Positions 1 through 64,000 of a DNA stretch of 64,000 bases are shown one piece after another (the stretch's first letter is position 1; each line of letters begins with the position of its first letter). The stretch covers positions 49,724,001 to 49,788,000 of the forward strand of contig OX597814.1 of the NCBI GenBank assembly GCA_951406725.2, given 5' to 3'. Both the position numbers and the translations under genes were made by a program. The notes under the pieces were generated by a model, which did no database searches, was not told where the DNA came from, and worked only from the letters and a program-made list of their open reading frames with translations. The DNA is from Octopus vulgaris. Taxonomy: Eukaryota.

Positions 1-560
1 GTTAACTTTTGATTCGTTCAGTAGAATATATAATCTTTCAAAAGTGGCTACATTTGATGAAGATTACTGGTTTGACATTTAGATAATATGTGGATTTATA
101 AATGTTTTTATGTATTAGGTTCTTTTTAGCTACGAATAATAATTTCCGAATGACCAGCATCTTTAGAGGTTCTTCCAGTTGATGTTAAATGTAGTAGCAA
201 TTTTGTATTAATGTTTTCTACATTTCTGAAGGACTAAATATGGTTAAAATATTGCTATTTGAATTTATTTTCCACCATAAATATGTAGTTTTTATGTTGA
301 ATTTTTAGGATTAATTTGGTGGTGGTAACTTCTGCCTCGTTGATTATCACTTCATCGTTGCAAAGGCTTGTTACCAAGATTTTCATATTGGTGATACAAC
401 TGTGTTCGGCAATGGAAAAATGTTCCTGCCATCTCTGACGTGAACAATTATTGGATAATCGTCCAATTACCTAATATTCTGTGCGAAAAACGATTGGTGA
501 GATCGATTGGAATTTTGCAAACCAATTTGGTACTGTCTGCTGTGTAATAACATTAGAATG
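1..560 (-). pseudogene. Degraded Penelope-like GIY-YIG region
   Basis: Remnants IINEAEVTT...NKFK..YFNH..SFRN resemble Penelope endonuclease segments. Confidence 0.4.
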
Positions 561-1089
561 AAATACTCCATTAATATTCCGAGCTGTCTGTGATGCTGTA
601 TTTCCAAGAAAGAACTCTATTTCAAAACTGTACGAATTTCCGACTTATCTATCTCTAAACAAAAATAGCAAAAAACAAACAAAAAAAACGATTTATAAAT
701 ACTTTATAAAGTGCAAAATGAGTTAGAATAGAGAAATAGATGTGTCAGCTTTCTAACAAAATAAAAGATAAAGATTGTCAAAATATAATAATGGCGCAAA
801 ATGAGCAGCTGTCAAAGTTTACCATATACCTTACTACAAATTTCATACTTGACGACCTAATAGTTACTAGATTTTTGTTAGTATCTAGAGAGTTGGTAGC
901 ACTGATCGTAAGCGACATTCGTTTTGAATAAGTTCTTCGCTCCACCTCCGGAAGCAGATATTGATGCTGATGATCTCTACAAGATAAGTTACATTCGCGT
1001 TGTAGTTAGTGAAGCAAAGAAAGGCAAGATGATTGCGTGAGGCATCATCAAATGTTTGTCTGGTACTCTGAAAAATATATATATATAAA

Positions 1090-1790
1090 TTTAACACTGT
1101 GTTCACGAGTCGAGATTAGTTCATTATTACTGCATGCAGTAATGTTGATAGACTTACCTTTGTTTTTTGCAGAAGTGATTCGAGAATAATGTAATATTTT
1201 CAGTTTGACGTTGCTTGAAAGAATTCAGCTATAGTGGTCTAATAAACGCCACAGTCACTCATATCTAAGGGACACGACTCAGCGTAACGTTATCTCCTCT
1301 TTACTATGATCTGTTTGTATTGTGTTAGAGGATATTGTAGTTATGCAGTGAAATAATTTTTCTCATAGAATATATAGAATAACTGGCTTTGATATTGTCC
1401 CTGTTGAATAATTTATAAAGCTTGTTGTCTTTCTGGAAGTGTTTGTTGATTAAAGATAGAAATTATTTTGCCACGCAGGTTATAACGTTCTTGCTGAACG
1501 TGAACGTTCTTGTATATAATCCATCCACTACAAAAGAAAAATAAAAAAGCACTAGGGAGAGAAATACGATCTGTTTCAATCAACCGTGTTCAGTAAGAAC
1601 GTTATAACCTTCGGGGCAAAACAATTCCTCTCCTTAATCAACAAACATTTCCACAGACATCAAACTTCATAAATTATTCAACAGGAAAAATTATTTCGTT
1701 GCATAACTACAGAATCCTTCAGCAGAATAAAAATAGAACAAACCGAAGAGGAGATAACTGCAAGTGTCGAAACAACCATGCCGCGTATAT
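1090..1790. mobile_element. Two Penelope-like fragments in inverted orientation (1290-1500 minus, 1560-1790 plus)
   Basis: The plus arm reads ..FN...FSKNVIT..KQFLSLINKHF..SKLHKLFNR (Penelope post-RT region) across frameshifts. The minus arm is its reverse complement and continues to NNELISTREH. Confidence 0.65.
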
Positions 1791-2182
1791 GACACTTTTG
1801 GTGCACTGACAACTATATCGCCCCACCCATTAAATTAAACATTGAAAATAACACAATTGTATACTCACAGTTTGAGAGAGAGAAAGAGAGAGAGAGAGAG
1901 GGACAGAGAGAGAAAAGAAGAGACTGAGAGTGAGAAAGAGGGAGAGAGAGAAAGAGAGAGCGCGAGATGGAAACTTGACTTAGATCTCTTACTCTGGAAT
2001 GTTTATGTATTATGGACAGGTTTTTGAGTTGTATAAAAACGCACAATTCTTTACAATGACTGACCAATTTCCTCTCGGTAAAAAGTCACTTAACTGTACT
2101 CCCAGCTTCCTCGGTGAAAATATGAACTGTAAACAAGCATTGAGATCGATTTCTTCAACCTGTACCTAGCATGAAACAGGTT

Positions 2183-2279
2183 TGCATGTATGTATGTATG
2201 TATGTATGTATGTATGTATGTATGTATGTATGTATGTATGTATGTATATATACATACATGTATATATTTATATACATAC

Positions 2280-2315
<36 letters not shown>

Positions 2316-2316
2316 G

Positions 2317-2392
<76 letters not shown>
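2183..2392. repeat. (ATGT)n/(AT)n microsatellite, representative of many
   Basis: Similar tracts: (TA)n 5505-5627; (TCTA)n 5896-5995, 33390-33593, 55085-55195, 59698-59935; (ATGT/GT)n 14138-14410; (CA)n 31972-32052 and 35838-35948; (TCT/TAT)n 40411-40641; (TAA/TGA)n 41666-41840; (TAA)n 55871-55938. Confidence 0.95.
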
Positions 2393-2394
<2 letters not shown>

Positions 2395-2552
2395 GTGGTT
2401 ATTGACGATTTAAAGTCTATCCTCGGCATATTTGGCATTGGAATTTTTTCTTTTGTCGTTGTTTATAAGTTGTTTATAAATTTCACCTTCAAAGGTATTT
2501 TTTAATATGTTGGCCACTGATAAATTTTTTCTTTTGAAAATTTTATCCCATA

Positions 2553-2950
2553 TCTTTATATATAAAAGTGAAATTGTGTGTCTGTCTCCTACGATTTAGA
2601 TTCCTAACTACTCCCACATTTTGCGGTGCAGTTTAACCAAAACCGGGTATCTTATAGTCGTGATTCATATCGAGCTCTTCTGAGTATTAGCGCGCATCTA
2701 TGATAAGTCTACGATTTAAAAAAAAATTTACCATCATTTTTTTCCATTTTAATGAATTTGTTTCGCTATTATATAGGGGAAGTAACTCTCTAAAAATGTC
2801 TACGATGAGTCAACGATTTAAAAAAAAATTTACCATCATTTTTTTTCCATTTTTAATGCATTTTTTTGCTATTTTTGGCTATAACTCTCTAAAAATGCTT
2901 ATATAGTTATTTCCCTTACAAACCCGAGCAACGCCGGGCGATACTGTTAG
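2553..2950 (+). mobile_element. Non-autonomous Helitron, copy 1
   Basis: A|TC start. Subterminal hairpin CCCG-AGCAACGC-CGGG. End GTTAG|T (CTAG variant). No TSD. Homologous to 49758-50267. Confidence 0.8.
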
Positions 2951-3239
2951 TTATATATATATATAGTTATGTACACGCGCGCACCCATACACATTTATAT
3001 CTAAATCTATATCTATATCTGTATATTGGAAAATGTGTGAGATCCTTGGTACAGTTAGGTATATTTGAATAAAGAAAAAGTATGACTTCAATGATAGTTC
3101 TAATCAGTTTAATTATATTATTTAAAAATTTTTTTAATTATACAAATTAAAAATAATAAATTAAACTGATTAGAATTACCATTGGAGTAATTTTTTTTGT
3201 TTTTTCAAATATATCTCTGGATGTGTGTGTATATATATA

Positions 3240-4410
3240 TGGGGAGAGTTCACGAAAAAAACAAAAGACGAAGACAGGTGCTGTAGAAAACAAACAGATG
3301 TATTAGTATAATGCTCATCTACAAAGAAAGAAAAAAATGTGTGTAGTGGCTACTGATCTATCATGGCGACTGCCGGACAGAAGGGTCACACAGGAGAGCG
3401 AAGAAGTAGGGGAGATAACAAAGTAAAGATGAACCTCACAACGAAGGTGCGTGCGTGTATAAGAGAGTACGTGTGTGCGTGTGAAAGAGGGCTGGTGGTC
3501 TTGACGTGTTCGTGTGTGTATGTGTAGGTGTGAAAATGTGAGGATGGGAATTGGTCAGTGCTGGTGTGTGGGTGGTGTGTTGTGATATGATGTGTAGTGT
3601 GGTGCGATGTTGTTGGGAGGTGGGTGAGGCGAGAATGGGAAAGCACGGGTGGGGTGTGGGTTAGGCTGCGGGTTGGGGTGGAGTTGGGGTATGTGGGTAG
3701 GCAGAGGGTGGGGCTTGTGGGTAGGCAGAGGGTGGGCGTAGAGGTGGGGTATGTGGGAGAAGATGTAAGGGATGGGATGGGGTAGGATGGGATGGGAAGG
3801 ATAGGGAAGGTGGATTAGGAATGTGTAGGGGTGGGTTGGGTTCATGGGGGGTTGACGATGAAGGGGAAGGGGAAGGTGAGTATGTAGGAAGAGAGAGAGT
3901 AAGAGAGAAGAGAGAAGAGAGAAAGAGAGTAAGAGAGAAAGAGAGAGTGAGAGAGTAAGAGAGAAGAGAGAAAGAGAGTAAGAGAGAAGAGAGAAAAAGA
4001 GTAAGACAGAAAGAGAGAGTGAGAGAGTAAGAGAGAAGAGAGAAAGAGAGAGTGAGAGAGTAAGAGAGAAGAGAGAAGAGAGAAGAGAGAAAGAGAGTAG
4101 GAGTGAAGAGAGTAGGAGTGAAGAGACGTAGTAGTCAGAGCAAGAGAGGGGATGTAGGTGGGATTGGGAGAAACGTAAGGGGAGGAGGTTAGATGACGAG
4201 GGGAGGGGAGTTGAGCCCAAATGGTATAAAGGAGCGAAGAGAGAAGATTAATCCCTGTTCACGGCGCAAATGTGTGTAACTACATGAGTGTACATGTTTG
4301 GATGAAGAAAAGGGAAAATTTTTACACTGTGCGATCATTTGTGCTTCTACACACGTTATAAAAAAACTATGAGTAATGACGGACGGGGTGTGAATCGCTA
4401 ACACTGAATG
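3240..4410 (-). mobile_element. Penelope-like 3' end with a purine-rich, low-complexity terminal region
   Basis: HPVRHY..LRREQGLIFSLRSFIPFGLNSPP resembles a GIY-YIG C-terminus. 3240-3640 is a diverged inverted copy of 5100-5490. Confidence 0.55.
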
Positions 4411-4439
4411 AATATATATGCGGCTGTATCTCTCCCTTT

Positions 4440-4509
<70 letters not shown>

Positions 4510-5013
4510 TTCTTCCTTCATCCTTCTCTAATCCCCCTTTTCTCCCCTCCCTCATTCACCTTTTTCTATATATCTCTCTCTCTCCTCCTTTATCCTTTTT
4601 TCTCTCTCTCCTGTTGCTCATTCATGACCATCGTCCATCTTTCTTTTCCTGCATGTCTTTTCTCTTTCTCTTCTATTTTTTGAAAAAAATGAGTTTCTCC
4701 CAGCGTTCACTATTTCTCTCTCGTTGTAGTCGAAAGACCTTCCATGTTTGTTTTCGTTCGGTTTCTTTGTATGTCTCCACTGTCATGTTTTTGTTCCCAG
4801 TTTTGACCCTCCATAAATCCTAAATTTTATCTTAGAATTTATGGGAGCAACTGTCTTTGAAGACTCATATTGTCGGTGAATGCTCGAAATGAGGAGGAGA
4901 TAGACAGCCGACAACTGATGAAAGGTCCTTTCTCTGTGTTTACTTGTCCTGTTTTACATTTCTCTTGTGGTTTACGTATTTCATGTTAACGGATTATTGG
5001 TGACGTCCCGTAT

Positions 5014-5085
<72 letters not shown>

Positions 5086-5099
5086 GTGTGTGTGCGCGT

Positions 5100-5490
5100 A
5101 TATTACACCGCATCACACACCACCACCCCACCACACACCACCATACCACAACACATCACACCACCCCTACACACACTAGCACTGATCACTTCCCAGCACC
5201 CATACCAGCGAACACACGCACATACATGCTCTCACATACGTACCTTCGTTTTGGGATCACCACTACTTTATTATCTCCCCTTCTTCCTAGCTCTCCTGTG
5301 TGACCCCTCTGTCCGACATCGCTATCCACTAAACCTTTTCTATTTTTCTCCCTGTTTATTCCTGTGTTCCTTTCGGTCGAAGAGCATAGGCTCGAAGCGT
5401 AAAAGACTTTCTCACTTCCCGAGCGTTAAACTAATACATCTGCATGTTGTTTACACACTCGTCTTCATCTTTTATAAATTCTCACTATAT
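5100..5490 (+). mobile_element. Penelope-like terminal repeat fragment with a degenerate hammerhead (5370-5405)
   Basis: Inverted homology to 3240-3640. Motif CTTT-CGGTCGA-A-GAGC-ATAG-GCTC-GAAGCGTA-AAAG. Confidence 0.55.
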
Positions 5491-5501
5491 GTATATATAT
5501 T

Positions 5502-5609
<108 letters not shown>

Positions 5610-5628
5610 TATATACATATATATATAT

Positions 5629-5995
<367 letters not shown>

Positions 5996-6000
5996 AAACA

Positions 6001-6400
6001 TTGTTTTATCAGTTTCAGCTCAAAGCTGTGGCCATACTGAGGCACCGCCGTTTTGCTACACTTTTATTCTTGAGAGCCTCCTCTGATATGTGGCATTTGG
6101 TGAATAAGAGAGTTTGACGTCGCTACCCTCATTTGCGCTTCATGCCGCGAGGTAGTTTCATCTGGGACTCACGACAGGAAGAGATCCAGTTTTGATTTGA
6201 AAACACCTATATCTACTTTGTCTAGGTCTCTCAGGCTCTTTGGAAGAATATTAAAAAGTTGTGGGGCCCTGAAACCTAGGCTGTTGCAGTAACTGGTCCT
6301 GAAGCGCGACGGCATTGCTGGGATCTTTGGCACTGCGCAGGGGCGACTCATTCTGGCATTTGTGTAGCTTTCAATGCCAAAATTTGGCATAATCTCTTCC
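6001..6400 (-). mobile_element. 5'-truncated 3' fragment of the same CR1-type LINE family
   Basis: Colinear with 8290-8680: VPKIPAMPSRF.TSYCNSLGF..PQ..NILPK and the same 3' tail. Confidence 0.85.
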
Positions 6401-6405
6401 ATATA

Positions 6406-7789
6406 TAATAGCGAGCAAAAAAAAAAAAGACAACGATTCATATTTTTTAAAAATTCGGAAAAGCCAGTAAACGTACAAATTCTTAATTGGTTTCGTAAAT
6501 ACGGTTAACCAATAGTTAAAGTCTGAAAAATCTAAGTTTGTACAATGGTCTTAATAAAGGTTAATAGCACTAAAACTAATTTCATCCAAATGTCTCTTGT
6601 GCAAAAGAAGAGAACAATCAAACCAAAAACTGCTTCAATTATCTCAAAACCATATAATAATGATTGAAAGAAAAGTAAATATGAACTTAATACAGTTAGT
6701 ATGATGTTTGTAGACCTTTGTTGGAGACCACCTCAGCACATCGATTGCCACAGGAGATAACAAGTTCCCTGCACAAGTCAGGTGTTACTTTCTTCCATTC
6801 CTCTTCTAATATCTCCCATAAATTCGTTGTAGTAGTTGGTGCCGTTTGTGTTACTCTGTCTCCAAGTATCTTCCAAAAGTTTTCTATTGGATTAAGTCTG
6901 GACTTTATGCTGGCCACTTCATTACTTGGATATTTTGTTCACTAAATAATCCAGTGATAGGCCTTGCAGTATGAGAAGAGGAGTTATCTTGCATGAAAAT
7001 GCACGGTTGATTCAGAAATGTTCGTAATGATGGGATCACATGCTGTTTAACCAAATTCAAATAGATATTAGCATTAAAAGTCCCTTTAATCTGCACTAGA
7101 GGGCCAACTCCTTCAGAAGAAATCATTCCCCACACCATGACGCTTCCTCCTCTAAACTTGGCAGATTTCTTCAGGCACTTGGATTTTAGCCGATCTTCTG
7201 CGAAGTGCCTAACATACCGTCTACCAACTGAACCTACTAAATTGAATTTGCTTTCATCGCTAAAATGAACTTTTGACCAGTTTTCCTCCCTCCATTTCAC
7301 CTGAGCTTCTGCAAACGAAAGCCTTTCCAATTTGTTCTTCTTGCTGATGGTCGGTTTCGTTGCCGGAGAACAAGTCTTTAATCCATTATTTACTTTTATT
7401 TTCTTAGAAATTCTTACCGCAGTCTCGAAAGTATCCTTCAATACGTACCGTTTCATGACTCCATTATCTTGCATGGTGGTTTTGCGTGGTCTACCAGTTG
7501 CCTTTTTTTGTTCAAATCCTTTAGTTTTTCATAGAGCTTAAGAACATGTGAAACTACACAATAAGATCTCCTTACGTCTCGTGAAATACCGAGAGAGTCA
7601 TTCCTGAAACTTACATCTTGACAATTTCTTTTCGGAGATCGAGAGTAAATTCAGCATGGTGTGCCATATTCGGAAGCTAGCACAATACCGAGACGGTAGT
7701 AAGGTTGAGCTTGCAAATGTAAACAATGTTTGAAATTTCCAGAAATTTCTGAAGGTAACTAATCGTCCCCTTTTTTTTGCTCGCTACTG
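6406..7789 (-). mobile_element. Tc1-family DNA transposon with a frameshifted transposase, both TIRs and TA flanks
   Basis: Motifs WSKVHFSDESKFNL, GGSVMVWG, FMQDNSSSH, WPA..LNPIENFW. TIR (C/T)A(G/A)TAGCGAGCAAAAAAA at 6406 and inverted ending 7789, each next to TA. Confidence 0.9.
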
Positions 7790-7799
7790 TATATATTAA

Positions 7800-7907
7800 A
7801 GTTAGATAAGGCCGCTTTATGGGATTACCTTAGGTTTCATGTCCATAAAGGGCTAAACTTTATGGACGTGAAACCTAAGATAATCCCATAAACCTGCCTT
7901 ATCTAAC
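7800..7907. repeat. ~108-bp near-perfect palindrome
   Basis: AGTTAGATAAGGC..TTTATGGGATTA.CTTAGGTTTCA.GTCCATAAAG, loop GGCTAAA, then the reverse complement. Confidence 0.9.
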
Positions 7908-7929
7908 TATACATACATACATACATACA

Positions 7930-8019
<90 letters not shown>

Positions 8020-8280
8020 GACATACATATATGTGTATATATGTGGGGCGCGCGTAGAAACTCTACGAGCCACATGGTCTGAAAATTCTTATATTTGTTC
8101 GTATATATATCCTCACACACATGAACTTAAAAATGTCTCTCTATCATACATACATGGTTACACGCATATAGATATGCATATATATCTATATATTATATCG
8201 CCTCGGTTTTCGAACAACTCTGATCACGAACAAATCGTGCTTTATATATATAAAGTTCGATCAGGTACTACTGTAAATAT

Positions 8281-11200
8281 TTTATATTTTATGTTTTACC
8301 AGTTTCAGCTCAAAGCTGTGGCCATGCTGGGGCACTGCTGTTTTGCTACATTATTATTACTTAGAGCCTCCACTCATATGTGGCATTTGGGGAATAACGA
8401 AGTTTGATGTCGTTACCCTCATTTGTACCTCCTACCGCAAGATAGATTCATCTAGGAAAGAGATCCAGTTTAGATTTGAAAACACCTAAATCCACTTTGT
8501 GTAGGTTCCGCAGTCATTTTGGGAGAATATTAAGAGGCTGTGGGTCCTTGAAACCCAGGCTGTTGCAGTAACTAGTAATGAAGCGCGACGGCATTGCTGG
8601 GATCTTTGGCACTGTGGAGTGGCGACCCATTCTGGCATTTGTGTAGTTTTCAATGCTAATATTTGCCACAATCTTTTCCAGGATCTTCCAGATGTATATT
8701 ACTGCATATCTCTCCCACCTTCGCTGCAGGGTGTAGTGTGTTAGCTGCTTCAGCCTTTCCCAGTAGCTGAGCTGTTGCAATGAGACGATCTTTATGAAAC
8801 TTCGCTGATTTGCATCAAGGTCCGCTGTTAATTTTACACTGTGGGGTGACCATAGCTGGGAGCAGTAGTCCAGGCATCTGAGGATGAATGTCCCCCAGAA
8901 GACTAACGTGGTTTCCTTCTCTCTGGTTCTGAAGGTTCTCAGGATCCATCAACCAGCGTCTGCACTTTGTTGCCATCTTGGTAATGTGCACTTGGAAAGA
9001 GGTGTCATTACTCATGTCGATACCAAGGTCCCGCACTGACTTAGGTTCTGGGATTGTAATCCCCTGTGGGCCAGTGTACCCTGTAAGTTTAACATTTAGT
9101 TTTGGGCGCTGTTAGCGTAGGATTTGGAAATTTCCACCATTAAACTGCATGTTATTATCCTTAGCCCATCTGTAAATTGCGTCCAACTCCTGCTGCAAGT
9201 GTGCAATATCGCTAGGGTTTTGTAATTTCTGCGAGACTTTCGTATCGTCTGCATTGCCAGCTAGGGGGGCTATCCGGGCAGCTGAGGGCATATCTGAGAA
9301 GGCCACTATGAAAAGCAGTGGTCTCAAGAAATTCCATGTGGAACACCACTGACTATTTGTGTTACCTTTGAGGTGGCTTCATTGGCCACCACTGCCTGAC
9401 TTCTATCTTTCAAAAAGTAATGTAACCACTCTCCAATTTTCCAGCAATTCCGAGATCACGCGATCCACTTTATCAAAAGTCCACATTTGAGTTGTTGAGT
9501 AACTGCCTCAACATCCAGTCATAGAGCTGTAGGAGCAGGGTCAGTCAGCTCCTACCCGGTCGAAAACTATGCTGGGTATCACTCAGCAAGCCATTTGCAA
9601 GAAAACTCTGGAAGAGAGTCTGTAGTGGTTTCGGCAGGGCACGCTTATACGATTTGAGGAGGATTACTGGGAAACCATCAGGGCCAGCAGTTGTGTTTGC
9701 GCCCACCTCATCTATGGCTAGTCTTATATCTTCTTCACCAATGTTGATGTAATCCACCGTAACTGCCTCGCTGGTTATAGTTGAGGCGGCAAAGAAATCA
9801 ATCCACTGGTTCGTTCACTTGTCTGTGTTCCAACGGGGTGGTAAAAGTACTTTTGAACTGGTCGTTCAGAACCTCATGGATCCTGGTTGAGTTATCTGTG
9901 AGGAGGCTTTGGGGTTTGACTCGATATTTTTTATAACCCAAGTGTCTTTGTCTGCTCTCTCCCTCACATAGGATTGTTGTAGGCTTTTTTCAGTCTCCAT
10001 TAGTGTTGTTTTTAGGTGGGACCTTTCACTACTTTTGGTTGGTTGAAGCGATTTGCAACCTTCACCCGTCGTCTCATGAGGATCTTCCTCTCTCTTGGAA
10101 TCTTGTTCGTTTTGTGTTGGCCTTGTGCTCTGGCATATGGTTTGCATAACAGACATGAAATATTCTAGTTTCATGCCAATATCTGTTGTGGAGAGACATT
10201 TCGGTCTGTCCTGTCTGAGGATCTCTTTTTGGATCGATTTCCAGTCTGCTTCGTGGAAGTTCAGACTGGAGAGATTTTGAGTGCTTCCTTTAGGCTGTAT
10301 GTCTCTGGCTAATTTTGGTCCATACATAGTTCTATTATATTGGGATCCTAAACTAATGTCTTCGTCACTTTCACATTATGATCGATGTCCATATTGTGTG
10401 TAAAGCAGAGATCCAAAAATGTTATTCACCCTAATCGGTCTGAGCACATCTTGTTCTATGAATAGGGCTTTAGTGAGGTTGAGCAGGGACTTGTACTTGT
10501 TTGCAATGAGTTATTCCTGAGAGCAAGAAGCCTTCGGGTCATTTGACATTGGGGAAGTTGAAATCACCTATAAGAAACACGCACACGTGATATGAGGATG
10601 TCTTTTATTCTTGCGAGGCAATCTTCAAACTTGCCTATGTGGTTTGGAGCAGCTGGTGGGCGATATGTATTGCATATGACTATATTGCGTTGCCTTATAT
10701 ATACAACTTGTGTCATATACTGAATAATTTGAGTATGACAGTAGGACTTGGGGTGTGAGGTCCTCACGGATGTATACAGGAACTCCACAGTGGCCTTCTT
10801 TTTATTTCTGTTTGTTCGTAGTGTGGTATATTTTGGAACGTGTACTTCTGCATCCTCTATATCAGGACTCAGATGAGTTTCCACGAGTGCTATGCATAGG
10901 GCTTGATTGCATGCAGCAAGGTCTCTCAGAAAAAAAAATTGCATTTGTTGTTGTGATGCAACAGGCCTCCAATATTTAGTAAAAATATTGGTGTGACAAC
11001 TGTGCAGGCTTTAGGGGAGGCCATCTCGTGCCTGTTGATTGTGGTGGTCTTGCGCCGTGGTGGATAAGGTTCCGTGCTTGCGCTTGATGTAGCCAGGTCA
11101 GCTGCTGCACAATCTTTTGCGCCATGCACAAAAAGACTCTTGCTCAGCTACTACCTTGTGCATAATATCTGAAGCGCGCACTGCATTTGCATACTTTCTC

Positions 11201-11790
11201 TTTGGAGACGGTTAATGCTTTCCCCAGGAAAGTATTTCTCCTTAAGACTCCTACAATTTTGGCGGGGTCTCGGAGTGAACAAACCGGCAGTTTGTGCCGT
11301 CTTCCTCATCCCAACATTTGCCTTGCAGATAAAATTTGCATGTCCTTGTCTTCACTCCAAATTTTTTCTCTCTTCTGTAGTTTCGGATTCCATTGGTGCC
11401 TCCATATTTGAGTTGCTTTTTGTTTTTTATTTGGTGGTTTTGGGTTTCGGTTTTAGTTTCATCTTTTCCTTTTCCTTTCTCTCCCCTTCCTTCTTTATGT
11501 TTGTGGTACTGGTTTTTCCTTCCTTCACAGGTGGTAGCCCTTATATTCCTCTGGTTTTCTATAGAGGTGAGTGCTCCATTCTTTTGTGGGACTACTGGCA
11601 TAGAGGGATTTCTGGTTGTTGCTTCTTCCTCTTCCCTATCTTTATCAACCTGGTTGATTACAGGGGTGGGGGATCCATTCTTTGGTGGAACCACCGAATC
11701 AGAGGGTCTTCTGATTCTGGCTTCATCTTCCCTATTCTTATCACTGTTATTTTCCATGATGACATCAAGAGTCAATGTGTGGTCTAATAA
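8281..11790 (-). mobile_element. Degraded CR1/L2-superclade LINE: ORF1 remnant with CCCH finger, APE endonuclease, RT, 3' tail
   Basis: Broken ORFs: ALVETHLSPDI..YRPP (APE, 10564-10944); TAGPDGFP and QHSFRPGRS (9545-9757); PLLF..ADDTK..WAKDNNMQFN (9112-9327); RDLGI (8815-9036); LSYWERLKQL..TLQRR (8514-8780). ORF1 contains CKFYLQGKC-x8-CRFVH. Confidence 0.85.
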
Positions 11791-12561
11791 GCGCGTAAGA
11801 TCGGATATGCATATATTTATAAAAAATAATTAGAATGGTTGAAAATCATTAAATTTATATTATATGAATTGTACAGGTTTTATTTTAACATAGGAGGTAA
11901 ATAATTCTATTATATGTCTATATATGTGAAGATAGAGATACAGGATTGTGTTTTCGTTTAAAAAGTGTTTTCATAACAGTTTTCCTTATAATAGTGTATA
12001 TTTTCAGAAGGTGAGTTTTTACACGTGCGCGTTTACACACACACACACACGCACACACACGCACACACACACAAAATAAAATTAAATGAAAATAAATAAA
12101 GAGACTGTAAGTTACATTTTACCGAATAGTTTTCCTATAGGAAAAAGTTTTCATACGAGCAAAGATTTTGCATAAAAGTTTTATTGAATAAATTTTAGTG
12201 ATGTTACATCCAAAATATCAGATAAAAACATGAAATAATAGAATTTTGTTTTTAAATAAAAGAGGGTTTTGCTTTTCCAGAAAGTATCTACTCAGGTTTT
12301 TTTGAAGATGTTATTCATGTTGTTTCTGATGTTGGTGTACTTGTTCCTGTTTTTATCAGACCAAACCCCGTGAAAGGATGGTGTAAACATATCTTAAGTT
12401 TATAATTCTAATTACTCCAATCCACATATGTATTGACAACTTTAAAAAGCATGATATCCATCTTTAGAAGAGCTTAAATTCATAGGGTTTTTCACAATTT
12501 TAGCAAAACTGAAAAATGTTGCAAAAAATTTACTGTGGTTGATTTAAACTCTTTAAAAGTA

Positions 12562-12688
12562 TACTCTTTTACTTGTTTCAGCCTGGTACTTATTCTATCG
12601 GTCTCTTTTGCTGAACCGCTAAGTTACGGGACGTAAACACACCAGCATCGGTTGTCAAGCGATGTTAGGGGGACAAACACAGACACAG

Positions 12689-12743
<55 letters not shown>

Positions 12744-12785
12744 CGACGGCTTCTTTCAGTTTCCGTCTACCAAATCTACTCACAA
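12562..12785 (-). mobile_element. SINE family A fragment
   Basis: Reverse complement of the body and tail, with an internal deletion. Confidence 0.75.
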
Positions 12786-12823
12786 ATAATTCGTCTACAG
12801 AGAGAGAGAGAGAGGGAGAGAGG

Positions 12824-12854
<31 letters not shown>

Positions 12855-13538
12855 CGAGAGAGAGAGAGAGAGGGAGAGAGCTGTATAATGTATATTCAAT
12901 GGAAGCAAAGCGTATATAATTAAAATCATTACATTCACATCAATGGTTTTATTGATGCAATGCCAGAACTCTTCAAGATTTGCAATTTAGTTCTGACAAT
13001 TTCTTCGACTTCCGCGTCTCTAGAGCGGTTCTCCTCACTTTTTTTTTGGCATTAAAGAGAAGTAAACTCTACCAGAGAAACAAAATAGAAGCGAAACGAT
13101 TTTCAGGGTTGAATCTGATATCAATTAACAAAGCTTTATCCAAAATCTAATTGAATTAGATGTCTATGATATATTGGATCTTGAAAGGTTCAAGAATTCA
13201 ACTTATGAATGAGGTAAGTAAATACTTGGTCCTGCTACGAAGCTAAATAGATACTCTTAAGGAAGTAATTAAAAAAAAAATGATTTAGTTGAAAATCTAT
13301 TGATTGACCAATATCGAACTTTACTGCACGTAACTGATACACGCACACACTCACACACACACATGTATGTATGTATATTTGTATGTACGCATGCATGTGT
13401 GATGTGTATACATGTGTACTCTTTCACTGTTTGCAGCGATATGGCTGTATCTATGCTGTTATATATATGTATATATAGGTAGGTATGCATGTGTATATAT
13501 ATATATACATACACACATATCAGTCACATGCAGGAAAA

Positions 13539-13594
<56 letters not shown>

Positions 13595-13606
13595 TTATAT
13601 ATATAT

Positions 13607-14125
13607 GTCATTATTCAGTTTATTTCAAGATTTTTTGCCAATAGAGAAAGAACCGGTTTCTAACCTAGATCCAAGGTTCCTTCATTGGAATTTTAACATC
13701 AACAACATGGTATTTTTGTTTGTATGTATATATGTATGCATGCATGCATGTATGTATGTATATAGTTGTGTGTATGTATGCATGTATGTGCAGATTTGTA
13801 TGTTTTATGTATGTGTTCTCATACATACAGTTGCATATCTAGACATGTTTCATATATATTTAAATGAGAAACTACTGGAAAGTTTTGCAGTTTTTTACAG
13901 TTTCAGTAGTGGATTGGATTTGTAGTATTTGAATTAGCTTTCTCCTTTCCGGTCTTGAGAAGCCCAGTTTCTCAAGATTGGTATTTAGGCAGTGTGTTAC
14001 ATATCGCAGGGCCCCAATAATAACAGGTCTAAACCTGAACTTGTAATCTGGATAGAGTAACTGCAGATTTCTCAATAGTTTAGCTTAGGTGTTCTCTTTT
14101 TTACTGATCTTCTGCTTTATGTTAA
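13607..14125 (-). mobile_element. 3' fragment of another RLE-type non-LTR element
   Basis: ORF 13872-14075 (LQLLYPDYKFRFRPVIIGAL...) carries the PVIIGALG-type C-terminal RLE motif. Confidence 0.6.
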
Positions 14126-14265
14126 CATCCGCTGGGCATGTATGTATGTATGTATGTATGTATGTATGTATGTATGTATGTATGTATGTATGTATGTATG
14201 TATGTATTATGTATGTATGTATGTGTGTGTGTGTGTGTGCATGTATGTATGTATGTATTTATGCA

Positions 14266-14312
<47 letters not shown>

Positions 14313-15070
14313 TTGTATGTATGTATGTATGTATGTATGTTTGTATGTATGTATGCATGTATGTGTGTGTGTGTGAGTTTGTGTGTATGTATATATGTAT
14401 GTATGTACACGACGGTTGCATAATGGAATTCCATTCAACAGAGTATAGGGATTGATTGACACCCCTTAACTTCAACTCGCTGTTTCACTGAATGCACAAT
14501 AATGGTAGAACACGACATAAGTAAAAGCGTCATTTCTTAAGTATTCAGAATAGTTGTCAGTTGGTAGATGTTGGACAGTGAAATTCTAGTATGTACATTC
14601 AATGTTATCATGCTTTTATTACTGAGCTGTTCTTCTTAAAACTTAACTAATGTAATGTCCTCATTCTCATCTGGTGCTCGACGATATATTAATAAAGTTT
14701 TAAGTGAAACAGCTCAGCAATAAAAGCATGGTGACATTGAATTTGCATACTGGGATTTCACTGGCCAGAATGTGAACCGGAAGACTTCCACACCAATTTT
14801 CGTGAAGCCAGCGAGCCACGCACTGTAAAAACCCAGCGCAGCGCACCAAAGAAGGCATAGGCAAAACAAACTGAAGAAGACCTGAAGTCGCAACGCCTCC
14901 ATTTTAAGCATGCTGAGGCTAACGTCATGGGTCGGAAAGCGTGGAATAACATCATCACTAGAGTCCATCATCCAGCAACACCAACATCAGCATATTGGTT
15001 GAGAGGACAGCTTTCCCTACTACAGTCGCCAGTTTGGGATTGATGAAGAAAAAGTAGCAGTAGTAGTGGT

Positions 15071-15250
15071 GACTTACAAACACATATAACATACAGAAAA
15101 TTGCACTACTAGGCACTGCACACATCCTACGCAGAACACTTTCAATACAGTAACCATCAGAGCATCACAACAAATCACAGCACATACCCAAGGCACACAG
15201 AGCTGCGCTCGGTAGTGAAGTGAAAGCACGTTATAAAAATAACTACTGAA
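15071..15250 (+). mobile_element. 3' end fragment of a second R4/Dong-like family
   Basis: Translates LTNTYNIQKIALLGTAHILRRTLSIQ*, which matches the C-terminus EIQKIVLTSTAHILRKTLSM* of the 42-46 kb ORF. A short 3' UTR runs into TGATAATAAT. Confidence 0.8.
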
Positions 15251-15267
15251 TGATAATAATAATAAAT

Positions 15268-15821
15268 GCCCTGATGCAGTACAAGGCCTGTGGCTCTCAT
15301 GGCTTCTGATCTTAACTGATTGGAAGTGTTATCATGTACATTGTTTTGTCTTGGTATAAAAGATGGGCTACAGCAAATATTCTGCTCAATACTACAGATT
15401 TGCTTGTCAGTTGTTTGACCTTTACCAGTTGAGCATGTCCTTTAGTGGCTGACGATATGTGCATCTCTGATCACGAGCAGAAGTAGTGGGGGAGCATCAT
15501 AGCCATGTGTTGAGAGGGATTCTTTGAGGTTTGGATAATTCACCTTTGGAAACACGTGTGGTTCGTTTAACATCCTTAAACAACCCTTATTCAGGGACCT
15601 TTCAAGCGGGATGGGCTACTCGACCAGAAGAAATTCTAACTGGGCCTCACCTGCAAGGTCCTGTGCTGTTTATCTTGATATGAGATCACCATGTTGCGCA
15701 CATATGGTTGTGATGCATATGCCTGGTGTACCCTTATCAGACGGGTAGTCATGATGAGTATACTAGGCTTCGTATATTTTACCCCAGTGTCACTTTGATG
15801 GCATGCACTGCTCTCTCACTC
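15268..15821 (+). mobile_element. Same ~550-bp TAA-flanked repeat, copy 1, with no LINE body downstream
   Basis: Same ends as 41841-42378. Preceded by TAATAATAAA and followed by (CAA)n(TAA)n. Confidence 0.75.
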
Positions 15822-16289
15822 AACAACAACAACAACAACAATAACAACAACAACAACAACAACAATAATAATAATAATAGTATATCGTCCAATAAATTGT
15901 GCATTTTATATTTTTTTTTCTTTCATGAGGTGCGCAGTGATTATAATCTTCCTATAGGAAGTTGAAATAGGGCTGGGTATTTTATTTGCCGAAGTGTTAC
16001 TACGAGGCAGGCTACTGCCAGTGAATATCAAATTATTTTTTTACCTTTACTCATACAAGTTACTTAAAAAAAGCAAAAACAAAACGAAACAAAACAATCA
16101 AATCTGAAGTGATATCTTCGTTTTGTTCATACTAGTTTCCGCAATTTAACAACATCTAACTTATCAGCTATCTGTAATAAAGCAGAATCAGCGAGTTAAA
16201 ATGCATTTTATAAGAGGAAATCATCCTCTGACCTACTTTATGATTTCGTGGAAGGTATTTGACGAATATCTTTCTTTACAGTTATGATC

Positions 16290-16572
16290 CGTTCAACGGA
16301 GCAACCTGCTCACGCAATTAACGCGCAAGTGGCTGAGCACTCCACAGACACGCAAACCTTTAACGTAGTTCTCAGAGTGATTCAGCATGACACAGAATAT
16401 AACAATGTTGGCCTTTTGAAATACAGGTACTACTCATTTTTGCCAGCTGAGTGAACTGATGCAACGAGAAATAAAGCGTCTTGCTCAAGAGACACAACAC
16501 GTTGCCGTGACTCGAAATCAGGACCTTACGATCGTGAACTGAATACCTTAACCGCAAAGCTACACGTCTTCA
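16290..16572 (-). mobile_element. SINE family C (tRNA head)
   Basis: Minus-strand head with GGTTAAGGTATTC...TCACGATCGTAAG..GATTTCGAGTC. Related pieces at 58730-58880 (+), 61895-62170 (-, tandemly duplicated) and 16925-17030 (+). Confidence 0.7.
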
Positions 16573-19500
16573 TGAATTTCGATTGGACATCTTGATTTAC
16601 TATAGGCATACTTTCCATAAGATTTAGGAAAAAAAACTTAGAACTTAAACACACAATCTCCATTTAAATATGTCAATATAGTGAATTTTTTGACTGAATC
16701 TTGACTGTAAAATGGTCCTTTGAGCGGCTATGTAGGAACCACCTAGCTGAGAGGAGATTTTCAATTTCCAATTAATTTTCATCCGTCTTTTGTACTCCAG
16801 TCTGGAATGAATGATTTCCTCAAAATTATTCATTTATTTACAAATGAAAGAGCACATTCAACCTGGCTCTTCTCAAGTAATGTTCTATGACTGTGTATTT
16901 TTACACAGAAATATATTCTAATACAGCTCGTGGCCTAGTGCTTAAGTGTTGGCCTCATGATCGCTAGGTCATGGGTTCATTTACCGGCCCAGACATCCCA
17001 TTGTTTTCTTCCATGCAGTAGAAAATGAGTTAGCATTCCGACGGACGAGCGCTTAGTTCAGGAAGGGGCCTTTTACTCACAATCGCCTAAACACTCTAGA
17101 CATTAGGATAAACTCCGACCACTTTAAGCCAGTAAGCTTAAAGCATACTATCACACTCAATTCATCCATCTTGTCTCATCCTTAGTCTTTCTAGAACTCA
17201 CAAGATAAAGACACAAAATATATCGTGTGAGGAGATTGCCGATCAGTATTTAATTCGGTAACAAATTGTTCTGAATTTTACTTTGCCTTTCATCATTTCC
17301 ACAATTTATAGTTTACTAAGAACGAACTTGTTTTTCTGGACTATGAAAAAAGATCTTGTTCCTACTTGAAACACTGTATAAAGCAGTTAGTTCTATTCAA
17401 TAGTGGAAGGAAAATATTGAAAATGTTATCAAAATGGTAAGAAATTATTTAAAATTTCTTTCTTTAGAATCTTCAGAATAATATGAAATATAAATGATAA
17501 AGATTGATTGAAATAGAACCAGTGATCTAAGACTAGGATTAAACTTTAGAAAACCAGACGTTGCAGAAGGCAATTTGCCAAGTAGAAACAGGATAAACAA
17601 TTAGTGAAATATATATGATAAGTCAACTTGAACATATAAACAATCAATAAGCCAAGAATTATAATGCACTATCTCTCAACCTGCATTAAGATAACAATTA
17701 GTGAGCTGACTATTGATTTCTAATTTTGGCAAAAACTCTAAATTTGAAACGGTGTTGGGAATAGGGTGAATGAATCAACACGATTGCTTGACTAATATTC
17801 ATTTTTGTCGTCTGCTGCCGAACAAAAAAGCATTGACAAACCAACGAAAAACCTGCTAAAAATCTCTGCCTCCACCCTGATGATTTAGAAGAGGAAACGA
17901 ACATTGGTTAACGTGGTTTTAGATATACTATGTACGAAAAAATAAAAAGAGGATAGCTGTGACTGAAAAAACTTCTGAAGTTAAGTCTGCCAGATTAGAA
18001 CTGAAAAGGGTCAAACAACAACAAAAATATTACTTTTCTACAACATTTGAACCAAGGACATAGAGCGATAGAACTAAAGACTGTACATTATAGAATCCAG
18101 TAGTTTGTATCAATTTCACTTCTTTTCTTCATGGTACGTGTTTATAGCCAAGGTAAACTGAGGAGGTTGAAAAATTAAATGCTTTGGTCGTAGGGACATG
18201 GCAGCTACAGTGACATAACATGAAACGAGAAAACTTCAGTCTTTCAACCTTATTAACTCAGCTCGCTGTGGATCAGTTAGTAGCTGTAGTATATCAATAC
18301 GAGAGCAATCTGCCGGACGCATATGGCGCTTAAGATTAATATGTGATCAAGCAAAAGCAGATATGAACTTATTCTTTTCACGTATTTCATAGAAGGTGCT
18401 GTCAATTTTGAAATGTATGGTCTATGCGGAAGTATTTAAAAAACATTTTGGACAATTTTTATGTTACTCAGAAAAAAACAACCTATTTGATCAACTGTCT
18501 TGTATTTTGAAAACCGCCCTATACAAAATGGAATATCCTTGGGTTCTGCATTCAATGGATCTGCATGTCATTTATACGTTACTCGTACTCATTGTCATAT
18601 ATCTAGCTTAGAATATCTCCATTCAAAAGTCACGACTGTTTGGACTATCCGCCATTTTTTGTTTATAAATTCCTTGTATTGTAATAGAAAGTTACTATTG
18701 ACGGATATGGTAAAACATATTGAAGAATATAACCCATTTGAGAATTTTACAAATAATTCTACCTAATTTGTATAGTTGCTTTTTGGATATATAATCAGCC
18801 AATTTACTTGTTTACTTCAATAGTGAATTGGTTTTGTTGTAGACGATACTGCTTCGCATAACCAGCACAACTAAGTTTTACCCGTGTATTTCTACCAGAA
18901 ACTTGAGATATTTTATAAGCAAATACTAATTAGCTGAACTTAATATCTACACCTGCGAATTCAGATTTTGTTGAAAACTGTATTGTAAAGAGTGTTAATG
19001 CAAAACATTACACATTTGATTTGCTTATGAACTGAAAAACGTGTGAGAAGTGCCATACCTAATGTGTTTTCTTTTTCTTATTTGGTTAATTTATGGACAA
19101 GATTTTAAAATCATGCAAGGGTTAAAAACAAACAAACAAACAAACGAAACAAAGCAATTCCTTTAGACAAAATTATATTCCATAACGCGATGTAAATACT
19201 TTTACATCGCAGTAGATTCAGAGCACCTTGTTCAGTATATATTGTTATTTTTTAAAACTAAGTGACAGCTTTTGCCATGAGCTTTAATATGCAATCAGCT
19301 TTACGTGTATTTCATGTATTTAACATATTAAGTATATGTTTTTGGTGTGCTATACATATTATTAGTGTAATAAATATAAATAAGCTATGAAGCAAAACTA
19401 TGATAAATATTTAGTGAACAATGTATTTGACAGCATAGGATATGCTTTGGAATTGTAATAGCAGGGAAATGGCAAGTTGTAAACTTTATATATCTCAAAG

Positions 19501-22500
19501 GGATCTAGATCAATGACTTAAGCCAAATAAATTCGGTCGGAATTCGAAATCGGATCACGGATTTAGTTCGTTGAGAATTCATTGCTTTAAGCGGCAACAT
19601 ATAAGAATTATAACCAAATATAATTTAGAACCATCAGCTTACTTTTTGAGGCACCTGTACTAGTATTTATTGGTACTTATTTGTGGCTGAATGACAGGAA
19701 GAATGAGATGCTGTGGTATTCATGCTTTTTTCAAAGGCGTTGACTGTACCAAGTAAAACTACTTTAAATACAAATTAAAACCACTATGGTGTTGGTTCTA
19801 TAGAAATTTATGACTTTCTCTATCATGCTTCATAACACATCACATTCAATCTAGGATTGAAACTGCGGCGCGGGCTCACCCTTAGGAGAGCCTACCTCTT
19901 GATTTGTGGCGTCCGTCAGCCAATAAATCAAAATATGATAACCAAGTAAACAAAATATTATAATATAAAAATAAATAAATCTAAATTTTGATGGCAAGTG
20001 AACAAGAAAAGCATTTTAAACAATATCGACTTCTTGCATGGTCTGAAGACAATCGGGAATACTAGAACAGTGTATAAAAGCATGTAGTGAAAATCCATCT
20101 GAAACTTGACGAGAGAATTCTATTGATAACGTAAAGGTTACATGCCTCGAGGTTTCAAGAATATATAAAGAAATTATTGAATTATTGAAAATCCCCGCTC
20201 TTGAGTTTGGAAGTTGAGAAGAATCCAAAGTTCTTTTAGCTTTTATCATACTTCTTCGGAGTAGAGTTGTCTGGAGTCTGACAAGCTCTGTAGAGTTAGA
20301 GATACAATTCTGGCGGATCGAGTTTCAATTTCTACTTGAAGCTATTCTGCGCAAGTTACTTCGCAAAAGTGTAATAGTAAGAATTCCCATTTTCCTTCTC
20401 TATAAATTCATTATATAAACTATCATCACCGAAAACTAGGTATTCGGATTATATATGCCGAACTTACCTGAAAAAAGCACTCTTTTAAATGCAATTCTCG
20501 TTGGATACATGCAGAATTTGCTTTTTCTCTAAATATGTAGATTTTGTGAAAAAATCCTCAAGCGTCTGAACTAAACTACAACTGAAAACAATGCCAGGGT
20601 TATTTGATGACCCATTTATATGAAATGAATTTGAACTTATCTACACTACATGAAATGGGCAAATAAAGTCACTGGTGATTAAAAACAAAACAAAAAGAAA
20701 AAAATTGCATTGAATGAATGCTGTACCAACTATGAAAGAAATCCCCGCAAGCTCTAAATCCCGTCACTGATTTTCTTGACCTTTCTGCATTTTCTTGACC
20801 TTTCTGCATTTTCTAATGGGCTATGCAGTCAATAGCTAGAAGTACATTTTTATTGTTTAGTCAAAAACAAGAAGGATAATGCCAATAAACTTTTTGCAGA
20901 GCCTCTCTATACTCAGGAGGGTAGGTGGAGCTAAACGGTTGTTGTTAAACAGTTCCAAATCAGTCACGATTGGTCAGTACGATGGATGCAAGCAGTCGGT
21001 CGAAAGACGAGAAATGCTCCATAAATGCACATTCCTAGTTATATTATATTTTTTGAGAACTATAATTCTCATAGCGATATGCTGCAGTGATTCTTACTGG
21101 GTGCAATGTTGAAGTTTGTACATAATTTCATTCTCTTGGTCATCCTGTTTACTTTTACTCGGTCGAATATTCTGGTGATAGCCATAACGGAGGAAGGCAA
21201 GGTGAAATTCGTATCCTGATAGCGGCTGCTCCTCGGCACTTATTGTCTGTGGTGGAAATCCAAGCGCACTTCAGTGATGTTGCAGTTATTTCTGCGTATA
21301 TGCATTGTCTTAGTGTCATATTTATATAGTTTATTTGTCTCTGTGTGTGGTGAGTTTGTGTAAGTTTTTTTGCACTGTGAAGGAAGATAATAGTATTTTT
21401 TGTTTTAATGCTGATGTTATCAGTATTCTTATTCTTGTGAAGTGTACTTTTCTTGACTTTTGTAAATATTATAGTTTCGTGGACTTTTTATGTGTATTTT
21501 AAAGATTATATACAGAAAAACAAACTTACCTTTATTGTGGGTTTAGTGCTATCGTCCTCCGTTTACGCGTGTATTCTCCGATGACGAAGACGTTGGCGCT
21601 GAGGGAAATTTTTTATGCGAGTTGAGTGGTTATCATTTAACTGGTACACTTCCGAGATCATTCGTTTTCTTTAGAAAACAGAATTCAGATGCTGTTGGAT
21701 CTCGGGAGGGTGATTTTGCCAATACAAATACAATTGCCATCCCAAGGTACAACACTTGTTTCAGTATACAATTTCACATCAAGAATCTTGTAAGACAAAA
21801 ATGGAACATAAAACAAAACAAAACTAAGAAGAAAAAAAAAACGAGAATTCGTTATACTTGTTTTCGTTAATATTTAACATAACACCCTGTTTAAGATGAG
21901 TGACTATAAACCTTAGATCATAAAGTACTCATAAGCGACTGAGTCGATATTATACGTTATCAGACTACAAAGTGATGCATTGTGTTTATGTCTAAATAAA
22001 ACCAATTCTTGCTCGCTAAGTCCACTCAACTTATCAGGGATGGAAACTATATTCTTTACCGCACAGTAGAGAGTTCAGTATAATATGCCGGGTTAATGAG
22101 GGAAGAGTTCACAGCGTAGCTTTTTCTAAATTTAGTCCTTATCACGCCAAGAAAAGGAAAAAAGATTAAATAAACACGGGATGATCATTGCTGAAGTATT
22201 TAGATTTGCTTATTCAGAGAATATCTAGGGCCAAACAACATTTCTTTACGTTTTGAAAGACACAAAGTTAACAGTTTTTAAATCAAAGTAACAGGATGAA
22301 CAGTTACTGAATGAAATCAGTAATATATTTCAATTAAATATATAGTAGCTTCAGTTAGTTTATAACATTACAAATCTGTAGGGTAACACCGCTATAACAC
22401 TAGGACTTGGTGTTTATGTTAAGTAGATTTCTGAAAATTAATAAAAATTAGATTATTTATCATATTGAGTTTTATATAATTCTGAGAAATTTTTTCGCAC

Positions 22501-24849
22501 ACCATTTAGTACGTCATTCTTAACTTATTCAAATTCATGTAATTAACCTATTCAACTTATATCCATTAGCGCATTTTATACTGGCCAAAAATTACTCGAA
22601 ACCATTTTTCTATGTGTCAACTGATCAAGCTTAAGTAGACTATTCTATGTTGAAGAGGTTTTAATAGAGCAAAACACGTCCATAGTTGTCTTTTACTACA
22701 AATAGTTATCACACATTTTCTTAATGTAAAGTAAAATATTAATTGTTTATTTCTTAACGTTTTCTTTGAGAGCCTCTCACAATTGCCACAAGGCTTGAGT
22801 TTTCTTATTACAGCTTAAGAAAGAAATTTCCATTAATTAATATTTTTTAAACATGTGGTGATCTATGGAATTTATGGTGGCTGATTTTGAATTTTCTTAT
22901 TTCGGAATAGAACTTTTCTTTGTAATAATGAATTCTTAATCTTCCATCCCTTAAATGTCGACTTTAAATTTCATTTCACGAGAGGGCTAGTAAGATACGT
23001 GAGATACTGTATCAGATCTACTTTGACTTTATATTCACTGCATTAAAGTCCTCATCCCCAAATAAAGTAATTAGTTATAAGACTACCGAACTAAAATTTT
23101 CAAGGATATCACCAGAGTCGTTCTTCTTCAAAGGCCCCCAATAAACTGAATTTCAGACCATTATTTATTAATGTATCTCTTGCACTTCTGATTAGTTCCA
23201 CGTCTTTTTTCTTTGGCTTTTAGAAATATAAATTCCAAGTTTATTTACAATTTATTGTTATTCGTAATTTCTTGTGCAATCTTCTTTATATCTCTTGTGA
23301 GTTATCCGACATATTTTCCGTTTCTTAATTTTTGTTATTGCGCTTTTAGTTTTGCTGATTATTTTTTATATTTACTTTATTTGTTGTCTCTTGTTGATTA
23401 ACTGTGTAGACTTACGATTAAGTAACTGTAAGATATCAAAATGCCTACATGAAAGAAGAATATATCAGTGTCTTCTTTTCTATAGCAGTGTATTTTGCTT
23501 TCATGTCGGCATTTTTGACACCTACTGTTACTTAATGGTAGGTTTAGGTACATAAGCTTTTTATGTAAGTAACTGTCCACCCAGTTCACGTAGAGTCTTT
23601 GACATTTATATATCCTACATAATGTTCTTTGGTTTAACTTCTCCGAGATTTACTTTGCTATAATTTATTTCTGGTGACTTGTGTCTGTGATAACGTCAAG
23701 AATGATTTATATACCCAAACGCTAGAATATATTCAATATTGATTTTAATTCATTCTTTTATGTCTGTACCTGAATATTGGTCATAAATTTTGTTTTACTT
23801 CTCATATACCTATTACGTTTTGTCATCGTTGTCATTAGTTACGTTTTAGCGATTAGTTTCACTTACCCTCAAAACTCATGGACATCATGAAAGATAACAT
23901 AAAGTTAAGAACGGTACAGTATTTTTGAGACCCCTCTTTAGCTGTAATTGTAACTGTGCTAATGCATTAATGGTTATTTTAGCATACTCGTGTCATTGTC
24001 TTTTGTAAATAATGTTTGTTGAAGCTAATAGTTGCTGACTCAGTTTATCACTTACTTCTAGTCATGCAACCTACCAGAAAAAGTTACAAGAAGTTTCACC
24101 ACACAAATTTGTTGCATGAACTGTAAAATCTATTTTTGATTAAATAAAATGCTTCTGTTAATCTGATCTCAGATTTTCGGGAATTTATGAGTGATTTACA
24201 CGAGATAACCATACAATAATTTGTTACTAGATACATTTTAAAAAAGTAAATCTTTCAAACACATATCTATACTGCAACGGTCGAGTTCCTCAACAGAGAC
24301 GTTAAATACGTCAACACAGAACGCCTGCTAAACTTTTAGAAACTATAAATGAAACCTAATCAAATTTACTGCTTACATCTCTGAGACAGATACACTCAGC
24401 ATACATATATTATATAACGCATTCAAGTAAAAGTTTCCTCTCACAAATTCAAAACAAAATCGTAAGGGAACAGGCCATCCTTCAACCACTATGAAGAGAT
24501 CTTTTTTTCTCTTTATAAACACTGGTTCGTTACTCGCCGCTTCGTTAATGATAAAAGAGAAAACTTTAAAATTTAAATTGCTCATCCATTTAAAATACTA
24601 TCTTTAATATAGAAAAAATATATATCCAGCACTTTTTAATTGGGTAACTTATTGAAACTTAGGTTGTCTTTCTCTACGAAGGCTTAATAAATAATCCTTT
24701 AATAGTGTTTAACTAAAAGCGTTTATTCATAAATACCACATTTCATTTTCTGCACACTCAGTATATACATTCTGCAATTTTTACATTTACTTAGAAGACT
24801 TCTCCAAGAACAAAATTCTTGGTCAGTGTTCTGTATTCATACTTACGAT

Positions 24850-26100
24850 GTACCTTTCTACCTGAGTGTGGAATATAGCAACATATAATTGACTAGAATC
24901 GGAAGATGCAACTTGAATCACTTTAAACATTGTCTTTAATTAACTCTTGTTTAACGACATAAGAGCAGGTTTTATAGGAAGTTGCAATCTTTTTAGAGCG
25001 AATGGTAAATCGGAGTCAGATGGTTGAAGAGAAATTCAGGTAATCATTGGCATCCTTCCAGCATTAATGCCACTAAGTTTGCTAGTGGTCTGGGAATTGT
25101 CAGTAGCATTGAGAACCACGTATCAAGTGCCACTGCAATGACCATATCTCTGGTTTAAGTTTCGGAGAAGGATTACTGGAACTCTTATCTTAATTTTGAT
25201 CATGTGGGAAGGTAGACCACTTATATTTAGTATATTTAAAAGTTCTGTCTGATAAAGAAATACTTGATTTTCATCTACCACCAAGGTTCTGATTCATAAT
25301 ATAATCAGACTTACAGAAAGTTTATTTATAATTTCGTCGCTGGTGATCAATGATATCATTGTTGTTAGAATAACTCTTGGAGACACCTATTGTTCATTTT
25401 CATTGCGTGTGACTAGATGGGCTTAAATAAATTGATTTAAAAAGGCATCTGAGAAAAGTGTGTCAATATTAACAATATTTGGAATGTTTCCTTCTCCCAG
25501 CTCCAACAGCCAGTTTGCACAGTGGTTTAGCTGGTTAAATGCAATAAAATCATTGTTGTCCAAACAATTGAGAACTCTCATATTGTTTAGATATGCAAAA
25601 CTTTGCGCTGACTTCAAATGGAAATCCTTTCCAAGAATCAATTATCAAACATCGCTGACCTCTACAGACTACTGAGAAAATTTGCCGAAAATCATCGCAG
25701 TGGACTAATAATTTCTCTCCAAGATGTTGCACATTGTTAATTTTATTTTGAAACGTGCGATTTAAAGCTTCGAGAAATGCTTTAAACTATAATTAACAAA
25801 TATATTTGGATAAGAAAGAATTTTTTTGGTTTCATAAACATGACAAAATTATTTTCCCTGTTATTTCATTATATACCAATTGAATGCAAATTATTCATAA
25901 TGAGTTAAATAATACTCGCACTTTATATAGTCAAAGTTCTGGTTTCATCAACATATGTCTTTCTGGAAGATTCGAAGGAGTTTTGGCTGCTATTTCAGTT
26001 AGTTCGAGTAACCAGATAGAAGCTGTCATATTTGTGAATAAGTGTTTCTATTATTTGCGGCAGACGTTGAATGCCAAAGGAATTTTTTGAAATAATAATT
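24850..26100 (-). pseudogene. Relic of a Helitron Rep-Hel Pif1-type helicase
   Basis: Remnants GEKLLVHCDDFRQI (cf. GGKxxxxGDFRQI), NWLLELGEG, GLPSHMIKIKIRVPVILLRNLN..HCSGT, PSDSDLPFALKRLQLPIK. Many stops and frameshifts. Confidence 0.75.
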
Positions 26101-27470
26101 TTGTCCAAAATATTATCGTAGTGATTGTTATATTTCGAGGACGGTCATTTTGTCAATATACACACGCTCTATTCATTTGATCTTCACTTTAGCTTTATCA
26201 ATATTACTAGTTTACTTGTCAGAGTTCTTTCCTCACACATTCTGTGACCTCTTCAATGACTATCTGTTTCCGTGTCCCCTCTTTGATTTTGTCCTGTTTA
26301 TTCTATCTTGTTTAACGTAACATTTCAGGGACATATCTTGAACCAAACTTCCTTAAGTAGTAAATGATAAATAAAATAGTAAATGATAAATTTTAATGAA
26401 TTATTTTCTCTTAAAAATTTCACAATTTTTGTATATTTAAGTGAAAAATGTATTTGTTACAAGCAAAAGAATTTTCTGTTTTACTAATGAAAGAGATACG
26501 TAAAATTGTTTAACAGCCTAAATAATTAGTAGTTTCAAATAGCTGAAGGAACAGCATTCAATAATTCAAAATACGATTGCAGAAGAATTAACTGTATCAT
26601 AGACTGAAGTCTTTAGTAAATCTGTAGCGGCTTTTATTACCTTTCTCTTTCATTGTCCAGGTTCCCTCGTCTTCACATTTTCCTTTCGTCATACAGTTTA
26701 TTGTTCTATTTGAGAGTGAAATATTCCCGGTCATATTCATTGTTGACGAATTGGCAGAGTCTTTGGATCGTCGGACAGATGCCATATAATATTTGTTCCA
26801 ATTCTCGGCATTCTGAGGTAAAATTCCACGAGTTCACTGTTTTTCATCGGGCTCGATTAAAAAGTATCAATACAGAGCTGTGGACTAAAAGAATGACAAA
26901 CTATATATCTCATGGTTTTTGTTCAGTCTTTGTTTGCTTTCTGAGTTCAAATTCCGGCATGGCCTACTTTGATAGTAGACTTAATTCGTCTCCCCGTCTA
27001 ACAAAACCATCTGGTACCAAAAATGCCAGGTGGTGGTGTTATGGGTATTTCCATCCCACCTGATTAAAATATGAACGATAACATTTGGCACTTGTTATAT
27101 TATAGCACATATGATATACAGTGACTATATGGCAACCCCACTAACAACCATCTTTTAGGAAGAAATCTTAAAATACATTGAGAAATGCCTTTATGTGTAA
27201 CACATCATATATTTGGCGATACACAAACAAATATCCACGTGTGCGAACGCTTACTACCGTATATATTCATACACAAGTTTCTCTTTATTTTTTTCTTTGC
27301 ATTTTTTCTCTTCCTAGTTTTCGTATTTATGCATTTTACATAAACGCGTTCATATGAAGAAGTAAAACATACATATATGTACACGTGCATGAATGCATAT
27401 ACACATACACATACAGAGACGCAAATACATATATACATTCGTTCTTATATTTTTTATGTATGTATATATA

Positions 27471-27879
27471 AGCGCAGGAGTGACTGTGTGGTAAGTAGCT
27501 TGCTTACCAACCACATGGTTCCGGATTCATTCCCACTGCGTGGTATCTTGAGCAAGTGTCTTCTACTATAGCCTCGGGCCGACCAAAGCCTTGTGAGCGG
27601 ATTTGGTCGAGGGAAACTGAAAGAAGCCCGTCGTATATATGTATATATATGCATATGTGTGTATATGTTTGTGTGTGTGTATATGTTTGTCCCCCAACGT
27701 CGCTTGACAACCGATGCTGGTGTGTTTACGTCCCCGTAACTTAGCGGTTCGGCAAAACAGACTGATAGAATAAGTACAAGGCTTCCAAAGAATAAGTCCT
27801 GGGGTTGATTTGCTCGACTAAAGGCGGTGCTCTAGCATGACTGCAGTCAAATGACTGAAACAAGTAAAAGAGTAAAAGA
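27471..27879 (+). mobile_element. Full-length tRNA-derived SINE (octopus OR-like family A)
   Basis: Head with A box (TG(G/A)CTGTGTGG) and B box (GG(G/A)TTCA.TCC), internal (TG/TA)n, tail GGCGGTGCTC.AGCATG.C.GCAGTCAAATGACTGAAAC(AAGTAAAAG)n. Multiple copies in the window. Confidence 0.85.
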
Positions 27880-27885
27880 AATATA

Positions 27886-27923
<38 letters not shown>

Positions 27924-28972
27924 GTATATAGGTATATGGTTATCAGTAATAATATAGGGTGAAATTACTGGGATGAAATATGGTTAAGGCTGTATATAGG
28001 TATATGTATACGTATACGTATACGTATATATATATATGTATACGTAAATATATGTGTGTGTGTGTTTACGTGTGTGCATAAATGTGTGTATGTATGTATG
28101 TTTGTATATAAACATGTATGTAAAGTGTATATTTATCTATCTCACTATATTTACAGTGAGAGGAACACTTGGAGTATTATATGTTGTAACATCTATTAGT
28201 GCTGAAGTGATGAAAGACCTGATGAGTATAGGTGGCAGTTTCAGCACAGACCAAATAGTAATAGATTTAATCAGACGAAACCAATCCGATGGAACTAGAA
28301 CTAATAAGATATTGCAGCTAAATCTTTTGGGAATAAACCTTCTGCTCATTGGAATGTTTTCGTTACTTCAAATTACAAATTGGGAAATTTGTATCCAATG
28401 AATACATTTGGCCATACTAAGAAATATTGTGGAGAGCTTCATAGAACAGAGGTAAGCTGTTGCAATAGTTTGGGTTCCTAGTTGAAACAATTACAGTGTT
28501 ACGAGTAAGTTGTGTAAATGGAAAATGCTGTCATTTACTCATTATATTTCGTTTGCCTGTAACAAAAAGAGCAGTCAATAATGCATAATGTGTTTCGTAT
28601 AATTTGCAAGTCGACAGCAATAGAAAAACTTAGGCAGATAAAGAATTACAACGGTCTGCGTGTCTGGGACGGAAATATTTGAAAATGGTTAGTTGCGAGG
28701 AGTGGGAATGAATAGTAAGGATGACCTGAGGAGGAAAGAGGAGTGTATTTGGTTGGCTTTAACTACTTAACTCAAGGATATTTGTGTGCGGCTTCATCGA
28801 CCTGTATGTGGGAAGAGATGTATAATTGAATAGATTAATTAATCAGAATAAAGACACCTAATCGCCAAACTGACTATAGATTAATTCTATATCAAAAAGA
28901 TACTCTTATGAAATCGTAAGATCCGGACTTTTATGCTTTAAAATATTTTTGACACATGCACACGCATACGTA

Positions 28973-29015
<43 letters not shown>

Positions 29016-29622
29016 GCGCGCGCGCACACACACACACACACAAACACACACACTCGTATGTGTACATACATAGATACATGTATGCATACACATATGTAAG
29101 TTCTTTGGAAAACACGACTGTGTTTTAGGTATATATTTTTGAAGGTGGTGAGCTGGCAGAAACGTTAGCACGCCGGGCGAAATGTTTAGCCGTATTTCGT
29201 CTGCCGTCACGTTCTGAGTTCAAATTCTTATTTAATCGACCCCGAAAGGATGAAAGGCAAAGTCGACCTCGGCGGAACTTGAACTCAGGACGTAAAGACA
29301 GACGAAATACCACTAAATATTTTGTCCGGCGTGCTAACGATTCTGCCGCCTCGCCGCCTTTGCTATCTATTATTCACAGAAAAAATCCAGTAAGACCAAA
29401 ACATATTCACCATTTGCGCCAATAAAATCAGAGTTTTCCATAAGTATAGCAATTAATGTAATATCAAAACCTTCCTTATAGTAATAATTATTGTTGTAAA
29501 CTGCTGAGAGCCAAAACGTACGCTAGAAAATCTTTTTATCTGTTTACCTGCGTGCTTACGCTCACACACCCGCACGCATACACGCGAACACCCACTCATA
29601 TATATATATATTAGACATATTT

Positions 29623-29850
29623 AAGGCGGCGAGCTGGCAGAAACGTTAGCACGCCGGGCGAAATGCGTAGCCGTATTTCGTCTGCCGTTACGTTCTGAGT
29701 TCAAATTCCGCCGAGGTCGACTTTGCCTTTCATCCTTTCGAGGTCGATAAATTAAGTACCAGTTACGCATTGGGATCGATGTAATCGACTTAATCCGTTT
29801 GTCTGTCCTTGTTTGTCCCCTCTGTGTTTAGTCCCTTGTGGGTAGTAAAG
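29623..29850 (+). mobile_element. SINE family B (head AAGGCGGCGAGCTGGCAGAAACGTTAGC)
   Basis: A box TGGCAGAAACG, B box GAGTTCAAATTCC, core GTCGACTTTGCCTTTCATCCTTTCG. Further copies or fragments at 29142-29360, 38280-38485, 50940-51355 (-) and 60475-60570 (-). Confidence 0.8.
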
Positions 29851-30399
29851 ATATATATATATATATATTAGACACACACAGGTTCAACATAAACCTTAGT
29901 TCGTGCAACCGTAAGGCATACTAGCATGAAAATGAAAAAAAATTTATAATAATTTAGAAAATTTGAAGTTTCGACATTTCTATAAATGATAATAAATATG
30001 GAAAAGAGTTTAATAACCCAGAAAATATTATACGAAACAGAAATACGTATAATGCCTTTCTATATCAGGAAATAGTAACATTTCTACTAACTGTAACGTG
30101 ACCAATTTCATCGACAAAGTTTTAGAGAAACGAGCGAGGAGCGACAAGTTTTAGACTTAAAGGCACATGCAGCTGTTTAGTGGCCACCAGACCGAACGAC
30201 ACAAAAGCATGAAACGATTTCCAATACTGCATTTGCTTTCATCTTTCGTTCTATATCTAATTTTATCTCCATGATATATGAACTAATTCACCGCTTTCGT
30301 ATATGGATTGGATAACTTGATAGGATTTATCTCCCGAGATTGTTGTTTTATCTCGATAGAAATCTAGAATTTATTTATCTGAGTTATTTGCAGCGAATA

Positions 30400-30800
30400 T
30401 AGGACAAAGTTATCTATTCTTTTAGGTACTTTTCTGGAAATAGAATACAAGGTCTTTGGTAAGTGTCCGAAGCTTTTGCTTTGAATTGATTAGCATGCAA
30501 TGGTCTGAATACGTGTTGCGATTTGTATAGGAGAATGTTTGGATTATTGCAATCAAGGATGAAACTATCTAAAAAGTTTGAGGATATGCATAGGAGTGTG
30601 ATGGTGTTGTGTAATGTCAGGTCACTTGAATGGGGGCGGAGTGGCTTTAAAACTATGATGATTTTCCCATTTGGCATTTTTAGCAATCACAAGTACAAAT
30701 TGGTTCAATGTAGATATCACAGGAGCCACAATTTATCGATGCATCTTACAGCAGACAAGTCATTCATTATCTTGCAGTGGACTGTTTAATTCCTCCCACA
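30400..30800 (-). pseudogene. Possible ancient Tc1/mariner transposase relic
   Basis: LQDN.. and PLRPHSSDL resemble the QDNAxxH and PPxSPDL motifs, but both are very degenerate. Confidence 0.3.
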
Positions 30801-31969
30801 GAAAAAAATATTGGCTAAAATCCAGGAAACGATTATATACATGTGCCTAACTGCTGTATTTGTTTGCATAATTTGTCTTTGCCACAGCATGGTTACTTTG
30901 CTGTCCATACGTTTGTGATGACGTCTTATAATTGAGTGGACATTTAGTCGTCAAGACTGGAACACGTAGTCACGTTGCTGTTGGCTAATCACAATTCACG
31001 ATAACTTCGTGTGCAAAATTCGCTGACTGATATTCTTTGCAACACTTCATTAAGTGATTTTCAACCAATCACATGTTGCAGGGTCTTTTGGCACCAAGTC
31101 TAGAAATCGAATTTTTGAGCCTAGATTTGCCACTCTGAAAAGTCTAAATAGCGTAATTTATTATCCCAGCAAGTAGAGCCCACTTAACAGGCAAAATAAA
31201 TCTTATCACTTTGTCCTTTTTATGTCTCAGCGTTATTTCTTGATGCTTATCAAACAGACTATGAAATGTATGATATACTTTGTATTTACGAATAGTTTTT
31301 CTTAAGCATTTGAGCTCTACAAAAACAAAGTACATTTCAATAGCTTTAGCTATCATCCCGTCTTTTTTTACGACCATACGATGCAAGAGTCGCCTTGATA
31401 TTTGCCACAACTCAAGATGTATTTAATTTGTTGAATGCAGGAACTTTGTAAATTCCAAAGCATGTTTTGCATAAATGAAACGAAATCTATATAGCATGCC
31501 GCATGTTATTTGTGTAAAAACTATAACAATGCAATTCAATTCTCTTTAGTTTAATCTCTACAGATGACTGGAGACAATTCTGATAAATTGCAAGAAAATT
31601 ACAATTAAAAAGATAACATAAGTAGACACTTATATAGCGTTTGAAAACAAAATAATACATGATTGTGTTAGCTTGGATAGATATAATACAAAGAAAAAAA
31701 TGTGTGCATTTCTTTGCTTTCATGCCCCTATAAACATACACATACAGAAACATCGAAATGATAGTCTATAATCACAAATTCAAAGCGTCTGTGTCAAACT
31801 ACATAAAATAGATTTGTCTTCTTGCAATTTCCGAATATCCAGATTTATTTAACATTCAGACTTTCGATTGTAGTAAATATTTTAGAGTCAGTTTTTTTCT
31901 TTGGTGTATACTGGTCACATCTGACTATGATTTCAGGTCAGATTGTCGTTATTGTATTATATATATATA

Positions 31970-32054
<85 letters not shown>

Positions 32055-32800
32055 ACATACAAAATGGGACAAGAACGCAAAAATCCAGACAGTTAGGTCA
32101 TACAAAAAAATGGAAACAAAGCACATATATAAATATATATATATATATATATAGCAGAAAGAACACAACAAACGGCAATAAGCAAAACACAACGAGGGAC
32201 GATAGCACGATAAACAGGACAAAACAAGATACACGGATCGTTTGCAGACCTCTTCAGTCGGAGTCCGGCATGTCTTAGTAGTTTCACCCAATTTATCTCC
32301 GATACTGCTCGAAACCGGCTGTGTCAGAGGTATTAAGCCTATGGAAAAGGCAAACAAATGTGTACAAGAACGAAAACAGGAGCAGAAACAAAAACAAGGA
32401 AGCTAGAATTGTACACGTACGATAGAAAGCCTTTCGGCTATACAATAGAAGGTAAAAAATTTTCTTGGTACATATACAAAAACAAATAAGTAAATAACAG
32501 ACAGGATCTTTCGACTATCGGACGAACGTAACGTTATGAAATAGAATTATACATATACAATGGACAAACGCCTTTCGGCTGTACAGCAATAAGGAAATAA
32601 TTATACAATTACAACGAAAATAAAACAAAAAAGGTCTTTTGACTATCAGACGGTTGACTGCGACTTCAAAGTTTAGGCCAGTTAAGCCATCGTCGGACAA
32701 TAAACTTATACTCAACAAAAATATAGAGTAACCGCTCAGATGTAAAATTATGTATATTATAATTAAACATAAAAACAAACGCGCGCGCACACACACATTT

Positions 32801-32850
<50 letters not shown>

Positions 32851-33131
32851 GCATATATATATGAGAAATATTAAGTGACAATTGAAAATGCACATTATTA
32901 TTTTGCATAGATATATATTTCAATAAAGCAAGTTTTATTTTTTAACGTAGGGGTTAAATGTTTCCATTATATATATCTATCTCTCTCTCTCTATATATAT
33001 ATGAAAGCAAAGATACAAATATATGTTTTCATATAACAGTTTTACGTAAAATATTAGTGCATGGTTTCACAAGTGAAATTTACACAAACAAGAAGAGACA
33101 GAATCACGTCTTAGTGCAAAGGTTTAGTATA

Positions 33132-33189
<58 letters not shown>

Positions 33190-33410
33190 GAATAAAAGAA
33201 GTGTTACTGAAAAAATGTTAGTGCACATTGTAACCACAAAAGCGTTTTGTATCAGGAAAATCATATTTTACTCACTGGTTTCGCTGCTGATCAGCTTCTC
33301 CAAAGTTTGTTCTTCAATTCACTTCTAGTCTATGCATAGATACATACACACACACGCGTGCGCACACACATACATATTCACACATATATGTCTGTCTGTC
33401 TGTCTATCTG

Positions 33411-33593
<183 letters not shown>

Positions 33594-34364
33594 GTATGTA
33601 TGTGTATATATGTATGCATGTATCTATCACTATCAAAAGAATGTGTATGTATGTATGTGTGTGTGTGTGTGCGCGCGTATGTTCATTATGTATACCAAAA
33701 CCAAGTTGCCGTTTTTGACGTAAGGGGTATTAGAAGATTCAGTAAGCTTTTGGCTACCAACTAAACTATATTTTCATTCACTTATTTGCATTACAAAAAT
33801 TTAAGATTATCATTTTTCTTTCAGTCACCTATTGTAAACCACCACTACCACCACCACCACCACCACCACCACCACCACCACCACAACAACAACGACGATG
33901 ACGTCACATTCTCTATATGTGTTCGCGCGTTTGGTACGTACGTGAGGACGATGAGTGAGAAGTATGTATGTATATAAAATATTAGGGATTGAGTTAACCT
34001 GTGATCTAAACGAATAGGTATGCTGGGTAAATGCTATACTTGGTCGACCATTAGGTTCCAAGATTACAGCTAAGGCTCGATCTTGGGATCCATGTTAGGG
34101 TTCTGTTATAACATATATATACATATATTATATTAGAGGAAAAATCAAAACCAAAGCAGAAGGAGTATCTCAAGTCATTTAGAATAATTTAAGTAGGGTA
34201 AGGTGAATTTGAAGTCTCACAGCTGTTTCTGGGATAACCTAAATGGTTGGTTAGCATGTCCGTGCACTGAGTATTCTGTCATTAGAGAAATGGTATGAAT
34301 ATTTTAGACGGGGAAAATTTAGAGTTTACAAGGAATAAGATTCAGTTTATCAGGAATAAAATAG

Positions 34365-34975
34365 AAGAATAAAGAATAAAAGTAGTTAGAAGAATACAGG
34401 CAGGAGACTAATGTTCACAACTCATCTTTTTCCAGAGGATATGGATGTCAGTCGGTACTGCCATGAAGGTACAGGTTTTTAGTTAAAATCTCAGGTAAAT
34501 CCAAGCAATATTTTGGCAGTGTTTTGAATGATGTATTAATATAGTAATTATGTATATAGAGCGAGAAAGTATAATAGACATAAACGGGCTTTGTAAGTGG
34601 GTGGATGAGAAAGGGAGAGAGAAAGCGAGAGAGAGGAGAAAGAGAGAAAGAGATTGGAGAAAGGATTAGCACTTTCTCTCTTTATCCTCCCTCTCTCTCT
34701 CTCTTTCATACACCCACTTACAAAAACCCATTTATGTCATTATACGTTCTCGCTCTATATACATATTTTCATTATGAACACATCACAACACTGCCAAAAT
34801 ATTGCCTGGATTTACTTGGGATTTTTACCTAAAAATCTGTACCTTCATGGAAGTACCGACCAACATCCATATCCTCTGGAAAAAGATAAGTTGTGAACAT
34901 TATTCTCCTGCTCATATTCTTCTAACTACTTTTGTTATATATTCTTCTATTTCACTACTTTATTCTTCTATTTTA
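34365..34975. repeat. Inverted repeat with ~260-bp arms around a GA/CT-rich centre
   Basis: For example TTTTCCAGAGGATATGGATGT..GGTAC.CCATGAAGGTACAG is the reverse complement of CTGTACCTTCATGG.AGTACC..ACATCCATATCCTCTGGAAAA. Confidence 0.9.
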
Positions 34976-35893
34976 TAAGAATAAGCATTGGTACTGAAAT
35001 GTTTGACTGAAAAAAAGTATATTGGTGCCTAATAATAGTCATGAAGCAGCAATAAAAAAAGTAACATATAATACTTGAGAACACAAGAAAATATAGCGTG
35101 ATTAGATAATCAGCTAATCCAACTGTAAGACTGAACGATGGATTGTACGAAATGAATTATTTAGTGAAATACTTTCTCTCTTCGTACATGAATGCGTTAC
35201 ACATACTATTTCGCAATACCTTTCTGTTTCTGGAAGGGATTGTCCACAGCATAAAATATGTTGTGCCCTCAACACCAGCCAAACACTTTCACCATTGGCT
35301 CTTAACTTTGATAAAGTCAGCAATAACACAAAACCTAAAATCGCATCTGGATCAATGCTCGTTAAACACTGAAACTATGTGAATGACTTTCGCAAATCGC
35401 TTACGTAATTTGTCTCAAAAGCATGACAAGTGGTATATTTGGTCTTCTAAAATCCTGTTCAAATGAAAATTAATCTTTGTGAACGCAAAACGCTGTCAAC
35501 TGAGATAGTCTACGCTTTCGCAATTAGCCGATCATTATTTTTTTTCCTGCAAATCGTAAAGAGAGTGATGTCCAGCATTTATCACTTCTGTTGGTGTCTG
35601 TTATTATCCAGACATTGCTTCTATGGAACAGAAATGTTACAATGCAAGTTTTGAAATGTACCATTCTAATTCTTTCACTGGCCGAACAATAACAAATAAA
35701 GTAAAGGTTGTACGCTTTTACTCATGCTAATTGGCGTCTTTGTCTAAAAGCAATTCAGTCGTCTGCTATGACATATCCAAGATAACAAACGTATGACAAT
35801 AGGAAGTTGATCTCCTGAGATGGCATATATGACGAAACACACACACACACACGCACACACACACACAGACACACACATACACACACACACACA

Positions 35894-35946
<53 letters not shown>

Positions 35947-36289
35947 ACGCGTATTAGCTCTATGGGCTCCAGAAATTAGCTAAAGGGATCTCCCTATCTC
36001 TTTTTCGATCTCTCCTCTTCTCTTTCACTTTCCATTTATATATCTCTCTTTCCCTTCCTTTACTTTCTCTTTGTATCTTTCTGCCTTTCTAAATGTCCCC
36101 ATGTGTGTTTGAGAGTGTGTAATGAGAGTGTGTGCATGTGATGCGAACACGCGCATGACTATATGATGATGCTGATGGTGGCGATCCTGTTTGATTCTGA
36201 TTCATGATGATTCATGAAAACGAACGGATAGATAATTATTGTTCTTTCTTTCTACCCCCTCTTGCCTCACATATAATTCTTTGCGAGTG

Positions 36290-37160
36290 GCTCCTGTAAC
36301 GCAATGTGTCGATTCATATGCAATCCAACCCTTCTCTTTGATCATGGTAGGTTACAAAATAAACTCAAGTGTCAATAGTAACTGTAATCCCAAGAAAAGG
36401 TATTTATACAAAATATCAATGTCATAATGACCTGTTTGATCTCGGGAGAAATATAGGAGCTTCACAACAGTTTTCCAAAACGTTCTGTTCTGTGTGTTAC
36501 ATTTTACTTACATGTAGTTCCTATTATCTTCAGTTCCTCTTATGTCAATGTTCACCTTCGAACGCCCTGGTTTGCTTTCCTTCTCCGGCTTCAAATTCAA
36601 GTAAAACATCCCTCTGCTTTTCTTAAAATATAGGCTATCCATCTCCACTAGCATCTCGTTATTTGTTGGTCGAGGGGGTCATGTTTCGCTTTGGCAGAGA
36701 TGTTTCTGTTGTTCATCGTTTCTATACATCTAATGTTTAAGAGGTTTTCTGGGTTACCTATTTGTGAATGTTTGGACATTTCTGATGATATTTGCGTTTA
36801 TATATTATTACTAATGCAAAATCTGCTCCAACAGAGCAGATTGCTATGGAAATTTCTCAACTTAATGTGCCTGCATAGAGCTCTTGCTCTCTAAAATGTT
36901 GAAGGCTTGACTCGCTTTTCCAAGTCGTGGGATTCATTTGAGGGCTTCCTTGAAACGCGAAGGGTTTTTCTTCGTCCAATATATGATTTTCCTCTATGAT
37001 AGAGCTATGGTTATCTCTGTGGATGTTCATATCTTTCTTTCAGATGTTAACTTTTGTCTTGTACGTCTTTCTCCGCATATCCTGAATATTTTGTGATATT
37101 AGGCAAATAATTCCTGCAACGTCCAGATCCTTTAGCTTCTGTTCTTGTGCTTGCTATTTT
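36290..37160 (-). pseudogene. Probable degraded Penelope-like element
   Basis: GKSYIG..., and a C-terminal NPENLLN motif. Very degenerate. Confidence 0.35.
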
Positions 37161-37169
37161 AGCCTGTGA

Positions 37170-37560
37170 AATTTGACACCCTCCCCTAGTCAGCTGACAG
37201 GGAGTAGATCATTAACAATAATAGACATCTCTGCTTCTCTTTAGTTTTTCTAACGTAGGAACAAGATCAGGAATTCTTGGAGAGAACAGCGAGTCACAAG
37301 TACATTATGTATCGGCCTCGAAAGAATGAAAGATAGTTGACATTTCCAGCCACCTTTCATTCCAGGTTGGTTCAGAGATGCGTAGGTTACAAAATCAAAA
37401 GTGCCTGTGTCGGAAATCCTGGTCTCGCTGATGGCTGTCACATTGATTGCTAGTGACCTGGGGTGGGGTGGGGCTGGAGGTCATTGCGCAGGCGATCATA
37501 CTTCCAGAGTGATCCCAAGTCACGTGCATTTATGCAACTCTTAAAGTTGCCATGATGGTA
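37170..37560 (-). pseudogene. APE endonuclease N-terminal fragment of a Tx1/L1-like LINE
   Basis: ATLRVA.INARDL...NVTAISETR resembles the APE N-terminal motifs (NxRGL, xQET). Confidence 0.5.
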
Positions 37561-38279
37561 AGAAGGAAGAAACTCTAATGGTTTTGTTGTAGGCAAACGA
37601 TGTGTGAAGTTTCTTGGCGAAATCCTGAAGTAACGTGTTCAAGGCCATGATGCTAGGGTTCTCAAAATAATATAGAAAGCTTTCATTTCCCCATTTCTAT
37701 CTATTTGCAGCTTTACTAATTGCAGGTCCTTCAGTACTTTCACTGTGCTTTTATTGAAAGCACCCTCCCCTGTCTCTATGTCTAGATTTGGCTGATTTTT
37801 CTGTGTTCGTTGTTGCTTTGTTAGTTTTTGTTTTTGTTGTTTTTAGCGGAGGTGACTATAGTAATGGTGTGCTTTTAACTGTGGTTGATTTAGCGTTGTT
37901 TGGGGTTGATGTCGAGTTGGTGCTGTTTCGTGCTTTATTCCTTTTCTTTATGATGTTCAGATTTTAAACGTTTTTTTGGCCCCACACATTAGTAACAGAC
38001 ATGGTCGGAAGACTCTGACTCTGACGTAAGCAAGGATATATTTCTAGTGATTACTTTGTTACAGTCATCATTTTTCTTCATCTTAATTGTTACTACTGAA
38101 AAATGATATGTTCATATTGTTGGTGTTGCTGCTAGTGTTGTCTTTTCAGCTTCTGCTGCGATTGTATGAGTTGTTTTTGTTGCTGTAGTTGTGGCTGTTG
38201 TTGATGTTGAACAAGATTGTAGCTTCGTTTTTCCTTGCTGCTATAGTTGTTACTGCTTCTGTTGTACACTGTTATTGTG

Positions 38280-38485
38280 GCAGCAACTGGTAGATTCGTT
38301 AGCATCCCGGGTAGAGTTTAGCGGCATTTCATCCTACTTTACGTTCTGAATTCAAATTCAACCGAGGTCGGCTTTGCCATTCATCCTTTCGAGATCGATG
38401 AAATAAGTACCAGTTGCGTACGGAGGTCACTATAATTGACTAGCCCCTCCCACCAAATTTCAGGTCTTGTGCATTTAGTAGAAAT
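38280..38485 (+). mobile_element. SINE family B, diverged copy
   Basis: Colinear with 29623-29790. Confidence 0.7.
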
Positions 38486-38689
38486 ATTGTTGCAGCAACT
38501 GGATCGCTAGTAGTGGAGCCCTCCTTTCTTCTTTCTTCTTTTGGATGTTTGAACAGAACGTTCGGAAAAATGGCAAGAAAATTTGTGGAGGTAGTGTTAG
38601 TCATACTATCGATCCTAGTACTTGACTGGTATTTGCTTTATCGACTATCACCACTCCCCGACTCACACGACTGGGAATGCTTCCCGTCT

Positions 38690-39239
38690 GTTACCAGGAA
38701 CAGTAGACAAGCTGCTAAAATAAGTCCGACATGTGGGCATATAGTTCATAAAGCAGATCATCCAATCCTGGTGATTTACGCCCCATGCAGGGGCCCAGTA
38801 CATCTTCCACTTCCTCCACTGAAATCAGCTTCTCGCAGCACTCGATATCCTTGTCCGATAGGCGCGGCATACCTTCGAGGTAAGCGTCAAAGCCCTCTGT
38901 GTTAAGAATACCACTCCTGGAAAAGAGGTCGGCGAAATGTTGCCGAACCATTGAGCTAATCTGTTTGGAATCGGAGTGCACATGACCACTGCGGCCCGTC
39001 ACAGAGCGAATCTTAGATTTGTTTCCATGCTGTACCTCCGCTACACAGGCCCAACCAAAGGCTTTTGAGCTTTCGTGTTTCAAGGCACGCTCTCTAGCTC
39101 GGATAATACAATCTTCATATTTTACGTCGAAGAAATGGTCGAGTGCCATTCTCGCCGGTAGCGCGTCAGTTGCAATCCCACTTTTATGTGCCTCTTCTAA
39201 GTTACTAATTAGTTTATTTTCTGTTCTACCCTTATTTTG
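38690..39239 (-). pseudogene. Tx1/L1-like LINE ORF2 fragment (pre-RT region)
   Basis: ORF 38715-39251 includes IIRARER and GRKSPGLDDLLYELY (cf. KSPGxDGLPxEFY). Confidence 0.7.
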
Positions 39240-39900
39240 AGGGTGCGGCATGTTTCGCCTTTGTATAACCTACCACAGCTGCATGGGATGGAGTACGCAC
39301 AATAGAAGAGAATATGACCAAAAACTGCGTGTACTCCATCCCATGTAGCTGTGGTAGGTTATACAAAGGTGAAACATGCCGCCCCCTCAAAATAAGGATA
39401 GACGAACATCGCAAAGCTGTGACAAGAGGAGATATTGATAAATCGGGTATAGCTGATCATGCATGGAAAAATGGAGACCATATCGCCGTGTGGGATGAAG
39501 TTAAAATAATAGACAGAGAACACCACTGGAAAATACAAAAACTAAAAGAAGCAGCACATATGCTAGAACACAACAACCTCCTAAATGGACTGAGTGCAGA
39601 TATGAATAGCATATGGGAACCGGTATTAAGGAAGGATAGAAAAATATTAGATTTATAAACCCTAAAATTCACTCCATAATTACGCACGGGCATATGGCGT
39701 AGTGGTTAAGAGCGCGGGCTACTAACCTCAAGTGAATAATAATAATAATAATAATAAACATCGAAAAATACCTTAGGAATGTGAACCCAGGTTCGAAATT
39801 TCCCCAAGATGGGGAAGAAGGCTGGAGGGCATATTAGCCAAAACGTTGTGTTAACAACAAACAAGATGAGGACAAATATCCATCGAATGTAAATAATAAA
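39240..39900 (+). mobile_element. 5'-truncated Penelope-like element: GIY-YIG endonuclease end plus terminal region with tRNA-like head and damaged hammerhead
   Basis: ORF 39314-39658: CVYSIPCSCGRLYKGET.RPLKIRIDEH...KLKEAAHM (GIY-YIG). 60-bp fold-back at the 5' junction. Confidence 0.85.
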
Positions 39901-39904
39901 CTTA

Positions 39905-40390
39905 CACTATTGCCTACAAACTTTTGAGATTTAGGAGTTACGTCTGTATTTTCTACCCCACTTTTCGTTTTTGAGGGCCGCTTGGCTGATTTTGTCTCAT
40001 CTGGGGCTCCTTCTATATCCAAGAAGTTGGTAGGATTTTTTATGGCCTTATTGCCTTTCTGTTCCAGTGTTTGGCGTTGTGGTTGCCCCTGCTTTCCTCT
40101 TTGGGATTGCAATGGAATATTGGAACACTTCTCTCGACTTCTCCACAGTGGGGCAGAAAGCTTTTAAGTGGTCGGTTCTCCCACAGATGTAATACCTGGG
40201 TTTCCTACCCTCCACAACCACCCGCATCAGGGGTAGCATGAACTTCTTTCCAAAGCAACCAAAACCTGGAACTGTTTTGTTGGGGGCTTGATCGTAAGCT
40301 TATTACCTTCTCGTGCTCCTCTAGCATGACCTATGAGGAAGTACGTCCCATGTATAAAGGGAGCATCACGTACTAGTCAGAGAAGCAGGT
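39905..40390 (-). pseudogene. LINE ORF1 (gag-like) fragment with a degenerate CCHC knuckle
   Basis: VVVEGRKPRYYICGRTDHLKAFCP (ORF 40048-40239). Confidence 0.6.
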
Positions 40391-40444
40391 CATTGTTCTC
40401 ATTCCTAAGGTCTTCTTCTTCTTCTTCTTCTTCTTCTTCTTCTT

Positions 40445-40475
<31 letters not shown>

Positions 40476-40487
40476 TTATTATTATTC

Positions 40488-40563
<76 letters not shown>

Positions 40564-40565
40564 CA

Positions 40566-40608
<43 letters not shown>

Positions 40609-40640
40609 CATTCTTCTTCTTCTTCTTATTATTATTATTA

Positions 40641-40705
40641 TCACTGCCTGGAATTGAACTAGGATTCTTGGGGTTAGTAGCTTGCGCTCTTAACCACTAT
40701 GCCTT
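40641..40705 (-). promoter_or_regulatory. tRNA-like Pol III internal promoter (A and B boxes) inside the Penelope terminal region
   Basis: Minus strand: GGCATAGTGGTTAAGAGCGC...CCTAGTTCAATTCCAGG. The copy at 39695-39732 reads TGGCGTAGTGGTTAAGAGCGCGGGCTACTAACC but has lost the B box. Confidence 0.6.
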
Positions 40706-40793
40706 TGGGCAATTATGGAGTGAATTTTAGGGCTTATAAATCTAATATTTTCCTATCTTTAGGAATGAGAACCCAGGTTCGAAATTTCCCCAA

Positions 40794-40839
40794 GACACCT
40801 GATGAAGGCTGGAGAGTATATCAGCCGAAACGTTGTGTT
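40794..40839 (+). ncRNA. Minimal type I hammerhead ribozyme (Penelope-associated)
   Basis: Stem I GACAC/GUGUU. Core CUGAUGA plus an extra A. Stem II GGCUG/CAGCC. GAAA, palindromic ACGU in place of stem-loop III, GUU cleavage triplet (predicted cut after 40834). Confidence 0.75.
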
Positions 40840-41665
40840 AACAACTAACAAGATGAGGACAAATTTCCGTCAAATGTAAATAATGTACATAATTCCTCAT
40901 CTCTTAAATATAGAACTGTATTTTCTAAATTATCGTTCTCTTTTTGGTGGAAACCCTTTCCTCTTCTGGAGAGCCATGATGCCAGGTCGAACGATATATT
41001 TCTGACATTTTTTAACTGCCTCCGCTTTCCCTTGCAAAGAATGAATGGTCCACGTATTTATTATATTTGCGAAGGAAATTCTTTCCTTCGGATATGTATT
41101 CTCGTTATTGTCTTCGTAAATAGCATTACTGTTGTTACTGTTGTAGAAGTCAGCGCTTTTGTTGGTGCCTATACTGCTGCTGATGGTTATAATATCGTTG
41201 TTGTTGCTGTTGGAGTTGTCACGGGTCATGCTGGCGTTATGGTGGTCTTGTTTTGGCTGTTGGCGATTTTGTTGTGGATGATGGTAATGGTGGAATTGGT
41301 ATTGGTGGTGGTGTTATTGTCTGTAGGTTCTTTGCAAAAGTCAAAGGGAGTGGCGACCGATACGCTTGGTTGACTACTATGCTTCGAGTCGATTAAAACC
41401 GAGGAAACAGTTACATTTTCTCTTACATCCACTCCTCTGTTTAGACAAGTGCTGGCCATGTTGTGAAAAGGGTTAAATTGAAAAATATACCCGAGAAAGT
41501 TTTCGGAAGGGGTTTTCCACCCGTTTCTTGATTGAAATGGGATGAAACTCTTTCTAAAGATACTTGGATACATCCGTCAAGCCATAATTACAATTTCAGC
41601 GGCCGAAAACAGCAAAAGAGGAAAGTCACTAGCGATGATTCGAACATGGATTCCGGGTGTGAAGC

Positions 41666-41699
<34 letters not shown>

Positions 41700-41702
41700 G
41701 TA

Positions 41703-41827
<125 letters not shown>

Positions 41828-41840
41828 TAATAATAATAAT

Positions 41841-42378
41841 GCCCTGATGCAGTTCCAGGCAGTGGCTCCCATGGTTTTTGATCTTAACTGATTGAAAGTG
41901 TTATCATGTACATTGTTTTGCCTTGGAATAAAAGATGGGCTACAGCAAATATTCTGCTCAATACCAAAGATTTGATTGTCAGTTATATGACCTTAAACCA
42001 GTTGAGTATGTTCCTTAGTGACTGACAATACGTGCATCTCTGATCATAAGCAGCAGTAGTGGGGGAGCATCATAGCCATGTGTTGAGAGAATTATTTGGG
42101 ATTTGGAAACATGGGTGTTTTGTTTAACATCCTTAAACAAACCTTATTCAGGGACCATTTAAGCGAGATGGGCACTCAACCTGAAGAAAATTCTACTTGG
42201 GCCCCACCTGCAAGGTCATGCGCTGTTTATCTTGATATGAGATCACCATGTCGCGCACATATAGTTGTGATGCATGTGCCTGGTGTACCCTTATCAGATG
42301 GATAGTCATGATGGGTACACTGGGCTTCGTATATTTTACCCCAGTGTCACTTTGATGGCATGCACTGTTCTCACAGTC
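41841..42378 (+). mobile_element. ~540-bp non-coding repeat flanked on both sides by TAA tracts (non-autonomous TAA-targeting element or LINE UTR), copy 2
   Basis: Begins GCCCTGATGCAG and ends GCATGCACTG..CTCAC.TC. Colinear with 15268-15821. Confidence 0.75.
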
Positions 42379-42435
<57 letters not shown>

Positions 42436-45400
42436 CAGAACCAGAATACTTCTAACTCTGGACTTGTAGTGACACCACCAAAAACACCACCTAAAGCAAA
42501 ACGTATAAAATGGACCAGAGAGGACTATAGAGATGTGTTGAAAGCTTTTTATACAGCCCAACTAAACCCAAATAGTAACCTCAGTGTACAAACATACATC
42601 TCATGGAGAAATTCAGTAGGCAATGACGTACGTAGATATATAGACGCAAATAAATTAAGTAATGTACGCAGAGATATAATTAAAAACAAAAGACTAACTG
42701 ACGCTGAAATTGACAAAATTAGGACACTGATAGCTCATGGTAGACCAAAAGAAAACAGCAACAATGTAGACGAAATAGGTAACAGTAGCACAGAAGCCAG
42801 TGTACAAGTGGCAAATCAACTTCCCAATGGGGAAGTTAAACAAAGAATAGCGAAGACGAGAGATTTGAAAAAAGAGGAGAACGTAGACCTTCCTCAAGAA
42901 AACCAAAATAGATATGACATAGAATTTGAGGTGAATAATAGAGAAAAGATTATGGAAGCAAAAGTGGACATTATGAGAGAACTCGGCAAGATTGAGCTCA
43001 CTGACATGGTTAATAGAGAACCACTACCAAAGTTTTCAAATGGCACAAGAAATAACAACACAATCATGACATATAACGTTGCCCTAGGACAGATCTTAAG
43101 AAATAAGGGGAATGATTTGACAACCTTAAATAATCTCATTTATTCCACTGCTAAAGTAGTAACTACCCAACTAGGTATTAAGATGACAAAGAAAAAGGCC
43201 AGGCATGTCAATGAACCTCCTAAGTGGAAAGTAGCGATACAAAAAGAGATTGAATCTCTGCGGGCGGATGTTTCAGTTCTCGATGAGCTTGCTAGAGGAG
43301 TGAATATTAAGCCTAGAAAAGCTAGAAAAATCAAGCAAAAATATAAAATCAAAGATCTCATAAACCCCCCTGCAACTAAGGAACTGTTGAAACAACGGAT
43401 ACAGTTGAAAGCTCAACGGCTTAGAAGGTATGACAAAAGAAACAAATTTTATCGACAAAATAAATTTTTTAAGACAGATGCAAAGAAATTTTATAGGGAA
43501 ATTGGCAAAAATAAAATACACATAGAAGATCCACCTAAGATTGAGGAAGTGGAGGAGTTCTGGAAGAAGGTATGGAGCAACGAAAAAGAGTTTAATGCTG
43601 AGGCTGACTGGATAGAACGTGAGAAAGAGAGACTGGATGAACTTGAAGAACAGAAATGGGAAGCAATAGGAATAGAGGAGCTAAGGTGTGTCCTTAGGAA
43701 GGCTCATAAATGGAAAACCCCAGGACTGGATCGGACCCCTAACTTCTGGCTGAATTGTTTGACAGAGGTACACGAACATCTCGCTGCATCTCTGTCTGAT
43801 GTCATTCAGAACCCAGAGCAAATACCTGCTTGGCTGACTGAAGGAACCACCTACCTATTACCTAAAACCGAAGACACAAAAAACCCAAAGAATTACCGGC
43901 CAATAACATGTCTCAACACCACCTACAAAATCCTCACATCCATAATAACGGAGAGAATGTACGCTTTCCTTGAACAAAATTCTATCCTTCCACAAGCTCA
44001 AAAAGGTTGTAAAAGAAACTCTTATGGGTGCAAAGACCAATTGCTCATAAACAAAATGATTGTAGAGAATTGCCGGAGCAAAAACAAAAACCTGAGTATG
44101 GCATGGATAGACTACAGGAAAACGTATGACAGTGTCCCACATAAATGGATACTCAAGGCCCTTGAGATATACAAGATCTCTCCTGTCGTCTCAAAATTCT
44201 TAGAGAATAGCATGACCATGTGGAACACACGTCTCTTTCTAAGCCATAGTAATGGGATGAGCCAGTCCAACAGCATCAACATCAAACGAGGCATCTTTCA
44301 AGGTGACTCCCTCTCTCCATTACTTTTTTGCATGGCACTGATCCCACTCTCAAACGAATTGGATAGTACTAGATATGGGTACAAAGTTTTTAGTAAATTA
44401 ATAAACCATCTTTTCTATATGGACGACCTAAAGCTGTTTGCCAGGAATGACCAAGAGCTAGAAGGGCTGCTAACAACTGTTAAAGAATTTAGCAATGATA
44501 TCGGAATGGATTTTGGCCTTGATAAGTGTGCTAAAGCAACTTTTGTAAGAGGCAAGCTCAGGCAAACAGCTTCTGTTAAATTAGATATTGACACTACCAT
44601 CAAGGAACTTGACCCACAGGAAAGTTACAAATACCTAGGAATCAACGAAGGAGATGGTATACATCATGCTACTATGAAGGAAAAAATAAGAAAGGAATAC
44701 TATAGGAGAATAAGGCTTGTACTGAAGACTGAACTCAACTCCAAAAATTGCATTGAGGCCATTAACACCCTGGCACTTCCAGTAGTCCAGTACAGTTTTA
44801 ATATCATTAACTGGAACCTTACGGAACTCCAACGCTTAGACAGGAAGACAAGAAAGTTACTGACATCCAAGAGCATGCACCACCCTAAGGCAGATGTAGA
44901 CCGCTTGTACCTACCTAGAAGCAGCGGGGGGAGAGGAATGATGCAATTAGAGCTGTGCTATAAGACCTCTACTGTAGGAATGAACAGGTACCTATCTAGT
45001 ACAAAGGACTGGATGCTGCGACTTGTGCGCGAACACGAAAGTAACAAAAAGCTGCATTCTATTGTCAAGGAAGCTTATAAGTTCGAAAGGGAACTAGACA
45101 TTAACCTTGAATCAGATGAAGAGCCGGAAACCACTGCTACCAAGCAAGCAAAGCGAATCAAGCAGACTGCAAAAAAGAACGGGCAGAATCAAATTGAGAG
45201 GCGGTGGAGCCAGAAGCCCCTGCATGGACAATATATTCTCCGAAGCCAAAATGCTGATGTAGACCAAGCAACAACCCATCAGTGGCTGAAGAGCTCTGGA
45301 TTGAAAGCAGAGACTGAAGGTTTCATAATGGCAGCACAAGATCAAAGCTTGTTTACCAGAAATTACCAGGCTAACGTTCTCCGAAACGGTACTGACCCTA

Positions 45401-45969
45401 AATGCAGATTCTGCGACACATTTGACGAAACGATAGACTATCTCGTTTCGGGATGTCCTGTGCTGACACCAAACGAATACAAAAATCGCCACGATAGGGT
45501 AGGACAGTATATACATTGGAAGATATGTAAACACTACAAATCCGACACTCCTGCTAACTGGTATGAACACCATCCTCAGCCAGTTGTTGAAGGTAAAGAT
45601 GTCACCATCCTCTGGGATTTTCCAGTCAACACTGACAGAACGATCAAGGCTAATCGACCAGACATAATTGTTAAAGACAGGGAAGAAAATACCTGCAGAC
45701 TAATAGAAGTAAGCGTCCCCACTGATAAAAATGTATCTTTCAAGGAATTTGACAAACTTAGTAAATATAAGGACCTGGAAATCGAAATACAGAGGATGTG
45801 GAATCTTAAAACAAAAACTGTTCCTGTTATTGTAGGTGCCCTAGGTATGATAAAAAAGGGATGTCAGAAACACCTAGACAATATCCCTGGAAAACCATGT
45901 CTCAAGGAAATCCAAAAGATTGTGCTAACAAGTACTGCCCACATCCTTAGAAAAACCCTATCAATGTAA
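42274..45969 (+). CDS. Single ORF of an R4/Dong-clade non-LTR retrotransposon: N-terminal basic region, reverse transcriptase, CCHC-type zinc knuckle, PD-(D/E)xK restriction-like endonuclease
   Basis: Uninterrupted 1231-aa ORF. RT motifs: KNYRPITCL, WIDYRKTYDSVPH, GIFQGDSLSPLLF, HLFYMDDLKLF (YMDD at 44416-44427), YKYLG. C-terminus: CRFC-x8-(Y)-x4-C, RHD, RPDII..LIEVSVP..K..KYKDL, PVIVGALG. No APE domain. The first ~54 codons come from an upstream repeat plus the TAA tract, so the true start is uncertain. Confidence 0.93.
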
Positions 45970-46118
45970 ATGTCTGTGTTTGCATTACATGGAGATATAT
46001 CTCTACTTCCCCTCCCCAAGCTTTCAGCTATATTTCAACAACTCTTAACCTTCACTTGCCCTAGGGCGCTGGGTGTGCCCCGGCAGGTGATTGCATCAAA
46101 CATGCAGATTAAAAGTAA
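42435..46118 (+). mobile_element. Near full-length R4/Dong-like RLE LINE inserted in a (TAA)n microsatellite
   Basis: Body starts directly after (AAT)n at 42379-42434. A ~150-nt structured 3' UTR is followed by (TAA/TGA)n at 46118-46196. Dong elements are known to target TAA repeats. Confidence 0.85.
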
Positions 46119-46148
46119 ATGACAATGATGATAATAATAATAATAACA

Positions 46149-46196
<48 letters not shown>

Positions 46197-46219
46197 GGGA
46201 AAATGCAGATGATAAACAA

Positions 46220-48105
46220 ACAAAAAATCCGTCGAAGATGAACAAGAAAAAGAAAAACGGAGGAGAAAAATAATAGAGTAAATGGGAGAGATACGGAGAA
46301 AAAAAAAGGCAGAAAATGCCGAGGATGACCAGCGAAAGAAAGCAGAGAAAAAAGAACAATAGCTGTGATAGCAATGAAAACAGCAATATTAGTAAATTTA
46401 TTTACATGAAAAAATAATAACAGCAAGGAAAAGAATAAATTGTTTATATTTTCTCTCAACAGCTTTTTAGGAAGAATGTACTTTAAAAATAAATTCTACA
46501 GTCTTAAAGCGATATTAATGGTAACATTGGGGAAATATCCATATGTCAGCATGCTTATTCAGCGTTAAATGATAGGATCATTTTCAGTTTATAATGAGAA
46601 AAATTAGAAATTCTGTTTAGATAAATGGGTGTTTAATCACTCGATAATGAATCTATGAAAGCAAACATCAAAGAAAACTTTAAGAGTGGTAATGACACAG
46701 AAGCATATTTCGAACTAAAAATTATGTGAAATATCCATTTTATGGAGAAGAAATGCACGAGCAAATTCTATCTCTTGCTTTAAAAATTTGCTTGAAAATT
46801 GAAAATTTGAAATTAAAAGTTAATTAAATTGATGTTCTTGGGAAATATATGAATCTTTACTTTAGAAATTATATATAAATTCTTGTGATCCTCAATAATG
46901 ATCAACAAATTATCGAAAACTTTGATGTTCCAATCAGCATTTCTATCGATTTAAAATGAGTGTAACAATTAGTGAGGAAGAAAAAGGTTTCACACCACAC
47001 ATAACCCCTCTTCACTTCATAAATATCCGAAATATTACATAAAAGCCAGCGTAGAAAGTATTTCAAATTAGCTCTTTTGTCTCCCCAGACGCACAGTCAT
47101 AAAATTTACAAGCTGTAAACAGCTGAAATTTTTAGTGTTGGAACAATTCGATGTGCTAATTGTGATTTGTTTTGATTTTTTTTATTGTTTAATTTTGTAT
47201 TTAAAAAAAAATTCAAACTGAATTTGATGTCTTTAGTTTGCCATAAAATTTGACTTAAATGTCAATTCCGACACTATTTTATCACTTCATATAATCTCCC
47301 AACAAATTAAGTTCTTCTAGAAACAAAATGCTATAAAAGTCGTTGATTGGTTTATAGAATTAGATACATATCTTTAATATTAATTTCATACATTCCTTTT
47401 TTCTTTGTAAATGTCAAATCTGCATGGTGAAGACACTTTGTATGATATTCTTCCCTACTGTCAACAATGTATGCATGGAATTCTCTCCCTCTTCAACCTT
47501 ATTGTCAGCCTTGCATAGTTTAGTTGCGAATGTATAACATTTTTCTTTACTGCAAATAAAAAAAAAAAACTCTTCTAAATGTTTTGTTTTTGCTTAGCTC
47601 CACGTCAGCACTGAGAGTGAGAAAACCCATAACCAAATGAACTCAAGCCATGGCCAACAAATCTTACCCTCACACGCAGAGAGCCTCTGCATTATCCAAT
47701 GTGTCTATTTTTAAGGTGGAAAGGATGTTTGCTTTTTTTTAGCAGGTCGGACGATCACCGTTGGTTGACTCCCAATTATTGAAGTTTGGAAAACATTTTT
47801 TGCAGTCTATTGATGGATTCTTTCCCATATATTTGACTAGGAAAGTGATATATCTTTACATGGTTTTAAATAGTTATAAAGGTAAATGACTCGTCGTACC
47901 TAGTAGAAGCTGATTAAAACAATCGATGATGAACAAGAACAAGAAAAAGAAAAACTGAGAGAGACAATAATGGAGTAAAGGGAAGGATACGGAAAAAAAG
48001 CAGAAAAAGACCGAAGATGACCAGGAAAAGAAAGAGAAATATAAGAATAATAGCTGCGATAGCAAGAATATATTTAGATGAAAAAAACAACAGCAACAAA
48101 AAGAA
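46220..48105 (+). repeat. Diverged ~200-bp direct repeats at 46220-46440 and 47915-48105
   Basis: Both contain GATGAACAAGAA..GAAAAAC.GAG.GA.AATAAT.GAGTAAA.GG.A.GATACGG..GCAGAAAA..CCGA.GATGACCAG..AATAGCTG.GATAGCAA. Confidence 0.75.
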
Positions 48106-48129
48106 CTTTTTTCTCCGTATCCTTCCCTT

Positions 48130-48495
48130 TGTGAGTTATGTTCAAAATTTGATACAGTCTTGTATAGAATGGTTTTAGAGTGGCTAGGTTACTGTGTGGG
48201 AAAAGTTCTGAGCCCTTGTATAGTTTTCATGCCTTGGTTAAAGACATCTTTCCGTGTTTACTCTCACACCTTACATCTTATTTACATTTCGAGGTTCTTA
48301 TAATTTCATAGACTTCTTTTACTTACTTCCAATCGAGCTTTTGGTAAGAATGGGTCAAGATGTCTCTCGGAGTGCATGCATTTCATTTTTTACTTAACAT
48401 TTCGAGTTTTTATTATAATTTTTACAAAGAATGGAAATGTTATTATCACCTGTGTTCATACAGACATTCCATAAATTGTTCACTACACACACATG

Positions 48496-48528
<33 letters not shown>

Positions 48529-49020
48529 GTGGACGCTCCCACACGATGAAGTAGGCTAGCCCAATACGTAGATATAGAGTAGTAGAGCGGAGTCGAGTAG
48601 CAATCAGAGTAGAGTAGCGGGCATCCGAACGTGCGAAATAACATATATATATATATATATGTAGTGAACAATTTATGGAATGTCTGTATGAACATATGTG
48701 TTAATAACATTCCCATTCTTTGTAAAAATTATAATAAAAAATCGAAATGTTAAATAAAAAATGAAATGCATGCACTCCGAGAGACATCTTGACCCATTCT
48801 TACCAAAAGCTCGATTGGAAGTAAGTAAAAGAAATCTATGAAATTATAAGAACCTCGAAATGTAAATAAGATGTAAGGTGTGAGAGTAAAAACGAAAAGA
48901 CGTCTTTAACCAAGGCATGAAAACTATACAAGGGCTCAGAACATTTCCCACACAGTAACCTAACCACTCTAAAACAATTCTATACAAGACTGTATCAAAT
49001 TTTGAACATATCCCACAAAG
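48130..49020. repeat. Long inverted repeat with ~355-bp arms (48130-48486 and 48660-49020)
   Basis: Arms are reverse complements at high identity by eye. The spacer is (TA)n, ~115 bp of unique sequence, then (TA)n. Confidence 0.9.
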
Positions 49021-49757
49021 AAGCAACCAAGCAAATTAATCATGAAAAGGTATAATCCACGATAGAGCTTAGACATCAACTAAAAACAAAGAAACTGAAA
49101 GTATCCAGAAAATGACAAAGATACAAACTTTTAGCGCAAAAGCATTCCAAGAGTTATATAAAAATGTCAGATACTTAGAGGAAGAAAAAAGACACTTTAA
49201 TCCCCACAAACCGAGGAAACATAAAGCTAATAAAATTATAAATCCATGACGGACCCATCTAAACAATATCGCTGCAAATATAAATGCGGAAGAGGGGAAA
49301 AGAATATACTAAAGAACACAAAGGATACCTCAAAGATTTATATGATTGTAAAGATAAATTGCTAATCACCAAGGCCTTAAATGAACTTTGTAAGAGCAAG
49401 AAGGGCATTGATCAATTAATGAATAATTATTATAAAGATGAATTTATTTATGATTAATTACTAAAAGGTTGTTCAGAGTGTTCTTCTGTCGTAAAATCTG
49501 GAAATCAGGAGTAAGTTACCATCAATAGCAAGCAGGTACATCAAACCTACCATGCACGAATGGAAGTTAATTGCAAAACACTGAAGTAGAATGGAATTGC
49601 AAAATTCAAACTGATACTTATCAGGAGAGAAATATTATAAGGAGAATACTTCTTTCCAGGTCTTTTCTACTTCTGACCATTCTAAAGTAGACTGGATACA
49701 AAAACAAATTCTATGAGATGGAAATCAATCCCCTACATGAATGAGTTTTATGCTTTA

Positions 49758-50267
49758 CTAGCAGTATCGCCTGGCATTGCTCGGGTTTGTAAGGGAAATA
49801 ACTATATAAGCATTTTTAGAGAGTTACTTCCCTTATAGATGCCAATTCGGGCTTTCTTAGCCATTTCTGTTTTGGTGTCTTCAAGCCATGAAGTCGTTGT
49901 TCTAAAAGAACGCTGGTCTCCTTGACAACGCATTACGACGTTGATTTCTTTACACTCCCTTCCCCACAGCTTCACGAGTGAGGGAAGGGGAGAAGCAAAC
50001 AGGTGCAGCTGTGAGCGTGGACGCCAACTCCGCCGCCATTGACACACGAAAGATTATGCATTAAAATGGAATAAAAAATGATGTTAAATTATTTTTAAAA
50101 TCGTAGACTCATCGTTGACGCGCGCTAATAGCCAGACCGGGCTCGATATAAATCACGACTATAAGATACCCGAATTTGGTTAAACTGCACCGCAAAATGT
50201 GGGAGGAGTTAGGAATCTAAATCGAAGGGGACAGACACTCACACAACTAGAGTTTTATATATAGAGA
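49758..50267 (-). mobile_element. Non-autonomous Helitron, copy 2
   Basis: On the minus strand: A|TCTCTATATATAAAA ... CCCGAGCAATGCCAGGCGATACTG-CTAG|T, giving canonical TC...CTAG termini in an AT target. Confidence 0.85.
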
Positions 50268-50939
50268 TAATGCAGGTGGCAAATAACTGGAAGCTTCATT
50301 ACAAATATGATCCACGGACAGAGTAAGGACATTTGTTTAGAAACATGCACAAGGACTACACTGAAAAGTGGGAAAAATTAATTTAGATTAAAAGCAGAGA
50401 TAAAATAATTAAAAAAAACATACTTACAGATAATTAGAAATTAATGAACTGAATAGGATACAGCACATACAAATATGTAAATAAAATAAAATAGAAAAAA
50501 GTGATGAATGATATAGAAGCATTAAAGTTAAACACAACTAAATGTAAAAAATAAAGTTAAATGGTATCAAGACGATAACTTTTATTATGATGTTACAATT
50601 ATAATATTCATAACTAGAAGTGAACAATACTAGATTGGATACAAGAAAAATAAATGACTACATTTAGGAAATACAACCTCAAACCAGTAAGATTGCATTT
50701 ACTAAAAGAGCAGGGAATTAGGTGCCTTATGCAGCTCGAACATTGTTATAAATTATATACTGCAGTGCTATAAAAATATTCTGTAATGGATAAAAGAGAA
50801 ACAGCTACAACCCTGCAACAAACTGTTTTCTGTTTACTTGGAGATAAAAATTTCGAATCAAAGATTAAGGTTATAGATGTCTACGAAGAAGATAAAGAAA
50901 TAATCCTTTCGACTATAAGTACAAACCTGAAACAAAGCT

Positions 50940-51355
50940 GATTACATTGACCCCATTGCTCAACTGGTACTTATTTCATCGACCATGAAAGGGTGAAAGC
51001 GCAGTCAACTGCTAGTCCTGATGATACACAACTGGTACTTAATATATCGACCCCAAAAGGATGAAAGGCAAAGTCGACCGCGGCAGAATTTGAACTCAGA
51101 ACGTAAAGACAGACGAAATACCTATTTCTTTTCTACCCACAAGGGGCTAAATACAGAAGGGACAAACAAGGACAGACAAACAGATTAAGTCGATTATATC
51201 GACCCCAGTGCGTAACTGGTACTTATTTAATCTACTCCGAAAGGATGAAAGGCAAAGTCGACCTCGGCGGAATTTGAACTCAGAACGTAGCGGTAGACGA
51301 AATACCGCTAATAATTTTGCGCGGCGTGCTAACGTTTCTGCTAGCTCGCTGCCTT
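50940..51355 (-). mobile_element. Cluster of SINE family B copies (one full, two partial)
   Basis: Repeated GAAAGGATGAAAGGCAAAGTCGACC..CGG..AATTTGAACTCAGAACGTA. Confidence 0.8.
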
Positions 51356-53769
51356 TGGATAGAGAAATACTGACAGAAAATATTAAACAAAACCTAATAC
51401 CCCATCCAGCAAACATAAAAGAAAGGGAAAAAGAGAAAAAAAGGGGACAAAATATCATGTTAAAACGTTGTCAAAAACAGTACCTGATGATCGACAGAAC
51501 TAAGCAAAGCAGAAATGGATAAAAATAACCAACTTAGAAGAGAAGGCTTCAGAGCTGAAACCGAATAGTATTGAGTGTGCCACATGATCAACGAATTCCT
51601 ATCAGAAATTGCCAGAAACATATAATGAAGCTGAATGCAAAACATAATTGTAGAATATATGAAGGCAGTGAATTGATAAACATATATGACAAAGTTGGAA
51701 ATGTAATAAACTGGAAACTATGTTACTCATACAAAAAGAAGTAGTAAAGCACATCACAAATGTCTCAGATTATAACAAAGCAAACCATACAGTGGAACAT
51801 GCCGTCTCTCACAACAGGGAGTTTAAAGCAAATCGCTTAGATATTATTGTTAAAGACCACCGGGGAAATATCTCCTAACTGACGTATCAATTCCAATAGA
51901 CGATAATACATCCATTAAAGAAATTTAGAAACTACCTAAATATAAAGACCGGGAAATAGTTTTCCAGAATGTAGGGTTTAAAAACAAACAATCCTCATAA
52001 TAGGCGCCTTGGGAATAATAAAATGAGATGCTAACAAATTATATAAAGAAAATTCCATGACTTGCAAACATACATAACATACATAAAATAGAACTGATAG
52101 TACTACCACTAGGCATATATTACGTAAATACAATAGATGAATACAAAAACGAAACAAAATATTGCACGAATTCATAGCGCGCGGAACTGTACTGTTACAT
52201 TAAAAATAAGACTACCACAGCCGGACGAGTTTAACATTACTCCGACATGTAGATATAAAACGATCTTTTAAAAATACATATTTTACGTATTTTATTAGGC
52301 AAATTATTACTTTCTATAAATATTAGTAATGGTAACAGTATTTGGTAACCGTTTGTTTTCTCTGGATACACCAGTAAAGAGAAGAGCACAATGACAATAG
52401 GACGAAAAAGATGTCGACTAAATAAATGAAATGAAGGAAAATCTAATGTCACGTCAAAGCTTATATAAATGTACCTACTTAATACTGACGATAAATGCAT
52501 CAATATTTCAAAGAACTATATATAAAGTCAGCTTATATTGATGAGAAAAAAAACAAACAAATATTCGGTCACACAGACACAGTAACAGAGGTCATTGGTT
52601 GACGAAGTTAGACCTTCTTTAAATAATGAAAATGATGGATGTGATGTTAATAATATTAGTGTTAATGTAGTAGATGACATTACATTATTATACATCAAAA
52701 TGAATGCCTTGTGGTGTTATAGAAATTGGTCACATTCGGCCGAAACCAAGCAAAATCTTGTCCATACTTGTATTATCAAAAGTTACGAACTTTCATCGAA
52801 CAGATTAAACAAACTTCTAAACAGTCTTTAAGAAAATCCCTTGAATAAGATCGCAGATTCAAAGAGGATATCAGCATTGTATAAAGAGAAATCCAATACT
52901 GTAACATTCAAAAACTCATAATATAATATACCGTAATGTTCAAACACACTAATATAAAATAAACGATGAGTGAATTAAAGTACAGAAAAGGTACACTTAC
53001 ATCGGGAAACAAGTGAAATAATAAATAAAAAAAATAAAGAAAAATACATCCCATTTAATGAGTAAATATGACATATGCAATGAGAAAACATTTCAAAACC
53101 CACTAAAATTCAAGTAAGTGATGGATTCGACGAAATACACGAAGAACAAGCATCGAATTATAGCTGACAACTGAATACGATAATAGTAACGATTGTATTT
53201 CGTAGAGAGAAACGCAAGCAATGAAACCCAGTAAACATATAGCACTGTCTCATCAATGATGATGTAACAATCTAATCAAGGGAGTTAAATGAATGCTACA
53301 CAAAAATACAACAAAGGTAGTTTATAAAGAAATGGTAATCAAAAGCGTTAGAAGAGAATTTTGTTATGTAATATTGCCAAAGGATAAGTGAAGACAGTTG
53401 TAATGTCGATATGCAGACTTACGTCTAACAAACCCTTGCCTGAAAACACTGGCAGAAAGGCGAATAACTGCAGAAGACAAGTGCCTCATCAAAAAACAAA
53501 AACATGGATAAAACCCCACATGAACATAAAAGAAAAAGACTACCAGAACACAGATTTTCCCGGCTGAAGAACCATCTATCTTTCTTTGTTTTCACTCCCC
53601 ATCTCTCTCTAATACAAACACACACACACACAGACACACACACACACGCACGCACACACACGCACACACACACACACACAAACACACGCATACACACGCA
53701 AAAACATGCACACACGCATAAACACACGTATTTGTGTATGTTTTGTATGTGCGCGTATATAGGCATTCA

Positions 53770-53814
<45 letters not shown>

Positions 53815-53948
53815 GTGTGTTTAAATTTATATATAGATGTGCATGTATTATATAGATCAATTTATATATTCATAAAATAAGGATAAAAACCACGTTAATG
53901 ATAATTATCAGGTCACCATGGAAATACGCAATTTATATATTAAATTAA

Positions 53949-54094
<146 letters not shown>

Positions 54095-54207
54095 ACTATA
54101 ATTAATAATATCAGGGTAATAAAGATTTTAGCTTCTTAATGTGTTTTAATGTACACTGTATTTTGTATGTTTGTATGTATGTATGTATCTATATATGTGA
54201 GTATATA

Positions 54208-55081
54208 CGAGGTCTGATCAATAAGTATCCGGACTGCTGCCATAGTATCGAAACTAAAGCACGTAGAGTAAAGCTGCCTGGCACAGATTGGCCTTGACCT
54301 TTGCTAGGCATGTGAACTAAGTGTTAACGTTCTAGCTCACTTCCGCTATTTACAATAGTGGTTCGAAATAACGTGTGTAACATGTGATCGTTGCACTGAC
54401 TATGACAAAAAAGTTGTCATACCGATATTGCTCAAAGGCCTACGTAAAGTTTCAGAAAGTGTATGGAGAGGAGTGTATCAGCCGCACACAAGTGTACGAG
54501 TGGTTCAGACGTTTCCAAAATGGCCAAAAAATGTCGATAGTGACGAACGTTCTGGGAGACATGCAACCAGCAGAACTGAGAAAAACATTGCAGGTATGCG
54601 TGCAGCTGTGAAGGGAAATCGTCTAATCACCATCCGTGAGTTATCAGAGGATGTGCAGATTAATTACGGTTCAGTTCAGTCCATTATCACTGAAGCTTTT
54701 GGGTATGAGACGCGTGTTTGTGCCCAAACTGCTTTCAGCTGACCAAAAAGACACTCGGGTTTCAGTTGTACAAAATCTCCTTGATTGTGTCGAAAACGAT
54801 GTAAGGTTTTTGGAAATTTTTCATAGGCCTCTGAGCAGGTATCGCCAAGCTTTTAACAAAATTTGATGCAGATTCTTTGCTCAAGTTTCTCTGTAATGGT
54901 CAATGCGATGAACACACGCTACACGTTACTTCTAAGCACTGCTGTAAACAGCAGAAGTGAGCTAGAACGTTGACACTTTGTGCGCATGCACAGCAGAGTA
55001 CAAGGTCAATCTGTGCCAAGCGGCTTTACTCTGAGTATTGTTACTATGGCAACAATCCGGACACTTATTGATGTGACCACT
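54208..55081 (+). mobile_element. Non-autonomous mariner derivative with long (~250-bp) inverted termini
   Basis: TA-CGAGGTCTGATCAATAAGTATCCGGAC... and its inverse at the right end. Internal frameshifted N-terminal HTH (GEECISRTQVYEWFRRF, DSDERSGR, TIRELSE). Confidence 0.85.
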
Positions 55082-55083
55082 TA

Positions 55084-55194
<111 letters not shown>

Positions 55195-55869
55195 ATGTTG
55201 ACATTCAATACATACATTTTTATACATGCATATGCACGTACGCCCTCTGATATGAGTATACACGCACTAACTCGAAGACATTTGGAAATCGATCATATTT
55301 TTGACCAAACTTAAAACATAAACAAGTCAATAAATATTCATATAACATGACATGTCAATTTGAGTATATGATATATAGTGGGAAAAATGGTGTGAAAATT
55401 GCAATTAACGAGAATAAAAAGATATCTAAATATGAAGAAAAATCTAGAAGTATTCAAGATCTGGAGGAAATGTTACAATACTCTTGATATAAAAAGATAG
55501 CCAAAAGAATAGAATATATCACTTGGAGTGGCGTAAACGAGAGCGAATGAAAAGATATTTGAGTGATATTTAACGGAAGCTGAAAATTTACAAGTCGTTA
55601 CTCGGTTGGCCTTTCCCTCGCTTGTTAAACCACAAAATCCATGCAGATACGCACACACATGCACACATACACACATGCGCGCAGAGACTTTGGTCTGTTA
55701 TAATGCAGAAGCTTAATCCAGTTTTCTTTCCGTATAAGTAATTGAAATTAGAACACTGTCTCTCCTCAGAGCTATGACAACCGTTAGGGAATTATTATCT
55801 GCAGTTTTTCCCTTCGCAGAGTAGGACTGCCAAAATTGGGATGTACCTTATTTGTCCGAAAATACGGTC

Positions 55870-55941
<72 letters not shown>

Positions 55942-56599
55942 ATTAATTTAAATTAGGTCTGATTAATTAGAATTAACATGGTGTTTAGCAAGAACAACTA
56001 AGGATATATCTGCGCGTATGGTAACCTGCTGAAAATAGTGGCGCGGCCACACATTACCACTATCTCTTTCAAAATGAAAGAATACACTAGAGAAATGTAA
56101 TTCCCGGTATACACAGTAACAGATGGAAGGCTTTCATAGATCTCTGTGACCTAAAATTGAAGGGCTATTTTTCCGCCTAATCATACATTTTATTATCTCA
56201 AAAAAAAAGAAAGAAAAAAAAACGAAACCGATAATATACTAAAGCCTATACCAATGTCAAATACGCTATCTTTAAGATAGCGTGTGCGCACATATATATA
56301 TATAGATATACGTCATATTATCTAATAATTTATATTTACGCACGTTAACATAATATTACTTTAACACATAAACCATAAACACGTAAGCTGAGTGCCGTTA
56401 TAAAGAAGAATTAATAACAGAGTATATTTAAGCAAATTTGTAACGTAATCTATAAATAAAAAGATGCAAAATTATAGCATTAGCTTCATATATATGTACA
56501 TTAATTATAAAACATTCCTGTCTGTGTTTATATATACAGATACATATTACACACACATATACAGATATGTAATACTTTATGTACATAACACATTATATA

Positions 56600-56643
<44 letters not shown>

Positions 56644-56919
56644 CATATGTGTGTATATGTGCATACATATGCATAAGCAAATTTATACAAGGATAGTTAT
56701 GAAGGAATACATTTTAATAAATGCACACGTAAACTATGCTTCCATATATTTATATACTCCCGTAGCTATTTATTATCCATCCATCCATCCATCCATTCAT
56801 CCATCCATCCATCCATCCATTCATCCATCCATCCATCCGTCCGTCCGTCCGTCCGTCCGTCCGTCTGTCTGTCTGTCTTTCTGTCGGTCTGTCTTTCTGT
56901 CTGTCTGTCTATCTGTCTA

Positions 56920-57020
<101 letters not shown>

Positions 57021-57329
57021 ATTCACTGAAGACACAGTCACAAAGACGCACACACGCAAAATTACATATATAAGAACTTGCTTTCATTTTAATATGTAAC
57101 TTTGCAATATATTTTCGTCAGTTTGAAACAGAGAAGTAAGTGAATCCTCATCAGTTCAATTCATATCCGAAGCCACCAACACGCTTTGTACTTAGACTAC
57201 AAAATGTTTATTTTCACAGCAAGGACGAATCCATCCATCCATCCATCCGTTCAAATTATATCTTCGGTGAGTTATCTTGGGATTCCTTAACGACGATGTA
57301 GCCTTCATATAAATAAGGTATCTTCACTG

Positions 57330-57810
57330 AAGATACTGAAAAAGTCAATGAAAAAAATATTAACCAGCGCAAGACTATATCCACTAACAACAGAGCCAAA
57401 AATGAAAAAATGTGGTCGTCCTGTGGATCATGCCCCCACCTTTTGGAGGGTTCAGAATTCCACTTCAAACAAGGGAAATATTTAAGATCAAATCAAATTT
57501 CACCTGTGCCTCGGAAAATCTAATCTATGCCATGACATGCTGAGGATGTGGTAACCACTATATTGGACAAACAGGATTATCACTCCGTCGAAGAACGACC
57601 ATCCACAAAGAACAAATCCGCCGCCCACAATACAGACAGTTACAGGTTAGTGAACACATAGAAAGGTGTGCTAGGAATCTTAATCCTAATTTCCAAATTT
57701 TACCCTTCTATCAATGTTCACAGAACACCTCAATGCAGCAAAGATTGAATAAAGAGGCAATTTTCATCAATAAATATCTTTCCCAACTAAATATGAACAC
57801 GTAACATAAT
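57330..57810 (+). pseudogene. Penelope-like GIY-YIG remnant with a Cys-rich linker
   Basis: KCGRP..CGSCPHLLEG..FKIKSNFTCASENLIYAMTC*GCGNHYIGQTG..HKEQI across frameshifts. Confidence 0.75.
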
Positions 57811-57979
57811 ACAGAACACTACTAACCCTTCAATAAATATCACTAACCCCCAGACATCCCTTACACCATTCACATTACAATTCTATATCTAACCTAACTG
57901 CACAAAATCCAGAACTACTTACCTCCCTTACAAATAATCTTTTCACTCAGGAACTATTAGACCTGACACCAAACTTTCA

Positions 57980-58230
57980 TATCTTCTCCAAGATGAAAAC
58001 GCATCTCAAAGCTCCACTATTGTCGAGATCCTGAGCGAATTGCAGAAGGTCCTCGATTCGCTAACGGAAAACAACTTCCAAGCCGAATTCCAAAAGTGGT
58101 ACCGACGCTGGGACTGGTGTATTGCTGCGCATGGTGACTATTTCGAAGGAGATGATGTTAAAACTTAAGTAAATAAGTTATTTTTTTATTAAACATAACT
58201 AGTCCAGGGACTTTTTGATACCAAATCGTA
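57980..58230 (+). mobile_element. Mariner transposase 3' end with right TIR remnant
   Basis: Translates ..FQKWYRRWDWCIAAHGDYFEGD*, typical of mariner C-termini. Ends GGACTTTTTGATACCAAATCG-TA. Confidence 0.75.
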
Positions 58231-58237
58231 TATACAA

Positions 58238-58647
58238 GGCGTAGGAGCGGCTTTGTGGTAAGTAGCTTGCTTACGAACCACATGGTTCCGGGTTCAGTCC
58301 CACTGCGTGGCACCTTGGGCAGGTGTCTTTTCTACTATAGCCTCGGGCCGACCAAAGCCTTGTGAGTGGATTTGGTAGACGGAAACTGAAAGAAGCCCGT
58401 CGTATATATGCATGTGTATATATATGTATGTGAGTGTGTATATGTTTGTGTGTCTGTGTTTGTCCCCCCAACATCGCTTCACAACCAATGCTGGTGTGTT
58501 TAAGTTCCTGTAACTTAGCGGTTTGGCCAAAGTGACTTATAGAATAAGTACTAGGCTTACAAAGAATAAGTCCTGGGGTCGATTTGCTCGACTAAAGACA
58601 ATGCTCCAATATGGCCACAGTCAAATGACTGAAATAAGTAAAAGAGT
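58238..58647 (+). mobile_element. SINE family A, full length
   Basis: Colinear with 27471-27879. Confidence 0.85.
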
Positions 58648-59697
58648 AGCCTCGGGTCACCCCATACTTTGTGACTGCCATTAGCTAGACAAAAAAAAAT
58701 GTATAGAAGACCGTCGACTGAATTAACCTGTGACTCAGAAAGTATAGCCTTGTCACACGTTATGTCACGCTGATTGTGCCTGAGAATTACGTTAAGCGTA
58801 CACATGTCTGTGGATTGCTCAGTCAATTACACGTGAATTCACGAGCAGTTTACTCTTTAGATAGAATAACTGAATCCTTATCGTCGAACAACAGAGATCC
58901 AACACACACAGACGCGCAAAAACATACGTGTCAATCATGTAAATGCATAAACTGTGATTTGGACCTCTGTGTGTGTGTGTATGTATGTGTGTATGTGTGT
59001 GTGTTTATAAACTAAGAATCACGCTGATATGTACACATACACACACGCATGCATACACATGCACAAATGCACACATTCACACACACACACACACACACAC
59101 CACATGCATGAATGGAATACTCATAGACACAAAGACACACACGCACAGAATATACACACATATATAAACATATATATTTATATATGTATATATGTACAAC
59201 TAAGAAACATACATGATATTACTACGTATATATTTCCACCCTTATGCGTGAATGTATATCACACAAACGCAAATACGCACGCTGTTAATCGCACACGTAC
59301 GCATATATGTAACGACAGAGCAGTACTAGTTGAAACGACATGAACACCGTAGAATAAAACAGAAACTAGAGGTTTATGAATATATAAACACGCAAATTTA
59401 ATAAACTATCTCTTTTCATCTATATTTATTTATAATTCATCTCTTGGGTAAAGACCAGCTGATAACGGAAAATCTCTTGGGTGATATAAAATATCGATTA
59501 GTAATCGAAATCAGGCTTCCTATAAAGCAATTAAATATCATTTCTATATTGAAAAAAGATGCCAACATTATTTAATACAAATCATGTTGCAAATCTTTTC
59601 ATCTGATACTCACACGCACAGAGACGCATACATACATACATGCATGCCTACATACATACATACAAACATGTACGCATACATGCACACACACACACAC

Positions 59698-59934
<237 letters not shown>

Positions 59935-61016
59935 CCTAGGTATACACACAGGCACACACGCACATATATATATATATATATGCATATTTAAGCATGTGTG
60001 TACGTGTGTGCGAGTGTCTGTAATGAGTGTTTCTATATTATTGCTGAGTACACATTTTAAAATCGCGTATTATGATAAACATATTTGATATTTCTCGTGT
60101 TAGTTAAATGTCTGATTAGGGTCTTTTTGTTTACTTATTGTAAACATTAAGCGCACAGATTAAAATATCAAATTTCCTCTGGATATAAAGTACCTCACTT
60201 ATCCTCAATCAAAGCAGTAGAAGCGCAATTACTTTCGGTAGGCTTCGAAACAACAAATCCTTCCAAATATTTGCAACAAACATTTTATATTAAACTGTAT
60301 ATTAGATTTACTGATTATCTCTTAAGATCAGAATATCTCTACCTAATGACAGATATATAATGTTTGCAGACAATAACCCGAACTATAGTTCAGTTCCAAT
60401 TGCTAAAAGATTTAAGCCGTCGTTGTTAGGTGGTTTAGCTCTTGCTCAGCCATGACCTAACACACATATAATCCTTTCTACTATAAGCGTACGGCCTGAA
60501 ATTACATCGACCCCAGTGCGTAACTGGTATTTATTTCATCGACTCCGAAAGGATGAAAGGCAAAGTCGACCCGTGCGCCTACCCTAATACATATATAATG
60601 AAAAGCATTCAATTATGACCATCCAGTCCTTGCTTTCCAGATCAATTATATCCATAAATAGTTTAGCAAATGACATCATATTTTTAATGGTGGTAGGGTG
60701 TGATTTGAGAAATATTTGTCCGCTGTCTCTAGTTTGTCTGATGAACACATACAAGCTTCCTTATTGATTCCAGAGAACTGATAGAAAGGTATCTTAAAGG
60801 AAAATGTTTGCCGATTATTCCAGAAGTTTAATGCAACTTGCATATTTATTAACGTTATAAGAATTAAGGAACTTTGAACGATATGAAATGAATCGTTTTA
60901 TCGGTGGAAGTCGAAGTAAATAAAGTTATAAATAATAGCGTGCAGAACATTGGATCAAAAAAGCCCTCGGATGGGAAAAGCCGAAGGCAGCCCGTGGAAC
61001 ACGAACTCACATCTTC

Positions 61017-61455
61017 GGTTGTGTGGTAAGAAGCTTGCTTCCTAACCACATAGTTCCGGGTTCAGTCCCACTACGTGACACTTTGGGCAAGTATCCTCTA
61101 CTTTAGCCTCGGGCCGACCAAAGCCTCGTAAGTGGATTTGGTTGGAGGAAACTGAAAGACTCCCATCGTATGTTCACACACACACACACGCACGCACACA
61201 CACACACACACTCTCATAAGCACATAAACGTGTGTGTGTATTTCTGTCTGTATTTGTCCCCCATCACCGTTTGACAACCGGTGTCGGTGTGTTTACGTCC
61301 CCGTAACCTAGTTGATCAGCCAAGAGATCGATAAAATAAGTACTAGGCTTAAAAAATGTACTGGGGTTGATTCATTAGACTAAAAAGGTTTCAAGGTGGT
61401 GCCCCAGTATGACCGCAGTCAAATGAACGAAACAAATAAAAGATAAAAGATAAAA
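61017..61455 (+). mobile_element. SINE family A, near full length
   Basis: Colinear with 27471-27879. Confidence 0.8.
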
Positions 61456-61894
61456 CATGTGAGATGTTCTATCATAGTACCAGAGCAATCCTTTGAATTT
61501 CTCCATCCATCTTAGAATATCATCATGTTTACGGAAGATGCGGATTCGAGTCCCAGTGGTAGCCTTCAAATTTTCAATCCAAGGGTTTTTTCAACCTAAT
61601 ATTCTACACATTGTTATTTATAGCTCGAGTTTCACCATTAAAAATGATGTTTCATATCTCGCGAAGCTTCTGAATACTTATGGCATAAACAACACACAAT
61701 TCTAGCTGGTAAGAATAACGCTTCTAAAATGGACGAGGAAATTCGCCGGATTAGTTTGGTATAACAGTAGAACATGTCATATTAACAGAAAAGTCCCACG
61801 GGCTCACTTAACCCCTTGGGGGTCGTTGGGATGCTGCAGCCATGCAGTGTATTTAGGGCGAGAAAGCCAGGCAGAGCCCATCCCTCTCCAGACC

Positions 61895-62170
61895 AAACTC
61901 ATTTCTACAGCTGAGTGGACTGAAGTGTTTTGCTCAAGAACACAACGGATCGCCCGGTCCAGGGATCAAAACCACAATCTTACGTTCGTGAATCCAACAC
62001 CCAAACCACCTCCACTAGGGGCACTCATTTCTACAGCTGAGTGGACTGGAGCCACGTGAAGCGAAGTGTTTTTGTTCAAGAACACAACGCATCACACAGT
62101 CCAGGAATCGAAACCACAATCTTACGATCGTGAGTCCAACACCCTAACCACTAAGCCACCGCGCCTCCAC
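61895..62170 (-). mobile_element. SINE family C head region, tandemly duplicated
   Basis: ACTCATTTCTACAGCTGAGTGGACTG...CAATCTTACG.TCGTGA.TCCAACACCC occurs twice. Minus-strand head GGAGGCGCGGTGGCTTAGTGGTTAGGG. Confidence 0.75.
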
Positions 62171-62344
62171 TCTAACATTCTCCACACTATTATTTGCAGC
62201 TTTATCTACTTCGAGTTCGACCCTTAAAAATGATTTGTTGCATCTTTATATGTCAAAGGCAGACAAATAATAGCGAATTTGCAACTATTTCTCAACATTA
62301 ACTAGATGGAAAATTTGACAACACAAAAACTTTAATTTCTTGTG

Positions 62345-62498
62345 TTGTCTCCGTCACTTAGCGGTTCGGCAAAAGAGACTGATAGAATAAGTACTGGGCT
62401 TACAAAGAATAAGTCCCGGGGTCGATTTGCTCGACTAAAGACGGTGCTCCAGCATGGCCGCAGTCAAATGACTGAAACAAGTAAAAGAGTTAAAGAGT
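62345..62498 (+). mobile_element. SINE family A 3' fragment
   Basis: CTTAGCGGTTCGGCAAAAGAGAC...CAGTCAAATGACTGAAACAAGTAAAAGAG. Confidence 0.8.
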
Positions 62499-64000
62499 AT
62501 AAGGTTATGGTTTCGCTTTTGGCAACTGCTAATTTGAGAAAGGGCCTACAATAATTGAGGCGCATCATATAAGCCGTCAATTAAGGCGTGTCATATAATC
62601 ATATCACAGCCCACAACAGCTGTACTGAACCACATACTACAAAACGGAAGTAGTCGAGCCATCGAGTGAAATTCTACATAGTTGCATGACCTGCGATAAA
62701 TAGTAGAATTTCTTTCAAATATCCCCATACTTTCTTAAAACGGGAATATTGAATAATGTGTTTCTAGATACGATACATCTGAAAAAAACGAAAATGAGCT
62801 AAAAAAGAAAACAAAAATAAATTAAAGACAAAATAGTCACGGCTGCAAAATATTTTCATCATCGTTCAGCTTCATCAGATAAATCGGGGCCGAACAACAG
62901 AAGCAAGCCGAAATAATCGAACACTAGTGCTAAAAAACGACGTCGATTACTTACTTTCTATCAAGTGACTATTAAATGATTCAATAAAATATATTTATAA
63001 CAATTTATATTATTCACAAATCATGGTCAATATACCACAGCATTTACGCCAGGAGTAATTGTTGTATCACCCGAATAGTTGTGATAACAAGGCAGTCTGC
63101 GAGTTAACAGTTATAACGAAAAAGCTCACAAGCAGAAAAGAAGAAAAGAAAGATAAAAAAAAGTTTCTACATTTTATCGGCGTTATCGTTCATACTAAAT
63201 ACAACTGGGATTTGATAGCAATTCCTTGTGGATAGAATATTCCGTAGCAGGGCTCGAGTTATGGGCTGTATAGAACTCCACTGAAATGTGTACCTAATAT
63301 TTCTACTCCATGTTATTGGTCTTAACAAATGCTCTGTTCAAGCAGGCTTTGCTTGCTCCTTTCTGCCTTCTTCATATATACAAGTATGCATATGTCTTTT
63401 AAGTGTACAATCAAACATAAATATATGCTCACATATAGACACACACATAAACACACCCATGCCATTGTGTAGAATTTTACAGCATTGTTAACTGGCTGAA
63501 AGAAAATTCGACGTCATTCAAACAAATGCAGCTCATATTGCATCAGCAAGAGATATAATTCGAAAGATTCATAGAACACGATGAACATTCCCAAAGGATG
63601 CATATAGAATTAAACATAAAACAGTCTAAGGATTCCCATCAGAAAATTATAGACATTACCCAGATATTGAATGAAGAAACATTGTTCCACGATACAAGAA
63701 ATCCACATGTTCTGAAACGGATAACGTCGTCAAAGTTATAATAATTCTATGTTATTCGTCGACCAAGGAATCACGTTAGTCTTGGGACAAGGAATAGTAC
63801 GAAGGCATTGTTTCAGGTAGAATGGCAAATACAGGACAATTCTTGACTTGTGTGATTACTAGACTCTGCGAATTTATATTATGAAAAACCCTCGGGATTT
63901 TAACCTTCAATGAAGCAATATGAACACTTTACTTAAACAAATATTTGGTAAACCATCTTCTCTATTTTACAAAGGAAATATTTCCAAACTGGCCGAACGT

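Follow-up and report, generated by a model that had tools for sequence, protein, structure and literature searches.

A tRNA-Arg-like head in the terminal repeat of an octopus Penelope/Poseidon-type element marks the likely start of its RNA and is a candidate internal Pol III promoter

The anole element PAc and the Penelope/Poseidon Penelope-like elements (PLEs) resemble the octopus element analysed here in joining a reverse transcriptase (RT) to a C-terminal GIY-YIG endonuclease and in carrying a partial-tandem terminal repeat, the pLTR (PMC4209133, PMC11167929, PMC8557442). As far as the available text of these reports goes, they likewise form inverted truncated arms with an optional tail at ATT-rich targets, use uncut RNA as the insertion template and bear a minimal hammerhead with an extra base, a palindromic helix III and an ORF start that overlaps the ribozyme. 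For the anole element the available text describes internal priming by its own RT in vitro, an ATT preference of the endonuclease, two reverse-transcription start sites typical of these elements, and a ribozyme that overlaps the ORF, is protein-assisted and, like Penelope hammerheads at large, is dispensable for insertion in vitro; no RNA ends at the cut are recorded there in vivo (PMC11167929). In Drosophila, the pLTR of Penelope contains an internal promoter that lacks a TATA box (PMC2377424). The Schistosoma repeats Sm-alpha and Sj-alpha share with the octopus module a type I hammerhead downstream of a Pol III-type promoter, at high copy number (PMC6765202, PMC2770079), and the TRIMp3 elements Cassandra, Helenus and Ajax likewise keep a Pol III promoter derived from a small RNA in their terminal repeat; for their autonomous partners, it was argued, Pol II is obligatory and such repeats are not to be expected (PMC10886601). 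Metazoan non-LTR retrozymes are also short hammerhead-bearing derivatives of PLE repeats (PMC7229834, bioRxiv 10.64898/2026.07.22.740005). Pairs of tRNA-derived SINEs and LINEs have in common with the octopus element a tRNA head, a 3' end derived from the partner and copies that start at this head. It is assumed that an autonomous retrotransposon depends on Pol II, or on a Pol I co-transcript, and to our knowledge Pol III promoters occur only in non-coding passengers. OR SINEs are of tRNA-Arg origin. OR2 is an octopus SINE of the OR type (PMC4758252).

The window, a 64,000-nucleotide stretch of Octopus vulgaris DNA, holds two copies of an element that appears to be of Penelope/Poseidon type, the clade name following from motif likeness and a match to Anolis proteins. 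Copy 1 opens with a short inverted arm on the minus strand (39225-39296), recognised by sequence comparison and its hairpin as a fold-back of the ORF end; the hairpin formed by this fold-back (39265-39362) gives weak miRNA-like scores in Rfam. On the plus strand follow the 3' end of the Penelope ORF with its GIY-YIG endonuclease (39300-39658, stop codon 39656-39658; ESM Atlas, 0.95-0.96), a piece on which Pfam itself found no match, a tRNA-Arg-like head (39688-39732) with an A box at 39695-39705 and a deleted 3' half, an (AAT)n tract (39736-39756), and a linker with the hammerhead module (39757-39897), which has a short 3' end without tail. From 39688 to 39897 the order is correct, yet the B box was lost with the 3' half of the head and the catalytic core of the hammerhead is broken. 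Copy 2 is a 5'-inverted arm (40760 to 40395) joined head-to-head, with a short overlap, to a direct arm (40759-40918). Along the minus strand the inverted arm comprises the last ORF codons, the stop and a 30-nt spacer (40707-40760), a tRNA-Arg-like head (40641-40706) with an intact B box (40660-40650) and a damaged A box (40703-40694; 7 nt lost, T8 among them), an expanded (AAT)/(GAT)/(GAA) tract (40419-40640) and a linker remnant that stops short of the hammerhead (40395-40418). The direct arm, on the plus strand, contains an ATG (40765-40767) that is in frame with the element ORF when the repeat lies 5' of the body, an intact minimal type I hammerhead (40794-40839) of the anatomy given in PMC4209133, with a predicted cut after 40834, 70 nt 3' of the ATG, and the rest of the terminal repeat (40840-40918), with two preferred 3' ends and a tail of ~28 nt made of the first bases running on into the element body.

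An earlier note on this DNA had described a tRNA-like Pol III promoter, a TAA tract and a hammerhead in one module. The motifs it named are where it put them, the hammerhead at 40794-40839 (plus strand) with the cut between 40834 and 40835, the A box at 39695 (plus strand) and the word GGTTCGAAAT at 40776 and 39790. Its order of stop, head, tract and hammerhead holds for the family (25/29 other GIY-anchored loci in line, read by hand from a search whose query itself held part of the head) and fails in copy 2, which is inverted. The A and B boxes it saw are present, but those of copy 2, like the TAA/GAA tract, lie on the minus strand and face away from the hammerhead, and its second B box departs from the GTTCRANNC consensus at the last C in both subfamilies. 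A head-to-hammerhead RNA can thus be made from neither window copy. Both copies seemingly lie inside a broken LINE-like element of greater age, which runs on the minus strand (38715-39269 and 39900-40390), a host recognised by motif impression and without a Pfam match. Further along the window, at 42271-45969 (plus strand), an unrelated and possibly young LINE has an intact 1,232-aa frame (RVT_1, E 8e-30) with a TAA tract 5' of it, and served as a control for T runs.

Genome-wide, the element reads ORF stop, tRNA-Arg-like head, (AAT)n, start codon, minimal hammerhead and tail. All 32 RT-anchored copies that reach the stop, collected with a query without any head sequence, enter the head (32/32), and subfamily B has it too; the proposal that the head belongs to the terminal repeat of an autonomous Penelope is thus borne out, and the note's own reservation, a separate SINE inserted in a minority of copies, does not apply. 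Upstream of the module lie a Penelope-type RT (RVT_1, E 1e-9) and, by ESM Atlas, the GIY-YIG domain; we found 138 homologues of 509-2000 aa, and identity to Anolis proteins is ~40%. None of the family's copies seen has an intact full ORF; the longest open frames are <650 aa and contain stops. The repeat sits directly upstream in 46/52 body starts, as a partial-tandem pLTR, and in 84/99 divergent inverted pairs one tail is long and the other short, which together is textbook PLE anatomy, as laid out in PMC8557442. In subfamily B the head occupies the same place, is ~80% identical to that of subfamily A and is followed by an A/C-rich linker instead of the microsatellite. Contigs from runs labelled as three other organisms also contain the head and the hammerhead. 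Exact k-mers for the hammerhead 5' half, the head and the spacer just upstream of the head occur 7,194, 4,291 and 863 times in the genome; corrected by sampled match rates of 19/66, 36/118 and 18/48, they correspond to roughly ~25,000, ~14,000 and ~2,300 arms. The bulk of the copies are single or inverted and uncut, and head-to-tail tandems occur only in a small derivative of 285 nt (the hammerhead module plus the first 123 nt of the body, no head). This derivative is a retrozyme-like offshoot, repeated head-to-tail at five loci with differing flanks (L581, L582, L583, L587 and L597 (contig C29), ~1300-2030 in each). A similar mini-element at L606 begins at head +1 and keeps the head in both repeats. 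L455, L460 and many other places carry a Penelope-like family that belongs to another clade and is young, with many intact 781-aa frames; in the six copies shown, the 760 nt 3' of the endonuclease contain neither a minimal hammerhead nor a tRNA call.

Among 30 sampled tRNA loci of six amino-acid types the head best matches Arg-TCG and Arg-TCT, and the head of subfamily B is nearer to tRNA-Arg than that of A. The two heads have 13 fixed differences over 75 positions, zero of which break the A- or B-box consensus (weak, P ~0.08 by hand). The head no longer folds as a tRNA, its acceptor and T stems being unpaired, and ARAGORN and Rfam called neither head nor hammerhead. Rough tRNA-like candidates number 656,489 in the genome, and one locus (L096:138-2854) has seven tRNA calls, mostly Cys, inside 3 kb. 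With respect to SINE2 features, a tRNA-derived head with A and B boxes is present and copies begin at it; a separate SINE lineage with a head-less partner was not found, and the autonomous copies themselves bear the head. The element works like a SINE yet is not classed as one. The head itself likely originated by SINE insertion.

The 5' ends of most copies lie at the edge of the head, as expected of a Pol III start, giving the SINE-like population that had been foreseen. Of 85 copies reaching +3, 64 stop at −8 to +3 relative to tRNA +1, compared with 5.5% expected from the end rate inside the head. Three samples agree on this edge (25/36, 22/30 and 17/19), drawn by a hammerhead pattern, hammerhead BLAST and a mid-head pattern and not chosen for 5' extent; 124 unique heads were scored. 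We excluded matches below 80% identity, matches at locus edges, subfamily B loci and any locus whose anchor was the ORF end or the head start; a segmental duplicate (L293/L294, ~108 kb apart on C1, ~96% identical over kilobases) entered twice among the long copies. These ends cover 12 nt and peak at −7 and at 0, the −7 peak being in part a snap-back artefact. The flanks of head-start copies are mutually unrelated, which argues that the RNA began at the head edge and not in common host sequence, and since Penelope RT primes inside the RNA, according to PMC11167929, the far end of a copy marks the transcription start. The head-less family C has no such pile, its ends being spread over 4-573 with a small cluster at 49-51 (7/79). 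Among body-linked 5' repeats that reach the head edge, 4/8 start there, which fits long transcripts from the head; an initial impression that the 5' repeats of full-length copies run through the head (0/3 stop) was dropped when more copies gave 4/8. Head-start and long copies are of equal age (6.1% vs 6.3%), and a comparison between them (84 vs 40 copies) gave a few nominal P values of 0.01-0.05, under biased sampling, but no strong diagnostic site, so they probably derive from the same masters. There is also a mild excess of 5' starts at 91-99 (11/23, P 0.018), which bears indirectly on self-cleavage, as do the variation at N7 and the deletion hotspot described below. We consider it likely that the RNA starts at the head, a conclusion firmer than which polymerase makes that RNA.

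The hammerhead at 40794-40839 has a helix I of 5 bp, an extra A, a helix II of 5-6 bp and a palindromic ACGU for helix III, whose self-duplex is worth −5.7 kcal/mol; the core, the extra base before helix II, G10.1-C11.1 and the palindromic 15.2-16.2 are those of a minimal type I ribozyme. A descriptor of it gives 6,839 genome matches against 25 for the reversed control, far from chance. The sole polymorphic core position is the free N7 (T49/A21/C1), which is T, A or C by species. The ends of 272 arms cluster at module positions 140-154 (118) or 170-173 (128), corresponding to the two reverse-transcription start sites typical of these elements (PMC11167929) and not to the ribozyme cut; merely 3/272 arms end near the predicted cut, contrary to the ribozyme-defined end that had been suggested. 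Nor is the core better conserved than its flanks (4.0% vs 4.6% non-CpG change among inserted copies), a comparison that is uninformative, since no gap is expected of dead copies. The first ATG of the ORF lies in the linker 5' of the hammerhead, and one natural copy (L576) keeps an open frame from there across the hammerhead and into the conserved N-terminal domain. The homologue P0008 (52% RT identity) has, at residues 15-45, the same peptide as L602 and L576 over the hammerhead and just beyond, which suggests that the overlap of ribozyme and ORF is old in the clade; several other homologues begin ~47 residues later, where this family has no Met. In three raw RNA runs of ~12 million reads each, all unstranded, 6,225-9,019 reads fell on the element, both directions equal, and 69-72% of them continue into unlike sequence; no discrete RNA and no piles of starts or ends were found in these runs, and the best-supported joints listed include no circular back-joint at the cut. 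These reads reflect copies within host transcripts and speak neither for nor against Pol III use or cutting. At least four other minimal-hammerhead families with differing, pairing helices II are present (L302-L313, L314-L403, L534-L563, with further places at L039:2985, L086:469 and L126:120), and a second descriptor gives 3,517 matches against 374 for its control. One of the hammerhead families, family D, lies downstream of a Penelope ORF and is head-less.

Three features had escaped the earlier note: the start codon 5' of the hammerhead, a body free of T4 and a deletion hotspot at the cut. Over 2,434 nt of body no T4 is common to even 20% of copies. On two real scaffolds, T4 occurs at 0.44 per kb in the natural copies mapped there and at 2.02 per kb after shuffling, and the open frames have 6 T4 vs 31.8 by codon shuffle. 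As head-less controls, eight Penelope-like ORF pieces, most of them from a different Penelope-like clade, contain 19 T4 in 5,550 nt; against them the deficit has a Poisson P of 2e-4 and, conditional on T3, a P of 0.035-0.065. The other LINE of the window has 12 T4 in 3,529 nt, and head-less family D has T4 and T5 common to its copies. A foreign-protein search for a head-less family of the same clade gave 30 loci, all of family A, so that the ORF controls come from other clades and from 950 nt of family D. G4 is absent from the body, but it is absent from the controls as well, and within the 255-nt module alone the absence of T4 is not significant (62% of shuffles). As this is a single lineage and a post hoc test to which subfamily B adds little independence, the apparent depletion of terminators is suggestive only.

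A single 3-nt deletion over the predicted cut is present in 37/319 arms (hotspot 40832-40836), and 52/315 arms have some deletion of at least 2 nt there, compared with 15/3,054 (0.5%) at 13 matched microhomology sites, two of which were protected by the anchor pattern in part of the sample. The odds at the cut are 27-fold those at matched sites and 7-fold those at a longer repeat 8 nt away. The 3-nt deletion occurs in subfamilies A and B and on all alleles, and is the main deletion in the RNA reads (10-13%) and in relatives' contigs. Fourteen of 19 affected arm pairs are discordant for it, although the arms share subfamily alleles (N7 is concordant in 66/70 pairs); five pairs share it (P 0.014), so part of the deletion load may be inherited. 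Slippage initiated by CpG decay was rejected as its cause (TG state 8/37 vs 52/236), and no trend with divergence was seen (13/90, 15/90, 16/91; low power). In family C, without microhomology at the cut, the deletion is rare (~2/78, read by eye). Family D varies in length at the cut within a local repeat; its top matches (2/30 shortened) over-represent undeleted copies and were kept out of the counts.

We favour, at somewhat better than an even chance, a reading in which the head of the Penelope/Poseidon terminal repeat, where most copies begin, is an internal Pol III promoter. The ancestor would have carried the tRNA-Arg-like head between the ORF stop and the hammerhead. Pol III would start ~6 nt before tRNA +1 and transcribe the tract, the ATG and the hammerhead; when it starts in a 5' repeat, it may then continue through the terminator-free ORF. 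The element RT would prime inside the RNA ~125 or 150 nt 3' of the ATG and run to the RNA 5' end, leaving the hammerhead mostly uncut in the template and yielding ~330-nt copies of head, hammerhead and tail, often as inverted pairs: a SINE built into an autonomous element. The terminal repeat would in this way have given about 10^4 SINE-like copies, perhaps element mRNA too. Cutting by the hammerhead, protein- or dimer-assisted, would separate the start codon from the ORF, and an RT jumping the cut by 2-3-nt microhomology would leave an in-frame 3-nt deletion. The endonuclease, given the ATT preference described in PMC11167929, may target the (AAT)n tract of its own element. The tract may also serve as a cap-independent leader, for which A/C-rich viral leaders are a parallel.

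Protein-coding RNA is normally made by Pol II, and the RNA could start at the head by internal, initiator-type Pol II transcription or by RNase P processing of a longer RNA, with the boxes as relics. We think this unlikely: the internal TATA-less promoter of the Penelope pLTR (PMC2377424) fits the former and the peak at position 0 (12/124 ends) the latter, but many ends that are not snap-backs lie at −2 to −7, past the RNase P site, the unpaired stems and the rejection by ARAGORN speak against a processed tRNA, and both the box consensus retained in A and B and the T-run depletion would be left unexplained. The pile-up might instead reflect RT stalling or snap-back at the head edge on longer RNAs, with the head as a passenger. 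A 5-bp palindrome at the boundary folds at −5.4 kcal/mol, 21 of the 64 head-edge ends are snap-backs on it, and the same fold-back junction recurs in RNA reads and a relative's contigs; against this, the remaining 43 ends continue into other arms or flanks, no comparable stop occurs at helix II (−6.7 kcal/mol) and the T4-free body has no explanation, so that we hold this account to be quite improbable. That an independent tRNA-Arg SINE, head plus AAT tail, once inserted in an ancestral Penelope and that head-start copies are largely this SINE or recombinants at AAT tracts is very improbable. The genome is SINE-rich and no hammerhead follows the tract in 9/30 head copies read by hand and 8/28 head-anchored copies, but in most head copies it does follow, the tail arrangement of the inverted pairs is Penelope insertion anatomy, subfamily B carries the head without a TAA microsatellite, and neither a common alternative body nor a separate lineage was found. 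Initiation by Pol III at the head remains our preferred reading.

The deletion hotspot bears on a larger and more tentative proposal, possible but doubtful in our estimation: the whole 2.8-kb mRNA would be made by Pol III from the captured tRNA promoter, with terminators purged and uncapped translation from the A/C-rich leader, the hammerhead acting as an off-switch between start codon and ORF and the 3-nt scars recording cutting in vivo. Joining the first two bases of the 3' product to the same two bases three places upstream would give exactly the deletion observed. The deletion could also be a DNA slippage hotspot, or stem from a small number of master copies favoured by selection, since a dead ribozyme would spare the mRNA, an account to which we give a substantial chance, if short of an even one. 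It draws on the need for microhomology and the rarity of the deletion in family C, on the local repeat at the variable cut site of family D, on the preserved frame and on the five concordant arm pairs. The excess over matched sites and over the longer repeat nearby, the missing link to CpG decay and the discordance of most arm pairs count against it, and its selection version still implies ribozyme cutting. In either case the hotspot is a countable genomic read-out, testable in any genome and in the existing in vitro system.

Each part of the octopus module has precedent, in PLE hammerheads, Sm-alpha, TRIMp3 elements and retrozymes as PLE derivatives. The literature search, in the text that it covered, returned no autonomous PLE with a tRNA-derived promoter and no cut-site deletions; it extended to papers, and Repbase or Dfam could already describe the family. 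A Penelope family whose RNA begins at a tRNA head makes the boundary between element and SINE less sharp, offers a route to the origin of Sm-alpha-like and retrozyme repeats, and may explain part of the unclassified octopus SINEs reported in PMC13282606. Compared with described PLEs, the tRNA-derived candidate promoter sets this element apart: tRNA goes unmentioned in the available text of PMC11167929 and PMC2377424 and the term occurs once in that of PMC8557442. The Penelope promoter that has been characterised is Pol II-like, and the available portions of these reports describe no cut-site deletion. Sm-alpha and Sj-alpha, as reported in the available text, are non-autonomous tandem repeats with canonical hammerheads that free monomers, whereas the octopus module lies in a coding element, has a minimal hammerhead and is dispersed as uncut inverted pairs. 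Retrozymes are defined in the available accounts as tandem arrays giving circles, unlike the bulk of the octopus copies, and the available part of the retrozyme preprint (bioRxiv 10.64898/2026.07.22.740005) does not mention tRNA, Pol III or a promoter. In SINE/LINE pairs the partner is a LINE, whereas here it is a PLE that itself bears the head, with no CORE or other body. The TRIMp3 elements, as far as their description is available, are non-autonomous LTR elements, while the octopus element is a coding PLE with pLTRs and tails; contrary to the argument made for TRIMp3, it is the autonomous element itself that carries the head.
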